From the sequence record MK250019.1: DNA of 63,688 nucleotides. One strand, written 5' to 3'. Of this stretch, positions 1-63,688 are shown one piece after another. Each line of letters opens with the position of its first letter. The stretch's first letter is position 1. Under the pieces are notes generated by a model. The model was not told the origin of the DNA and ran no database searches. It saw nothing but the letters and a program-made list of their open reading frames with translations. Made by a program: the position numbers and the translations under genes.

Positions 1-89
1 TGTGTCAGTATAATAATAATGTGTTATAGTTTTATCTGATGATACTTCTCCTTTTTTTAAATATTTAATACCATTTATCGTTAACATAA

Positions 90-1148
90 TTATTTAGATT
101 TCTTTGTATTTTTATTTGTATTAGATTTATCTGTACTATTAGTTTTCTTATCTGATTTACCGGTAGATGTATCTTTTTTACCAATGGATGTATCTGCAGT
201 TTTTTTTGCTACGTCCTCTTTAGTAATACCTTGATTTGCATATTCTATAGCTGGATCATTTGAATTATATGGTATTTTTAATTCATCTAACACAATACAA
301 GAATCATTTGTAGAATATATACGTGTATGACTACTTGCAAATTGATCTTTTGATGTAAACATTGTTTGTTTAGATGTTGCTGATGCAGTTTGAAATGCAT
401 TATCTTTTGAATTTTCAAATATATTACCACCTTGACCGGTAAATGTTTGATATTCATCATGTACAGGATATGCATTAGAATTTCCCATACCTGCACCACC
501 AGTATCACCAAAACCACCACCGTCTAAACCACCGCCAGAAACTTCAGTACCTAATCCTGATAAATCAGCTAAGTTTACAGAACCCATTTTACTTAATACT
601 GCATTTGCCCATGATGTTCTGCATGTTAGTGCACCAATATATCCATCTTTAAATGTACGTCTGCTACCATCTGCCATATATGATGTTTTACACCATGTAT
701 ATGATTTCATAGATTGCTATGAACGTAATCTTGTTCCTTTACCTGCAGAACCATTTTCATAACCGCGTAGCACAATATCAGTTGATTGTCCAACTGATGT
801 AGTTTTTCTTAACAAATTAATAAATGATTCAGAGCATCCTTTTGTTACAATAGCTATTTGCTAATCTAATGACCAATTTTCTATAGGTCTAGAATTATTG
901 AATTGTCTCTATATTTGACGTTTCCATGCATTAGACCATTGTGCAAGTCCGGCACCATATCCGGAACCATTTGCAGATGAACCTTTAAATCTTCCAGATT
1001 TTTCAGCAGCGTTATATGCTCCAGGATCACAACCAGATTCTTCCATAAAACATCCTGCAAATCCAGCAGCCTAGAAATCTTTAAGATGCCATGTATCCAT
1101 TATTTTCTTTGTTATATAAACACCATTTAATAATTTTTTACCTGCCAT
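90..1148 (-). CDS. Phage tail lysozyme-like peptidoglycan hydrolase (352 aa with TAG=Gln)
   Basis: ATG at 1148 reads in frame through 4 TAG into ORF 90..710. Motifs F(Q)AAGFAGCFMEESG, GAGLAQWS and RGYENG match the phage tail lysozyme family. Confidence 0.8.
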
Positions 1149-1154
1149 AAATCA

Positions 1155-2078
1155 TTAACCATTAGTTTTAACTGAACTATTTACTATATTTAATGTTGTC
1201 GTATTTGATGAAACACTAGAATCCCAAGGATTTATTGGAATTGATAATTCGTCTAATACGATAGAAGAATCATTTGTTGAATATATACGAGTTGTTTTTA
1301 AATTCATTACTGAAGAATCATTCATCTATTTATATGCTGTAGAATCTGTATATGTTAATCTTAATTTATTTTCACCAACTATTTCAAATACAGATTTTGA
1401 ACCATTACCTGATGCAATAGTTTCATATTCATCATGTACAGGATATGTATTTGAAGTATAATTAAATTGTGAACCTGCACGACCATTAAATGTACCACCA
1501 ATACCATATCCTGTATTCATTTGTTGTTGCATTGTATTTCCATTAACAGAAGAAAAATCTAATGGTGTATCAATGCTTACACCAGAATTTCGCCATATAA
1601 TAGAATATCCTGGTTTAATTGATGTATAACATGGCATACCTGCTCGTTTTTTTCCATTTGGACCTGGTCGTCCATCATGTATATTTCCCCATGCGTATGA
1701 CATAAAAGAAGATCCGTTTTTTCCATAAAATACTTCAACATGACCATTTCTTGCAATTATATCGAATGGCTATAATAGTGTAAATCCTGAAAATCGTAAT
1801 GGAGAGAAACCTGCTTTTTTAAGATACCTTGCAGTTGTACTTGTAGTAGATGCAAATTCATGTGAAGATACAAGATAAGATTTTGGAAACGCACCAAATA
1901 ACTATAAACATGCTGATGTAAAGCCTGAACAATCATCTCCTACACTATTACCTAATAAAGGACATGAATACATACGTCTTGATCCTGTTGCATGTCCAGA
2001 AACACCACCCTAATATGTATGAATATTATGAAAGTAAAAAGTACCCATAGATTGAACAGCTTGATTCCATGTTGCCAT
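1155..2078 (-). CDS. NlpC/P60-like Cys peptidase (307 aa with TAG=Gln)
   Basis: ATG 2078 to TAA 1155 with 4 in-frame TAG. GDDCSGFTSACL and (Q)PFDIIARNGHVEVF give the Cys/His catalytic motifs. Confidence 0.8.
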
Positions 2079-2243
2079 ATATTATTAATTCAGTTAAATA
2101 AATTTTAAATATTTATTAAATAAAAAGGAGTATATCAAATAAACTGAATATTTGATACACTCCTAAAATTAGTTTAATATAAACCAATATATGTTTATAT
2201 TTTTAAATTACACAAAATTCTCATTTAAAGTTTGTCTTATAAA

Positions 2244-2417
2244 TTACATAGGACAAACTGTAGAATCTGCTGCTGTAGAATCAGCAGCTACTGAATCAAC
2301 AACTGTAGTATCTGTTGCTGTAGAATCAGCACCAGCACCATAACCAACAGTCTTGTTACCGCATGATGCAAAACTCAATGTTACAACAGCAGCAAGTACG
2401 AATAAAATCTTTTTCAT
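2244..2417 (-). CDS. Small Bacteroidota-type lipoprotein (57 aa)
   Basis: MKKILFVLAAVVTLSFASC signal peptide with lipobox, followed by DST/DSV/DTT repeats. Has its own promoter at 2486-2514. Not in the ORF track. Confidence 0.75.
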   Translation of the reverse strand: MKKILFVLAAVVTLSFASCGNKTVGYGAGADSTATDTTVVDSVAADSTAADSTVCPM

Positions 2418-2485
2418 ATTCTTCTTTACTTAAAATTTATTTTTTAAACTTTATTATTTATCTCAATTATTTAAAAAGTTCTTAT

Positions 2486-2514
2486 ATTATAGTGAAAAAA
2501 TATATTTTTGTCTA
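2486..2514 (-). promoter_or_regulatory. sigma70-like promoter TAGACA-N17-TATAAT
   Basis: Exact 17-nt spacer. The motif recurs at least six more times upstream of leftward genes or tRNAs. Confidence 0.6.
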
Positions 2515-2581
2515 TAATTTATTATCTATAATTTTGAAGATAAATAAATAAAATATAAACAAAATATACTTTGATAATAAT

Positions 2582-3208
2582 ATGGCAGTAACAAATGGAC
2601 CTACATTACCTAAGAAATCCCCAGGTTTGTTAGGATTATCACATTTTAGAAATAGCCGTGTAGCAACATCTCTTTGGGAACCAATATATTTGAATTTATT
2701 TACTGTTCAATTAACATGTCCTCAAGGTATGGTAGATACTACAGATGATGAGCGCTTAAATATTATTCTTGAAGGTGTATCGTCAGTTGGTTAGATTTCT
2801 ACTTCATTTGGTGCAAATGCAACAGAGCAGAAGTATAAATTTGCACAGCGTTCATTCGCAGGCGCAAAACCTGATAGAACAAACGTTGATTTGACATTAC
2901 ACTTTAATCTTAACCTTTCTTATGATAACGGTTCACCAGAGAACTATACATATAAGTTCCTTCGTGAATGGGTTGACCTTATTTATGATCCTCTTACAGG
3001 TCGTGAAGGTCTTAAGAAAGATTATGTTGCGCCTTCTATGACTATTACTATGCAAGACCGTGCAGGTAATCCTTATTGGCAATGGGTATTCTATTACATT
3101 TTCCCTACAACCGGTGTACCTGGTCCTACACTTAATTATGATAGTACAGACCTTATGTCATGTGATATGACATTCCGTGCTGACTGGTGGGATGAATGTA
3201 TGCTTTAA
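2582..3208 (+). CDS. T4 gp19-like tail tube protein (208 aa, one TAG=Gln)
   Basis: ORFs 2582..2794 and 2891..3208 are in one frame joined by TAG 2792. The translation has a tail-tube-like pattern (F.REWVDLIYDP.TG..G.KKDY, MTFRADWW). Confidence 0.75.
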
Positions 3209-3256
3209 TATTCATATATTTTATAGTAATATGAAGTTAAAAAGTTTATATAAAAT

Positions 3257-3295
3257 AAAGAGACTTAGAATAATTCTTAATTCTAAGTCTCTTTT
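3257..3295. terminator. Bidirectional intrinsic terminator
   Basis: AAAGAGACTTAGAA...TTCTAAGTCTCTTT inverted repeat between convergent genes. Confidence 0.7.
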
Positions 3296-3311
3296 ACATT
3301 ATAAAATATAT

Positions 3312-4157
3312 TTAATCTTCTTTCTTTCTACGTCCACCTCTATTAACACGTCTACGTCCGCGTGTAGGTTTTTCTTCTTCAATTACTGGTTCGACTTCTT
3401 TTAATTCAGGTTCTTCAACTGGTGATTCTGCAATAATTTCATGCGAATCTGTATCCATAAGTTTTGCAGTTGACCATGTATCATCATCTGAACCAAATGT
3501 TTCTATTAATTCATCTACAGCATTATCAGAATCTTCATTCTATTTTTCAAAAATATCATTAGATTCTATATTTAAATTTGAATCATCTACATCATTTAAT
3601 ATAGAATCTACATCATCTGATGTTTCCACTGGTTCAATCTCATCAGGAATACTATCTACTAATGGCATACCATAACAAGACGACGTTTCTATTGATGAAT
3701 CTTCATTTTTATCTGTATTATTTCCAATATTATCTGGAATTGGATTTGGTATATAATTTTCAGGTACTTTATGTATTAAATCACCTTCTACAAATCCATC
3801 TCCATCTGTATCTATTGGAAATAAATGTGGATCATGACAATCGCAATGATGATGCAGTGGACATGGCGGTATTGGTTGACAACAATGATCATGTTTACAG
3901 TGTTCACACTCACAATGATGTTTACAGTGTTCACACTCACAATCACAATGATGACAATCACAATAATGTTCACAGCAATCACAATGATCACATTTACTGC
4001 ATGAATCTGTAAATTCACAATCAACACAATGATGATGGTGATGACAATGATGACAATGGCAGAAACAATAAGTTCCAACTGGTCTAATATTCATAATTTT
4101 ATTACCTAAATTCCAATCACTCCAATTATCATATGATACTTTACTTGATGTTTGCAT
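3312..4157 (-). CDS. His/Cys-rich (metallothionein-like) protein with acidic middle and basic tail (281 aa)
   Basis: ORF 3540..4157 reads through TAG to TAA 3312. About 80 aa are mostly C and H. Confidence 0.7.
3891..3943 (-). repeat. 27-nt-period tandem duplication encoding CECEHCKH x2
   Basis: ATGTTTACAGTGTTCACACTCACAAT at 3891-3916 and 3918-3943. Confidence 0.85.
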
Positions 4158-4188
4158 ATATCTATTTTATTATTAATTAATTTTCATT

Positions 4189-4689
4189 TTATAGTGTTAT
4201 TTCATCCTCAATTTCATCCTTTGAATCATCTTCAGGTTCTACAGGTCTAACATTAATAGTTCCATGAGGACCATGTGAACAACCGTTTTCATCAATAACT
4301 TCTTCAAACATCATAGGTTTACGATTTTTTGAATGGAATTTATGCCAATCTGGTCTATCATCATCATCAAATGGTGTCATAAGTCTTGTTGTTGCAATAC
4401 CATATGGTTTATGCTAATTAAAGCAAGGCATATTCATATGACTATATCTATTAGGGTGACATGGATCACATATATTACAACCATCTGCAGGACATGTATA
4501 CATTGATGGATTCTTATGTTTAATAATAAACTGTGTTTTATGAGATCCACAAGGACGCATAATAGGTTCAGGACAAACAGGAGGTCTCCAAGGTTTACTA
4601 ACTTCTACAGAAGGCGTGTATTTGTTAACTTGCTATTCAAAATAACCAACCCATGCATCTGGGATATTACTTATATTTGTAGTTATCAT
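4189..4689 (-). CDS. Cys/Pro/His-rich hypothetical protein (166 aa)
   Basis: ATG 4689 reads through 2 TAG into ORF 4189..4380. Confidence 0.65.
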
Positions 4690-4721
4690 TTGTTATATTA
4701 ATTTATTTTTATTTTATTTGA

Positions 4722-5672
4722 TTATCTAAGATAATTTCTAAACTTCTTTAACATCGCCTTCCAATTAACTTGAGGATTGTTTTTATTAGATGTTATCTTC
4801 AAAACATTTTTCTGAATTATCATTAGGAAATCAATTATATTATCTAATCTTTTAAATACAAGATTTGAACTGACGGTATAAGATACACCATTATCTAATA
4901 ATTTTATACCATTATTAGGATATTCTTTATTAATACGAGAAATAAGTTTCTATACTTTTTCAATACCAACTTCATTATCCATTGGTCTTATTTTAATATT
5001 ATTTTCAGGAAACAAATAATAAAAGTCTTCAAATGTTAAATGTAATGCAGATAATGGAATAGGTGCAAACATTCCCTTATTTGTATACTTATTATATGTT
5101 ACTTTACCTAATATTGATTTTAAAAATTCTTGTCTTTGATCATATGCTTTACTTGCTTTCTTCTACTCTTTAGAATAATTTTTTAATAACATATCCATTT
5201 GTTCAGTATTATTAAAATAATCTTCAAGCAAAACTTTTATTGAATTTACCATCCTATCTTTTCGCTTTAATTTATTATATTTATCATTAAAGATAGTTTC
5301 ATATAATTTTATAGCTACATCAAAACCATATGATTCATTAATATTCTTATTATATTTTAATGAATTATAATTTAATGTTAATTTATTTCGAGTCTTATTA
5401 TCAATAACATAAACTAAATATGGGACTTGTGTGGTAGAACTAAATAAAATATTTGTAATTCTACCTGTATGATATTTCTAATCATCTATACATAAACCTT
5501 TTACATTATCACCGATATTAAATTTACATTTATTATATTTCTTTGTCTTCACATCATTTCCTCTCTATTGTAAATTAAAAGATAAAGGCATGATTTTATA
5601 TAAGAATCCATTATTTCTCGTACTACCATTAATATTATAATTTCTCTAAGATGGTTGATTTATTGGATTCAT
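4722..5672 (-). CDS. Hypothetical protein (316 aa), open only under code 15
   Basis: ATG 5672 to TAA 4722 with only TAG interruptions. Absent from the ORF track. Confidence 0.65.
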
Positions 5673-5685
5673 AATTTATAGTATA

Positions 5686-6279
5686 TTAAAATTTTACTGC
5701 ATATGCATTATTTACTCCACAAAGACCAGCATCAGGATTAGGTAATTTCTAATCTTGACCATAATCAGCAGTAGAGCATTTATCTAATCTAAAAAGGTAT
5801 ACATACTTATGAATAACAGAAAGAAAACTACTTGTTAATGAACGAGCGCCTTCATATTCAATATCATCTACATGTAATGTAAACCAATTTTGCACACATT
5901 GTTTTAATTCATTAATAATTTCAAGAGGATTATCACTAATAGGTAATTCAATTTTAGTAATATCAGAACCTTGTAATACTCCAATTATTGACTACACTAC
6001 TTCAAATATATCTTCTTTATATTGTTGTAGTCTCCACATAAAATCTTGAATATGCATCTTATATTGATTATTAGGTGTTACACTTGCTAAATTATTAAAT
6101 TTGGTATAAAATGCGATAATTTTTGTTAAATAAATAACATCATCACATTTCTATGGTTCACACTTTGAATCATCAATAGTAGATTTAATTCCTGCTACAT
6201 ATTCTGTTTCTTCTGGTGTAATATTCTGTGTAATATATCTTACTGTATCTTTGTCCATTAACGGTAACATTGTTGGCAT
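5686..6279 (-). CDS. Hypothetical helical protein (197 aa), possibly ferritin-like
   Basis: ATG 6279 to TAA 5686 with 3 TAG. The fold is a weak guess. Confidence 0.55.
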
Positions 6280-6299
6280 AATATAATATGTTTATTTTC

Positions 6300-6433
6300 A
6301 TATTTATTCAACATTTATTTCTTGTTTCACAGACACGCTACTTTTTAGTATAGTTAAATAATTTAACTTCTTTCATCCATAGTTGGTATCTCCGCAAGCG
6401 TAAATTCGGGTATGTTCATCCCTATTTAATATC
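6300..6433 (-). ncRNA. Probable TnpB omega-RNA scaffold / IS200-IS605 right end
   Basis: Directly after the tnpB stop: ATAGGG...CCCGAATTTACGCTTGCGGAG...GTGTCTGTGAAACAAGAA, resembling IS605/IS1341 right-end RNAs. Boundaries approximate. Confidence 0.6.
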
Positions 6434-7564
6434 TTATATTAATATTTGTTTTAAACCATTATCTAATATATTTAATGATGCATTATAATCTCTATCAATT
6501 TCTTTACCACAATGAGGACATATCCATTCACGTTCACTTAATTTTAAGTCTTTATAAATATAACCACAATTATGACATGTTTTAGATGATGGATAGAATC
6601 TATCTATTATAATTAACTATCTTCCATACCATCTACATTTATATTCTAACTAACGTCTAAATTCATATAAAGATAATTCTTGAATAGATTTTGCTAATTT
6701 ATGATTAGACATCATACCTTTCACATTCAAATCTTCAATACAGATAATTTGGTTTTCATTAACTAATTTTGAAGTGATTTGATGTAAATACGTATTACGT
6801 TGATTACTTATCTTTTCATGAACTTTTGCTAATTTAATTTTTAATTTATTTCTATTGTTACTTCCTTTTTGCTTTTTACTTAATTGCCGTTGTAGTTTCT
6901 TTAATTTCTTTTCTTGATTTTTATAGAAATGCTTATTCTCATATCTATTTCTATTAGAATCTACAATAAAATCTTTAATTCCTAAATCCAACCCTATTAC
7001 TGTATCTAATTTTTCTTTCTAAATTATATTATAATCAATAAGAATCGATAAGTAATATTTGTTTGTAGATGTTTTAGTAAGAGTAACAGAATGAATATAT
7101 TTTTCATTATGATTTAAATAGATTTCCTCTTTTCTTGAACATTTAAATAATATATTTGTTAACTATTTTATTAAAGTTATTCTATTACCATTAATTTTCT
7201 TCTTCCCTCTAAAAATTAAATTTGTAAATCTACAACTCTATTTTGTATCTTTTTTAGATTTAAATTTAGGATAACCTTTATGTAATTTAAAGAAATTATC
7301 ATATGCTTTTAATAAATCCTGCATCGTTTGTGCTAAACACATTGCATATACATCATTAAGAAATAGATATTCATCTTGTTTCTTTAAATTAGTTAAATAT
7401 TTACCTAACTAAGATAAAGATGTATTTTGCTTATATTCTTTATACTATGTTTTCTTATAATCTAATAATTTATTATATATAAGTCTACAACAACCTAACT
7501 GTTTAGAAATAAAATCTTTCTAAACAGAATCAGGATATATTCTTATTTTAATTGCTTTTAACAT
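6434..7564 (-). CDS. tnpB: TnpB RNA-guided nuclease (IS200/IS605 family), 376 aa with 8 TAG=Gln
   Basis: [14 protein letters not shown](Q), Ruv[12 protein letters not shown], Ruv[14 protein letters not shown](Q)LEYK, Zn finger CHNC/CPHC, Ruv[15 protein letters not shown]. No tnpA adjacent. Confidence 0.93.
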
Positions 7565-7577
7565 AATATAATAAAAA

Positions 7578-7706
7578 ATCGTTTATATTTTTAATTTGTA
7601 TAAAAATTGGCCGGTTAATACAAATTATTAATATAAACGATCTATAAATATCTTTAATTATATAGTATATTCAAAATTATAAAAATAGTCTAAATTAACC
7701 GGCCAA
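7578..7706. repeat. Two interleaved inverted repeats upstream of tnpB (candidate IS left end)
   Basis: 12-bp IR at 7578-7589/7630-7641 and 13-bp IR TTGGCCGGTTAAT at 7607-7619/7694-7706. Confidence 0.75.
7664..7692 (-). promoter_or_regulatory. sigma70-like promoter TAGACT-N17-TATACT for tnpB
   Basis: Same motif class as 2486-2514. Confidence 0.55.
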
Positions 7707-7794
7707 AGTTTTTAAACATATTTCTTATATTATTTATCTAAATTATTTTAAAAATTATTGTAAATTAATAAATATTTTTATATTTATTTAAAAT

Positions 7795-7832
7795 AAAAAA
7801 GAGACTTGTATTTAATCTACAAGTCTCTTTTA
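7795..7832 (-). terminator. Intrinsic terminator
   Basis: GAGACTTGTA...TACAAGTCTC hairpin flanked by A/T runs. Confidence 0.7.
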
Positions 7833-7835
7833 TTA

Positions 7836-8333
7836 TTAAATCTTTTTCTTCAAAATAGAATCTCTATATTTAACAACCTCATCTTTTGTATAAAAAAGAT
7901 TATTTGTTAATGCTCTCCATGAATCAGCTGCTGGATCTTTTCCAATATAAGATGATGAAGTCTGACCAGATGAATTAATAAAATAATAGAATGTTACTGG
8001 TTTCAAACGATGATACCCAACTCTGGAAATCTCCTTATTTGCATATACCTCATGAAGGCTGCAGATACCAGTGATATAATTAATATCTGTGATTCTATAC
8101 AATCTTGTCTCATATAATACAATATCATCTATCTTAAAAGAAATATCTACACATTTCTTTACAAACTTTGAATTTGAAATATCAAAATCAGAAATTTGTA
8201 CACCATTTGGAAATGACGCAACTTTAGTTATTGCATTATAAGTAAAGATTGTATCCTTTTTCAGATTACCGAATGGAAGGTCTGCACTAAGGATATATTT
8301 CTTCTCTGTTGTCTTATTTTTCTTTGTATTCAT
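7836..8333 (-). CDS. Hypothetical protein
   Basis: 165-aa ORF downstream of a Bacteroidota-type promoter motif. Confidence 0.65.
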   Translation of the reverse strand: MNTKKNKTTEKKYILSADLPFGNLKKDTIFTYNAITKVASFPNGVQISDFDISNSKFVKKCVDISFKIDDIVLYETRLYRITDINYITGICSLHEVYANKEISRVGYHRLKPVTFYYFINSSGQTSSSYIGKDPAADSWRALTNNLFYTKDEVVKYRDSILKKKI

Positions 8334-8364
8334 AATCTTTATTTTTTAATTGTTTATTATTTCA

Positions 8365-8400
8365 TTAACAATACAAAGATACATATTTTATTTGAAATAA
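8365..8400 (-). promoter_or_regulatory. Bacteroidota-type promoter (-7 element TATCTTTG)
   Basis: TATGTATCTTTGTATTGTTAA-like motif, 7 copies in the window, containing the TAnnTTTG consensus. Confidence 0.65.
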
Positions 8401-8406
8401 AAAAAA

Positions 8407-9900
8407 TTAATTAGGTAATTTCATCGGTAATTGTATAGCAGATGGGATATTCCATGCATTTGCTTTAATACCATTTGAATAACCAAATTTTATAATTCTA
8501 TCATTTGCAATCTGCTCTTGTAATGATGATGATATATATCCATCTTTTGTTATATAATAAAGAAATGTTCTATTATCAGATATAACTACATCCTTTTTAT
8601 TGGATATTGCTTTATTTAATTCACCAGGTTCAGATTGATTTGGAAATTCTCGTGATTTAGAAATTAGTAATTGTGGATGTCCCGGATCACATATTTTCTT
8701 ATAACCTGTATTTATATTAATTTCCATAAAATCATACATATATGGTAAATAAGACGGTAACCACAATTTCCAAGCAGCATTTTCATTAATAAGCATAATA
8801 AAATCTTGTATCAATACAGATTTACCATCAGGTGATATGATCGATTTCAATGCTCTAACATTATTATTAATTATATCAGATTTACTATATGAATCAGGAA
8901 GTTCATTAAACCATTCTGGCACAATTTTTAATCTATCATACCTTGTACCTTCATACCTAAATGTATCTTTAACTATAAATTTTCCATTTTCATCTTTATC
9001 AGATAAATCATATGAAATAGTATAAGGTGATTTATAATTATTTTTTATACATTCATGATCCGGTACAAATTTATCTACAATATTTGACAAATTATGCCAG
9101 AAATCAAATGAGTATGAAGATAAACTAAATCTATGTAAATAATCATTTACTGTTTCTTTTGAAAAATAATCTTGCTGTATTTCTGCAATTATACTAGATA
9201 CTGATTTAAATACAAAACAATCACTATAATCTCGATTGTTATCATTATCATTATTAGCTATATAATTATGACAATTATATAACCATGCATCTTCATCAAC
9301 AGAAACAAATGCAAGTTTACTTACATATTTCTTATCAAACTCAGTGGATAATTTTACTTTACCAATATATACGACATTACTATTACCTTTACATCTATAT
9401 AACGTACCTGGTACTAAATCTTTTTCTTTAAATGAATTCTTAGTAAACATCTTTTCAGACATTTCATTTGATTCAATATAATCTGTAGAATTTACAGGAA
9501 GCAGTACAAGTTCAGTACCATAATAACTATATACTAATTTACCTTTAATTTCTTTTTTATCAGTGTTACACCAATTTAATATATACAGTAAATTATCTAT
9601 TGATATTTCAATTTCAAATCCACGCGGATCAAATATACGTGCGAATGTCATACGTTGTGACCATCTTTCACCACCTACTCGCTTATTTAATACAAACCCA
9701 TCAATAGGTTCATTATCTATATATAACGGATCTATTTTCTGATCTCTCCATGAATTCCATGAAGCTTCTTTACGTAATTTATTCATTGCATCATAATAAA
9801 TTACATAACCAATTTTTCCTGTATATGTATCAGATCTTTTATTAAATCCAACTGCTAGTTTTTTAGGAATAAAAAAACTATCTTCTTTTTTACCATTCAT
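8407..9900 (-). CDS. Conserved phage hypothetical protein (497 aa, no TAG)
   Basis: Long ORF; the N-terminus VGF..R.DTY.GK.GYVIYYD...LRKE.SW.SWRD resembles a widespread phage family. Confidence 0.75.
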   Translation of the reverse strand: MNGKKEDSFFIPKKLAVGFNKRSDTYTGKIGYVIYYDAMNKLRKEASWNSWRDQKIDPLYIDNEPIDGFVLNKRVGGERWSQRMTFARIFDPRGFEIEISIDNLLYILNWCNTDKKEIKGKLVYSYYGTELVLLPVNSTDYIESNEMSEKMFTKNSFKEKDLVPGTLYRCKGNSNVVYIGKVKLSTEFDKKYVSKLAFVSVDEDAWLYNCHNYIANNDNDNNRDYSDCFVFKSVSSIIAEIQQDYFSKETVNDYLHRFSLSSYSFDFWHNLSNIVDKFVPDHECIKNNYKSPYTISYDLSDKDENGKFIVKDTFRYEGTRYDRLKIVPEWFNELPDSYSKSDIINNNVRALKSIISPDGKSVLIQDFIMLINENAAWKLWLPSYLPYMYDFMEININTGYKKICDPGHPQLLISKSREFPNQSEPGELNKAISNKKDVVISDNRTFLYYITKDGYISSSLQEQIANDRIIKFGYSNGIKANAWNIPSAIQLPMKLPN

Positions 9901-9906
9901 ATCTAA

Positions 9907-10437
9907 TTAAATTTTATTCTGTTCTCGTAATCGGTCTAATTGCTTATATGGTGAATCTGTTGAATATGATGTACCATGCTTTTGGATTTTAAAGCATTTA
10001 CAATCTAATGATGGTGTATATACATAATTTTTCTGTATACTTTTTTCTATATTATATAAATCGCAGTTACTTTCATAAATTTGTCGTCTGCAAAATATAA
10101 TGTCTGTTACAACAAATAATTTTGGCGATAATCCAAAATTATTTGGATACTTATCTAAATGTAAATACCATGGCTGACCATAAAATGTTATTCGTTTAAA
10201 ATCATCATACCATAAACCAGTATTTGTATCATAATTTGCATCAAATTCAGTTCTACATATTAACATTAAAAAATACCTATCGTACTTATCAACCATAACA
10301 ATGCCATTTGCAAAACGATATTCGGAATTGTTACTAGTACAACTTGTTAATACTTTACATTTAAATAACATCCCTGGATGAATATCAATTTTTTTAATAT
10401 CCGGTAATATCGTTTCTGTATAATTACTCATAATCAT
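9907..10437 (-). CDS. Hypothetical protein
   Basis: 176-aa ORF in tight operon spacing. Confidence 0.65.
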   Translation of the reverse strand: MIMSNYTETILPDIKKIDIHPGMLFKCKVLTSCTSNNSEYRFANGIVMVDKYDRYFLMLICRTEFDANYDTNTGLWYDDFKRITFYGQPWYLHLDKYPNNFGLSPKLFVVTDIIFCRRQIYESNCDLYNIEKSIQKNYVYTPSLDCKCFKIQKHGTSYSTDSPYKQLDRLREQNKI

Positions 10438-10894
10438 ATTTAAATTCTCTAAGAAAAATAGGAGTTAATTCATACTTTTTCCATCCATATAATTTATATT
10501 GATTACATCGTTTTTTGTTATCTAATGTAGTAATAGGTCTATCATATATAGCAACAATTTCTAAATATTTTTTATCAAACCCAAAGTTTAATGTTGTTAT
10601 ATCAAGATTATTAGGATTATAATGATGCCATATACTTTCTTTATTTACATCAATTATAAATGATCTACCCATTACAGGATCTGTAACAGATGTAAAACAT
10701 ATAAGGGCTGCTCCATTTTTATCTGTATACTTACTTATTATAAAAGTTTCAAAAGAAATATATATATTACTAAATCGTTCTGTTGAAATTTTTATAACAA
10801 TAATAGAACCATTAGGTATATGACATAATGTAAATGTACGTCCATCATGAATAGCAACATAACTATCAATAATTTTCCTATTTGTTTTTTCCAT
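10424..10894 (-). CDS. Hypothetical protein
   Basis: 156-aa ORF overlapping the next gene. Confidence 0.6.
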   Translation of the reverse strand: MEKTNRKIIDSYVAIHDGRTFTLCHIPNGSIIVIKISTERFSNIYISFETFIISKYTDKNGAALICFTSVTDPVMGRSFIIDVNKESIWHHYNPNNLDITTLNFGFDKKYLEIVAIYDRPITTLDNKKRCNQYKLYGWKKYELTPIFLREFKYDYE

Positions 10895-11101
10895 AATTTT
10901 ATATATAAAAATAATGCAAAATATAACAAATTTAAATCCACATCATCTTATATTCACTTCAATCCATGTTTCAATCTATAGGGACATTTGTTACATTTTT
11001 GAACGCAACAGGTATGATAAACATCCGCACTTCAATCAGATCCTATAAAACTTCGACGATAAACGTTATATCTTGCATTTATAACTATTCAACTTTTCAT
11101 A

Positions 11102-11172
11102 ATATAGTTTAAAGGATTCGAACCTTTTTCTCTGCTCTCACAGTGTGTTGCCACATACACCATTAAACTATA
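11102..11172 (-). ncRNA. tRNA-like RNA with GAGA tetraloop in place of an anticodon loop
   Basis: Acceptor TATAGTTT/AAACTATA (8 bp), D arm GTGT/ACAC, CTGT-GAGA-GCAG, T arm AAAGG-TTCGAAT-CCTTT. Confidence 0.6.
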
Positions 11173-11221
11173 CATTATAAATGTCATTGATATAGTTATA
11201 TAAACATTAATTCTTAATGTT

Positions 11222-11322
11222 ATTAAAGTCAGATTCGAACTGACACCTCAGCAAGGAGATAATACCACTATTGGGTAACAGAGCATCCCAAGGCACTGAC
11301 CAACAAATTATGCCTATTTAAC
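11222..11322 (-). ncRNA. Atypical tRNA-like RNA (11-nt anticodon-position loop)
   Basis: T arm GTCAG-TTCGAAT-CTGAC, D stem AGGCAT/GTGCCT, stem TTGGG/CCCAA, short AT-rich acceptor. Confidence 0.5.
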
Positions 11323-11382
11323 AACAAACTAATGTATTAATTAATAATTATATATTTTATATGTATATTACTACATAAAGTT

Positions 11383-11766
11383 TTAATGCTTCAAGTTAAA
11401 TTTTTCAAATATAGGCAATAAATCATCACTGAAATCAGTAAATAACTTCTGATATGTTTCCCATGCATCCATGGGTTTATCAGGTTTCGTAAATCTTGCA
11501 GATTCCCAATCGAGAATCGCCTCGTCAAAATGCATATGTTTTTTATATTTACGCAAATGATGTTTTGCAAATCTTGTATGTATTTTTTGTATTACTTTAG
11601 TTCCTAAAAATGGGAAAAATATATACATAAAAATTTTATCCAAATCATGAAAAGGATATTTATAATAACCTATATATTTCTTTTCTAATTTCATTACCAT
11701 AATATAATGTTTAAAACTATATGGTATATGTTTATATGATTTTTTTATATTTGTTATAATGTTCAT
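11383..11766 (-). CDS. HD-superfamily-like phosphohydrolase
   Basis: H...HDLDK...H...KHH...DWE pattern; paralog at 62061..62564. Confidence 0.55.
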   Translation of the reverse strand: MNIITNIKKSYKHIPYSFKHYIMVMKLEKKYIGYYKYPFHDLDKIFMYIFFPFLGTKVIQKIHTRFAKHHLRKYKKHMHFDEAILDWESARFTKPDKPMDAWETYQKLFTDFSDDLLPIFEKFNLKH

Positions 11767-11797
11767 TGTTAATTAAATTATTAATTATTAAATTACT

Positions 11798-11832
11798 ATA
11801 TACAAAGATACATATTTTATTTAAAATAAAAA
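11798..11832 (-). promoter_or_regulatory. Bacteroidota-type promoter
   Basis: CAAAGATA on + strand at 11803-11810. Confidence 0.6.
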
Positions 11833-11874
11833 AGTCACCAATAGGAATTTGACTTCTTATTAGTGACTTTATTT

Positions 11875-12114
11875 TTATTTCAAATATTTAAATATCTCGT
11901 GATATTTCTTTATATTTTCTTTAAAATGTTCAGTCGATATATTAGAATAATCTACATAATCACCTTCTACGTAATAAAGATTATCATCAGATGAAAAATG
12001 TTTAAATCCATATTTATTAGCTTCATTTAATGCTTCATCATCATCTTTTGCTTCAAATCTATGATGGAAAAAGTGTCCATAATAATCTTCTAACTCTACT
12101 TCATATTTTCTCAT
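11875..12114 (-). CDS. Hypothetical protein
   Basis: 79-aa ORF, last gene of the nucleotide operon, followed by a hairpin terminator. Confidence 0.6.
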   Translation of the reverse strand: MRKYEVELEDYYGHFFHHRFEAKDDDEALNEANKYGFKHFSSDDNLYYVEGDYVDYSNISTEHFKENIKKYHEIFKYLK

Positions 12115-12124
12115 AATGAAATTA

Positions 12125-12991
12125 TTATTGTGTAATCATTTTATAAAGTAAATTCCACTTTTCCAATACTTGATCTGATGAACCTCCTGCACGCCATACA
12201 TCTTTATCAAGACTTCCAAGATCATAATGTCTATATCGTCCGCAATCTGGTGAAATTTCACCATATACAGTCTTACCGTCTTCTGATATAAACAAACATA
12301 AGTCATATATTACAATATCTTTTTCTGCAAGAAAATCAGATAATACAGAAAATGTCATAGCTGCTGTTTTTCTTGCTTCTTTTACATCAATATAATAATC
12401 TGCTTGAGCATCACACATAACTTCATCTGCTAACATCTTATGTGTTTCTGGTTCCCAGAATGGATTTCTCCAATCAAAACGTACAATTGGTTCAGGATAT
12501 GGTTCCATATCTTTAATTTCCATACCTGCATAATAAGGATGTGTTTTTCTTACGTGTGATTTACCCATACCAAAATATCGGTGTTTACTTGTACCTGTAT
12601 GATTTGCTTTAACTACAACTTCAATATTTGGTGCATCTTTAATTATACGAGCTAACACAAATTCATCGCCATAATCAAGATATGCATGTTTAATACCATG
12701 TTCTTTAAGCAATTCACATAATACTTTACTTACATGTACACGAGGAATATTACTACCTTCTACAATACCTGTTCTATTATATGTAAATGAATAAATTGTA
12801 GGTTTAAAATAGATAATACAATATTCGTCATCTAATGCACGTATTTCTTTACTTTCACCTTCTACAACTAAAGGCATTTTTCTAAATGTTTCAAAATCAA
12901 TAGAAAATAAGTCTTTAATATTCCATTTAGGATATAATACTGTTTTACAATATTCTATTGATTTCAAATCTTCTTCTTGTATCTTATTCAT
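12125..12991 (-). CDS. purC: Divergent SAICAR synthetase-fold ligase
   Basis: IEVVVK, GEISPDCGRY and SLDKDVWR match PurC; several usual residues differ (KD to PT, DFKLEFG to DLCLFIS). Confidence 0.75.
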   Translation of the reverse strand: MNKIQEEDLKSIEYCKTVLYPKWNIKDLFSIDFETFRKMPLVVEGESKEIRALDDEYCIIYFKPTIYSFTYNRTGIVEGSNIPRVHVSKVLCELLKEHGIKHAYLDYGDEFVLARIIKDAPNIEVVVKANHTGTSKHRYFGMGKSHVRKTHPYYAGMEIKDMEPYPEPIVRFDWRNPFWEPETHKMLADEVMCDAQADYYIDVKEARKTAAMTFSVLSDFLAEKDIVIYDLCLFISEDGKTVYGEISPDCGRYRHYDLGSLDKDVWRAGGSSDQVLEKWNLLYKMITQ

Positions 12992-12997
12992 AAATTA

Positions 12998-13489
12998 TTA
13001 CCAAGTTAAATTATTATCCTTAATATATTTCTCAACAACAGGAGGTACAAACTCTCCAATAGGAAGTTTATAATGTACTAACTCTCTTACAAATGTAGAT
13101 GAAATATCAATATTATAAGGTTCACAAAAGCCCATTACCAACATTGTTTCTACACCTGCTAAATAATGATTAGTTGCAGCCAAAGACTTTTCATATGTAA
13201 AATCTTCTGAATTTCTAATACCTCTAACAATATATGAAACATTATTTTTCTTACAATAATCAGAAATTAATGTATCAGTCATATCAATTACTGTTACATT
13301 AGGATAATCCTTGAAAATTTCTTTAATTAACTTAATTCGCTCTGAACGTTTAATAAGCCCTTCACCTTTCTTTAAATTTGTTGCTAATGCAATAATAAAT
13401 TCATCACATAATTTATATGTCTGATCTACAATTGCCTTATGCCCATTTGTAAATGGATCAAATGATCCAGGAAATATAAATTTCTTCAT
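12998..13489 (-). CDS. coaD: Phosphopantetheine adenylyltransferase-like nucleotidyltransferase
   Basis: FPGSFDPFTNGH, IVRGIRNSEDFTYE, ISSTFVREL. Confidence 0.85.
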   Translation of the reverse strand: MKKFIFPGSFDPFTNGHKAIVDQTYKLCDEFIIALATNLKKGEGLIKRSERIKLIKEIFKDYPNVTVIDMTDTLISDYCKKNNVSYIVRGIRNSEDFTYEKSLAATNHYLAGVETMLVMGFCEPYNIDISSTFVRELVHYKLPIGEFVPPVVEKYIKDNNLTW

Positions 13490-13492
13490 CTT

Positions 13493-14143
13493 TTAATTTT
13501 CAATATTTTGTGAAACCCAAAGTCCTAATTGCTTTAATGCTTGCTTTCGATGACTCTTCAAATTTTTTCTTGCTGAATCTAATTCAGCATATGTTTTACC
13601 AAATGTATTATCTCCTACAAATATAGGATCATATCCAAATCCATTTGTACCTCTTAATTCATCTAATATATATCCATATGAATATCCGCTAAACGTTTTT
13701 TCGATAATACCATTTTTTGCTATTGCAAAACATACTTCAAAATATGCAGATCGTTCATTAAATGGAATCTTTTTGATATATTGTAACAATTTCTCATTGT
13801 TAAGTCTATCATGTTCTGACTTATCTGTTGTAAACTCTTCATGCGGTACATTAGTAACATTTAATTCATTATCTATTGTAACTTCATGAAAACGAGCTGA
13901 ATATGGTCCAGGTAAATTATTCAATCCAGGAACAACTAAACCACTATCTTCTGCAATAACATATGTATCAGGATATTCTTTACTATATGCAGTTGCTTTA
14001 AGTATAGCATTATCTTTAATTGTTTTACCAGTCTCTTGAACATCTAATGCATGTGGTTCAATTTCATATCCTAATGGACTTAAAATTGATGCAATCTCTC
14101 TAATTTTACCAGGATTACTTGTACCTACAATAATTTTACTCAT
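13493..14143 (-). CDS. rdgB: HAM1/RdgB non-canonical purine NTP pyrophosphatase
   Basis: TSNPGK, EDSGL...LPGPYSARF, GFGYDPIF, SHR. Confidence 0.9.
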   Translation of the reverse strand: MSKIIVGTSNPGKIREIASILSPLGYEIEPHALDVQETGKTIKDNAILKATAYSKEYPDTYVIAEDSGLVVPGLNNLPGPYSARFHEVTIDNELNVTNVPHEEFTTDKSEHDRLNNEKLLQYIKKIPFNERSAYFEVCFAIAKNGIIEKTFSGYSYGYILDELRGTNGFGYDPIFVGDNTFGKTYAELDSARKNLKSHRKQALKQLGLWVSQNIEN

Positions 14144-14604
14144 GATTTATTCATTATTTGTTTCTTAATAAAATCTCTTATAATTTCTATAATAGTTCCT
14201 GTACTATCATATGGTATTCTTGAAACTAAATATACATTACTATATTTTTTTTCTTTACAATGATTATATAGTAACATAAATGATTTTCTATAATACTCTA
14301 AATCTTCTAATGTATGAAATTCTTCATCTAATGAATCTCCTCTTTTTTGTATTCTTTGTTGACAATGTTCTGGAAAATCATCTAAAATAATATATAAAGT
14401 ATCATTATCAATATTATTATCGATGTAATCATACATTTTTTCTTCTGAATCTTTATTTAGTAATGTAGCTTTACTGAAAATACCTCTATCTTTAAATATA
14501 CAATTATTAAAAAATTGTTTAATAAGATTAATTATATAAGTTTTACCAGTACCATCATTACCATCGAATTCAATATTAAACGTTAATTGTTTTTCTGTTT
14601 GCAT
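14140..14604 (-). CDS. Nucleoside monophosphate (dTMP-like) kinase
   Basis: IEFDGNDGTGKT P-loop. Confidence 0.65.
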   Translation of the reverse strand: MQTEKQLTFNIEFDGNDGTGKTYIINLIKQFFNNCIFKDRGIFSKATLLNKDSEEKMYDYIDNNIDNDTLYIILDDFPEHCQQRIQKRGDSLDEEFHTLEDLEYYRKSFMLLYNHCKEKKYSNVYLVSRIPYDSTGTIIEIIRDFIKKQIMNKS

Positions 14605-15221
14605 AAATTATAAACTTTTTGTATATTTGTTGGTAACCAGCAATCCATTAAACTAGCATGCTCAAATATACATGTATCAGTATTAATAATATTACTTAGT
14701 ATCTTTATGCCATTTGCTTTTAATGTTGCACCTGTTTCAACAACATCTATAATACAATCAGCACCAATATCGATATATCCTTCTGTTGAACCTGATGTAT
14801 TCAATGTATAATATGGACAATGCATTTTATTTGTAAAATAATGCTTTGCTATTGTTTCAAATTCAGTAGCACATATGATAGGGTGTTTCAATGACGTTAA
14901 TTCATCTAATGTCATTTTTGATGCTAAACATATTTGTACCTTATTTAAACCTGTATGTGATACTAATTCTAATTCATTTTCATACTCACTATTATTAACC
15001 ATATCATAGCCACATATACCAAATTCACAAAACTTACTTGCAATTAATTCTGGTATTGCTTTTGGTTTAGCTATAAATAATGCACAGTCATCTGACCAAT
15101 CAGGAAAATAATATTTACGAGTATTTTCATCTGGCATATCAATATTACATTCATTAAATAATGATTTAACTCCTGTATATAATCTACCTTTTGGTACAAC
15201 TAATATTGGTTTATTATTCAT
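14583..15221 (-). CDS. hisG: ATP phosphoribosyltransferase, short form
   Basis: VPKGRL, GICGYD, SGSTEG...ADCIIDVVETGATLKANG. Confidence 0.85.
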   Translation of the reverse strand: MNNKPILVVPKGRLYTGVKSLFNECNIDMPDENTRKYYFPDWSDDCALFIAKPKAIPELIASKFCEFGICGYDMVNNSEYENELELVSHTGLNKVQICLASKMTLDELTSLKHPIICATEFETIAKHYFTNKMHCPYYTLNTSGSTEGYIDIGADCIIDVVETGATLKANGIKILSNIINTDTCIFEHASLMDCWLPTNIQKVYNLCKQKNN

Positions 15222-15669
15222 AATTATTTTTCTTTAAAATTCTTAGATTATCTCTATCTTTTAAAATAAAATTTGTAATCTCTTCAATTAAATATTTGTT
15301 ATTAGTAGTCATATAGAAACATGTAGTTGAATCATCTCCTCTATGCTTATCCCAACCCTTTCTACCAAATTCAATTTTCAAATTATCTTTCTTAAATAAA
15401 AATCCAGGAAACCAATAATATACAAAACCTGAAAATGAATTTGTTTTCTTTACTTCACCATTAGTTAACAATGCTAATTCATTTAAAAATTTTCTATATT
15501 GATAACCAAACATTCTCGCTGTATATGATGTAGTATTCCTAAAAATTAAATCATAATAATTTTCATGACCAGTTGCATAAGATTTTCCTGATAAACTTAC
15601 ACATTCTATATGTTTCCCGAATATATTAATAATTTGCTTTACTATTTCATCTAATTCTGCATTTACCAT
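15214..15669 (-). CDS. Hypothetical protein
   Basis: 151-aa ORF between the RNA ligase and hisG. Confidence 0.6.
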   Translation of the reverse strand: MVNAELDEIVKQIINIFGKHIECVSLSGKSYATGHENYYDLIFRNTTSYTARMFGYQYRKFLNELALLTNGEVKKTNSFSGFVYYWFPGFLFKKDNLKIEFGRKGWDKHRGDDSTTCFYMTTNNKYLIEEITNFILKDRDNLRILKKNNYE

Positions 15670-15671
15670 AA

Positions 15672-16355
15672 TTACTCTAATATTTTACATTCCTCTTCTG
15701 TATATCTCTTATGTAATTCAGTTAACCACCATTTTGTTTTAACTTTTACTTTAGGCATTCGTTGTCCCTTTAATAATGTTGATCGCCTAATTACTACACC
15801 TTCTTTTATATATGGATATTTACAATTAGTTTCAGTCCAATCATTATTTTGTATATCTTTAATAAAGTCATTAACTAATGGTCCTGTATAAACTAATTGT
15901 GGTAATTCAATACCACAATCTTTAAATAAATCCATATAAATTTTTGGTTCAATATATCCTTTCTTTTTTATAAATACATCAATTAATGCAAGATGCATAT
16001 TATCTTTATCTTCTAATGAATGAAATCCTGCGAAACTATGTTCTCCATACCATTCAAAGAAAAATGTAATTTCATCAACGTCAGAGAATACATCTTTCTT
16101 ACCTCTATGTTGTTCAACAATATTAGATAATATAGTTTCATAATTATGTGATTTAAAATAACGTACAGCATCACCAAATTGTTCAGATGACTCATCTACC
16201 ATACATTTTCTTGAACCAAAATTTGTGAACATCTTTTTCTTAACAGAATATTTTGCACAGAAATTTTGTCCATCTAATTTATTAAATGCCCATACTTGTT
16301 CACCTAGTAATTCAGTATTATATTTTATATTATCTATTGAATCGTAATGTTTCAT
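15672..16355 (-). CDS. ATP-dependent RNA ligase (Rnl-type adenylyltransferase domain)
   Basis: Motif I NKLDGQN, III FFEWYG, IV EGVVIR, V KVKVK. Confidence 0.75.
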   Translation of the reverse strand: MKHYDSIDNIKYNTELLGEQVWAFNKLDGQNFCAKYSVKKKMFTNFGSRKCMVDESSEQFGDAVRYFKSHNYETILSNIVEQHRGKKDVFSDVDEITFFFEWYGEHSFAGFHSLEDKDNMHLALIDVFIKKKGYIEPKIYMDLFKDCGIELPQLVYTGPLVNDFIKDIQNNDWTETNCKYPYIKEGVVIRRSTLLKGQRMPKVKVKTKWWLTELHKRYTEEECKILE

Positions 16356-16374
16356 GTAATGTAATTATTTTAGT

Positions 16375-16578
16375 TTAACTTATTTTAGCAGAAGCATTTT
16401 TACATATATCAATGTGTTCTCCTTTATTATCAGTTATTAAATTTAAAATGTTATTATCTGTTATTAAATTTAAAATATATGACCACATCTCTTTATCTTC
16501 TAACCCATCTGTAATTATATCTATATCATAATTATCTGGTAATTCAAACTGTAAATGAATATCTAACTTTCTTTTCAT
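16375..16578 (-). CDS. Hypothetical protein
   Basis: 67-aa ORF in operon spacing. Confidence 0.45.
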   Translation of the reverse strand: MKRKLDIHLQFELPDNYDIDIITDGLEDKEMWSYILNLITDNNILNLITDNKGEHIDICKNASAKIS

Positions 16579-16591
16579 AATTAACTCATTA

Positions 16592-17170
16592 TTAAATATT
16601 ATCTAATTTACTACAATTATATCCTTGATCGTATGATAATTTTAAAAGTTCTGTAACTAACTTAATATCTTTTGTATTAGAATCTCTATATTTCTTAATT
16701 ATTTGTTCAATGAAATAATTTCGTTTATTTGTATATTCAAGTAATGTTTTTGCATCATCAATTACATCTTTTGTACTTTCTAACTGATTTTTATCTGTAT
16801 AAACATTATTATACTCTTTACATTCTATAATACTACAATTTTCATCTTCATCTATATTATCAATATCATAATCTCCAATTACTGGAACCTTATAACATGT
16901 ATAAAATATAGTATGATTAAAAAGAGTTATTTCATACAAATATGAAATATCTCTTGCAACTTTATCATCTTCTTGTATATCATCATATGAATCAAGAATT
17001 TGTTTTGTTAATGATTCATAATCATATTCTTCTACATTTTTTGAATATTTTTCTAATACTGCTTTTAAATCATCACCAGTACCACTGTCTGGATAACCAT
17101 CACAATGTCTATATAAAATATTGCGTCCTGTTATACCACTTTGAACTATAATATTACAACGTGTCGGCAT
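16592..17170 (-). CDS. Phage hypothetical protein (YxHxDGYP family)
   Basis: LYRHCDGYP motif. Confidence 0.65.
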   Translation of the reverse strand: MPTRCNIIVQSGITGRNILYRHCDGYPDSGTGDDLKAVLEKYSKNVEEYDYESLTKQILDSYDDIQEDDKVARDISYLYEITLFNHTIFYTCYKVPVIGDYDIDNIDEDENCSIIECKEYNNVYTDKNQLESTKDVIDDAKTLLEYTNKRNYFIEQIIKKYRDSNTKDIKLVTELLKLSYDQGYNCSKLDNI

Positions 17171-17272
17171 AATTTTATAATACTTCTATTTTAATCTACT
17201 TGTTATATAACTTTTATTTTAAAATGTTTATAAAACAAATAAATAATAAAAATAAAATTTTAATTTTTTAAC

Positions 17273-17887
17273 ATGAATAAAAAGGCATTATATGAAGCTA
17301 TAATGAAAGATATTAGCAAAATTGTTAAGAAAAAAATTAACGAAAATATGGAAGAAAATACAATTAATATTCCATCTCAATATTATGATGAAGATGGCGA
17401 TATTGATTTAAGTGATCTTTCGGCATTACCACAAAATATTATCAATGCATTGGCAAAGGATCTTCTTACAAATGGTGATTTCCAAGAAGATGATAGAGAT
17501 GATAATTGTCTCATGTGTAGTATATTACCATATATTGATTCAAAAAATGAAAATGCTACTATTTTAACACGTTCATTAGAAGATTATGATATGTGTTTAT
17601 CATTCAATGTAGAAGTTGATTATGAAAATATTGATCATTCAGCATATCCATCAAATGATAGGGACGTACCTGATGATCCGGCATATAGAGAATGTATAGT
17701 TAACGATGTTATTATTTCTGGATTAATGCTAACAGACGGTGACCAAGAAATTATGATTAATGATCCAGATATTATTGAAAATGTAAAGGATGAGACATTA
17801 TCATCTAAAGTTATAGATAATTTCACTGTTGAATAGGAAGAAGAGTTTGATCCATATGATATGGATGATTATTATTATGAAGAATAA
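17273..17887 (+). CDS. Acidic late protein with N-terminal KALYEAIMKD motif (204 aa)
   Basis: Reads through TAG 17834 to TAA 17887. The N-terminus is shared with 55764..56144. Confidence 0.7.
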
Positions 17888-17900
17888 TTATTAAAAATAA

Positions 17901-17945
17901 TAAAGGTTAATAAGCATAAACACTTATTAACCTTTAATTTTTTAT
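17901..17945. terminator. Bidirectional terminator
   Basis: TAAAGGTTAATAAG...CTTATTAACCTTTA. Confidence 0.7.
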
Positions 17946-17968
17946 ATGATAATAAAAATGAAAAAATG

Positions 17969-18039
17969 TTGGGATAACAGGATTCGAACCTATGATTACT
18001 GATCCAGAGTCAGTCGTATTACCACTATACTATATCCCA
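17969..18039 (-). tRNA. tRNA-Gln(CTG)
   Basis: Full cloverleaf; ACTGA-CTCTGGA-TCAGT. Confidence 0.92.
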
Positions 18040-18448
18040 ATAAAATCTATAAGCTTACTATACTATATATTATATATCGTTTTGGTTTTATGAGTTAATA
18101 AGATTTATTATACCAAAAACATTATTTTCATAAACAACCACATTTATTATTTACCGGTATGTGTTTCATTCACCTATTAATATATATGTAATATATTAAT
18201 AACATCTGGTTACTCTTTATTACTAATAAACAATGTTCCTATTTCATCATCTTAATAGAAGTAAATATGAAATTATTTTAATTATCTTCATATAACAATA
18301 AAACAGAAGATATTTTCAAATCATTAAAATAATCTATTTACTAATGTCAATTGCATTCTTTATTTGTGCACTATTTATAATGCAATAATCTCTCATTAAG
18401 GAACGAACTTATAGACCACTACATCTTTAAATCTGTTGTGGATTTTTG

Positions 18449-18533
18449 CGGAGAGCAGTGGTCCCGACCCACATTCACATACATGAACGAGCAATTTAGC
18501 AGATTGTCCCTAACCCCGTTAGGTTTACTCTCC
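18449..18533 (-). tRNA. tRNA-Ser(GCT), atypical T loop
   Basis: Long variable arm, G73, loop CTGCTAA; T loop reads GTCGGGA. Confidence 0.75.
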
Positions 18534-18575
18534 AAATTGATTAATAAATTATATCAATCAATTTTATTTACTATA

Positions 18576-18604
18576 TTTATAGTATATTATAATCAAAAAG
18601 TTTA
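18576..18604 (-). promoter_or_regulatory. sigma70-like promoter TAAACT-N17-TATAAA
   Basis: Upstream of tRNA-Ser(GCT). Confidence 0.5.
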
Positions 18605-18614
18605 CTTTTTATCA

Positions 18615-18959
18615 CTAAAAATATAATATAATTTTATTATCAGTTGATTCCTGACGATATTCACATCTATAACCATATGTATAGATAAGTAATGATATAA
18701 ATCGTTGAATCCATTGTTTATAACAATCTTCTGCTGGTATACTATGTTTTTTTGTTAGCATTGCAACCATAGTTAATTCTGATATGACACAATACGTACT
18801 TCCTTTTGCTACTGCATCTTTAAGCTTTTCATTTACATAATCAATAATAACATCACCACGTCTTAAAAATGATTGATTTGCTTTATATGCAATAGAATTA
18901 CGTAATTCTGTAGCTTTTGGAATTATAATATCACTTTTCTTCTGTTTAAATTTTATCAT
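18615..18959 (-). CDS. Hypothetical protein
   Basis: 114-aa ORF. Confidence 0.55.
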   Translation of the reverse strand: MIKFKQKKSDIIIPKATELRNSIAYKANQSFLRRGDVIIDYVNEKLKDAVAKGSTYCVISELTMVAMLTKKHSIPAEDCYKQWIQRFISLLIYTYGYRCEYRQESTDNKIILYF

Positions 18960-19339
18960 TGAAAATTTTCATATTTATCCTTTAATTGTTGAAACCTTCT
19001 ATAATTTGTATACAATACATTTGCATCACCACTGGTAGGATTATTCACTAATTTATAATAATCTAACTCTGCCTGTAAATATTCAGATTTTGCTATTTGG
19101 TAATCTGCTTCTTTATAAGCATTGAATAAATCTGGTTCATATTGTTCAAGTGAATCACCATATTTTTCTTCTGTTACATTATTAATTAATGAAACTCTCG
19201 AATCATTAAATATATGGTGTTGAAAATCTTCAGTTATATTTGAAGATTCTTTTTTTATTATTTCATCCTTTTTATTAACTACATATATAACATACTATTT
19301 AGATGAAAAAAGTAATTTAATTAATTTAAAAATGTTCAT
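18956..19339 (-). CDS. Hypothetical protein (127 aa, one TAG)
   Basis: MNIFKLIKLLFSSK(Q)YVIY...; its TGA overlaps the next ATG. Confidence 0.55.
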
Positions 19340-19697
19340 CTTCATTTAAAATAAATTTCGTACAATCTCGCGTTTTATATAGAAATTCTTTTGCTGCTTC
19401 ATATGATAAAAAATAATTTGAAACTAATTCTTTATCAATTCCAGTACATACTATCTGGTTATCAGTTTTCATTAAAAAATCGCGGAAAAATGGCAAAATA
19501 CTGAAGTAATTCCAGTAAATTTTGTAATATTTTATATGTTTTCCTAAACCTATATCAAATTCATCAACATATTTAATAGTATACTCAATTGGACCAAAAA
19601 TATTAAATATTTTCTTAATTTGTATATCTCTATCATATGTTAATGATATTAGGTACATATAAAAAAATGTGAATATTAATATATTTGTAATCATCAC
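19326..19697 (-). CDS. Hypothetical membrane-anchored protein
   Basis: Hydrophobic N-terminus. Confidence 0.55.
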   Translation of the reverse strand: MMITNILIFTFFYMYLISLTYDRDIQIKKIFNIFGPIEYTIKYVDEFDIGLGKHIKYYKIYWNYFSILPFFRDFLMKTDNQIVCTGIDKELVSNYFLSYEAAKEFLYKTRDCTKFILNEDEHF

Positions 19698-19836
19698 AAT
19701 TCATTTTCTAAATTTTCTAATTTTATCTCTAACAACCTTATCCTGTTCTCTTGTGTTAAAATAATAGTTTTTAACTTATTAATAGAATCAATAATTTCAT
19801 TTATCTTATCATATAATTGCTTTTCTTGTTCATTAC

Positions 19837-20148
19837 TCATATTATTATCTTATCATTTAAAATATCATCAACTATATTAACTAATATAGGACAAACACAA
19901 TTATAATAATCAAAGTCTTTTTCAAAAGAAATATCATTATTAGAAAAATCCTTATATAATTGTAAAAGAATAAATGCAACATATTTATTAAATGGACGAT
20001 CAGTGATATTATATGATGAAATATTACGTAATATTTCATATACACTTTCTGCATCCATATAAGTATCCAACTCTTTTACGTATTTAACTATATTATTTTG
20101 AATCTGAATAATATAATTATTTATATTTGAATTATTTATAATTATCAT
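19837..20148 (-). CDS. Hypothetical protein
   Basis: 103-aa ORF. Confidence 0.5.
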   Translation of the reverse strand: MIIINNSNINNYIIQIQNNIVKYVKELDTYMDAESVYEILRNISSYNITDRPFNKYVAFILLQLYKDFSNNDISFEKDFDYYNCVCPILVNIVDDILNDKIII

Positions 20149-20153
20149 ATTTC

Positions 20154-20366
20154 TTACTCTTCAATAAATTTTTTAATTGTTTTTGCCATATCAATAATTC
20201 TATCAAATTCATATCGGTCTCTATTAGCCTTCTCTGAATTTGCCCAATACATTGTATAAATCAATGCACGATCAGCTGCAGGTAACTTACCAAAGTTATC
20301 GTCATTGATTAATTCATCAAATTTATTGTTCTTAAACTTAATATTTTTAGTTTCATTTGTATTCAT
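20154..20366 (-). CDS. Hypothetical protein
   Basis: 70-aa ORF in operon spacing. Confidence 0.5.
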   Translation of the reverse strand: MNTNETKNIKFKNNKFDELINDDNFGKLPAADRALIYTMYWANSEKANRDRYEFDRIIDMAKTIKKFIEE

Positions 20367-20388
20367 ATAATTTATATATCAATTTATA

Positions 20389-20601
20389 TTATTTGTTTTC
20401 ATTATTATTAATAACTTTAAACTTATCAGTATCAGGAATAATGGCTAAACTACCCCATGTTCCATGAAGCTGTCCAATACTATCGATAAATTGAACAACA
20501 CCTTCACGTCCAATATATGAGTTTACAACTGTATCATAACCACAATCATCAACCCATAAAATTTTAATAGTATCTCCTATCTTTACGTTTTCTTGTTCCA
20601 T
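20389..20601 (-). CDS. DUF4314-like small protein
   Basis: GVVQFIDSIGQLHGTWGSLAIIPDTDKF pattern. Confidence 0.6.
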   Translation of the reverse strand: MEQENVKIGDTIKILWVDDCGYDTVVNSYIGREGVVQFIDSIGQLHGTWGSLAIIPDTDKFKVINNNENK

Positions 20602-20624
20602 AACAAATCTTATTTAAACATTAT

Positions 20625-20656
20625 ATAACAAAGATACATATTTTATATTAAAAAAG
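20625..20656 (-). promoter_or_regulatory. Bacteroidota-type promoter
   Basis: CAAAGATA at 20629-20636. Confidence 0.6.
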
Positions 20657-20683
20657 AAAGGATACTAACTTAAATTAGTATCC

Positions 20684-21070
20684 TTAATATATTTTCCACT
20701 ATTCAAAATGATTTCTTGTATCTAAATAAAATAAATTAGTTTCATTCTTATATGCTTCCTGTTCAAATGATATATTTCTATATGCTTTATGCGAAAATCT
20801 ATCTTTTGTAAATAATACACGCCATAACCATTCAAAGAAATATATTATATAGAATATAATACCACCTATATACTATTGAAGACACAATGGTAAAAAACAT
20901 GCAAAATCTTTCATTTGTTCAGTATGTATAGACTCATGATTTAATATTTTTTCTTTATATCTAGGAATCTATAATTTATATGCATATTCTTTTCTGACAA
21001 ATAATGTACCGAAAAGATTAATAGCAATAAAACCCTATACAGGTATAATACTATTATAAACAATTTTCAT
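20684..21070 (-). CDS. HExxH-containing membrane-associated protein (128 aa, 4 TAG)
   Basis: MKIVYNSIIPV(Q)GFIAINLFG...NHESIH...AYRNISFEQEAY, a pattern typical of Bacteroidota and their phages. Absent from the ORF track. Confidence 0.7.
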
Positions 21071-21099
21071 TTTATTAACTTATTCTTTTAAGTATTTAT

Positions 21100-21834
21100 T
21101 TAATCATTATTAATACGTTCTGTTTTTAACTCAATAATTATATCTTCTTTTATAAATAAAACAGTATTATTATCAATATTTCTATATTCAATATTTTTAA
21201 TTACATTCACAAAATTATGAACAAAAGTATTTAATATAGATATATCTGTATCTTCTATTCTAAATATAAATTTAGATAATTCTGGATATGCTAATGATAT
21301 TTCTTTCTTTGTAAAATATTCATCTCCATTTATTAAACCTAAACATTGTCCAGATTGAAATGCAATTAATTTTAATATATCTTCTTTTGACATATTATTA
21401 TTTAATGTTGTGAAATCTATTGTTGTTAAATCAATATTTAATAATGTATTTAATCTACAATCAAAGTCACTACGTAATGCGAGTTTTACTTCTGATCTAT
21501 ATTGAGATCTAGGTAAATGAGATAAAATAGAACGTATAGAGCGTACTATCTTTAATGGTATATTGCGCTTTACATTTTTAGTAATTAATAAAGGAGTATT
21601 CTGATGATGTAAAGAATATGTATTTTTAATGGCATTATTTAATTCATCTTTTGTTCCTTTATAACAATTAGAAATAATACCATCATCAATAGTTATTAAA
21701 TTTCTATTTTCATTTTTATCAGATGAACAAAATATCTTACATTCATTTAATGACGGTAATTTATCTACAATATATGCTATGTCTATATCAGTTGAATCAG
21801 ATGAACCATATATATAATTTCCATATATTTCCAT
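21100..21834 (-). CDS. Pol-beta superfamily nucleotidyltransferase
   Basis: IYGSSDSTDIDIAYIV (GS-x-DxD). Confidence 0.6.
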   Translation of the reverse strand: MEIYGNYIYGSSDSTDIDIAYIVDKLPSLNECKIFCSSDKNENRNLITIDDGIISNCYKGTKDELNNAIKNTYSLHHQNTPLLITKNVKRNIPLKIVRSIRSILSHLPRSQYRSEVKLALRSDFDCRLNTLLNIDLTTIDFTTLNNNMSKEDILKLIAFQSGQCLGLINGDEYFTKKEISLAYPELSKFIFRIEDTDISILNTFVHNFVNVIKNIEYRNIDNNTVLFIKEDIIIELKTERINND

Positions 21835-21839
21835 TTTAA

Positions 21840-22106
21840 TTATTCTAAATTAATTTGCTTAAATATTAAATAATTCTCTAAATCTATAAGAGTCTGTAAC
21901 GATTCATCAAAGTATTGATGATCATAATTTTCATCATTTCTTGCATGCAAATCTATTAAAGCTTCATGAAATCTTGAATCAGGATATTTCTCAAAATATT
22001 TTTTCAAAATTTCCAAAATTTTCATATTACTTTCATAACGTTTACTTCTGTAATACTCAAACATCTTCTGCTCTGACTCATTTCTTTTTATATCATTCTC
22101 TACCAT
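21840..22106 (-). CDS. Hypothetical protein
   Basis: 88-aa ORF. Confidence 0.55.
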   Translation of the reverse strand: MVENDIKRNESEQKMFEYYRSKRYESNMKILEILKKYFEKYPDSRFHEALIDLHARNDENYDHQYFDESLQTLIDLENYLIFKQINLE

Positions 22107-22129
22107 AATTTATAAAATTAAATTAATAG

Positions 22130-22993
22130 TTATATACTTATATCTTTTATTTCTCTATCTAATGATATACATTTAGGATCTATATTTTCATATGTAAAAA
22201 CACTATTCTATCCTTTTGGATCATCAAAGAATCTATACATAGTTGCTTTATTTCCTTCAATATAAGAACCTCTTGTTTTTAAATCTATCTTTAATATTAC
22301 TGCATTATTTATATTTTGTTTATTCTTAAATAAATCTTTTGCATAACTTTCCAATTTATTATAATTATATTTTAAATAAAAATAAACTCTATCTGGATAA
22401 TTATCACCATTAAATTGCTTAGATCTCGGTATTAACCCATTTTTCTATATTTTCTAATATGTTTTATAATCAGTTATATGGTATAAAATACCATCACATT
22501 CCTTATATACATAATCAGTTAATTCATATATAAATTTTGGATGTAACATAAATACATAGTTATCATTCTATCGTTTTTTTACCGCAATAAAATATCCTAA
22601 ATTATAAATAATAGATTCTAGATTTATTAATGCATCTTTATTATATTCATCATCATAATCATCACAATATATATAAAAATATAATAATGGTGTTTTATCT
22701 TTCTATAATGGATTATAATCAATTCCAGCATGATGAATAAAACCATCAAAATATTTTTTTAGTTTAGATAATGCTTTATTCGGATCCATTGTATGTAATA
22801 AACCTTCATACAAATAATTTTGTTCACATTTTTTTAAGTAACTATATTGACATGTATCTTCTATACCATATTTTAGTTGATTATATGACTAAAACCATAT
22901 ATTATCTTTTGAATATTCTCTTAATGCATTATCATAATAATTAAATTTCATTTCATATAAGGTTTTGCCTATCAATCTATCATAACTATCCAT
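22130..22993 (-). CDS. ADP-ribosyltransferase-fold / Tpt1(KptA)-like protein (287 aa, 6 TAG)
   Basis: C-terminal LYHITD....KI(Q)KNGLIP...RVYFYL...VILKID...FFDDP....VFTYENIDP..I. Absent from the ORF track. Confidence 0.6.
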
Positions 22994-23132
22994 AAAATTA
23001 AATATTTATAAAAATTTAATTATTTATTACATTTATCGAATATATTGCAAACCTTACTAATAGTTTTCAAAAAATTATTAATAAAAAATAGGTTATGAAA
23101 TACGAGATTTCATAACCTATTAATACTTCATG

Positions 23133-23218
23133 CGGAAGCTGTAGGATTCGAACCTACGGGCCGTCTCCGGTCTCGGGTTTTCAAGACCCGCGCAATCGAC
23201 CAACTCTGCCAAACTTCC
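23133..23218 (-). tRNA. tRNA-Ser(TGA)
   Basis: Type II cloverleaf, CGGGT-CTTGAAA-ACCCG, G73. Confidence 0.93.
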
Positions 23219-23359
23219 AAATAAAAATTAGGATTTATATTCTGTGAGAATCCTTTAACTCAGTACCAATACGATGGTCTCCAAGACTTTCCATTAAATA
23301 AATTTAATGTTCTTGTAGTTACGATTCTATATCATAATAATATAGACTATTAATAATTG

Positions 23360-23430
23360 TTGCAACTAACGGAATCGAACCGCTTACTCTCTCGCATGAT
23401 GAGAATGTGTTGCCATTACACCAAGATGCA
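23360..23430 (-). tRNA. Atypical tRNA with CAT anticodon
   Basis: Cloverleaf with loop ATCATGC and a T-T mismatch in the acceptor. Confidence 0.6.
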
Positions 23431-23552
23431 TGCAGAGTTTTATCGATCGCTTATTATCTCTGTCATTCATATTTCCCCATTTATGATATTACTTTATAGA
23501 TACACAATCGCGAACAGTTATCTATATTCATAAAATAAACGTATCATACTAG

Positions 23553-23627
23553 TTGCGGAAGGGTGGGACTCGAACCCACGATCTTTTGCTTATGAGACAA
23601 ACGAGATACCAACTTCTCTACCCCGCG
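23553..23627 (-). tRNA. tRNA-Met(CAT), initiator-like acceptor
   Basis: CGCGGGG with C1xA72; 2-nt bulge in the acceptor; lacks the three G-C pairs in the anticodon stem. Confidence 0.75.
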
Positions 23628-23971
23628 ATATATAAAAACATAAAAATAATAATGAATTCATAGATGGATTCCTGACTACCATCAAACCTCATTACATATT
23701 AAGCACATTATTCAGTCACTACAAGTTAGTTCATGACGCTAACTTTTTATGTAGGAAGGATTGATTACCTTCAAAGGCTACAGACATCATTCCATTAAAA
23801 CGATTTGACCTTTCTTACGTCACTCACAGTTGGCCAACTGTGGTTATTTTAACCTTATGCTTCTTAATATTGATTACTCTAAATCATATCTTTTCAAATA
23901 TAACCTAAATGCCTTATTTGCTGTCCACAAATTATTCAGCAATATAAAAACATTATTAAGTTATGTTATTG

Positions 23972-24157
23972 AGCTCCGAGTCGGATTCGAACCAACGACC
24001 TGCTCATTGCTCTATGCTGAAGAAACGAACTTCAGATATTATAAATTTAATTCTCATTAAATTTTTGCATTAACCACTATGCTACATAGAGTTTAATTTT
24101 TTTCAATCTTTATTGATTGTAAACAAGTGAGCTGCACTACCACTGTGCTATCGGAGC
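23972..24157 (-). tRNA. tRNA-Thr(TGT) interrupted by a 114-nt intron (24009-24122)
   Basis: GCTCCGA/TCGGAGC acceptor; GCTCA-CT-TGT [intron] AA-TGAGC. The intron holds a tRNA mimic at 24009-24091. Confidence 0.85.
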
Positions 24158-24237
24158 ATAAATTTTATTAACTTATTATTTATCTAATTTACTTTAAAAA
24201 TTAATAATAAATCAAAAAAATATTTCATAATTATTTG

Positions 24238-24318
24238 TACCTTCACTCGGACTCGAACCGAGACGTAATTAAACCTAGCTCCTTAGGCTAGTGACTATAC
24301 CAATTCGTCTATGAAGGT
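24238..24318 (-). tRNA. tRNA-Leu(AAG)
   Basis: CTAGC-CTAAGGA-GCTAG, variable arm, A73. Confidence 0.85.
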
Positions 24319-24393
24319 ATTAAAATTAGTTTCATAAAGAAACTTTTTATTTAATAACGTAAATTTAAAATAATTTATTTTTAACTATTTTAG

Positions 24394-24467
24394 TAGTGCG
24401 TACCGGGATCGAACCGGTGAAATACCAGCGTGAAAAACTGGCGACTTAACCACTTGTCAAACGCACC
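24394..24467 (-). tRNA. tRNA-Glu(TTC)
   Basis: CCAGT-TTTTCAC-GCTGG. Confidence 0.9.
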
Positions 24468-24489
24468 AAATTTTTTTAAAATACATTAT

Positions 24490-24518
24490 ATTATATATAA
24501 CTTTTTAAATAAAGTCTA
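24490..24518 (-). promoter_or_regulatory. sigma70-like promoter TAGACT-N17-TATAAT
   Basis: Inside the tRNA array, upstream of tRNA-Glu. Confidence 0.6.
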
Positions 24519-24550
24519 TATATTTATTAAAAATATTTTCAAAATATTTG

Positions 24551-24654
24551 TGGGAACAACAGGATTCGAACACTGTGACGTAAGATCATTTCAACCGGTT
24601 TGTAAATACAACCCACTTACCATGGGTCTCTCACACCAACGAGAAGGTATTCCC
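24551..24654 (-). ncRNA. Degenerate tRNA-like RNA (GTA loop, long extra arm)
   Basis: GGGAATA/TGTTCCC acceptor, ACCCA-TGGTAAG-TGGGT, bulged T arm. Confidence 0.5.
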
Positions 24655-24659
24655 AAATA

Positions 24660-25310
24660 TTATAATTTATTTATATATTCCTTTAATTCTTTCGCTTTAT
24701 ATGGTAATTCATATTTTTTACACCATTTCTTTATAGCATTACCAGAAATACCATATAATCTTCCAATATTTTCAAATGTAATATATTTCCTAAATAATTC
24801 TATTAACTCTTCTTTTGAAGGAATAATATAATTTTTATTGGTTTTTATATTATCAGATATTTTATTATACTAACTAATTATAGAATTGTCTTTAAATTTA
24901 TATATTAAATTATTAACAGCATTATCATCTTTTATAATTTCTGTTGGACATTCTAGTAAATTACTATGTATTTCTCGATGGCAATTAGAACATACTAATA
25001 CACATTTATCTAATTCTGTTTTTACTTTATTCCAACTTCTAGTATAACCTCTACTTCCTATTGCAAAATCTTTCTATTCAGGATTAATATGATGAAATTC
25101 TAATGCTGAAATACATTTATTATAACCACAACATTGACATCTATTCCCTTTATATGCTAATGCTAATAGTTTTATATGATCTCTTCGTTTCTAAACATAT
25201 TCAGACTAACATTTCATGCATTTCCAATGAATTGAATTATCATAAAAATACTATTTAAATAAAGTATTCCCATGCTTTTTGCATATACGATATTCTTTTA
25301 TATCACTCAT
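24660..25310 (-). CDS. HNH homing endonuclease with C-terminal HTH (216 aa, 5 TAG)
   Basis: CQCCGY...LEFHHINPE(Q)KDF...KCVLVCSNCHREIH; starts 4 nt after tRNA-Asn. Confidence 0.85.
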
Positions 25311-25314
25311 ATTG

Positions 25315-25388
25315 CGCTTCGGAATGGACTCGAACCATTGACTTTCTGATTAACAGTCAGACGTTCTAACCAACTGAACTACCGAAGC
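25315..25388 (-). tRNA. tRNA-Asn(GTT)
   Basis: Canonical cloverleaf. Confidence 0.95.
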
Positions 25389-26056
25389 AAATATTGAATA
25401 GTTTATCTTCGGACACTATTCATAAATTATTAAAATTCAGTCATATACTTACCGAGAATTATATATGCACTATATCATGAAAGTTTATTCATAATGGCAC
25501 TACTTATCATGATTAAAACCATATTCAACTTTGGTAACTAATATTCATATAGGAAAAATATCTTACCATCTCATCTTAAATATATGGTTGAATAACATAT
25601 ATTCATAATTATTTTTTAGAACCTATATTAAAATCAAAAAAATGCATATCATTATTATAAGAAATAATTAAAACTTATAATAAAGTCTCGAGCTATGCGC
25701 AATATCTTTATAAAAAATGTAAATATAAAACAGATAATATTGAATAACAAATTCTTTTTATAACTGTTTCATTATTTAAATCTACATCTTTTGTCCTATC
25801 TCTCTATATATGTAAATCATAAAGAAGATTATGTGAACGCCATTCATTTATTAAACTATACATACTTCTTTTATGAATTATATAACTATTATCACATCTC
25901 TATTTAATACTATTAATAACATATTTCATGTTCTTAATAGATTTTATTTGGTAACTATCAATAATACATATATTATCTTTACTAATAATTACTTCTGGAT
26001 TAATCATAAATATATTTTTAACTATTTCATATATTTATTCATAATCAACATTATTG

Positions 26057-26129
26057 TGACTCTGGTAAGATTCAAACTTACGACTCACTCCTTAGAAGGG
26101 AGTTGCTCTATTCACTGAGCTACAGAGCC
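26057..26129 (-). tRNA. tRNA-Arg(TCT)
   Basis: ACTCC-CTTCTAA-GGAGT. Confidence 0.92.
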
Positions 26130-26160
26130 AAATAACAACATAGATATGTTAAATAAGTTG

Positions 26161-26234
26161 CGGTACGTACGAGATTCGAACTCGTGACTTCTACAGTGAC
26201 AGTGTAGCGCTCTGACCAACTGAACTAACGCACC
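26161..26234 (-). tRNA. tRNA-Asp(GTC)
   Basis: CTACA-CTGTCAC-TGTAG, G73. Confidence 0.95.
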
Positions 26235-26464
26235 AAATTAAAAAACAGAAGTCATTTATATATTAAGTATTTGAGTTATTAAATATATTCCAAAAATATA
26301 TTAATCACTTTGTAAACATTATTATAAAAATAAGTTTGCTGTATTGACTTCCATATTCATAAACAAATCTCATTAAACACTTACATTTCTTACTAATAAA
26401 AGTCTCATCGTAAGTCAAATACTTCAATTATTATTTATGAATTATTATATTATTTAAATTTGTG

Positions 26465-26539
26465 TGGGCCCAGTAGGACTTGAACCTACGACCTTCAGAT
26501 TATGAGTCTGCTGCTGCTAACCGTCTGAGCTATAGGCCC
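26465..26539 (-). tRNA. tRNA with CAT anticodon, Ile2-like (or elongator Met)
   Basis: GGGCCTA/TGGGCCC acceptor resembles bacterial Ile2. Confidence 0.85.
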
Positions 26540-26606
26540 AAATAATATATTTTTATATTATGTAATTAAAATATCTATATTATTAATATTAAAATTTAAT
26601 TTATAG

Positions 26607-26679
26607 TGTTCCGTACGAGACTCGAACTCGTTACCCCGATATTAAAAGTATCGTGCTCTGCCAGATGAGCTAACGGAAC
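26607..26679 (-). tRNA. tRNA-Lys(TTT)
   Basis: CGATA-CTTTTAA-TATCG. Confidence 0.92.
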
Positions 26680-26689
26680 CGCATATTAA

Positions 26690-27508
26690 TTACATAACCT
26701 AATATAATTTATCTAATCGTTCATTATATCTCCAAAATTGACAATGTAATTTATTTATAATATTATTCTAACGAATTATATCTTTATCTGATAAAATATT
26801 ATTATATACATCTTTATAATGTTTAGGTTCATCATATTCAAATACAATATTTTTTTCTTTATCATATCCATCAAGAAAATAACCTAAAATCTCACATTCA
26901 CCGCCATTTCCGTAATACTATAAATTCCAGTTATTTTCTTTATTTAATTTTTCTATATATTCTCCAGAATTTTTATTAAATCGTGGATTGTGAAATCCTT
27001 TATTCTTTTTCAAATATTCAATTGCACCTAATCGCTATTTATATTTATGATCTTCTGTATGATGTGTACCTAAATTATAGGGTATATTTTTACCAGACAT
27101 ATAATTCTATCTAATTGTAATTGATTGCTATTTTACGCTATCACTTGTTTTTATAGTTAAACCTTTATTCCATGCAATATGTCCTTTTGTTGCTCCATTA
27201 TTGCCATGATGTATTTCTCTATTAGGATTCATATGACAATATCTTTCATGATATTTTATACCATAAATTGAATATAAATTATTACAAAACTAACAATTAA
27301 CTTTCTAACAATTAATTTTCTTTATCTTAAAATCTTTCTATTTAAACTATAAATCAATATTATATTTTTCAACTATTATTTTTAAATAATTTATATTTCC
27401 TGAATTCTAATAACAATTTAACTATCGCAAACAATCATTATATGATGTACAATTATTTAATTTCTAAATAATTTCATTATCACTAATCTATTTAATATTA
27501 TTTTTCAT
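26690..27508 (-). CDS. Vsr/EDxHD-like PD-(D/E)XK homing endonuclease (272 aa, >10 TAG)
   Basis: AWNKGL and HHTEDHK NUMOD-like segments; GYFLDGYDKEKNIVFEYDEPKHY. Absent from the ORF track. Confidence 0.75.
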
Positions 27509-27533
27509 GTTTTCAAAGAACTAAATACATAAT

Positions 27534-27562
27534 ATTATATGTAAAACTTAAAATAAAGTCTA
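27534..27562 (-). promoter_or_regulatory. sigma70-like promoter TAGACT-N17-TATAAT
   Basis: Upstream of the 27508 endonuclease. Confidence 0.6.
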
Positions 27563-27593
27563 TTTTTAATAGATTATTTTTTAAATTATTTTG

Positions 27594-27667
27594 TTGGGTG
27601 GGTGAGACTTGAACTCACGACCTCTTGCTTATCAGGCAAGCTATCTAACCAGCTGATATACCACCCA
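27594..27667 (-). tRNA. tRNA-Ile(GAT)
   Basis: CTTGC-CTGATAA-GCAAG. Confidence 0.92.
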
Positions 27668-27673
27668 AAATTA

Positions 27674-27934
27674 AAACAAGTAGATTTACGAGACACAGCT
27701 TCTTCACCCTTTATAAAGGAAACTCGCTATTAGGCACTTGCGCTGTTTTACGAAGTTGTTGTGTGTCAACTTATGGCTTCTCACGAAATTTGCTGCTCTT
27801 CACATCTATGATCGAAATCAAACCAATTCTTTTCAATAATTGACCTGTAACCCTTATCAGTTCTTCAGTATATAACATAAGCTAGCATTACTATACACTT
27901 ACTCATTATTATAATCAGAAGTCTATACTTGTTT
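27674..27934 (-). ncRNA. Candidate structured ncRNA closed by a terminal stem
   Basis: AAACAAGTA...TACTTGTTT ends; GC-enriched and non-coding; lies between two tRNAs. Confidence 0.4.
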
Positions 27935-27939
27935 TTTAG

Positions 27940-28022
27940 TAGAGATAAAGGGACTCGAACCCTTACACTTTAACAGTATATGCTCCTAAGGCATACGTGG
28001 CTACCAATTACACCATATCTCT
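27940..28022 (-). tRNA. tRNA-Leu(TAG)
   Basis: TATGC-CTTAGGA-GCATA, variable arm. Confidence 0.92.
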
Positions 28023-28028
28023 AAAATG

Positions 28029-28182
28029 TGGACCCTCGTGGAATCGAACCACGACCTCTGGATTGTCTCTATAAATGGAATCGAACCATTAATAATAACC
28101 ATTAATATTATAGAGATTGATTTAATACAGTTTACTCTGTTAATTCAGTCCAGCGTACAGGCACCAGCCATACGCAAGGTCC
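28029..28182 (-). tRNA. tRNA-Phe(GAA) interrupted by a 79-nt intron (28065-28143)
   Basis: GGACCTT/AGGGTCC; CTGGA-CT-GAA [intron] AA-TCCAG. The intron holds a minimal tRNA mimic at 28065-28116. Confidence 0.85.
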
Positions 28183-28191
28183 ATTTATGTG

Positions 28192-28271
28192 TTGCGGGTC
28201 TTAGAGTCGCACTAAGTATCGCATAGCTTATGAGACTAGCATGATTTATATATCTGTTTCACCCCCCCGCA
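28192..28271 (-). tRNA. Atypical tRNA with CAT anticodon
   Basis: GCGGG/CCCGC acceptor, loop CTCATAA, T loop TGCGACT, enlarged D loop. Confidence 0.55.
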
Positions 28272-28443
28272 ATATTATATTATTATTTTTTAAATAGGCC
28301 ATTTTCACTGGTTATATTTAAACTATTCCATTGTCCTCAGCTATCTAACGTTCTTTTTCTTTCTAACCCAAATGATTAATTTTAAGGTAATTACGCTATT
28401 TAATAGCGTCACTGAGAGTTGTTTAGAACCTATACTTTATTTG

Positions 28444-28510
28444 TCAGATTTAGAGATTCGAACTCCTTAGACTTATTCCCGCGCGTCCTATTCGTCAATC
28501 TACCCATCTG
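28444..28510 (-). ncRNA. tRNA-like remnant
   Basis: CAGAT/ATCTG ends and a TTCGAAT loop; other arms are weak. Confidence 0.3.
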
Positions 28511-28549
28511 TAGAAATACAGTTCCCACACTGTAAGTCACCTGTAATTG

Positions 28550-28620
28550 TTGGACTAGTAGGACTCGAACCTACTCAAATAGCGTCAAAGGCTATTGTGC
28601 TGCCATTACACCATAGTCCA
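28550..28620 (-). tRNA. tRNA-Gln(TTG)
   Basis: ATAGC-CTTTGAC-GCTAT. Confidence 0.93.
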
Positions 28621-28637
28621 GTATTTATATCACATAG

Positions 28638-28874
28638 CGGTTGTAATTGGATTCGAACCAATAATCTACCCACGACCTTGGGTCATTCTACGAGTAAACG
28701 ATAATTTTTTTATTCATTATAAGCAAATAATTATAAAATCAATAACGGTATAAGAGCTTAAGATTAATACCATTCGATCCGCAAACATCTCATATTAATT
28801 ATTATAATATTCGAAATAAATATTCATTTTAATTACCAGTTTTAACTACTCCACCTGTTTTGAACTATACAACC
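28638..28874 (-). ncRNA. tRNA-framed RNA with about 170 nt inserted in the D loop
   Basis: GGTTGTA/TACAACC-G acceptor, GTTC...GAAT D stem, ACCCA-AGGTCG-TGGGT, ATTGG-TTCGAAT-CCAAT. Confidence 0.55.
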
Positions 28875-28897
28875 ATATTATTAAAAATAGACGTTCC

Positions 28898-28975
28898 TAT
28901 CTGATTTGCACAGCACCCTATACCATAATGATATAGATTCTAACTATTAAACTATCAGAACATTAAATATACTTA
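28898..28975 (-). pseudogene. Degenerate tRNA-like sequence
   Basis: GTTCT/GGAAC ends, CTATA/TATAG stem, TGCAAAT loop. Confidence 0.3.
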
Positions 28976-29014
28976 ATAACTAGTATATAAAAATATATCC
29001 TCTATTTTTATTTC

Positions 29015-29425
29015 TTAATTTGATGGATGATAATAATCTTTCCAATTATTAAATGTATTCTTTATTGATAAATTTTGTAAATATTCAACAGAATAACATT
29101 TATTAGTATGTATTATTCTATGATGATTTGGACATACAATAATTAAATTTGAAACATCATCAGTTCCACCATTACATTTCTCAATTATATGATGAATATC
29201 ACATGTTGATTCATTCCAACCACATATTGCACAACCTATTTTAGAACGATTTAAAATCTTTGATATTGTTCTTTTTGAACAATCTAATATAGAATTTATT
29301 TCTTGTTCTTTTGAATGTTTTCTATGTTGTTTACATTCATCACATCTTATATATCTATCTTTACGGATTGTCTTATTAGTTAAAAAAGATTTTCCACATA
29401 TTTCACATATATACTAATATTCCAT
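29015..29425 (-). CDS. HNH endonuclease (136 aa, TAG at codon 4)
   Basis: CAICGW...CDIHHIIEKCNGGTDDVSNLIIVCPNHHRIIH; directly after tRNA-Tyr. Confidence 0.85.
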
Positions 29426-29432
29426 AATAATG

Positions 29433-29515
29433 TGGGTGAGGCAGGACTCGAACCTGCGAAGTCAAATGACAGCTGATTTACAGTCAGCCCCCTTTGCCGC
29501 TCGGGACACTCACCC
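29433..29515 (-). tRNA. tRNA-Tyr(GTA), canonical type II
   Basis: GCTGA-CTGTAAA-TCAGC, long variable arm, A73. Confidence 0.95.
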
Positions 29516-29850
29516 AAAATTAATGAAATATTTCGAAGAAATTGCATCTTCTAATAATCTTACAGCTTACCCTTTAGGTTTTTTAATAGCTTGCCTGTTA
29601 CTTCACAGGAACAAAATATTTCATTAAAAATTACCCGAAACATTCATTGTCGTCACAGTCACATCTATAGGATTTAAAAATAGATTCTAACCAGGAAGAG
29701 TTTGCTCTACATCATCAGATTTATTTTATATTTAGACTTAATAATAAACCCTACATACTTACCATATAACTCTTTTATTTAATAGTCATATAAATACACT
29801 GTCTAATAATATAAGTATACAACTATTACTGTAATGTTTCGCACAAGACG

Positions 29851-29924
29851 TGGAGGTATGGAGACTCGAACCCCAGACACCCTGCGTGCAAAGCAGGTGC
29901 TCTAGCCAACTGAGCTATACCCCC
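29851..29924 (-). tRNA. tRNA-Ala(TGC)
   Basis: G3:U70; CCTGC-TTTGCAC-GCAGG. Confidence 0.95.
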
Positions 29925-29996
29925 AATATTTCTCTGTTTTAAGAGTAATATTTATATTTGAAAAACATTATATTGCCTATTCAAATAATAAAAAAT

Positions 29997-30227
29997 TGTT
30001 CACATAGGCGGATTCGAACACACCTTCTTAGATTTCATTGTGCCATTCCAATTTCATTCTTCACCTACTCTGGACATCAAGACCTTTTCTTTTGGCTTCT
30101 ATCGGACACATTATTTTTATAATCAAATAATGGAGGTCCTGCACTTTTATTCGCATTTCAACTTCACTACTCTCTTCTTTTACCTCCATCAGCATTCAGT
30201 TTTACCATAGCTAAACTATATGTGAAC
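29997..30227 (-). ncRNA. tRNA-framed 231-nt RNA with a large insert replacing the anticodon arm
   Basis: GTTCACATA/TATGTGAAC acceptor, D arm AGTTT/AAACT, TTCGAAT T loop, internal helix ATGGAGGT/ACCTCCAT. Confidence 0.65.
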
Positions 30228-30233
30228 ACATGG

Positions 30234-30293
30234 TAGGTTATGAGGAACTCGAATCCCCGTACTAATAAGTTATTAGTATCCAAAATATAACCT
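30234..30293 (-). ncRNA. Minimal tRNA-like RNA
   Basis: AGGTTAT/ATAACCT, one internal hairpin, GGGGA-TTCGAGT-TCCTC. Confidence 0.45.
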
Positions 30294-31228
30294 TATAAAG
30301 TATTAATATCAACTTCTTTATGTTCTAATATTAATTTAATATTATAACCTAATTTTTTATATTCATAAAATTTATCTTTAATTTCTTGCAGATTTAATGT
30401 ATAGTTTGATTTTATTTCTATAATAGTATTTGTTGATGGTAAATAAAAATCAGGAATTGCAATTCTATATATTTTCTTTATTGAATCAAAATATTTTATA
30501 TGTAAATTTTCAACTTCATATAAAATTTTCTATTCATCTAATTTTTTTGCATAATCCTGTTCATATGAACTTCTCAAATATACATTTTTATTATCCCATG
30601 TTTTATACCAACCTGCTTTATATATTGATTTATTGAAAATATTACTATGATCTAATCTACCTGTTAATACAGCATTTTGTGTAAACATCTCTGGTTCAGA
30701 ACGTGTAGGAATATTTAAATATTTAAATATTTTCTATGTTAAATTATGCCCATTTTTATAACCATACATTTCTGCAATCTATAAACCTGACATTTTTTTA
30801 TTCCAATATAAATCGTATAATTTCTATCTAATTATATTAAATTCATTTTCAACATCAATAGTTCCTAATTTATTTTTATCAAACCCAAAATATTTTATTA
30901 ATGTATTAAACTACTTATAGTTATGTATTTGACAAAAAGGATTCTAACATTGTTTTTGATATTTGTAATACGTTCGTCCACAAATTTTACATTTACACTA
31001 ATTTTGGGGTAATGTCTATTTACATGACATACATAAACATTCTTTTTTTGATAATCTTTTATTAACATAAATAAGTTTTCCACATATATTACATATCGTT
31101 TCCTTTTGCTAATTATTATCATCATTTTTAGTTGAAAATGATCTTGCGCATTTTGAACAACAAAAACGACCACTTCCATATGTTCCATCATGTTCTTTTC
31201 CACAATTTTCACAAATCATAGTATACAT
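30293..31228 (-). CDS. Zn-finger plus TnsA-like PD-(D/E)XK homing endonuclease (311 aa, multiple TAG)
   Basis: CENCGKEHDGTYGSGRFCCSKC; LRSSYEQDYAKKLDE...PDFYLPSTNTIIEIKS. Confidence 0.8.
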
Positions 31229-31637
31229 AATTCTTTATTATATTTATCTACACTTATAATAGAAATAGTTCAAATTTTATAAAAAATAGTATACTGCTTT
31301 CCCAAGTGGTATACTATGAAATAATTCACAAATCCGATTTTATGAATTTAAAAATTAAATAGTTAATTAGGGTGGATTTGCACTTCCCTTACTCCATAGC
31401 TAAATGTTAATGATGGACCCTTCTTACTAATGAATAAAAGAAAATTGCGCAAGTTTTTATTCATTAATATGTTTAGTTCTACATAACGTAGTTCTCTACT
31501 TACCGTTAAACTTCGTTACTATTTAATTAAAAACGTTTAAAAATATATTCAGAAATTTAATATATATTCGCCTCGACGATACTATCTGAACATAGAAGGT
31601 ACATCCTTTATACATACTAAATCATATTTTTAAATTG

Positions 31638-31801
31638 CGGGAATAGAGGGAATCGAACCCACGCCCAGAGATTAGCTACATAAATTGGATTCGAACCAAT
31701 TAAACTTTATAAAGTATGATACCCAACAGCATTATGTAGTTTAATTTAATCAGGTTGTTTCCTGTATACAGTCTCTTGCTCGACCTTCGAGCTATATTCC
31801 C
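31638..31801 (-). tRNA. tRNA-Tyr(GTA)-like, short variable loop, interrupted by a 93-nt intron (31674-31766)
   Basis: GGGAATA/TATTCCC-G; AGAGA-CT-GTA [intron] AA-TCTCT. The intron holds a tRNA mimic at 31675-31739. Confidence 0.8.
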
Positions 31802-31805
31802 AACT

Positions 31806-31995
31806 TTTGCATTAAGGTCAGCAAACCACACATCTCGCCGTCATATAAGCATCCACGATTACTATCGTTCCATGTATACAACCAATCATGCCTGTGCGAC
31901 TATTTGTTCTATTCGGCTCGTGGCGATATTCTTTTCGAAAGCAATAGCAAATATTAAAAGGACTTTAATATTCTATAATATCGCCTGATGCACTT
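31806..31995 (-). ncRNA. Candidate structured ncRNA
   Basis: GC-enriched; TGCAT terminal stem and GGCGATATT/AATATCGCC helix. Confidence 0.4.
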
Positions 31996-32247
31996 TGGAC
32001 AAGCAGTATAATATAAGAAATCTTATATATAGCCTGATATATTTCAATCATATTTTTCTTTGGCAGCATCATTCTATAAATTCATATAATTATTGTTTTC
32101 TTCTTCACATAAGTAAAATACTTATGAAGTTACTTTTCAATAAAGTTCATAGTATATCTGATTAACTTTTCAGTAACAGAAACATTTATTATATGAATAA
32201 CATTTATATTTGTCTATCAAAATTTCAAAGAACAATATATTTTTTAA

Positions 32248-32400
32248 TTAACAATACAAAGATACATCTTTATTTTGAATTAAAAAAATATTCATTGAAA
32301 TTTTTGAAATATTTTTTTGTTTATTATCAATATGTCAAAGAACTAAATGTTTGTTATTTTATTAACAACACAAAGATACATAATATATTTCAAATAAAAA
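32248..32400 (-). promoter_or_regulatory. Tandem Bacteroidota-type promoters
   Basis: CAAAGATA at 32257-32264 and 32371-32378, pointing into the tRNA array. Confidence 0.6.
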
Positions 32401-32426
32401 AATAAGTCTATAAAAAATTGATATTT

Positions 32427-32675
32427 TTATTTAAGTTTTATAATTGTATCTTCTTTAATAGAACGTCTAATCCATCTCATTAGAATTATTGCTCTATCAT
32501 AATGTGGTAAGAATGAAGCAGTTTCACCTACATCATGTTTATCTGATAAATCGATTTCAAACTGATATACATGATTATCAGTTGATGTAATATTATAAAC
32601 TGCAATTCCTCCAGCATTCATACAAACAAGGTCTGCTGCACCTTTAACTAAAATTTTTAAATCAATGTTTTCCAT
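32427..32675 (-). CDS. Conserved phage hypothetical protein
   Basis: 82 aa ending ILMRWIRRSI. Confidence 0.65.
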   Translation of the reverse strand: MENIDLKILVKGAADLVCMNAGGIAVYNITSTDNHVYQFEIDLSDKHDVGETASFLPHYDRAIILMRWIRRSIKEDTIIKLK

Positions 32676-32699
32676 TTTTAATTAATTTTCTTTTTTTAG

Positions 32700-32772
32700 T
32701 TGGGGTGGTGGGAGTTGAACCCACTACCAGAATTTTATAAGAATTCCACTCTAACCGTTGAGTTACACCCCA
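32700..32772 (-). tRNA. tRNA-Ile(TAT)
   Basis: GAATT-CTTATAA-AATTC. Confidence 0.85.
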
Positions 32773-32962
32773 ATATGGGATGTTCCTAAATATAATACAA
32801 CATTATATCATTAAACATATAGGAACATAATTTCTATTGTTAATCCTATATATAATAATGTATATAAGATCAACAATTATAATATTCGATGCTTATGTAT
32901 ATGTCGTATTAAATTTGTCATAACTTTATTCTTATAAAATTTGTTTGTATTCTTTTAATTTG

Positions 32963-33053
32963 CACACAGAGAAGGATTCGAACCCTCGAACAGACTGTTA
33001 AATCCGTTATTGGTTTTGGAGACCAACTGCATCAACCACTCGCACATCTGTGT
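32963..33053 (-). tRNA. Serine-type tRNA body with CCA (Trp) anticodon
   Basis: TTGGT-CTCCAAA-ACCAA, about 7-bp variable arm, G73. Confidence 0.8.
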
Positions 33054-33074
33054 ATTATGTATATAATAAATGAA

Positions 33075-33118
33075 AAAATCTTGAAACTCTCTGATTATGC
33101 AGAATGTTTCAAGATTTT
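33075..33118 (-). terminator. Hairpin (terminator or processing site)
   Basis: AAAATCTTGAAAC...GTTTCAAGATTTT. Confidence 0.55.
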
Positions 33119-33363
33119 AATATATTAATCGTTATTTATATTACACTATTCAACGTATTAACTATTCACAATATCTCGTAACATACATGCACAACGTACT
33201 TGTTCATACCAATTAAATGAATCGGCATAAATATCCACGTTATTTTTATATATGTTATTAAATTGTCTCATAGTTTTTTATCTTTTAAAATTATTTCCTT
33301 TATTATATATATCTAAATTTTTTTCAAAAGTCTTCATTTTTGAGAACTTTTTTTCAAAAAATA

Positions 33364-34074
33364 TTAATTTTTTTTAATTTTCTTTATAGTAATCTTTATT
33401 TTCTCTATTAATGATTCTAATTTATGAATACGATCACCTGTATAAAAAGCAATATAATCATCCAATAGTTTCTTTTCTGTAGACATTACCATAATTCGAT
33501 TTTTAAAAAATTCACCATAATTTCTATTTGGTTCAAATTCTGTACAATGTTCTACACTATAATCATGATCATATATTTTATATGTTGATTCTGTTCTACC
33601 TGCACATATTTTTGGTTCCCATTCATATATAGATTTATGAATTAAGCAACACTGATATGGTTTTACATCTTTATCATCAGATATACAGTGCCAATATGTT
33701 CTAAAATTATTATATAAACTTCTTTGCATACCTGCTGCATAATGTCTAGATTTATATGCAATACCTCTATCTACAATAATCTTGTTATCTTTATATTCTG
33801 ATTCTGAATTTCTTTCTAATACCACATAATAAACTGGAATATCTTTATAATTCACATTATAATTATGACTTATTAATGATAGCTCTTTATCACCTGCATA
33901 ACATTCTGGTGATAATAATCCATCTAATTTATATTCATTAAAATAATCTGGATAACTATTTTTAAGTTCATCCAGATTATTTGAATATATAAAATCAAGA
34001 GAATCAAATCGATTATGTAATTTATCATTTACAAATAAACAGAATCTCCATCTATATAATTCGTTAATATCCAT
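33364..34074 (-). CDS. Hypothetical protein
   Basis: 236-aa ORF. Confidence 0.65.
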   Translation of the reverse strand: MDINELYRWRFCLFVNDKLHNRFDSLDFIYSNNLDELKNSYPDYFNEYKLDGLLSPECYAGDKELSLISHNYNVNYKDIPVYYVVLERNSESEYKDNKIIVDRGIAYKSRHYAAGMQRSLYNNFRTYWHCISDDKDVKPYQCCLIHKSIYEWEPKICAGRTESTYKIYDHDYSVEHCTEFEPNRNYGEFFKNRIMVMSTEKKLLDDYIAFYTGDRIHKLESLIEKIKITIKKIKKN

Positions 34075-34087
34075 ATAAAATATTCAT

Positions 34088-34651
34088 TTAATCCATATTT
34101 AACTTATCTACAATAATACCACACTCTTCAAGAAGTTTGATACCAGCATCACTTTTATAGTTATTTAAATAAACAACACGTGATACTTCTGACTGTACCA
34201 AAAGTTTTGCACAATGAATACATGGAGATAATGTTACATATACAGTACCTCCTTTTGCAGATGAATTATATTTTGCAAGTTTTGTAATTGCATTACTTTC
34301 TGCATGCAATGTAATATCTTTTGTAATAAGTCTAAAACCAGGCATCATACCTTTATTGATATTACGATACTGTACAAGAATCTCTTCCTGTTTTTTCTTA
34401 TCATGATAAGATTCAGCAGTTTCAAGTGTTGTATGTTCACCTGTATTAATATTATAGATTTCTTCACAAATATTCGGCATACCAATAGGCATACCATTAA
34501 AGCCCTGTGAAATAACCTGATCATCCTTTGAAACAACAATACAACCTACCTGTTTCTTAATAGCATATGACAAATTACTCATAGCAATAGCCATATTCAT
34601 ATATGCAACATCAAATTCATGCTGTCTTTCTTTAGATGATTTCTGTACCAT
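34088..34651 (-). CDS. dCMP deaminase
   Basis: VGC.VV, GFNGMP, HAESNAI, TLSPCIHCAKLLVQS. Confidence 0.92.
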   Translation of the reverse strand: MVQKSSKERQHEFDVAYMNMAIAMSNLSYAIKKQVGCIVVSKDDQVISQGFNGMPIGMPNICEEIYNINTGEHTTLETAESYHDKKKQEEILVQYRNINKGMMPGFRLITKDITLHAESNAITKLAKYNSSAKGGTVYVTLSPCIHCAKLLVQSEVSRVVYLNNYKSDAGIKLLEECGIIVDKLNMD

Positions 34652-34682
34652 ATCTTTATATTTTTAATTGTTTATTACTAAA

Positions 34683-34722
34683 TTAACAATACAAAGATAC
34701 ATATTATTTTTGGATTAAAAAA
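34683..34722 (-). promoter_or_regulatory. Bacteroidota-type promoter
   Basis: CAAAGATA at 34692-34699. Confidence 0.6.
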
Positions 34723-35029
34723 ATAATTTAAAACTTATTTTCAATACATTATTAAATAAAATGTGGTCCAACCGATTTTCACAAACAGACTGGACCCGAT
34801 AGTTAAAAATAAATTTTAAATTACGTTATTGATTATATTATTTATTATTAAAAACATCAAAAGTTTAAGTTTTTAATAATTATTTTTTATAAATATTTCA
34901 TTTTTTAATAAAGTAATTCTATATCTATATGAATATAATATACTTCATTAGTTTCGCAATCTTCCCATTTAAGCTTTGAAACTTTCTTTACTTTAACTGA
35001 ATGATTATCCTTCAGTCTCAATGCATTCA

Positions 35030-35596
35030 TTACTTCATCCATGGTAAAATCAAATTATTATTATCATCAATAAAACCATTAAGTTTAAAATATTTTATTT
35101 CATCTTCATTAGTACATGTTTTCAATTGGAAAACTAACATATCCTTTGCAAATGAAATACATTCATTAAGCTTGTTTATTTCGTCTGTATCGTCCGATTT
35201 TATTCCAGATAGAAAATTATATAGGCGCAAAGAAAATGTCTTGTTACAGAGAAATCTACCATCTTTTAACAATGATGTTTTGTCATCAGAATTGATATAT
35301 GATGTGATAACATAAATAAACATATCTCTTTCTTCTTCTGATATAAAATCATTTACTTTAGTGTCTTCAATAATAGATAATATATTTTTTAGTAATGTGT
35401 CTGTATAGAATCTATTATATGGATTAAAAATACGGCTATAAATAAATTTTTTATTATCTATATCACAATGATACCCATTACAAGCTAACCAACAATTTCC
35501 AAGATTACCACAAAAACTACAATAATCACAAATCTTTCCGTCATTATCGAGTACTTCATAATACTCATTTTTCGATAACTTTAATATTTTATTCAT
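35030..35596 (-). CDS. Hypothetical protein
   Basis: 188-aa ORF with an N-terminal Cys cluster. Confidence 0.6.
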   Translation of the reverse strand: MNKILKLSKNEYYEVLDNDGKICDYCSFCGNLGNCWLACNGYHCDIDNKKFIYSRIFNPYNRFYTDTLLKNILSIIEDTKVNDFISEEERDMFIYVITSYINSDDKTSLLKDGRFLCNKTFSLRLYNFLSGIKSDDTDEINKLNECISFAKDMLVFQLKTCTNEDEIKYFKLNGFIDDNNNLILPWMK

Positions 35597-35610
35597 ATTA
35601 TTCTTAATAA

Positions 35611-36456
35611 TTAAGGTAATTCATTTTCTATTTCATTTATTAATGAAGCATTATCTTTATCAGGTACATGCTCTTCACAATATGGACATATCCATCCTCG
35701 TGTCATATACTTTGCATCTTTACCACAAACAATGCAAGTTTTATATGAAATATCTTCATATTTGTTTATTATATTAAATATTTCTTGCGTATCACCTTCT
35801 GAATACCATCTGAGCCCACTGAATTTCTCCTTGATCTGCATTATTCTATAATTCAATAATAACTTAATACCTTTAATATATGCTATTAAATATTTTATAG
35901 AATACTTATGAATATCTTTTGTATATTCATGTAATAAAGCTGTTTTTATTTCTCTACATATATCTTCACCAAACTTTATACGCCAGCCAGTTTCCATTGC
36001 ATCTAATTCTGTATAAGTCGGCAATATATGAAATATTCCTAAAAATGTATTTAGTTTCCTTAACAAATATATTTTCGTATGAGCAAATTTTGTAAGATTT
36101 ACAGATATATTATTAAGTTTATACTTTACATTATCATCTTCTATATCATCTACTGTTTTAACAGAAACATAAATATATGGTTTAATAATTTCACCACCTA
36201 ATGTCTTATATTTAGTTATATAAAATAAAGCATTATTTACTATATGATACTTATCTAGATTATATACAGTATTTGAAATTATCTTATTATTTGCTTTATT
36301 TCTAACTTCAATCTCTATAGAACAGTTTGGAATATTATGATGTCTAAGAATAATTGTAGTTTCCTGATATTCAAATATAGGTGTTAATTTCCGCTCTTTA
36401 TTATCCTTAATATCTAATACTTTCTTACATTCAACCGTGAACTTATCATTTTCCAT
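35611..36456 (-). CDS. Hypothetical protein with C-terminal Zn ribbon
   Basis: QIKEKFSGLRWY...TCIVCGK...GWICPYCEEH. Confidence 0.65.
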   Translation of the reverse strand: MENDKFTVECKKVLDIKDNKERKLTPIFEYQETTIILRHHNIPNCSIEIEVRNKANNKIISNTVYNLDKYHIVNNALFYITKYKTLGGEIIKPYIYVSVKTVDDIEDDNVKYKLNNISVNLTKFAHTKIYLLRKLNTFLGIFHILPTYTELDAMETGWRIKFGEDICREIKTALLHEYTKDIHKYSIKYLIAYIKGIKLLLNYRIMQIKEKFSGLRWYSEGDTQEIFNIINKYEDISYKTCIVCGKDAKYMTRGWICPYCEEHVPDKDNASLINEIENELP

Positions 36457-36646
36457 TATATTTAAAGGAATTGATAATATACCGAATGTTCTTAATTCAT
36501 GTATTTTATTTGATATTAGTCTATTTGTATAATGTTCATCTGTAAATCTATTACGAGGATATAAGAATGGATATTTAATACAAAGCCATGTATTTTTTAA
36601 TATCTATTTAAAATTAGTTTTCATAATAGTTTATTTTTTATATTAT

Positions 36647-37537
36647 TTACTTAATGTTGTTAGTAAGGTATTCTTCTAAATTATTATATAATGGTACTGC
36701 ATAACGATCACATGTAATTTCCACATTACCATATCTATAAAAATCTTTTTCACAAATAACAACAAGCTTTTTAGTTCTCGCGAATAATCCCAATTCCATC
36801 AAGGTAATAGGTGATTTACTTGTACCTAATATATTCATTACAATAATATCAGATTCTTCCAAATGATCTAATTCCCAATTAACCTGATATGAAAATTCAT
36901 CTGAATTATTATTAGGCCATGTATTTCTACGAGGATTAAATATTACGCATTTCTTATTATATTCATCTAATACTTTACAAAGGTATGTTTGCCAATCAAC
37001 TGAATTTCCCATATCAATAGTTCCTGCAAGAAATATTTTAGGAACGTAGTAAAAATTAGATGGAATATTCTGTTCTTTACTATCTGGCTTTATTTCAAAG
37101 ATATTTTTGTATTCAAACATATCATCATTTGTTATTTCATTAATCTTTCCATTAAGATAATCTGCAATTTCTTCCAAATTATTCAAAACAATTCCGCCAT
37201 TTTTTTGCACTAATTCAACTGTTGCCTTTAATGACTTAACCTGAAACTTTTCCATACCATCATATAATACGCAAAATAATGTCTATGATGGTTTCTTATT
37301 TGATAAATCAACTACTTCTGCAATAGAAAAACAACCTTGCATTTCTTTGGTGATTACAAACAAATTATAATCATCATTTTCTTTATGCCAGTTTTCTATT
37401 ACCTAACAATCTTCAGTCCAATCATCAACAACAGGATTAAAATATGTTATATTAAACTTATCCAACATAGGCATTAACTATTCTCTCCATGTTGATTCTG
37501 CACATGTTCCTCCAAAGAATACATTATATTTTTCCAT
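36647..37537 (-). CDS. Tandem nucleoside 2-deoxyribosyltransferase-like domains (296 aa, 3 TAG)
   Basis: N-domain VFFGGTCAESTWRE(Q)...YFNP is in frame with C-domain IFLAGTIDMGNSVDWQ...IFNPRR...QVNWEL. Confidence 0.75.
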
Positions 37538-37581
37538 ATTAATTTAAACTATATAATTTTACATATATTATACATGTAAAA

Positions 37582-38040
37582 TCAATTAAAGTTTTTCATT
37601 ACTCTATCAAGATTTCTCTTATTATCTTTTTCCTTAATAGATTCTCTTTTATCATATTCTTTCTTACCCTTGCATAAAGCTATTTCTACCTTACAAAGAC
37701 CTCTATCATTAATAAACATTCTTATAGGTACAATAGTTATACCGGGAATTTTTGATTCCTTTCCAAGACGTTTAATTTCATTTTTATTAAGAAGAAGTTT
37801 TCGCGAACGACGTTCTTCCTGCTTAATATACCATCCTTTATCATAAGGAGCAACATATGAATTGTTCATCCATACTTCATTATTATTTTTTACATAACAA
37901 AATGTATCAACAAGAGAAGCTTTACCATCACGTATTGACTTGATTTCTGTTCCTGTTAAAATAATACCTGCCGTAAATGTTTCTATAAATGAATAATCAA
38001 AATATGCTTTCTTATTCTTAATGTTTATATTTGTTTTCAT
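37582..38040 (-). CDS. smpB: SsrA-binding protein
   Basis: NKKAYFDY...[14 protein letters not shown]...RKLLL...[13 protein letters not shown]. Confidence 0.95.
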
Positions 38041-38126
38041 AACAACTTCATTTTAATTAATTACACTATATATTATTTAATTAAATATAGATATTGTTTA
38101 AAATAATAATAGAAACTATTATTATT

Positions 38127-38825
38127 TTAATCTAATGTTATCGTCGCAATAGGAATAATATAACAATCTAATGTTTCAACTTGTGAATCTTTTATATCTT
38201 TCCATGTTTTTATATTATTCCATGTATCATTTCTGTTTTCTAATCTTATATCACTTATAGTTTTATCAATATTATAATTATCTTTTAAACTATATGTAAA
38301 TTCCAAAGATTTCTTATTATCAAATACTATTATATCATTTGATATAATTTCTTGTATATCTTTATCTTTTGGAATATTTATATTATTAAAATATTCTATT
38401 CCGTTTAATACTTTATCTGAATTATCTATTAATAATTGTAAATCATCTGCAGTTGCCATATTAAATTTCATATCATCAAGTTCTTCATTAAATAACTATT
38501 TCGTATATGAATGGACAAATGATTTAAGTTCCTTTATAATATTCTTTTCTGATATTTTTTCATTCATATCAAATGAAACTTTAATTAAATATGGTGTTAT
38601 CAATTTTAATGTTTTACAATTAGTTGATATATCTGCAATAATTCCAATAGGAATGAATCTTAAATTTATAAATCTATCATCTCCAACTTCCTAAATAATT
38701 GCCTGTTTATCTATTGTGTCATAATATAATATATCTCCTATACATGGAATCATAATACCACGCATATCATATTCTCGTTTCTTATTAAAAAGATTTTTAT
38801 GTATACTATTCTAAAGTTCTTCCAT
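38127..38825 (-). CDS. Hypothetical protein (232 aa, 3 TAG)
   Basis: ATG 38825 is in frame with ORF 38127..38471. Confidence 0.6.
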
Positions 38826-38831
38826 TTTATA

Positions 38832-39470
38832 TTAATTGTATTGTAATGTGAACACTGGTAAAAATTCAACTCTTGTTAATGCTAATATATTCTCTATTTT
38901 TCTTTTTGAATTAATAACTGGTAACCATCTATAATACTTACCTTTATGTATAGAAAATAAGCCGCTTTTATACAATCTTTCAGTAAACTGTATAGATCTT
39001 TCTTCACCCCATATAGTCTTAATAACATCAACTAATGTAGTTAAATTTTTATTAACAAAATCTAATAAAGCTATCTACGGTACCTAATATTTAAATGTTG
39101 TTAAATCTATTACAGATGTTCTCTAATATTTATTACAATATCTATCAAACATATCTTTTAAATATGCTGATATAAAAGTCGGTTTTTCCATATAACGATA
39201 TGGTATTAATAAAGATTCACTTGTAAGGTAATTCTTCATTAATACATCAACTGTCATATCATTATTAACCTATACAACAATACCTACTATTGCTTTATCA
39301 TCTTCTTTCCCACATCTATCTTTAGGTATAATATCAAAATTCTAATTACTATAATTAAATACAACAAGATCACCAAATTTAGGTTTCATTATGTTGTATA
39401 ATGTATCATCATAACTTTCATCTATGATATTATAAAATTCATCATCGAATACTTCATTAAACTTATGCAC
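38832..39470 (-). CDS. Hypothetical protein (212 aa, 5 TAG)
   Basis: GTG 39470 to TAA 38832, open under code 15. Confidence 0.55.
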
Positions 39471-39503
39471 AATTTATTCAATATAATAAATTTAATTTAT
39501 TTA

Positions 39504-40043
39504 TTAATCGAATATTGTTTCTTGCATATCTTTTTCTGCAATAATAGATGCATTTTTAATATCATTCTTATGTGCATTTGCCCATGGAGTATCAATAAGT
39601 TCTATATTACCGCCAACTGTAATATTTTCTAATACACTTATATCACTAATAGGATTATTTGATGCAATAAAATTATTGTTAATTTTAGGAGCAATACCAG
39701 ATATATCAGAAATGTTACAATGATCACATATAAGAGAACCATAAATTTCTTTTGGACATCCATCTAATGATGTTAATTTTGGATTATTAAAAATATATAC
39801 ATTTCCTGTTACAATATCAGGGAAATTCTTTAAACTCTTTAATGATCCATAAGGTTCATCTGAAATATGACCATACCAATTTATAGATCCATTTACTTTA
39901 TGAATCTTCACAGGAAATTCATCATATTCCTTATCAAATATAATAATAGTTCCATCCACTATTATATTATTATGCTCATCTTTGTACACATGTACATTCT
40001 TATCATTGAGCATGTTTACTAATGTTAAAACTTCTTTATCCAT
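39504..40043 (-). CDS. Short leucine-rich-repeat-like protein
   Basis: LKSLKNFP..V.G, LTSLDGCP..I.G, ISDISG repeats. Confidence 0.65.
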   Translation of the reverse strand: MDKEVLTLVNMLNDKNVHVYKDEHNNIIVDGTIIIFDKEYDEFPVKIHKVNGSINWYGHISDEPYGSLKSLKNFPDIVTGNVYIFNNPKLTSLDGCPKEIYGSLICDHCNISDISGIAPKINNNFIASNNPISDISVLENITVGGNIELIDTPWANAHKNDIKNASIIAEKDMQETIFD

Positions 40044-40150
40044 AACGTATCATTTATTTAGTTTATTATTTATATATACAAAAATAGTCATAAGCAATAG
40101 AAAGACTCTATCACCTATGACTATCGTGAAATTATTAATATGTTATTTTA

Positions 40151-40867
40151 TTACTCACTCTTTGCTTCATCTAGAAACTTCTGACGAAAATTAGTAGGAC
40201 TCTTTGTTACATGAATAACTGAATCATGCACTGGAGCTGCAGCATCAGGTTCAAATGCAACCGCATTCTCATTTGCTTCAGTTTCTTTCTTTGATGCATC
40301 CTCAATCTCTGTTTCAGTCATCTCAACCTCTGCAATCTTACCATCCTTTGCATAACGTGCCTTTGCCTCATTATAGCCTGCAAGATATGAACCTGGGTCC
40401 TTCTTAAAATGTTCTGCCTCCTGCTCAAGCAATGCCTTAACCATCTTAGTATTAATCATACCAGGATGTGAAACATACAATGAATGATCCAAAAGTTTCA
40501 AAGCCTTACCATATGCAATTCTAACACCCAAATCTGCATCATGTGTATCACGTACACAACGTGTAGCAACACCAACAGAAAGCATCTTTGTAATAGGTGC
40601 AAGAACCTCATCAACCTCGTCAATAAACTTTTCTGTACTTGCAGGTACATACTCAATCTGACCATTCTCTTCATTCAACACATTCTTTGCAGGAATCTCA
40701 TACTCATCCTCTACCATAACTGGACGTGTTACAACTGCATCATCATACTTCATTGGAATTGATACTGCTACCATTGTAAAATCACGAACCATTCCACGAT
40801 AATCTGTAAACTTGCCTGTAAGCGTTTCGTACTTATACTCAGGCTTAAACTCTTTCTTATTTGCCAT
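40151..40867 (-). CDS. Hypothetical protein (likely highly expressed)
   Basis: 238 aa with GAG/AAG-rich codon usage distinct from neighbours. Confidence 0.75.
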   Translation of the reverse strand: MANKKEFKPEYKYETLTGKFTDYRGMVRDFTMVAVSIPMKYDDAVVTRPVMVEDEYEIPAKNVLNEENGQIEYVPASTEKFIDEVDEVLAPITKMLSVGVATRCVRDTHDADLGVRIAYGKALKLLDHSLYVSHPGMINTKMVKALLEQEAEHFKKDPGSYLAGYNEAKARYAKDGKIAEVEMTETEIEDASKKETEANENAVAFEPDAAAPVHDSVIHVTKSPTNFRQKFLDEAKSE

Positions 40868-40956
40868 TACAAAATTACATTAAATATTTAAAATAAAAAA
40901 ATGTTTTATCTAAAAAACTTTATTATATATTAAAAAATAATAGATTTGTCTATGTT

Positions 40957-41247
40957 TTAATCAAAAAAACTTTTAATTTTCTCAATTAATGTACGTTTCT
41001 TTTTGAAATATACATATGATGAAAAACTGGTATAAAACTTCCAACCTATTTTTTCATATTGTAGAACAAAATCTAAAAATTCAGCTCTTGTACATCCACT
41101 TATATTACATAATTTAAAAATGTCTACTACAAGAAACTCACGTTTATTTCTTTTTATTAAACGAACAACACCATTTGGAAAATTTGTAAAATTATTAGTC
41201 TTGATTTCCTCAAGCTGTTGCGATGTCATTTTTAATTGTGTTGCCAT
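40957..41247 (-). CDS. Hypothetical protein
   Basis: 96-aa ORF; start uncertain. Confidence 0.5.
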   Translation of the reverse strand: MATQLKMTSQQLEEIKTNNFTNFPNGVVRLIKRNKREFLVVDIFKLCNISGCTRAEFLDFVLQYEKIGWKFYTSFSSYVYFKKKRTLIEKIKSFFD

Positions 41248-41680
41248 ATTTCTTACTATTTAAATCAAGACCTAATTGTCTACGAGTTGTTTGAATAATT
41301 GCCTTTATAATACATGCAATATAACTTAACAAATCTGATGAATATAAACGATTTGTATGTGGATTGATTTCCTGATCAATAACATCATAACAATATGTAG
41401 TAAAATTATTAAAATCACTATATGTTGTTACAAAATCAACATTCAAAATCTTTGCACGAAGTTTCAATGAACATGATTTACTATCATTAATAAGATTAAA
41501 CCAATGTGTCATAAATGAGCCCATATCATGAATAAACTTATTCTTCAACATAGGATATTTCTTATCTACTTCTGTAATCATATCAACTAAAACAGGTAAT
41601 GCTGAACTATCACCATCGATATGTTTATTAATTGTATTTACAAGCTCATTAAAAGCATTTTCATTATAATTCTTTACCAT
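41210..41680 (-). CDS. Hypothetical protein
   Basis: 156-aa ORF. Confidence 0.6.
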   Translation of the reverse strand: MVKNYNENAFNELVNTINKHIDGDSSALPVLVDMITEVDKKYPMLKNKFIHDMGSFMTHWFNLINDSKSCSLKLRAKILNVDFVTTYSDFNNFTTYCYDVIDQEINPHTNRLYSSDLLSYIACIIKAIIQTTRRQLGLDLNSKKYGNTIKNDIATA

Positions 41681-41830
41681 AAAATCAATTTTTAAATCAA
41701 ATTTATATTATATACTCTATATAAACTATTTTGTTTATAATAGAAATATTAATAATTACTAAACAAAATAACATGGAGATTAAAATATAGTTAATTTCAA
41801 TTTCCCATTATTTAACAATTTAAAAATATA

Positions 41831-42361
41831 TTATGAACACATCGATTCTTTGAGCTTCATCAATGCAGGATTATCTGACATAACACATGAAGTTGAATTA
41901 ACAGGTGTTTCTACACGTTTTGGGAATTTATCCTTATTCATCTCATTACGTTGCTTCTTATAATAATCACGAGAATGTGATTTCTTATCAGAACCAAACA
42001 TATTATTAATTGCATTAATACGATTTTTAACCAATTTCATTGCATCAAGTCCTGTACAATTCAACAACTTCTGAATTTTTTCAATAGTTTCCGAAAGAAC
42101 TGCTGCATAACTCAACTGCTTAATATCTGGAACAGAATTTTGCATAATGAAATATGCAGTTGTTGCTGTATCAATAAGTTCATCAAGCTGAGTCATTTGT
42201 TCAACCATTTTATCATTCATTACTGCATAAACATTATCTACAATATTATATCCAGCATTAAATTCATCCCATGAAAACTTTACGGATGTACCATTTTCCT
42301 TAATAGTAATACCATCCTTTTCCTTCTTTACAATACGAAGTTTTTTATTTTTAAAATCCAT
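41831..42361 (-). CDS. Hypothetical protein
   Basis: 176-aa ORF. Confidence 0.65.
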   Translation of the reverse strand: MDFKNKKLRIVKKEKDGITIKENGTSVKFSWDEFNAGYNIVDNVYAVMNDKMVEQMTQLDELIDTATTAYFIMQNSVPDIKQLSYAAVLSETIEKIQKLLNCTGLDAMKLVKNRINAINNMFGSDKKSHSRDYYKKQRNEMNKDKFPKRVETPVNSTSCVMSDNPALMKLKESMCS

Positions 42362-42381
42362 AGTTAAATATTTTTAAATGA

Positions 42382-42696
42382 TTAGTAAATAATTCTACAT
42401 GCATGAAGTAACATACACCAAGTCATTTCCATTGCATCGTCAAAAGACAAGTACATATCAGGTGGACATGCTTGCTTAACAGTATTTAAGAACCAGATTT
42501 TGAAATTGATTTCATCTTTATCATTATTATATGAATATGATTTCTTCAATACATTATTATTTGTACCAAGTGGAAGAATAAACTGTGTACTCATCACCTT
42601 TCGTACATCTGAAACTGACATACTATCAATAAACTCAGATACCGCACGAAGACGAACTGTAAAATTATGCACTGCGTTTGAACTAATCTCTTTCAT
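42382..42696 (-). CDS. Hypothetical protein (start revised to MKEISS)
   Basis: A promoter motif at 42738 lies inside the longer ORF call. Confidence 0.6.
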   Translation of the reverse strand: MKEISSNAVHNFTVRLRAVSEFIDSMSVSDVRKVMSTQFILPLGTNNNVLKKSYSYNNDKDEINFKIWFLNTVKQACPPDMYLSFDDAMEMTWCMLLHACRIIY

Positions 42697-42728
42697 ATTT
42701 CTATTTTTAATTAATATTATTTGTTTCA

Positions 42729-42768
42729 TTAACAATACAAAGATACACATAAGTTTTGAAATAAAAAA
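42729..42768 (-). promoter_or_regulatory. Bacteroidota-type promoter
   Basis: CAAAGATA at 42738-42745. Confidence 0.6.
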
Positions 42769-42975
42769 ATAAATATAAGAAAAAGAACTTAAATAAAATG
42801 GAAAATAATAATTATACACAACGTTTTTGTAAAAATTGTATTCACTATAATCCAAATGAAAATTGGAATGAATGTAAATCCGGTTTATTTGGACATACAT
42901 ATGCAAATGATCATGGATGTTGGTGTTGGAAACTTAAAGATATAGAAAAATAAAAATTAAATACGTTATTATATT

Positions 42976-43431
42976 ATGAAACTAAGTAAAAACTTTTCTT
43001 TAGAAGAACTCATAAAATCAAATACAGCAAATGAATGTGGAATTAAAAATTCTCCAAATTCATTAGAATTGAAAAACTTAACAAATCTTACTACTAAAAT
43101 ATTACAACCAATAAGAGATGCATTTGGTAAACCTATTATAATTAGTTCTGGATTTAGATGTGTTCAATTAAATAAGAAAATAGGAGGTGCAAGTAATTCA
43201 GATCATTTATTTGGTGCTGCTGCTGATATACATACATCTTCAAATACATATGAAGATAATAAAAAACTTTATGATACTATTATATCTTTAAAAAATAAAG
43301 GTAAAATATCATGTAGACAAATAATATGGGAATATGGCAAGAAAAATGCAGGACCTAAATGGATTCATATAAGTGTAAACCATACAAAAAATTCATATAA
43401 GAAAAATCAATTAGTTTATGTAGGTATATAA
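42976..43431 (+). CDS. Peptidase M15 family endolysin-like protein
   Basis: SSGFRCVQLNKKIGGASNSDHLFGAAADI...WIHIS. Confidence 0.88.
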   Translation: MKLSKNFSLEELIKSNTANECGIKNSPNSLELKNLTNLTTKILQPIRDAFGKPIIISSGFRCVQLNKKIGGASNSDHLFGAAADIHTSSNTYEDNKKLYDTIISLKNKGKISCRQIIWEYGKKNAGPKWIHISVNHTKNSYKKNQLVYVGI

Positions 43432-43437
43432 ACTATT

Positions 43438-43470
43438 AAAGGTTAGAGAAGTAATATCTCTAACCTTTAT
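43438..43470. terminator. Bidirectional terminator
   Basis: AAAGGTTAGAGA...TCTCTAACCTTT. Confidence 0.7.
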
Positions 43471-43472
43471 TT

Positions 43473-44906
43473 TTATTGTATAAAATTATCGTAATTATTA
43501 TTATAATATAATATAGCAGAAATTAAACTCCATAATATATTTTGAATTTCTTTCATATCTATACGTAAATCACCATCATCTAACATATTATAAGAACCAA
43601 TAAATGATGCAGGTGATTGATGTTGACCGCATGAATATGATGATATATATCCATCTGTTGTTTTACTTTCTGAATTTATATATTCAACATGAATTTTTGG
43701 AGATGGATCATAATCATAACCCGTAATATAAAATTTTTTATTACTATTAAAAAATTTACCTTCATATATAGGTTCATTTAATTCAAATGACATATCATTA
43801 TTCTTATTACCTAACTTATTCTTATATAATAATATTTCCAAACATGTTAAACATTTTTTAATTGTCGGATATTTTCTTATAACCTTTGGCATTATTTTTT
43901 CTATCTCATGAGAATCAATTTCTTCATTGAAGTCTCTCTTTTTATTACCGAATTTACCTAATGTATTATTAATGACTTTATTTTTTGGTAAAAATGGATT
44001 ATTATATTGTCTCTATGATGAATAACTTAATTTTGCTAATGCAATTTGACATAATTCATATAATTGTTCATATGTAATAAATGTATTATCATCTAATTCT
44101 ATCTTATCACCAATAGGCTCATCATTAATTGTCATATTATTTTCTAAAATACAGAATGTTCCTTCATATACACGTTTTTTCTATGTTTTCACCCATGATA
44201 TATATATACAATGTTTATCATTGAAATATATTTTCTAATCTTCATCAGTTGTTACAGTTCTAAAATATAATTTATATGTAGGTTCTTCTATTTTATAAAA
44301 TGATTTCTATATAGTATAATATGTTTTATCTAATATATTATAAATACATTCACACACTTCAGATAAACTATCATAACCGCGTTTTACAAACTTTAATGTA
44401 TCTTCATATGACTTTATGTCATCAGGTAATTTCTTCTATACTATTGTTGGTTGTTTAATAACTTTTTTCTATTCAGTATCATCTACTTTTACCTATGTAT
44501 CAGATTTAACTTCTGTATTTAATTTCTGATCAACTTGTTTTGGTTGTACATTAATAGTATTTGTTACCAATTTACCACCATTATTTATGTATTCCTGTTT
44601 GATTTCATCTATTGTACATCCTAACTATAAAAGGCGTTTACCAACCAATTTGAATGTTTTAATATCATCAATATCCTGTTCAGATTCTGGACATTGTTTT
44701 TTCATTATAAGGAGTGCTGCAACATATCTTGGTAATAATTCTTCTTTAGACTATGATGCTCTTGGTTTAACATTTTCTGCTTCTGTCGCCTTATTTCTTG
44801 AACATGTAGATGCAATACTTAACCATAATTTTTTATCTATTGTTCTTGAAACTCTTGCTTCATTTATACAATTTAACAATGATTCATATAGTGATTTAAT
44901 TATCAT
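43473..44906 (-). CDS. Hypothetical late protein (477 aa, 9 TAG)
   Basis: MIIKSLYESLLNCINE... reads in frame into ORF 43473..43892. Confidence 0.65.
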
Positions 44907-44944
44907 ATCTTATCTAAACAAAAATAATATTTAAATATTTATTT

Positions 44945-45829
44945 TTAAGAATATAAACTATTAAAAAAATATCCATAAGTATTAAAATATTCTACATCAT
45001 ATTTTAATAATTCTAATATTAAATAGATACTTGTATTTTTAATACCACCACTTTGATATTCTTCGAAATCAAGAGATAATGATATTTTATTATCACATGT
45101 ATTGACATGCAATTTTGTTGTTACATTACCACCTGTACTATTATAAACATAATAATATATTCTCTGATTTATTTCTTCTATTAAATTATATGTAGATTGT
45201 GTCATAGGCATACAATACAATTCTTTAGTTAACTTAATTAAATAATCTCTAATTGTATTGTATGATTCTTTTGCTTCTTTTAATTTATATGACATTAATT
45301 TTGCTGATGGTTCAAACCGTTCATAATCAGATATATTTCGTTTATAATCATTTGAAACTACATAAACACAAAACATTAATGTTAAATCATCATTTCTATA
45401 TGTTTTTTGATTCGATGTAATATTAAAAAACTCTAATATTCTATTCTGCTCAGGTTCTTTCCATGCATTAGGATAAAAATAACTTTTATCAGTAGATGTA
45501 TATAATAACCATCCCTTAATCAAATCTGATATATTTCTATCTTTTGTATACTTCTCTATATACTTTTTTGATCTTAATAACGAAAGATTATATGAAACCT
45601 CATCATAATCAATACGTTTAATAATAAAAGCATCATATACAAGATTTTTAATTTTATCATGAAAATCCGTTGTTATATCTTCATCTGTTAAATCCAACTT
45701 ATCTAACAGTTCTGACCATAAATTTATATCAATTGGTCTATTCGAAAATGAATAATGAATTACATTCTTTAATTCATCCTCTGTTAACTCCGTTGTTAAC
45801 ATATATTTTATTTTTTCTGATTGTCGCAT
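44945..45829 (-). CDS. Hypothetical protein
   Basis: 294-aa ORF. Confidence 0.65.
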   Translation of the reverse strand: MRQSEKIKYMLTTELTEDELKNVIHYSFSNRPIDINLWSELLDKLDLTDEDITTDFHDKIKNLVYDAFIIKRIDYDEVSYNLSLLRSKKYIEKYTKDRNISDLIKGWLLYTSTDKSYFYPNAWKEPEQNRILEFFNITSNQKTYRNDDLTLMFCVYVVSNDYKRNISDYERFEPSAKLMSYKLKEAKESYNTIRDYLIKLTKELYCMPMTQSTYNLIEEINQRIYYYVYNSTGGNVTTKLHVNTCDNKISLSLDFEEYQSGGIKNTSIYLILELLKYDVEYFNTYGYFFNSLYS

Positions 45830-46668
45830 TTTTCTGATAATGTTTTCATTAATTTAAATTTTTGATTTCCAAAATCAATAAATGTATTTAATCTATTTAC
45901 ATCAAAATCAAAATTTTGTTTAAACAATTTAAAATTTAATCCTTGTTCATTCGGTTGTCTAAGTAAATTACATACATATACACTTATCTTATCATATGAA
46001 GATAAACCATACGTTTCTACCAATGCTTTCTTATAAACATGTAGTTGAATTGTATATGTATTCATATCACACTCATCTAACATATATGCAGGACCTTGTA
46101 ATTTTTTACCATATCTTGATGATGTTGTTATATCATCTGTTGTTTTCCAATCTATTATTATATAAGCATCTGTATTCTCATCATAAAATAAGCAATCAAA
46201 ACGTCCATTAATATGACTATCTTTTGGTGTTTTACAATATAATGGTAATTCTCGCGCTACATACTTATAATTTGTTTTAGTTGATATAAAATTATAGAAA
46301 TCATCAAATCCTTTACAAATTGATTTTAATCTATCATCATAATCATAACCATTATCTAACTTCCATAACTCTAATTTTTCTGTTTCTTTATTAAGATTCA
46401 TACCGGCATAATCATCCAATAAAGAACCATATCTTTTTGATTCTGACGATTTTGCGTGCCATTGTTCAAGGATCTGATTTGCAGTCATACCTGCATATTT
46501 ATAATTAGGATCATTCAAACCTTTCTTTGAACATACTTCTGCTTGAGCTACATCATCAAACTTTACTTTAATATAATCATTACATAACTTTGAAACAGAT
46601 ACACTACCTTTATATTCTGTCTTTATCTAATTATTAATATTTTCAATTAATTCTTTAATATTCTTCAT
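45808..46668 (-). CDS. PD-(D/E)XK (Cas4/RecB-like) exonuclease (286 aa, TAG at codon 14)
   Basis: GRFDCLF...IIDWKT...QL.VY. Confidence 0.8.
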
Positions 46669-46696
46669 ATTAATTTTATATATAATTTATCATTAA

Positions 46697-46725
46697 TTTA
46701 TAGTAAAAATAATATATAAAGTTTA
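46697..46725 (-). promoter_or_regulatory. sigma70-like promoter TAAACT-N17-TATAAA
   Basis: Upstream of the 46668 gene. Confidence 0.5.
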
Positions 46726-46789
46726 TATAAAAATTAAGGGAAATAGCACTTACAAAAATGTTATTTCCCTTAATTTAATCATTATATTA

Positions 46790-47632
46790 TTATTTAAAAT
46801 GTATTAATGCAATAGATAATAATCTTGTATTTTTTGTAGTTGATTTAAATGATATATTAGAAAGATCTGCACAATATATATACTTAACATATTCTGAAGT
46901 ACTTGCATACTATGATGATGTACTATATAATTTTGTACTCTATATATTAAATAATTTTCCAAGATTCTTACTAAATGTATGTGTAGAAATACCGCCTGTC
47001 TATTCTGGATTATGTTGTTTATCACATAAATCTTCTAATATTCTTAATATTTCAAATTTAGAAGGTATATACAAATAATAATCATCTGTACTTTCATTTA
47101 ATAACTTCTACCATATAGTTTGATTTTTACCTACTGATAATTCATTTGTATGCTTTGTAAACATATGTTCTGTACCATCCCATCCATTACCATATATATT
47201 TTCCGCATGGTATGCATTATACAAAGTAGTATTTAAAAATGCCCAACTATATTCATTTTTAAGTCCTGACCAATATGGTGATGCCCATAATCCTTTACCA
47301 ACACAAATACATAAAACTTCTCCATACTAATCAGATATATCTGTTATAACATCTGATTTCGGATCCCAATAATTCTATTCATCTTTATTTGTATTCCATA
47401 TTGTATACATACCTTTATCATTTTTACTCATAATTGCACCAATTATACAAAAATATTGGTAAACCTATTTTATTTCATCCCTATTATATGTCATAGGTTT
47501 CTTTTGTTCTGTTATAATACCAATAGATGATAATGTATCTAATACTGTAACATCTTCACCCGTATAATAAATTACTGAATTTTTATGAAGAATCTTTCCT
47601 TCTAAACCATCAAGTTTTTGCAAATATTTCAT
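46790..47632 (-). CDS. Hypothetical protein, DUF1566/C-type-lectin-like (280 aa, 7 TAG)
   Basis: Open under code 15; YIPSKFEI...YSTSS pattern. Confidence 0.55.
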
Positions 47633-47663
47633 TATAACATAATAATTACATTTAATATATTTA

Positions 47664-48866
47664 TTAAATATTCAAATATGTATCTATTACCTATTTGATA
47701 ACATCTATCTTATTACTCCATATCGGTAAATAATTCAAATTATTATCTATTGCAGTTTTAAATTTTAATGGATCAACTACAGTCCATACATTTATAGCTG
47801 CCACATATTGCTTTGATGTTTCTGCTTTCTATTTCCAAATATTTAATAACTATATATCATCTTCATTATTTTCGTTAAAAAGATGCTTACCATGTGTCCA
47901 ATATGCATTTATTTCTATAAATAAATCTAATGAATGTATATAGAAATCAACATGAAACGGATAACGTTCATCTACATTTACATTAAACTAAATATCATCT
48001 TTATTAAATAATGTCAATAAATATTCATATGTTTGATATTCTGGTTTTGTCATTCCAAAATTATCCTTATATTTTTGTTTTATTGTTTTTATATATTGTT
48101 CAAACTAATATTGATGAAATTTATTCAATGAACCATATTTTTTAATAACTGTCTCTTTTGATTTATCCCTATTATTAAATGTAGGATCACCATATAATTC
48201 CTGTTTTGTTTCTTTAATTTTATTTTTTATTTCTTCATTTTTTGCAGGATTATCAACACCATATTTTTTAATAACGGTTTCTCTTGTTTTTTCTTTATTA
48301 TTATCTGACTAAAAACTGTATTTACATCCATATTTTTTTAAACATGTATTAATAGATTTCTATTTAACAATATCAGATTGTCCTGTATATTCAACACCAT
48401 ATTTTTCTATGTTTGTTCTTTTTGTCTTTTGTAAATATTCATCTGTTTTTGTATATGAAGAAACACCATATTTTTCTAAACATGTTTTCTTTATTTTATC
48501 CTTAACAGATTTTAACTGCATCTAATGTTCAACACCATACCGTTCTTTTAATGTATTCTTAATTTTATCCTATACATCTTTAGAATTCATAATACAACTT
48601 GTATTTGAACAAAAAGTTCTGAATCCTCTACTATAACAATTAAATTCAACTGGTTTACCACATGTTTTACATACAGGTCTTATATCTATATTATTAACAA
48701 TACGATATATAGTTTCCTAAATAGATTTACTATCACTATATCTATTAATTAAATACTTATATATATCTTCATGTTTCTCTAACCATGACATTCTTGTATA
48801 ATTTTTTGCTAACTAATTTCTTTTTGTTATAAACTTATTTTTTATATAATTATCATCTATTAACAT
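47664..48866 (-). CDS. Free-standing homing endonuclease, KYG-repeat plus PD-(D/E)XK (400 aa, many TAG)
   Basis: CKTCGK, repeated KYGV units, YPFHVDFYI..LDLFIEINAYWTHG. Confidence 0.8.
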
Positions 48867-48950
48867 AAAAACATCTAAACATTTTATTATTATATAAAAA
48901 ATATGGAGAATAGTTTTACATATACTATTCTCCATAATTCTTATATATAA

Positions 48951-50246
48951 TTAATCAATATTTGCATCTGCAATAGGATCATCTTCTTTACTTTCATCAG
49001 AAATTCCCATCGTTTCTTCCAAATCTTTAACATCATCAAATGCTGATTGATCTGGTAACTGAAACATTGGATGAATCACATTCTCATTTATATAATCAAG
49101 ATATTCTGGTGTAAATACTTTATCAGACCAAAAATCAGTAAATGGAACTTGTGCGTTAAGATGCTTCACTACAATATACCTTGCTGTATCCTTTGGTAAA
49201 CAATAAGATGTTTCTCCTGCATCTGTTGTCCATGTATATACTTTCTTTTTATCGCCATCACTTAATTTATCATATTCTTTCTGTGTTAGTAAGTTACCTC
49301 TACAAACACCAGAATTTTCCCATGTCATAAACTGTTCTAGTCCAACAAAAGGATTAGGTTTTTTAAAATACGGGATCTAAAATTTTATTTTGATTGGTCG
49401 GCAGAATCTAGACTTAACTGGTTTTGCTGTAACTAAAACACCGTTTTTTGTACCTGCATCAGAACCTTGTCTTGATTTTGCAGCTGTATCATTTTCTTTA
49501 TCTTCCAATTTTGCTGCACTCAATTCGATTGTAATTGATGCATTATATACAATACCCGAACCCATTGCTTGTATATTTTGTGGAATAAAAGACATTGACT
49601 GATATACATGGTTAACAACAATCCATGGAATTTGTAATTTTGCAATTGGAGTTGCACATACTCTAAACATTGCTTTTGTATCCTTAGCTTTTGTAAAATC
49701 TGCTTTTTGTGAACCAGATAATGTATCTTCTCGTTCCTTTTCAGATGTTAAGTTACCTAAAGAATCCAATACAATAATTACTTTGTCATGCTGTCCAAAT
49801 TTATCTTGTTGTTCTTGTAATTTATCACATAAATTTGCAATAAATTGACTTGTTTCCATAATAGTATTAACCTTCTTTATAATCATCTTTGTTGGATCTA
49901 CACCAAGACGTTTAACAAAATCAGAATCAATTGCACCTTCAGAATCAAGATAAATTGGAATATATCCTAATTTCTGTGCTTCTCTACAACATGAACATGC
50001 TAAAAATGATTTACCAGCGCCAGATGTACCAGAAAATGTTACAACACGTCCTGTTGGAATGGCCTTGTAAATATCACCACTCATACAGGCGTTAAGTATA
50101 TAGTTACCTGTAGAAATCCATTCTTTAATATTAGAATATGCAGAGTCTGCAATAATTTCTGCCTAATCATCTATACTACTTACCATTGACATTAATGAAC
50201 CAATACCACCTTCAAAATCTTCACTTGACTACTTTTTCTTTGCCAT
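48951..50246 (-). CDS. uvsX: RecA/UvsX recombinase (431 aa, 3 TAG)
   Basis: ISTGNYILN, GTSGAGKS Walker A, YLDSEGA, IVLDSLGNL, IVVNHVY; joins ORFs 49377..50084 and 48951..49328. Confidence 0.92.
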
Positions 50247-50272
50247 ATATGTTAATTAAAATAAATTTTTCT

Positions 50273-51484
50273 TTATATATTATATTCACATTTATTAATA
50301 TAGTTTTCAAATTGTTCAATTACTTCATTTATTTTATTTGAATATATTACTAAATAATTTAAATTATTTTTCACTGCAATATTATATTTGTTTACATCTC
50401 TAATAGACCATGTTTTAATAGCATTATTATAATATTTTGTATTCTTTTGTTTCCATTCATTTAATTTCTATATATCATCATTATTATCTTTATTAAATAA
50501 ATGAAATCCATGTGTCCAATGCGCATTTATTTCAATATATAAATTATATTTTATAATATAAAAATCGGACTTAAATGGATACTCATCAGATTTATATTGT
50601 GTTTTATAATTTATATTATTATCTATTAAATATTGTTCAAATAAATTTTCTATTTTTGAAGTATTAAATGAGTTATGTATTTTTTTTGTATTATAAGATT
50701 TATTAAGAAAATCTTCTGTCTAAACATAAAGTAAACCATTATATTTTTTACGCTGTGTTTCCCATCCTTTTTCTCTTATATCTTTATTAGATAATGCATA
50801 TTCAACATTATATTTTTCTAATAATGTTTGCCTTATTTTATCTTTTACAGATTTAAGTTTAAAAGGATTATCAACTCCTAATTTTTTAATATAACATTGT
50901 TTTTGAAATTCTTTATCTTTTCTAACAGAATCAACACCAAAATGTTTTAAACATGTATTTCTTGCTTTATCTAAAAACTCTTTATATTGATAGGGAAATT
51001 CAACACCATATTTCTTTAAATTAGTCTGCTTTATTTTTTCAATATTTGTTTTATAACCATATCGTTTTAATGTAGTATCAATACATTTCTATCTAATATC
51101 TTTATTAGACCAATTATGTTCACACCCATATTTTTCTAAATTTGTATTCTTTAATTTTTCCTTTACATCCGGATCTAATGTTGCACATGATGAACAGCAA
51201 TGTTTTAAATAGCCTTTAGTAAATGAATAAAATTTAGTTTTATTATTATGGCAATAAGAGCATAATGGTATTTCATTAATATTATTATATATACGATATA
51301 ATGTTTCTTTATATGAATTAAAATCAATATATCTGTTTTCTAAATATTGTTTTACTGTAGGGTACTAATCTAAAAATATATGATTTACTCTTGTTTTAAT
51401 AATCTTATTATTTTTTATGAAAAACTATATTATGAAATTATCATCTATAATGTCAGGAATATCTATTAATTTTTTCTTTTTCAT
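50273..51484 (-). CDS. Free-standing homing endonuclease, KYG-repeat plus PD-(D/E)XK (403 aa)
   Basis: Paralog of 47664..48866 (CSYC, KYG repeats, YPFKSDFYI...EINAHWTHG). Confidence 0.8.
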
Positions 51485-51556
51485 TAATTTGTTTAGAAAA
51501 TAATAGCATCTAAAATACTAAATCTTAGATGCTATTAATATATGTTAAATTAAAAA

Positions 51557-52581
51557 TTACATAATTCCTGTAAGAACGTCATCAAGACTCATATTTGATG
51601 CAGGATTAGTTGGAGCTGCTGCAGGAACTCCACCATTAAGAATTGAATCAAGTTCACCATTTCCAACACCTGGAATATTAGCGGCATTAAAACCACCTGG
51701 TGTTGTCTGATTCATTGATGTTGCATCTGCACCCATCTCAAGACCTGTAACTGGTGCAGTAGGCATTGATGTCGGCATTACTGGTTGTGCAGGAGCTGCT
51801 GGAGATACCTGTGGCTGCATAGCTGGTTGCATATATGGATTTGCTGCTGGCATTGCTGCTGGCTGCATTCCTGTTGCTGCTTGCATTGAAGCCTGTGGAT
51901 TTGTATAAATCTTAATACAAGAATTTACAAAATTAGTAGTCTCTGATGTCCATGCATGATATTCATATGGTGCAAGTGAAGGACAATTTTCTTTAAGATA
52001 ATTAAGAACAAGTGGTTTAACATCAGGATTCTGTGCAATAACTTCCTGTGTAATAACTTGCCAATTTTCCTGTCCCTGTGCATTCTTAACCTGAATACGA
52101 AGAGCACCATCCTGTGGTTGAAGATCAATAAACTGAGAATCATCAAAATTATTGAAATTTGATACCAACTTACACTTTACATAGAAAGGACGACCAACAA
52201 ACATATTAAATGGATTTCTTGGTGTACCCATTGGTGGATTCATTTCATTATAAATCTTCTCATGGATCTTAATACCATAACGCCAAACAAGAATCTTTCC
52301 AACTAGCTGAGGCTCTGCCTTACATGAAAGAATCTGAATAAGCGATGCATAACGCTGACGACGTGAAAAATGCTTTGAATTTTCCTTAAGAACTGGATTA
52401 TCACTATTACGAAGTGCAAAGAATGTGTCCTGAAGAATATCAGGTTGACCAACTGTAGATGGACAATCAACTTCCATCTGAGCATTTGTCAAAGGATTCT
52501 TAAGGAATACTGTATTCTTTGAAACGATAGATTTGTTAGAAGGATCTTCTGGATTTGGAATAAAGCGAATTACTGCATCAT
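51557..52581 (-). CDS. T4 gp32-like single-stranded DNA-binding protein (5' end in N gap)
   Basis: DAVIRFIP, GKILVWRYGIKIHEKI, FNNFDDSQF, low-complexity tail ending in acidic residues. Confidence 0.8.
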
Positions 52582-52936
52582 NNNNNNNNNNNNNNNNNNN
52601 NNNNNNNNNNNNNNNNNNNNNNNNNNNNNNNNNNNNNNNNNNNNNNNNNNNNNNNNNNNNNNNNNNNNNNNNNNNNNNNNNNNNNNNNNNNNNNNNNNNN
52701 NNNNNNNNNNNNNNNNNNNNNNNNNNNNNNNNNNNNNNNNNNNNNNNNNNNNNNNNNNNNNNNNNNNNNNNNNNNNNNNNNNNNNNNNNNNNNNNNNNNN
52801 NNNNNNNNNNNNNNNNNNNNNNNNNNNNNNNNNNNNNNNNNNNNNNNNNNNNNNNNNNNNNNNNNNNNNNNNNNNNNNNNNNNNNNNATTGTTTATAAAA
52901 AATCTAAAATATATATAAAAAATATATTTTTTATTT

Positions 52937-54148
52937 ATGTCAAATCAAGAACTAATAGAATATTTAACTGATAATAGTGGAGAATATAATAAACGTATAA
53001 ACAGAAAATACTTAGAAATTCATGATTTAAACATATTACATATATTATATAATGTATATGATGATCTGTCTAAAGAAACTCCCGTATATGAAATATATTA
53101 CCGGTTAAAAAATAATTTAAAAAAACGACCAGTATGTATTATTTGTGGAAAACCAGTAAAATATACTTCTGGCCATTATGCAAAATTTTGTAGTAAAGAA
53201 TGTCAATATTCAGATTTAGGTAAAAAAATAACAAAAGAAATAAAAATAAAATCAAATTTAGAAAAGTATGGAGTTGAACATACGTCTCAATTAAAGGGTG
53301 TAACAGATAAACGTACAAAAAGTCGAGCAGATCACGTTAATAAAATACAATAGCATGTTCGTGAATCATTATATAAAAAATATGGAGCATATGATGTTAT
53401 GCATATTCCTCATATTTTATAGAAAATAAAAGATNNNNNNNNNNNNNNNNNNNNNNNNNNNTTTCCTTTACAATAGTTAAAAAAAGAAAATAGTGAAATT
53501 TATTAGAAAATTTCGCAAACATGTATTAATAAATTTGGTGTAGACTCTCCATTAAAGAATAAAGAAGTTAGAGAAAAAATTAAACAAACCAATATACAGA
53601 AATATGGAGTTGATTATCTTTTTAAAAGTAATATTATAAAAGAAAAAATTAAGCAAACAAATATATAGAAATACGGAGTTGATAATCCATTAAAAAATAA
53701 AGAGATATGGAAAAAATCACAAGATAATAGACAAATATCTTCAAAATCAAAATTAGAAAATAATTTTTTAAATTATTTAAAATTAAAATATGAATCAGAT
53801 GATATTATTACATAGTATAAATCTAAAGAATATCCATATTATTGTGATTTTTATATAAAGTCCATTAACTTATATATAGAAATTCAAGGTCATTGGACTC
53901 ATAACGATCATCCGTTTGATATTAATAATTTAAATGACTAGTTAATAATGAATAAATGGCGTACCAAATCATTATCTGACAAATATTATAAAAATGCTTT
54001 AAATACATGGACGATAAAAGACGTAGAAAAGCGAAATACTGCTATATAGAATAATCTAAATTATTTAGAAATATTTGGAAAAACAGATTTAAATAAGTAT
54101 ATAGATATATTTGAAAACTATATTAAAAATATGGAGAATAATACATAA
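52937..54148 (+). CDS. Free-standing homing endonuclease, KYG-repeat plus PD-(D/E)XK (403 aa)
   Basis: CIICGK, KYGV repeats, YPYYCDFYIKSINLYIEIQGHWTH. Confidence 0.8.
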
Positions 54149-54165
54149 TTATTCTCCATATTTTA

Positions 54166-54771
54166 TTAAAATTCAATAATACTATTAAATATATTATGAA
54201 GATATTCCTTATATTCTGTTTTACCATTATTTACATTAATAAGTTCCTTATTTGTTAATAAAGACATACAAAAAGCCTATTGAAATAAAATACATTCTTT
54301 GTTAATAAGTTCTTTATTTGAATTTGATAATGATAAATTATCTTCATGTTCTAACAAAAATTCCGGATCACCAACTAATACATATAGAAATATGTTTTCT
54401 TTGCCGAATATTTTAGAAGTCTTATAATCCAATACAATATTGTCCTCTGTTATTTCTTGATATGTTCTATTTCTATATAATGGACCATAAACATATTCAG
54501 AAATCCAGCCTCTATCTAATATGATGTAATCATACATATCAGAATTATATAATGTATTAAGTTGTTTTACTAATATATCTGTATAATACATATGCGAATA
54601 ATGTGGAATATCTTCTTTCTTTATTTCCTTCGGTGGTTTTTCAAGATGAATAATATTCACATTCATATTCAACTAATCCTACAAAACCGATGTGATCCGG
54701 TTAATTAATGTAGTTTTACCGGTATTATCCATACCGTCTATTATAATAAGTTTTGTATCTTTCTATCTCAT
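54166..54771 (-). CDS. tmk: Thymidylate kinase-like dNMP kinase (201 aa, 4 TAG)
   Basis: IIIDGMDNTGKTT and ILDRGWISEYVYG; TAG at codon 3. Confidence 0.8.
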
Positions 54772-54775
54772 ATTT

Positions 54776-55657
54776 TTATGAAAAATAATAATTTATACGT
54801 ATATTGTCCGATGATATATAACCATAAATTTCATCTACTAATCGATGAATAATAACAATTNNNNNNNNNNNNNNNNNNNNNNNNNNAAACGGTTCATCAA
54901 ATAATGAATCTATGTTTTCTTCATAATCATAACTTTCTGTATCATAATCTGTGTCATCCGACATTTCATTTACTTCCGGTTCTGGTTCTGGTTCCATTTC
55001 AGATTCAACTTCTGGTTCTGTATCTTCACCATTTAATTTACTATATATTTTATCTATTTTTTTATCTATAGTCTTAAGTTGATCATTAAGAATTGTTGTC
55101 TTAATCTTATTCTTGAAATCCTCAATCTCCCTATTATGAATAGAGTAGAGCTCTGATAATAAAACATATGTTCTATTATAGATATAATTGTCATCTAAAC
55201 ATAATTCTTTCCTTGTTTCTTCAGAACAATCTTCTGGAATACCTCGATTAATGATATTATACTTATCTTCATACCATCGTGATAGATAAACATCTCTGAT
55301 TGAACCTCCATTATCACAATATTCAGAGATCTTTTTCACTTCTTCTTGTTTTCCATTATTATTTGAAATTATTTCAAATTTATCTGTATGTGAATGAGGA
55401 TTATTTAATACCCAATATTTTACCAAATGCCATTTATAATCGCATGTTTTCATTTTCTCCCAATATTCTGGAATACCATCAATTTCATGTGCAATATGAA
55501 ATTTTCTATATGGATATTCATTATCTGAATTAACTCTATAAACATCATATGGTAATAATGTTTTCTTATCTATCTTATTTAAACTTTCTTCATTCCATAC
55601 ATATCCTTTTACACATGGTAATTTTACCTCTATAACTCTTGTTACGTATGTACTCAT
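54776..55657 (-). CDS. Hypothetical protein
   Basis: 293-aa ORF with a short N run. Confidence 0.65.
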   Translation of the reverse strand: MSTYVTRVIEVKLPCVKGYVWNEESLNKIDKKTLLPYDVYRVNSDNEYPYRKFHIAHEIDGIPEYWEKMKTCDYKWHLVKYWVLNNPHSHTDKFEIISNNNGKQEEVKKISEYCDNGGSIRDVYLSRWYEDKYNIINRGIPEDCSEETRKELCLDDNYIYNRTYVLLSELYSIHNREIEDFKNKIKTTILNDQLKTIDKKIDKIYSKLNGEDTEPEVESEMEPEPEPEVNEMSDDTDYDTESYDYEENIDSLFDEPFXXXXXXXXXIVIIHRLVDEIYGYISSDNIRINYYFS

Positions 55658-55763
55658 TTTATTTAAATCTATTTTTTCTATAGTTTATATTAAAAGAAAT
55701 AGGTATTGTTTGAAAACAATATTTTTAATAATAAATATATTAGTAAAAAATATAAAATTTATT

Positions 55764-56144
55764 ATGAATAAAAATAGCAAACGCGCATTATATGAATCTA
55801 TAATGAAAGATGTTTCAAAAACAATAAAAAGAAAGATTAACGAAAATGTTGAAGATTTTGAAGCTNNNNNNNNNNNNNNNNNNNNNNNAGATGATGATGT
55901 ATTCTATATTATGCATGACGAAACAGCTCGTAAACTTCGTAATCAAGTAACTGATAGAGGACAATGTTTTACAATCGATGGTATGGTTGTTTTTGTTCCT
56001 TCTATTGATGATCAATATTTCTATGTTCAACTTAATGAACAATTAATTAAAATGGGTGATTATAATTTCTTTACAGTTGCAACATGTGCATCAGATGGAG
56101 ATGACCTTATTGGAAATATTCGTATGTATTGTAATTTACTTTAA
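55764..56144 (+). CDS. Late protein with N-terminal RALYESIMKD motif
   Basis: ATG start at 55764; N-terminus shared with 17273..17887. Confidence 0.65.
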   Translation: MNKNSKRALYESIMKDVSKTIKRKINENVEDFEAXXXXXXXXDDDVFYIMHDETARKLRNQVTDRGQCFTIDGMVVFVPSIDDQYFYVQLNEQLIKMGDYNFFTVATCASDGDDLIGNIRMYCNLL

Positions 56145-56229
56145 TTAATAATTAAATAAGGAGATTAATAAAATTAGTCTCCTTATTTTCATTTTAAATA
56201 AATATTTAAAACATATATTTCTCTTAATC

Positions 56230-56994
56230 ATGGAAANNNNNNNNNNNNNNNNNNNNNNNNNNNNNNNNNNNNNNNNNNNNNNNNNNCTGAAATCTTTTAA
56301 TTTTAAAAAAGAATTGAATCCTAAAATATGGAAAAATGGAAAATTAAAAGATAACATAAGAAAACGCTTAATAAAAATAGCAAAAGAATTTATTGATTCT
56401 ACTGACTTAGATTTCATTCCTATAGATATTGTTATCGTTGGCTCTATTGCATCATTTAATTGGTCAAAATATTCTGATATTGATTTACATATAATTACAG
56501 ATTTCAAATAGNNNNNNNNNNNNNNNNNNNNNNNNNNNNNNNNNNNNNNNNNNNNNNNNNNNNNNNNNNNNNNNNNNNNNNNNNNNNNNNNNNNNNNNNN
56601 NNNNNNNNNNNNNNNNNNNNNNNNNNNNNNNNNNNNNNNNNNNNNNNNNNNNNNNNNNNNNNNNNNNNNNNNNNNNNNNNNNNNNNNNNNNNNNNNNNNN
56701 NNACATAAAAAATTAGATAAAGATGCGATAAAAGAAATTGCTTCTATGTATATTAATAAAATAGAATATTATAACAGAAAATATGATGAATTAAATAGTG
56801 ATAAATCTATTTTATTATTATAGTCTAAAGTTGATTATTTATATGATTCTATTATATAGGGTAGAAAAAAATCATTACCAATTGATGGTGAACAAGCAAC
56901 AGGGAATATTGTATTTAAAGTACTAAGAAGAAGTGGACATTTAGAAATGTTAAATAATCTAAAAACAAAAATATTTGACCGATTGAATTCTATT
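56230..56994 (+). CDS. Pol-beta superfamily nucleotidyltransferase (gapped; 3' end in N run)
   Basis: VGSIASFNWSKYSDIDLH; the same frame resumes after the gap with GNIVFKVLRRSG. Confidence 0.75.
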
Positions 56995-57098
56995 NNNNNN
57001 NNNNNNNNNNNNNNNNNNNNNNNNNNNNNNNNNNNNNNNNNNNNNNNNNNNNNNNNNNNNNNNNNNNNNNNNNNNNNNNNNNNNNNNNNNNNNNNNNN

Positions 57099-57479
57099 GT
57101 CATAACACCATGCGCAATTTAAGAAATCTATGTAGACCTGTGAATTTCCATTACTTTCTATTCGTAATCGCACTGTTCCCTTATCATAATCCTGATCAAT
57201 AACATAGAATGTTACTTGTCTACCTCCTTTATTATCAGTAAAAACATCACCTGTTTTATAAACCTTATATATCTGAGTCTTTGGACTATAAATTGTTATA
57301 ACATCAGTATTAAGATTAATTGTTAAAACCATATCAGATGATTGCCAATCACCCCAGTAGTATTTACCATTATAAATCTTTGCTTCTGCAAATGATGTTG
57401 TTTTATAATATTGAATTTGTGCATGTGAAGAAATTACAAATCCAAATATCATTAAAAAAATAAAAATAAATTTCTTCAT
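57099..57479 (-). CDS. Secreted hypothetical protein (3' end in N run)
   Basis: Signal peptide MKKFIFIFLMIFGFVISSHA. Confidence 0.65.
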
Positions 57480-57501
57480 AATAAAATTAATTAAAAAATT
57501 A

Positions 57502-57992
57502 GAAGCTTAGATGAGAATCGAACTCATAAAGTTTTTAATAACTTACCACACTTATTCACATAAGCAATACTTGAGTAAACTAACAGCTCATCTGTATTTG
57601 ACTACTGATTTTGATATTATCTCATGGTTACTGACTTTTACTCTCACTACTGTTAACTATTTTTCATTTTTAAGTATTTTGTGGTCTGAACTTTTTTTAC
57701 CATATTTAAGTATGCGCGCTCCTTATTGTAATACCTAATACTCAATGATTAGGTGATAGTCTGCAAATTAACTATACTTCGTGTACTTAAACGTAGGTAT
57801 CTCCTATAAAGTCTCATCACAATTTATGCTGTAACACTACAATTTACATTTAAAATAGATTCACGTTCTATTACAATTTAGTGGAATATAATCTATTATC
57901 AAAAATAGATTAATATTCATTAGGGAGATTTTTATCACTATGTATTTCTAACATGTGTAAATATTTTTTAAACTTATTCCAAATCTAAGCTT
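57502..57992 (-). ncRNA. 491-nt tRNA-framed RNA with tmRNA-like topology but a non-Ala acceptor
   Basis: AAGCTTAG/CTAAGCTT-C, stemless D region, long interrupted helix 2, ATGAG-TTCGATT-CTCAT. Confidence 0.65.
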
Positions 57993-58024
57993 AACCATAA
58001 TAATTATTATATATTGTTAATATA

Positions 58025-58369
58025 TCAATGTCTACCAAACAAAGACAAAAACTTTTTAATTAATGAATTATTAGATTTATTTAGGTTATTATCTGTTTTA
58101 ATTACACTAATTATATTTGATATATTTGTACCTATTAGCATATCTTGACCATCAATTTTTAATGTTATATTATTATACATAATACCTTGATATGTATTAT
58201 CATCATTTAAAAATGGTATTAATGCTTTACTATACTTATTTTCTTCTTTGTTTACAGTTTTCTGATAATTAATATATGCATTGCTTTCTAATTTAACAAT
58301 CAATGCATCCTTATCACTTATATTGGTTCTTACTTTATCTCCTATATGTAAGTCTTCAATCTTTAACAT
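58025..58369 (-). CDS. Hypothetical protein
   Basis: 114-aa ORF. Confidence 0.55.
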   Translation of the reverse strand: MLKIEDLHIGDKVRTNISDKDALIVKLESNAYINYQKTVNKEENKYSKALIPFLNDDNTYQGIMYNNITLKIDGQDMLIGTNISNIISVIKTDNNLNKSNNSLIKKFLSLFGRH

Positions 58370-59321
58370 AATTTTTAATAAAAATAATTTCTTTTAATAA
58401 AGATTCAGTTAAACAGGAAATATATAATTCTTTATTTGAATCATCTAACCAATTTACTATAGCTTTATTTATATAAGATATGATGTCTAATATTTTATCT
58501 TTATGTCGTTTATCATTTAAGTATTCTTTTAATACATTAAATATTACAGTATTATCATATTTGTAATTTTTACTGAATACGAAATCGATTAATGTTTCAA
58601 ATGAATTAGTATCTGTAAATGTAGCTGTTTCTCCTAATATAAATTTAATAATTTCGTTAATATCATTTGTAATAAATTTATCATCTTCTTTTACAGTAAC
58701 TGGATTCTTCAATAATTCCCTTTTTCCTTTATATGTTTTATGTCGTAAAAATAAACCTTTATCATATGTTAATGTATATTTCCAGAAATCAGTTAATACA
58801 TGATCATCATTATATACATCAGGTATATTAGTAGGAATAAAGCTTGCTAAATCAATTAACAAATTTGTTCTATATAAACCTTTAAAGTTTGATTCATTAT
58901 TTCTGTAATCTGGTGAATGATACATGAATTTTGAATATTCTATATCATTAGAAAACATTAAATCTACCTGAACAACATCACTAACCCACTTAACACCAAA
59001 AGAAATGATATGGAAACCAGAACTAACTTTTATTTGAGGTTTATTATCAGAAAACGCTGGGCAAATCTTATTACGAATACAATTTTCTATTGCATTAATA
59101 TTGTTATCAGAGAATTCAAGTTCAACNNNNNNNNNNNNNNNNNNNNNNNNCTCATCATCTTTTTTCTTTCCAGTAGAACCTAATGTGCATGCATTAAAAT
59201 TCATTATATTTCCATCAGTATCTTTACAATTATGTGTTAAATTATCTATTACCATACTTGCTATGTATACTGCATCAAAATTTCTAACAGGCACAGAGCC
59301 TTTAATTGCCATACCACTCAT
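58356..59321 (-). CDS. Nucleotidyltransferase-like protein
   Basis: TLGSTGKK...VQVDLMF; the DxD region is hidden by Ns. Confidence 0.6.
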   Translation of the reverse strand: MSGMAIKGSVPVRNFDAVYIASMVIDNLTHNCKDTDGNIMNFNACTLGSTGKKKDDEXXXXXXXXVELEFSDNNINAIENCIRNKICPAFSDNKPQIKVSSGFHIISFGVKWVSDVVQVDLMFSNDIEYSKFMYHSPDYRNNESNFKGLYRTNLLIDLASFIPTNIPDVYNDDHVLTDFWKYTLTYDKGLFLRHKTYKGKRELLKNPVTVKEDDKFITNDINEIIKFILGETATFTDTNSFETLIDFVFSKNYKYDNTVIFNVLKEYLNDKRHKDKILDIISYINKAIVNWLDDSNKELYISCLTESLLKEIIFIKNYVKD

Positions 59322-59354
59322 ATTATATTAATTAAATATATTCATATTTTGTAA

Positions 59355-59383
59355 TTTATAATAAACTTAATGCGAAAAGTCTT
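59355..59383 (-). promoter_or_regulatory. sigma70-like promoter AAGACT-N17-TATAAA
   Basis: Upstream of the 59321 gene. Confidence 0.45.
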
Positions 59384-59633
59384 TTATAATAATAAAGAAA
59401 AAAAATAAATTTTAGCAAACTTATATNNNNNNNNNNNNNNNNNNNNNNNNNNNNNNNNNNNNNNNNNNNNNNNNNNNNNNNNNNNNNNNNNNNNNNNNNN
59501 NNNNNNNNNNNNNNNNNNNNNNNNNNNNNNNNNNNNNNNNNNNNNNNNNNNNNNNNNNNNNNNNNNNNNNNNNNNNNNNNNNNNNNNNNNNNNNNNNNNN
59601 NNNNNNNNNNNNNNNNNNNNNNNNNNNNNNNNN

Positions 59634-60977
59634 AAAGATATTGAAATTGATGGTTGTATAGTATGTCATTCTATTGAAGATGCTATCAGTTATTCAAAAG
59701 AAATTAAAATGGATTCTGCATTCATTATTGGTGGTGGATCTATTTATAAAGAAGCAATTAACAAAGATCTTATTGATATTTTATATATTGATTTTTTAAA
59801 TACAGGTTTATCTGATGAAGATTTTGATACATATTTTGAATTTCCTCCTGTTGAACAAACATATCGTACATGTGAAAATTTAACAGATTATAATTTAAAC
59901 GCAAATATTAATCCGGTTATTTCATACAGAGAACGTACATTTGTTACAACTGATTATGATTATTTGTCATTAATGAATAAAATTATTAAAAATGGAAAAA
60001 CAAAACATACACGTGCAGGTGAAACATTATCTATTTTTGGTGAAATGCTTTCATTTGATTTAAGGAAAGGTTTACCTATTCTCACAACAAAGAAAGTATA
60101 TTCAAAAGGTTGTATTCATGAATTGTTATGGATTTTACATGGTGATACAAATATAAAGTATCTTGTTGAAAATAATACTCATATATGGGATGATGATGCA
60201 TACAGATATTATTTGCAGAAATTTGAATCTGATAAAGATGTAAAGACGACAAAAGAACAGTTTATTAACCGTGTAATTAAACAGGATATTATTCATTATG
60301 TTGAAGATGGTGATATGAATAGCNNNNNNNNNNNNNNNNNNNNNNNNNNNNNNNNNNNNNNNNNNNNNNNNNNNNNNNNNNNNNNNNNNNNNNNNNNNNN
60401 NNNNNNNNNNNNNNNNNNNNNNNNNNNNNNNNNNNNNNNNNNNNNNNNNNNNNNNNNNNNNNNNNNNNNNNNNNNNNNNNNNNNNNNNNNNNNNNNTTGT
60501 CATTACTTATCCCAATGGTATGTAACTGAAATGAATAACTATGAAAGAAATGAAGAATATCATAAAAGATATAATATCAATGTAGATGATAATAAACTAT
60601 TATCTGATGAAGAATTAGATAAATTAGGAATTCCACATCAATATTTAAGCTGTATGTGGATGCAGAGATCTGTTGATACATGTTTAGGTTTACCATATGA
60701 TTTATTGAGTTATTCTATATTAACTCATCTTATTGCACAAATTTGTAATATGGTTCCTTATAAAGTTAAATGTTCACTTGGTGATTGTCATATATATAAA
60801 AATCAGTTATCTGGTGCAATTAAACAAATTAAGAGAAATCCGTTTAAATATGAATATGCACAACTTGTGCTTAATAAAGAAATCACAGATATTAATGATT
60901 TTAAATATGATGATATTAAAATTGTAAATTATAATTCATATTCAACAGTTAAATATCCTCTTTCTGTTGGACTTTAA
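59634..60977 (+). CDS. thyA: Bifunctional dihydrofolate reductase-thymidylate synthase (5' end in N gap)
   Basis: DHFR C-terminus AFIIGGGSIY in frame with TS motifs LTTKKV, ELLW, QRSVD..LGLPY. Confidence 0.88.
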   Translation, partial: KDIEIDGCIVCHSIEDAISYSKEIKMDSAFIIGGGSIYKEAINKDLIDILYIDFLNTGLSDEDFDTYFEFPPVEQTYRTCENLTDYNLNANINPVISYRERTFVTTDYDYLSLMNKIIKNGKTKHTRAGETLSIFGEMLSFDLRKGLPILTTKKVYSKGCIHELLWILHGDTNIKYLVENNTHIWDDDAYRYYLQKFESDKDVKTTKEQFINRVIKQDIIHYVEDGDMNSXXXXXXXXXXXXXXXXXXXXXXXXXXXXXXXXXXXXXXXXXXXXXXXXXXXXXXXXXXCHYLSQWYVTEMNNYERNEEYHKRYNINVDDNKLLSDEELDKLGIPHQYLSCMWMQRSVDTCLGLPYDLLSYSILTHLIAQICNMVPYKVKCSLGDCHIYKNQLSGAIKQIKRNPFKYEYAQLVLNKEITDINDFKYDDIKIVNYNSYSTVKYPLSVGL

Positions 60978-60980
60978 AAA

Positions 60981-61017
60981 TAAAGGTTGAAACATTCTGA
61001 AATGTTTCAACCTTTTT
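60981..61017. terminator. Bidirectional terminator
   Basis: AAAGGTTGAAACATT...AATGTTTCAACCTTT. Confidence 0.7.
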
Positions 61018-61032
61018 ATATTTAAATATATA

Positions 61033-61926
61033 TTATACTTCTAAAGCTAAGAAAGCTAATGTATAACCTAAGATCCCTCTAACTGATTTATGGTTAACAC
61101 CATTATAAAGATTGACAATGTATGTATATTTACTGTACTCTTTACAACTCCAATATTCATAAGGATTATCCACGAAATAATGACCACATAATGTTTTTCT
61201 TTTTTCATTTATAACTAATTTATTTGCATAAATTTGATATAATTCACCAACAGAAGGTAAATACCAGTCACCTGGTTTTGTTCCAAGTGTTGAATACCTA
61301 ACACAACAACATGCGGGCGCACAATATCCTTCTCCACTATCATTTGTTATACCATTACATATATATGGATCTTGTTTTGTTGCTTTAGATAAACATCGTT
61401 GTGTATTCCATTTACCTCCTACATATGAAGTTTTATCAGTTCCACCTTTACGATTACCTATCACAACATTATCATTACCAAAATACATCTCTAGATACAT
61501 TTTACCTGGTGTCTGATCATTCATATAATCTAAAGAAACAAATCTGGCAGTCTTAACTGCACCAATTGAATCATCACCTTTTTCAAAATTTTCCATAACT
61601 TCTGGAATTACACAAATTGCAATAGCTGTATTATCTACACTATTTGTCTGTTCATCAAGTGTTAACTTTCCATCTGCAGTTGAATAAAGAACATCGCCAA
61701 CAGCTGGTTTATTTTTAGTTGATGAAGAATCTAACTTAACTGGTGGCATATTAACTGGTTGTAACTTCACACAATTTAAACCAGGATGTCTCTAATCATA
61801 TAGAGTTAGATCCTCTACACCCTGTGCAGTTGAAACACCAAATACAAATGCACCATCACCATGTTTAATAGATGTCACTGATGAATCCAATACAGACTTA
61901 CTATTAAACACTTTTATGAATTTCAT
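61033..61926 (-). CDS. DUF1566/C-type-lectin-fold protein (297 aa, one TAG)
   Basis: WYLPSVGEL...YWSCKEYS; ATG 61926 is in frame through TAG. Confidence 0.65.
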
Positions 61927-62060
61927 AAATATTACTTTTTATTATATTTATACGTATAAAGAATACTCATGGAATCTTATAACTTTATAAACATAACTAA
62001 ATAGATATTTCATAATTAAGTTATATTTTTATAAAAACTTAATATTTTATCAATTTTCTA

Positions 62061-62564
62061 TCAATTTAATTCAATTTTCTTCAGTTTTTCATATAAATTT
62101 TGATAAAATTTTTCAACCAGTATAATATATCTTGAATTTCCATTTTCTTCTATAATTTCATTAAAATAATCAGAATATTTTTCAACAATTTGTTTTACAT
62201 ATTCACTTTCATTATTTTTATAAATTACATATTGTGCATCAACTTCTTGTTTAGCATTTCTTGGACAATTAGTCTTTGTATAGTGTGAACATTCCCAATC
62301 GATAATAGTTGCTTCATAATCATAATTATCACATTTATGATATTTTCCCATTTGTAAAAAATAATATTCTGGATGATGTTTATTATGAAATCTATGAAAT
62401 TTCTGTAATGTTTTATATGGTAATATTAATTTAAGAAATGGTTTTTCCATATCATGAAATAGATATTTAAATTTCCAGCATTTTTGATTTAATGCAACCA
62501 TATTAAATGAACACCAGTGTGCAAACCAATATTTAAATGAACTTCTTTCTGTTTTATCAAACAT
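62061..62564 (-). CDS. HD-superfamily-like phosphohydrolase
   Basis: HW...FHDMEKP...HRFHNKHHPEY...IIDWE. Confidence 0.55.
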   Translation of the reverse strand: MFDKTERSSFKYWFAHWCSFNMVALNQKCWKFKYLFHDMEKPFLKLILPYKTLQKFHRFHNKHHPEYYFLQMGKYHKCDNYDYEATIIDWECSHYTKTNCPRNAKQEVDAQYVIYKNNESEYVKQIVEKYSDYFNEIIEENGNSRYIILVEKFYQNLYEKLKKIELN

Positions 62565-62641
62565 AGTTTTATATTTTATTTTTAAAAATTAAAAGGAAGA
62601 TTCAAAATATTACAATATTAGAATCTTCCTTTTATTATAAG

Positions 62642-63010
62642 TTAATAAACATTTTCATTTGTTATATCAGATAATTTAGCATCTGTTACAACAATATAAA
62701 TTTTAGAATTAATTTCTTGTTCTGGATCCTCTATGAAATCATATCTAATTACCTTATATGGAATTAAATTTGTTTGTGCTTCATTTGGACACCATATAAT
62801 AGAATCTTGATTAGGAAGAGTATCAACATGGAAATCACAGATATGTATAATATCTGGTATATCATTATCTTCTGTTACTTTATATTTAATAATACATATA
62901 TTTGTCTTATTTTGTAGACTTATATTATTATCAATAACTTCTTTTTCTATTTCTTCTTCCTGCTCTAATTCAGTTTTTTTATTATTAAATAGTTGTTTAA
63001 AAATATTCAT
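62642..63010 (-). CDS. Hypothetical protein
   Basis: 122-aa ORF. Confidence 0.6.
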   Translation of the reverse strand: MNIFKQLFNNKKTELEQEEEIEKEVIDNNISLQNKTNICIIKYKVTEDNDIPDIIHICDFHVDTLPNQDSIIWCPNEAQTNLIPYKVIRYDFIEDPEQEINSKIYIVVTDAKLSDITNENVY

Positions 63011-63014
63011 TTAA

Positions 63015-63419
63015 TTAATCAACTGGTTCCCAAAGGATACTTTGTTTATTTTGATCTTCAATAATTTCCATAAGAGGTCTTGCATGTTTGAAGTCAAGAT
63101 TTGCTATAAATGAAACAATCTTATCCATTTCTTCAATAGGCATTCTATCATACTTCTGTTCAATATATTTAACCAAATCAATAAGCTTAATCTGATCATT
63201 ATTTGAATTCTTTAAAATAGTTGCATATGGAAGTGTATCAACAGTTTCATGGAAAAGTTGCATGAACTTATTTGTACATTTGATAAGTTTTTCATATGAC
63301 TTTGTTTCAGGTTCTGGCATATCTGAATCATCATCCATGACAATCATTTCTGGATCAATAGTATTATCTAATTTTGCAGACTTTACTTCTTCTGCTTCAA
63401 TGATTTTATCTTTACTCAT
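63015..63419 (-). CDS. Hypothetical protein
   Basis: 134-aa ORF. Confidence 0.65.
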   Translation of the reverse strand: MSKDKIIEAEEVKSAKLDNTIDPEMIVMDDDSDMPEPETKSYEKLIKCTNKFMQLFHETVDTLPYATILKNSNNDQIKLIDLVKYIEQKYDRMPIEEMDKIVSFIANLDFKHARPLMEIIEDQNKQSILWEPVD

Positions 63420-63433
63420 TTTCTTTATATTAT

Positions 63434-63688
63434 TTAGATTTTTGGTATATTAAAATTTGGGGTTGGTATATTAGGCGGCTGATAACTATTTGTTATACTT
63501 GATGGATTACTCATTTGATTTTTTAAATCATTCATGTTATAACGACTTTGCATATTATTCATTTGTTTTTCCATACGCTGATTTTCTTCTTTATTTTGTT
63601 TTTCTTGCTCTTCCATATTTTCTTTATAAACATCTAATATATCAAGAATTTCAAAAAAAGACATTTCTTTAATATCTTGAAAACTTAG
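63434..63688 (-). CDS. Partial gene, possibly a gp51-like baseplate hub assembly protein
   Basis: Runs off the window; LSFQDIKEMSFFEILDILD..KE..EE pattern. Confidence 0.45.
   Translation of the reverse strand, partial: LSFQDIKEMSFFEILDILDVYKENMEEQEKQNKEENQRMEKQMNNMQSRYNMNDLKNQMSNPSSITNSYQPPNIPTPNFNIPKI

What the first reader, a model, noticed from the sequence alone, without database searches (positions are those of the whole stretch)
57502..57992. 491-nt RNA with tmRNA-like topology but no alanine identity
Seen: 8-bp acceptor plus C, canonical T arm, stemless D region (ATTTGGAAT), and a long interrupted helix pairing AAGTTT..TTTACAC with GTGTGGTAAG..AAACTT around about 400 nt. There is no G3:U70. 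A short frame MVKKVQTTKYLKMKNS lies inside. The phage encodes SmpB (37582..38040) and no canonical tmRNA is in the window. Inference: a divergent tmRNA variant or SmpB-binding decoy, or a long ncRNA matured through tRNA-like ends with the same 8/5+C signature as the intron mimics.
Basis: partly seen in the sequence, partly recalled or inferred. Interest (0 to 1): 0.75.

Follow-up and report, generated by a model that had tools for sequence, protein, structure and literature searches.

The report
Decayed intron inside a tRNA relic
The 491-base RNA of this gut megaphage is not a tmRNA. It is the remnant of a leucine tRNA gene that still carries a crippled self-splicing (group I) intron, and it is made in large amounts and given a tRNA-style CCA tail.

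Summary
The window is Prevotella megaphage Lak-A2.

**What it is.** The roughly 430 bases between the tRNA-like ends are a group I intron. Close relatives (about 80% identical core) interrupt:
- tRNA-Leu(UAA) at the classical U34/A35 site;
- tRNA-Lys(UUU);
- the primase gene of crAss-like phages.

Cutting those relatives out in silico restores callable tRNAs or an uninterrupted primase frame.

**How the window's copy has decayed.**
- The host tRNA has lost its D-arm 3' half, most of its anticodon stem and its variable arm.
- The intron has lost its guide sequence and the U·G splice-site pair.
- The conserved P4-P5 core is replaced.
- The guanosine-binding G-C pair is now G·U.

**Expression.** In four metatranscriptomes the stretch 57502-58001 lies far deeper than its flanks.
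- Contigs run unbroken across both exon/intron borders.
- The 3' end carries a CCA that no DNA copy encodes.

**Conservation.** The T stem covaries (A-U, G·U, G-C) among ten variants, and the 5' exon is invariant.

**Not a tmRNA.** The SmpB gene is real, but a canonical tmRNA lies about 300 kb away in the same genome. The inner reading frame is not conserved.

**Verdict.** An unspliced, CCA-tailed tRNA/intron relic. It is a new variant of known kinds and of moderate interest.

The parts
58006..58034 (-). Promoter-like site: TAGACA, 17 nt, TATAAT (11 of 12 matches)
   Evidence: The RNA contigs of X2 and X8 end at 58001 and that of X10 at 58006, just downstream of the -10 box. This is a consensus match only.
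57993..58001 (-). 5' leader of the transcript (AUUAUGGUU)
   Evidence: Contig ends and head-to-tail joints. The leader is variable among strains (12 of 38 columns).
57970..57992 (-). 5' exon (23 nt): base -1 plus 7-nt acceptor strand (57992-57985), D-arm remnant AUUUGGAAU (57984-57976), anticodon-stem remnant AAGUUU (57975-57970)
   Evidence: Invariant in 10 variants. It resembles the 5' exons of related tRNA-Leu genes (xGCUUxA-UG-GUGGAAU...) with an internal deletion.
57542..57969 (-). Decayed group I intron (428 nt), ending ...GUGUGGUAAG
   Evidence: About 80% identical core to introns in Lak-B/C tRNA-Leu(UAA) and cr116_1 primase. The borders are set by homology.
57955..57969 (-). Remnant of the P1 loop and guide sequence (AAAAAAUAUUUACAC)
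   Evidence: Sixteen of the 17 relatives compared have GAG or AAG at the guide-sequence triplet, and all 17 keep the UGC that follows; the window has UUUACACA. No U·G pair is possible at the 5' border.
57940..57954 (-). P2 hairpin (AUGU-UAGAAAU-ACAU)
   Evidence: The homologous hairpin covaries in relatives: CCUAU/AUAGG, CUUAUA/UAUAAG, UUCAGAG/CUCUGAA.
57924..57930 (-). P3 5' strand AAUCUCC, pairing with GGAGAU at 57799-57804
   Evidence: Conserved in all family members.
57884..57918 (-). Replacement hairpin where relatives have the P4-P5 core
   Evidence: Sixteen distinct relatives share GAARCC, a stem with a GGUGAC loop, then GGUGAYGACGARC. The window has an unrelated AU hairpin.
57808..57815 (-). 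P7 5' strand GAGACUUU (bulged A and the guanosine-site G)
   Evidence: It pairs with AAAGUUC (57694-57688). An A-U to U-A compensatory change keeps the helix, but the guanosine-site pair is G·U where all 21 relatives keep C.
57784..57792 (-). P8 5' strand GUUUAAGUA, pairing with UACUUAAAU at 57704-57712
   Evidence: Twelve distinct versions of this 9-bp helix in the family, every pair kept, with compensatory changes at positions 3-9.
57688..57712 (-). P8 3' strand, J8/7 (AUGGUAAAAA) and P7 3' strand (AAAGUUC)
57653..57703 (-). Frame MVKKVQTTKYLKMKNS*, not a gene
   Evidence: At the same place Lak-B reads AUG GUA GUA AAA UAG and cr116_1 reads AUG GUA AUG AAA UAG.
57542..57565 (-). Terminal P9 hairpin (GCUUAU-GUGA-AUAAGU) and 3' end GUGGUAAG, with the last G at 57542
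   Evidence: Conserved in relatives as GCUUG..CAAG + GUGUGGUARG directly before the 3' exon. The last G is A in variant L196.
57502..57541 (-). 3' exon (40 nt): UUAUUAA, AAACUU, U, T arm (57527-57511), acceptor strand CUAAGCU, U73, C
   Evidence: T-stem pair 469:479 is A-U (A2), G·U (L196) or G-C (eight others). The RNA ends ...CUAAGCUUCCA whereas all DNA copies read ...CUUCUAAUUU.

Best explanation
The element is a stand-alone gene with its own promoter. It descends from a phage tRNA-Leu(UAA) gene split by a group I intron at the classical U34/A35 site, and both partners have decayed.

What is left of the tRNA:
- the acceptor stem;
- the 5' half of the D arm;
- three pairs of the anticodon stem, lengthened by the old loop bases (AAGUUU/AAACUU);
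- the T arm.

What has happened to the intron:
- It keeps the P2, P3, P6, P7, P8 and P9 helices.
- It has lost the guide sequence and the U·G pair that mark the 5' splice site.
- It has lost the conserved P4-P5/J4-5 core.
- It has lost the G-C pair of the guanosine pocket.

How it most likely works:
- Shown: it is transcribed from about 58001.
- Inferred: the two ends fold into an acceptor/T-arm minihelix clamped by the AAGUUU/AAACUU helix, and perhaps by UUUAC/GUAAG.
- Shown for the CCA, inferred for the enzymes: tRNA end-processing enzymes trim the 3' trailer and add CCA.
- Inferred, about 60%: the dead ribozyme stays in place as a compact insert, so the main product is an unspliced RNA of about 0.5 kb rather than a small spliced tRNA.

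Selection acts mainly on the tRNA-like end module. Whatever role the RNA has most likely runs through that module, as a non-decoding tRNA mimic. It may also have no role beyond being a well-expressed relic.
For: Identity:
- The window is Lak-A2.
- The core 57883-57663 is about 80% identical to inserts in Lak-B tRNA-Leu and cr116_1 primase.
- Twenty-odd further relatives were found in IMG/VR.
- In-silico splicing at the homologous borders makes ARAGORN call tRNA-Leu(UAA) in LakB1, LakC1, L057, L073, L120, L032 and L155, and tRNA-Lys(UUU) in L042 and L156.
- The joined primase exons align in one piece to intron-less genes, and the joined peptide GKVTL|KIYQP is encoded uninterrupted in more than 116 contigs.

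Group I anatomy in the relatives:
- The exon ends in CUU, paired to GAG with a U·G pair.
- The last intron base is G.
- The order is P7, P3', P8, J8/7, P7'.
- P8 is fully compensated in 12 versions. P7 is compensated in L151 and in the window.

Decay in the window's copy: (last G to A in L196; guanosine-site G to A in L171; insertions of 10 and about 275 nt; a 26-nt deletion).

No tRNA is called on the joined exons.

RNA:
- Depth is 28-1600 over the element against 0-19 in the flanks.
- Contigs run continuous over both borders, and no exon-exon joint was seen.
- A CCA tail is present in X8 and X10. All ten genomic copies read CUUCUAA.

Constraint on the ends: the 5' exon varies at 0 of 23 positions, the T stem covaries, and the leader varies at 12 of 38.

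The element is absent from the same locus in Lak-B1, where the two flanking genes abut.
Against: - Rfam's group I model (RF00028) matches neither the window nor the bona fide relatives, so the class rests on anatomy and context.
- Loss of splicing is inferred from sequence only. A relative in an intact tRNA-Leu (L120) also has U-A instead of U·G at the splice site.
- Logan contigs drop rare forms, and RNA-seq libraries tend to lose RNAs of about 65 nt. A spliced product cannot therefore be excluded.
- The W-type copies are 92-99% identical, so constraint on the intron part cannot be measured. Some changes break helices (the C1 P8 end pair and the P8 insert hairpin).
- No function has been shown.
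Confidence: 0.7

Rival explanations
1. The intron still splices itself. The real product is the 63-nt joined exon RNA plus CCA: a D-armless tRNA-like RNA with a 6-7 bp stem and a UUAUUAA loop (U33 and A37 in place). The abundant long RNA would then be precursor plus excised intron.
For: - P3, P6, P7, P8 and P9 are kept, and P7 was repaired by a compensatory change.
- The last intron base is G in 9 of 10 variants.
- The exons can pair, which the Anabaena tRNA-Leu intron requires (Zaug et al. 1993, cited in PMC3984707).
- L120 shows that U-A at the splice site occurs in an otherwise intact tRNA-Leu gene.
- Small RNAs are under-sampled in RNA-seq.
Against: - The guide sequence, the J4/5-P5 core and the guanosine-site G-C pair are all changed, at positions invariant in 16-21 relatives.
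- L196 has lost the terminal G, and L171 has an A-U guanosine site plus a 275-nt insertion, yet both keep perfect exons.
- The loop length varies (five or six A).
- No exon-exon joint was seen in four RNA runs, and one contig covers both borders plus the CCA.
- ARAGORN finds no tRNA in the joined exons.
Confidence: 0.2
2. A divergent tmRNA, or an SmpB-binding decoy. The tRNA-like ends would act as a tmRNA tRNA-like domain, and the interior would carry a tag frame or hold SmpB.
For: - The topology is tmRNA-like: acceptor plus T arm from the two ends, a stemless D loop with GG, and a closing helix directly before the T arm.
- The RNA carries CCA.
- The phage encodes SmpB.
Against: - ARAGORN and RF00023 give no match, even at E<=10.
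- There is no G3:U70 pair.
- The interior is homologous to introns of tRNA and primase genes.
- The frame is not conserved.
- A canonical tmRNA with tag DDEIDFRMAA* is present in Lak-A2 and in all 15 Lak genomes.
- The D-loop look comes from a deletion in a tRNA-Leu D arm.
Confidence: 0.04
3. A neutral pseudogene: a dead tRNA/intron copy that is still transcribed from a strong tRNA-type promoter and processed by default, with no role for the phage.
For: - Catalytic and cloverleaf features are lost.
- There are helix-breaking substitutions, a 26-nt deletion, and 10-nt and 275-nt insertions in the intron part.
- The element is absent from Lak-B at the same locus.
Against: - The T-stem pair passes A-U / G·U / G-C without ever being broken, and the 5' exon is invariant while the leader varies at 12 of 38 positions.
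- Phage genomes usually purge dead DNA.
- RNA levels are very high in four independent metatranscriptomes.
Confidence: 0.3

Closest known systems
Group I intron of tRNA-Leu(UAA) genes (cyanobacteria and plastids; Anabaena type)
   Same: - The relatives of the window's intron sit at the same site (after U34 of the UAA anticodon) in phage tRNA-Leu genes.
- They have a short P1 (CUU paired to GAG with a U·G pair), a terminal G, and a P3/P7/P8 core.
- The window's copy shares about 80% of the core sequence with them.
   Different: - The window's copy has no guide sequence, no U·G pair, no conserved P4-P5 and a G·U guanosine site.
- Its host tRNA is truncated.
- Rfam RF00028 does not score the family.
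- The comparison with the Anabaena and Azoarcus sequences themselves is from memory and was not tested here.
tmRNA (SsrA, RF00023)
   Same: The 5' and 3' ends form an acceptor/T-arm module with an unpaired D-loop analogue. There is a large insert closed by a helix, and a CCA end.
   Different: - No alanine identity pair, no pseudoknot set and no conserved tag frame.
- No model match.
- The phage's true tmRNA lies elsewhere.
'Enigmatic' introns of Lak phage tRNAs (Devoto et al. 2019, PMC6784885)
   Same: - Same genome family.
- Those short introns in tRNA-Phe, Tyr, Thr and Gly contain a stem of 8 pairs (7 in the Thr intron), a T arm and a trailing C, just like the ends of this element.
   Different: - They are 90-145 nt and nested inside complete tRNAs, with no group I core.
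- This element is free-standing and holds a 428-nt group I relic.
- It is not among the tRNA-intron hosts named in the paper's text; Supplementary Table 6 was not read.
Group I introns of crAss-like and Jug gut phages (PMC7886860, PMC12880540)
   Same: The same intron family splits the primase gene of cr116_1, IAS virus and related contigs. Gut phages are known to be rich in group I introns.
   Different: Those introns interrupt protein genes and are presumed active. This copy sits in a tRNA relic and looks inactive.
Group I-derived RNAs that no longer splice (e.g. the GIR1 lariat-capping ribozyme); tmRNA gene of Clostridium botulinum with a group I intron in its T loop
   Same: They show that group I cores can be kept for other uses, and that tRNA-like RNAs other than tRNAs can host such introns. 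Both are recalled from the literature and were not tested here.
   Different: There is no evidence of any new catalytic activity here. The host is a tRNA-Leu relic, not a tmRNA.

Membership tests
tmRNA | G3:U70 pair in the acceptor stem (alanine identity) | tested here: not met
   The pairs are A:U, G:C, C:G... in the 7-bp register, and A:U, A:U, G:C in the 8-bp register.
tmRNA | Match to tmRNA covariance or heuristic models | tested here: not met
   ARAGORN finds none. RF00023 gives no hit at gathering score or at E<=10. The same tools find the true tmRNA of Lak-A2.
tmRNA | Conserved tag reading frame | tested here: not met
   The frame at 57703-57653 stops after 4 codons in the Lak-B and cr116_1 homologues. 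Its AUG lies in J8/7 of the intron.
tmRNA | tRNA-like domain formed by the two ends, with a CCA end | tested here: met
   Acceptor and T arm with covariation. CCA is seen on the RNA.
tmRNA | Binding by SmpB and ribosome rescue | not testable with these tools
   SmpB is encoded, but a canonical partner exists.
Group I intron | P3/P7 pseudoknot core in the order P7, P3', P8, J8/7, P7' | tested here: met
   P3 is AAUCUCC/GGAGAU. P8 is 9 bp in 12 versions, all paired. P7 is compensated in the window and in L151.
Group I intron | 5' splice site marked by a U·G pair with an internal guide sequence (P1) | tested here: not met
   Relatives have CUU paired to GAG. The window has UUU facing UUUACAC, giving U-A at the border and a U·C mismatch beside it.
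Group I intron | G-C pair of the guanosine pocket in P7 (G129-C176 in Azoarcus, PMC13168695) | tested here: not met
   The window has G·U (AGUUC where all 21 relatives have AGUCC). L171 has A-U.
Group I intron | Terminal guanosine at the 3' border | tested here: met
   G at 57542, homologous to the last G of the relatives. It is A in variant L196.
Group I intron | Removal restores a functional host gene | tested here: not met
   Met for the relatives. The window's joined exons give no tRNA.
Group I intron | Spliced product seen in RNA | tested here: inconclusive
   No exon-exon joint in the contigs of four RNA runs, but contigs cannot show absence.
Group I intron | Match to Rfam RF00028 | tested here: not met
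   No hit for the window or for the bona fide relatives L001, L002 and L006. The model is evidently blind to this AT-rich family.
tRNA | Cloverleaf with D arm, 7-nt anticodon loop and variable region | tested here: not met
   No D stem, a one-base variable region, and a loop of 7 or 8 depending on strain. ARAGORN with introns allowed finds nothing.
tRNA | Acceptor/T-arm minihelix that receives CCA | tested here: met

The most novel reading that the evidence does not exclude
The CCA-tailed acceptor/T-arm module riding on a dead ribozyme is a working tRNA mimic of the megaphage. It could be a non-decoding RNA that is charged, or that binds a tRNA-handling factor (synthetase, EF-Tu, SmpB or CCA-adding enzyme). 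It could also soak up a host nuclease that targets tRNA. It may belong to the same functional class as the minihelices nested in the 'enigmatic' Lak tRNA introns.
Probability: 0.2. Interest if true: 0.75.

Novelty: new variant of a known kind. Interest (0 to 1): 0.45.

Why it matters
- It removes a tempting false lead, a second and odd tmRNA in a megaphage that encodes SmpB.
- It explains one of the 'large, highly expressed intergenic regions' noted for Lak phages (abstract of PMC6784885).
- It shows that one group I intron family moves among phage tRNA-Leu genes, tRNA-Lys genes and crAss-like primase genes in the gut.
- It shows that Lak phages carry such introns, which the original description did not classify.
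- The decayed copy is a natural case of a ribozyme that has lost its splice-site machinery but keeps tRNA-like, CCA-tailed ends under selection.
- If the end module has a role, it would be a new kind of phage tRNA mimic.

Tried and rejected
- **Rfam at E<=10 on the element and on the relatives.** Only chance hits appeared (PrfA, a CRISPR repeat, a miRNA). There was no tmRNA and no group I hit, so these models gave nothing either way.
- **ARAGORN with introns up to 900 nt.** No tRNA at the element. Its tRNA-Leu(gag) call on Lak-B1 used a wrong anticodon stem and was replaced by the two-intron model.
- **My first P7 assignment (ACUAUA/UAUGGU).** Dropped in favour of GACUAU/AUAGUC. The latter is compensated in L151 and in the window and fits the known bulged-A/G-C geometry.
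- **Reading the exons as a tRNA.** I tried a D-loop intron and a UAA anticodon in a local hairpin AAGUU-AUUAAA(A)-AACUU. This fails on the D stem and variable region and conflicts with the homologous 3' border.
- **Minimum-energy fold of the whole RNA (z = -1.4).** Uninformative.
- **The tag-frame idea.** Rejected because the frame is not conserved.
- **Adapter-joined contig ends at 57950 and 57971 in X13.** Judged to be library artefacts, not RNA ends.
- **A 5' partner for the orphan T arm at 28662.** Found at 28874, outside this finding.

Full report
**Where we are.** A 701-base stretch of the window around the element (57400-58100) is 100% identical to Prevotella phage Lak-A2 (MK250019.1 443265-443965). 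Lak-A2 is a 541-kb gut megaphage. The element lies on the minus strand in a 545-base gap. Upstream is a 114-aa ORF (58369-58025). Downstream is a 214-aa ORF that begins with a signal peptide (57479-56835).

The eight bases AAGCUUAG (57992-57985) pair with CUAAGCUU (57510-57503), and a C follows.
- The T arm AUGAG-UUCGAUU-CUCAU is perfect.
- AUUUGGAAU is unpaired.
- AAGUUU pairs with AAACUU one base before the T arm.
- There is no G3:U70 pair.
- The small frame is there.
- SmpB at 37582-38040 is genuine (187 bits against a cut-off of 130).
- No tmRNA is called in the window.

A scan for perfect T arms finds 20 on the minus strand and none on the plus strand. The ordinary tRNA genes end, like this element, in seven acceptor bases, a discriminator and a C. 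The '8 + C' signature is therefore a normal Lak tRNA 3' end in which base -1 happens to pair with U73.

**The interior is a group I intron.** BLAST against phage genomes shows that the central 220 bases are about 80% identical to two other sequences:
- a stretch at another locus of the Lak-B genomes;
- a 569-base insert that splits the DNA primase gene of crAss-like phage cr116_1.

IAS virus has the same insert in its primase gene. Pattern scans of IMG/VR gave about twenty further relatives. Their borders are exact.
- The 5' exon ends in CUU.
- The intron ends in GU(G/A)GUA(G/A)G.
- Cutting them out in silico makes ARAGORN call tRNA-Leu(UAA) in seven cases and tRNA-Lys(UUU) in two.
- The joined cr116_1 primase exons align in a single piece to intron-less primase genes.
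- The junction peptide GKVTL|KIYQP is encoded without interruption in more than 116 contigs.

The relatives have the marks of group I introns.
- The exon CUU pairs with a guide GAG, with a U·G pair at the cut.
- The last base is G.
- The core runs P7 (G, bulged A, GACUAU), P3' (GGAGAU, pairing with AAUCUCC upstream), a 9-bp P8 that brackets a variable insert, a conserved J8/7, and then P7' (AUAGUCC).
- P8 exists in 12 versions with every pair kept and compensated changes at seven of nine positions.
- P7 is compensated in L151 (GACUG/CAGUC).
- P2 and P5 covary as well.
- The insertion site in tRNA-Leu, after U34 of the UAA anticodon, is the classical one of cyanobacterial and plastid tRNA-Leu introns (literature cited in PMC3984707).

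Rfam's group I model does not see any member of the family, including the bona fide ones. The assignment therefore rests on anatomy and context.

**The exons are a tRNA-Leu relic.** By homology the window's 5' border is AAGUUU|AAAAAA (57970|57969). The 3' border is GUGUGGUAAG|UUAUUAA (57542|57541).

The 23-base 5' exon resembles the 5' exons of the related tRNA-Leu genes. Compare xGCUUxA UG GUGGAAU... with AGCUUAG AU UUGGAAU. It lacks the rest of the D arm and most of the anticodon stem.

The 40-base 3' exon keeps a very similar T arm and acceptor (GAGUUCGAUUCUC, xxAAGCU). It lacks the long variable arm.

The helix AAGUUU/AAACUU is what is left of the anticodon stem (AAG/CUU), extended by the old loop bases. 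The joined exons are not recognised as a tRNA. The 'stemless D region' is therefore a deletion scar, not a tmRNA-type design.

**The intron copy looks dead.** At positions that do not vary in the relatives, the window's copy differs in exactly the parts that make the first splicing step.

| Feature | Relatives | Window's copy |
|---|---|---|
| Guide sequence | UUGAGUGC | UUUACACA |
| Last exon bases | CUU | UUU, so no U·G pair can form |
| P4-P5/J4-5 block | GAARCC, stem, GGUGAC loop, GGUGAYGACGARC in 16 versions | an unrelated AU hairpin |
| Guanosine-pocket pair | G-C in all 21, although my search pattern allowed either base | G·U |

The guanosine-pocket pair corresponds to G129-C176 in Azoarcus (PMC13168695).

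P7 itself was kept by an A-U to U-A double change, so the helix mattered at least for a time.

Among ten natural copies of this type (Lak-A1, A2, C1, an IMG/VR genome and six metagenome contigs):
- one has lost the terminal G (L196);
- one has turned the pocket pair into A-U and carries insertions of 10 and about 275 bases (L171);
- two have a 26-base deletion.

All of them keep the exons.

**The ends are under constraint.**
- The 5' exon is invariant in the ten copies.
- The only substitutions in the 3' exon are the two sides of one T-stem pair: A-U in Lak-A2, G·U in L196 and G-C in the other eight.
- The leader just upstream varies at 12 of 38 positions.
- The run of A in the would-be anticodon loop is five or six bases long, so that loop is not held at seven bases.

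**It is expressed, unspliced and CCA-tailed.** Seven RNA runs and further likely RNA runs from animal guts and wastewater hold about half of the stretch's words. I laid the contigs of four metatranscriptomes from four studies on 56800-58400.
- Depth over 57502-58001 is 28 to 1600 against 0 to 19 on either side.
- Contigs end at 58001 (X2, X8) or 58006 (X10). That is just downstream of a promoter-like site, TAGACA-17-TATAAT, at 58034-58006 (11 of 12 matches).
- One 545-base contig (X8) covers the 5' exon, the whole intron and the 3' exon without a break.
- The RNA then reads ...CUAAGCUUCCA. X10 shows the same CCA.
- All ten DNA copies read ...CUAAGCUUCUAAUUU, so the CA, at the least, is added after transcription.
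- No contig joins 57970 to 57541.

Contigs cannot prove absence, and RNA-seq libraries tend to lose RNAs of about 65 nt, so splicing is not excluded. What is shown is that a full-length, intron-containing, CCA-tailed RNA is abundant.

In X8 and X10 the CCA is followed directly by the strain's own leader sequence. These head-to-tail joints may be RNA circles or template-switch chimeras of an abundant RNA. I could not tell which.

**Not a tmRNA.**
- The interior is homologous to introns.
- The frame MVKKVQ... starts inside J8/7 and stops after four codons in the relatives.
- A related Lak genome has an RF00023 hit above threshold.
- The same sequence is present in all 15 Lak genomes.
- In Lak-A2 itself, ARAGORN calls a tmRNA with tag DDEIDFRMAA*, and Rfam gives 58.2 bits. 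It lies about 300 kb from this element.
- SmpB therefore has its normal partner.

**History.**
- Lak-B1 has the two flanking genes directly adjacent, with no element between them.
- Lak-C1 and the IMG/VR genome G001 carry both this relic and an intact tRNA-Leu(UAA) gene with the active-looking intron.
- Lak-A2 has only the relic.
- The relic is therefore a displaced paralogue with its own promoter, not the decayed orthologue of the working gene.

**What is known already.** Devoto et al. 2019 described 'enigmatic' introns in Lak tRNA-Phe, Gly, Thr and Tyr. They noted that one 'may itself encode a tRNA'. In their abstract they also mentioned highly expressed intergenic regions. The text I searched names neither this element, group I introns, tmRNA nor SmpB; I did not read their Supplementary Table 6. 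Group I introns in the protein genes of gut phages are well documented.

**Verdict.** The tmRNA reading is wrong. [quoted passage not shown]
- About 0.85 that it is a group I-derived insert in a tRNA-derived frame.
- About 0.6 that it no longer splices.
- Open whether the conserved tRNA-like end module has a role of its own.

Noticed in passing
L029 460-1170 (Lak-C1), L001 1060-1803 (Lak-B1), L006 (G001 second copy): The intact tRNA-Leu(UAA) gene of Lak-B, Lak-C1 and G001 carries two group I-like introns. One of about 308 nt lies in the D loop (GGU|AAAG ... UUUUUG|AGACACG, with its own GACUAUA/UAUAGUC P7). One of about 340 nt lies in the anticodon loop. ARAGORN calls the tRNA only after both are removed, and the acceptor stems of Lak-B1 and Lak-C1 differ at five of the seven pairs yet still pair. 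To my knowledge a group I intron in a tRNA D loop has not been described.
   Followed up: partly
window 28030-28190, 31637-31801 and 11103-11332 (minus strand): These are tRNA genes with short introns in the anticodon loop (Phe GAA; the one Devoto calls Tyr GTA; Thr). Each intron holds a stem of 8 pairs (7 in the Thr intron), a perfect T arm and a trailing C. They are the 'enigmatic' introns of Devoto et al. 2019. They have no group I core, and how they are removed is unknown.
   Followed up: partly
window 28874-28637 (minus strand): Another long RNA with tRNA-like ends: GGUUGUA at 28874 pairs with UACAACC, followed by G and C, after a perfect T arm at 28662. About 200 nt lie in between, and there is a stem that looks like a long variable arm. 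No tool calls it. An HNH-type ORF lies just upstream (about 29400-29020).
   Followed up: partly
MK250019.1 142606-143017 (L157 321-715): Canonical tmRNA of Lak-A2, with tag DDEIDFRMAA*. It is conserved in all 15 Lak genomes.
   Followed up: yes
L042, L156 (IMG/VR contigs of 222 and 92 kb); L002, L028, L131, L139, L153: The same intron family sits in tRNA-Lys(UUU) between U34 and U35, and in the primase gene of crAss-like phages at ...GKVTL|KIYQP.... All three contexts share CUU just before the cut. This suggests recent movement between tRNA and protein genes.
   Followed up: partly
window 57502/58001-58006, RNA runs X8 and X10: Head-to-tail joints: the CCA 3' end is followed directly by the leader (GAAUUAUGGUU... 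in X8, UAAAUAUCUAAUUAUUAUGG... in X10). These could be circular RNA, or template switching on an abundant RNA.
   Followed up: no
L171 3192-3970 (metagenome contig UMGV01085171.1): A copy of the element with a 10-nt insertion in the P1-loop remnant and a roughly 275-nt insertion just before GUGGUAAG. The same 10-nt insertion appears in RNA contigs of X8 and X10. The exons are untouched.
   Followed up: partly
L182, element positions 84-100 (window about 57909-57893): The loop of the AU hairpin that replaces P4-P5 is inverted in one variant (UUUGAU to AUCAAA), a flip of the palindromic hairpin.
   Followed up: no
L120 (IMG/VR contig of 92 kb): An otherwise intact tRNA-Leu(UAA) gene whose intron guide reads AAG instead of GAG. 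This gives U-A rather than U·G at the 5' splice site.
   Followed up: no
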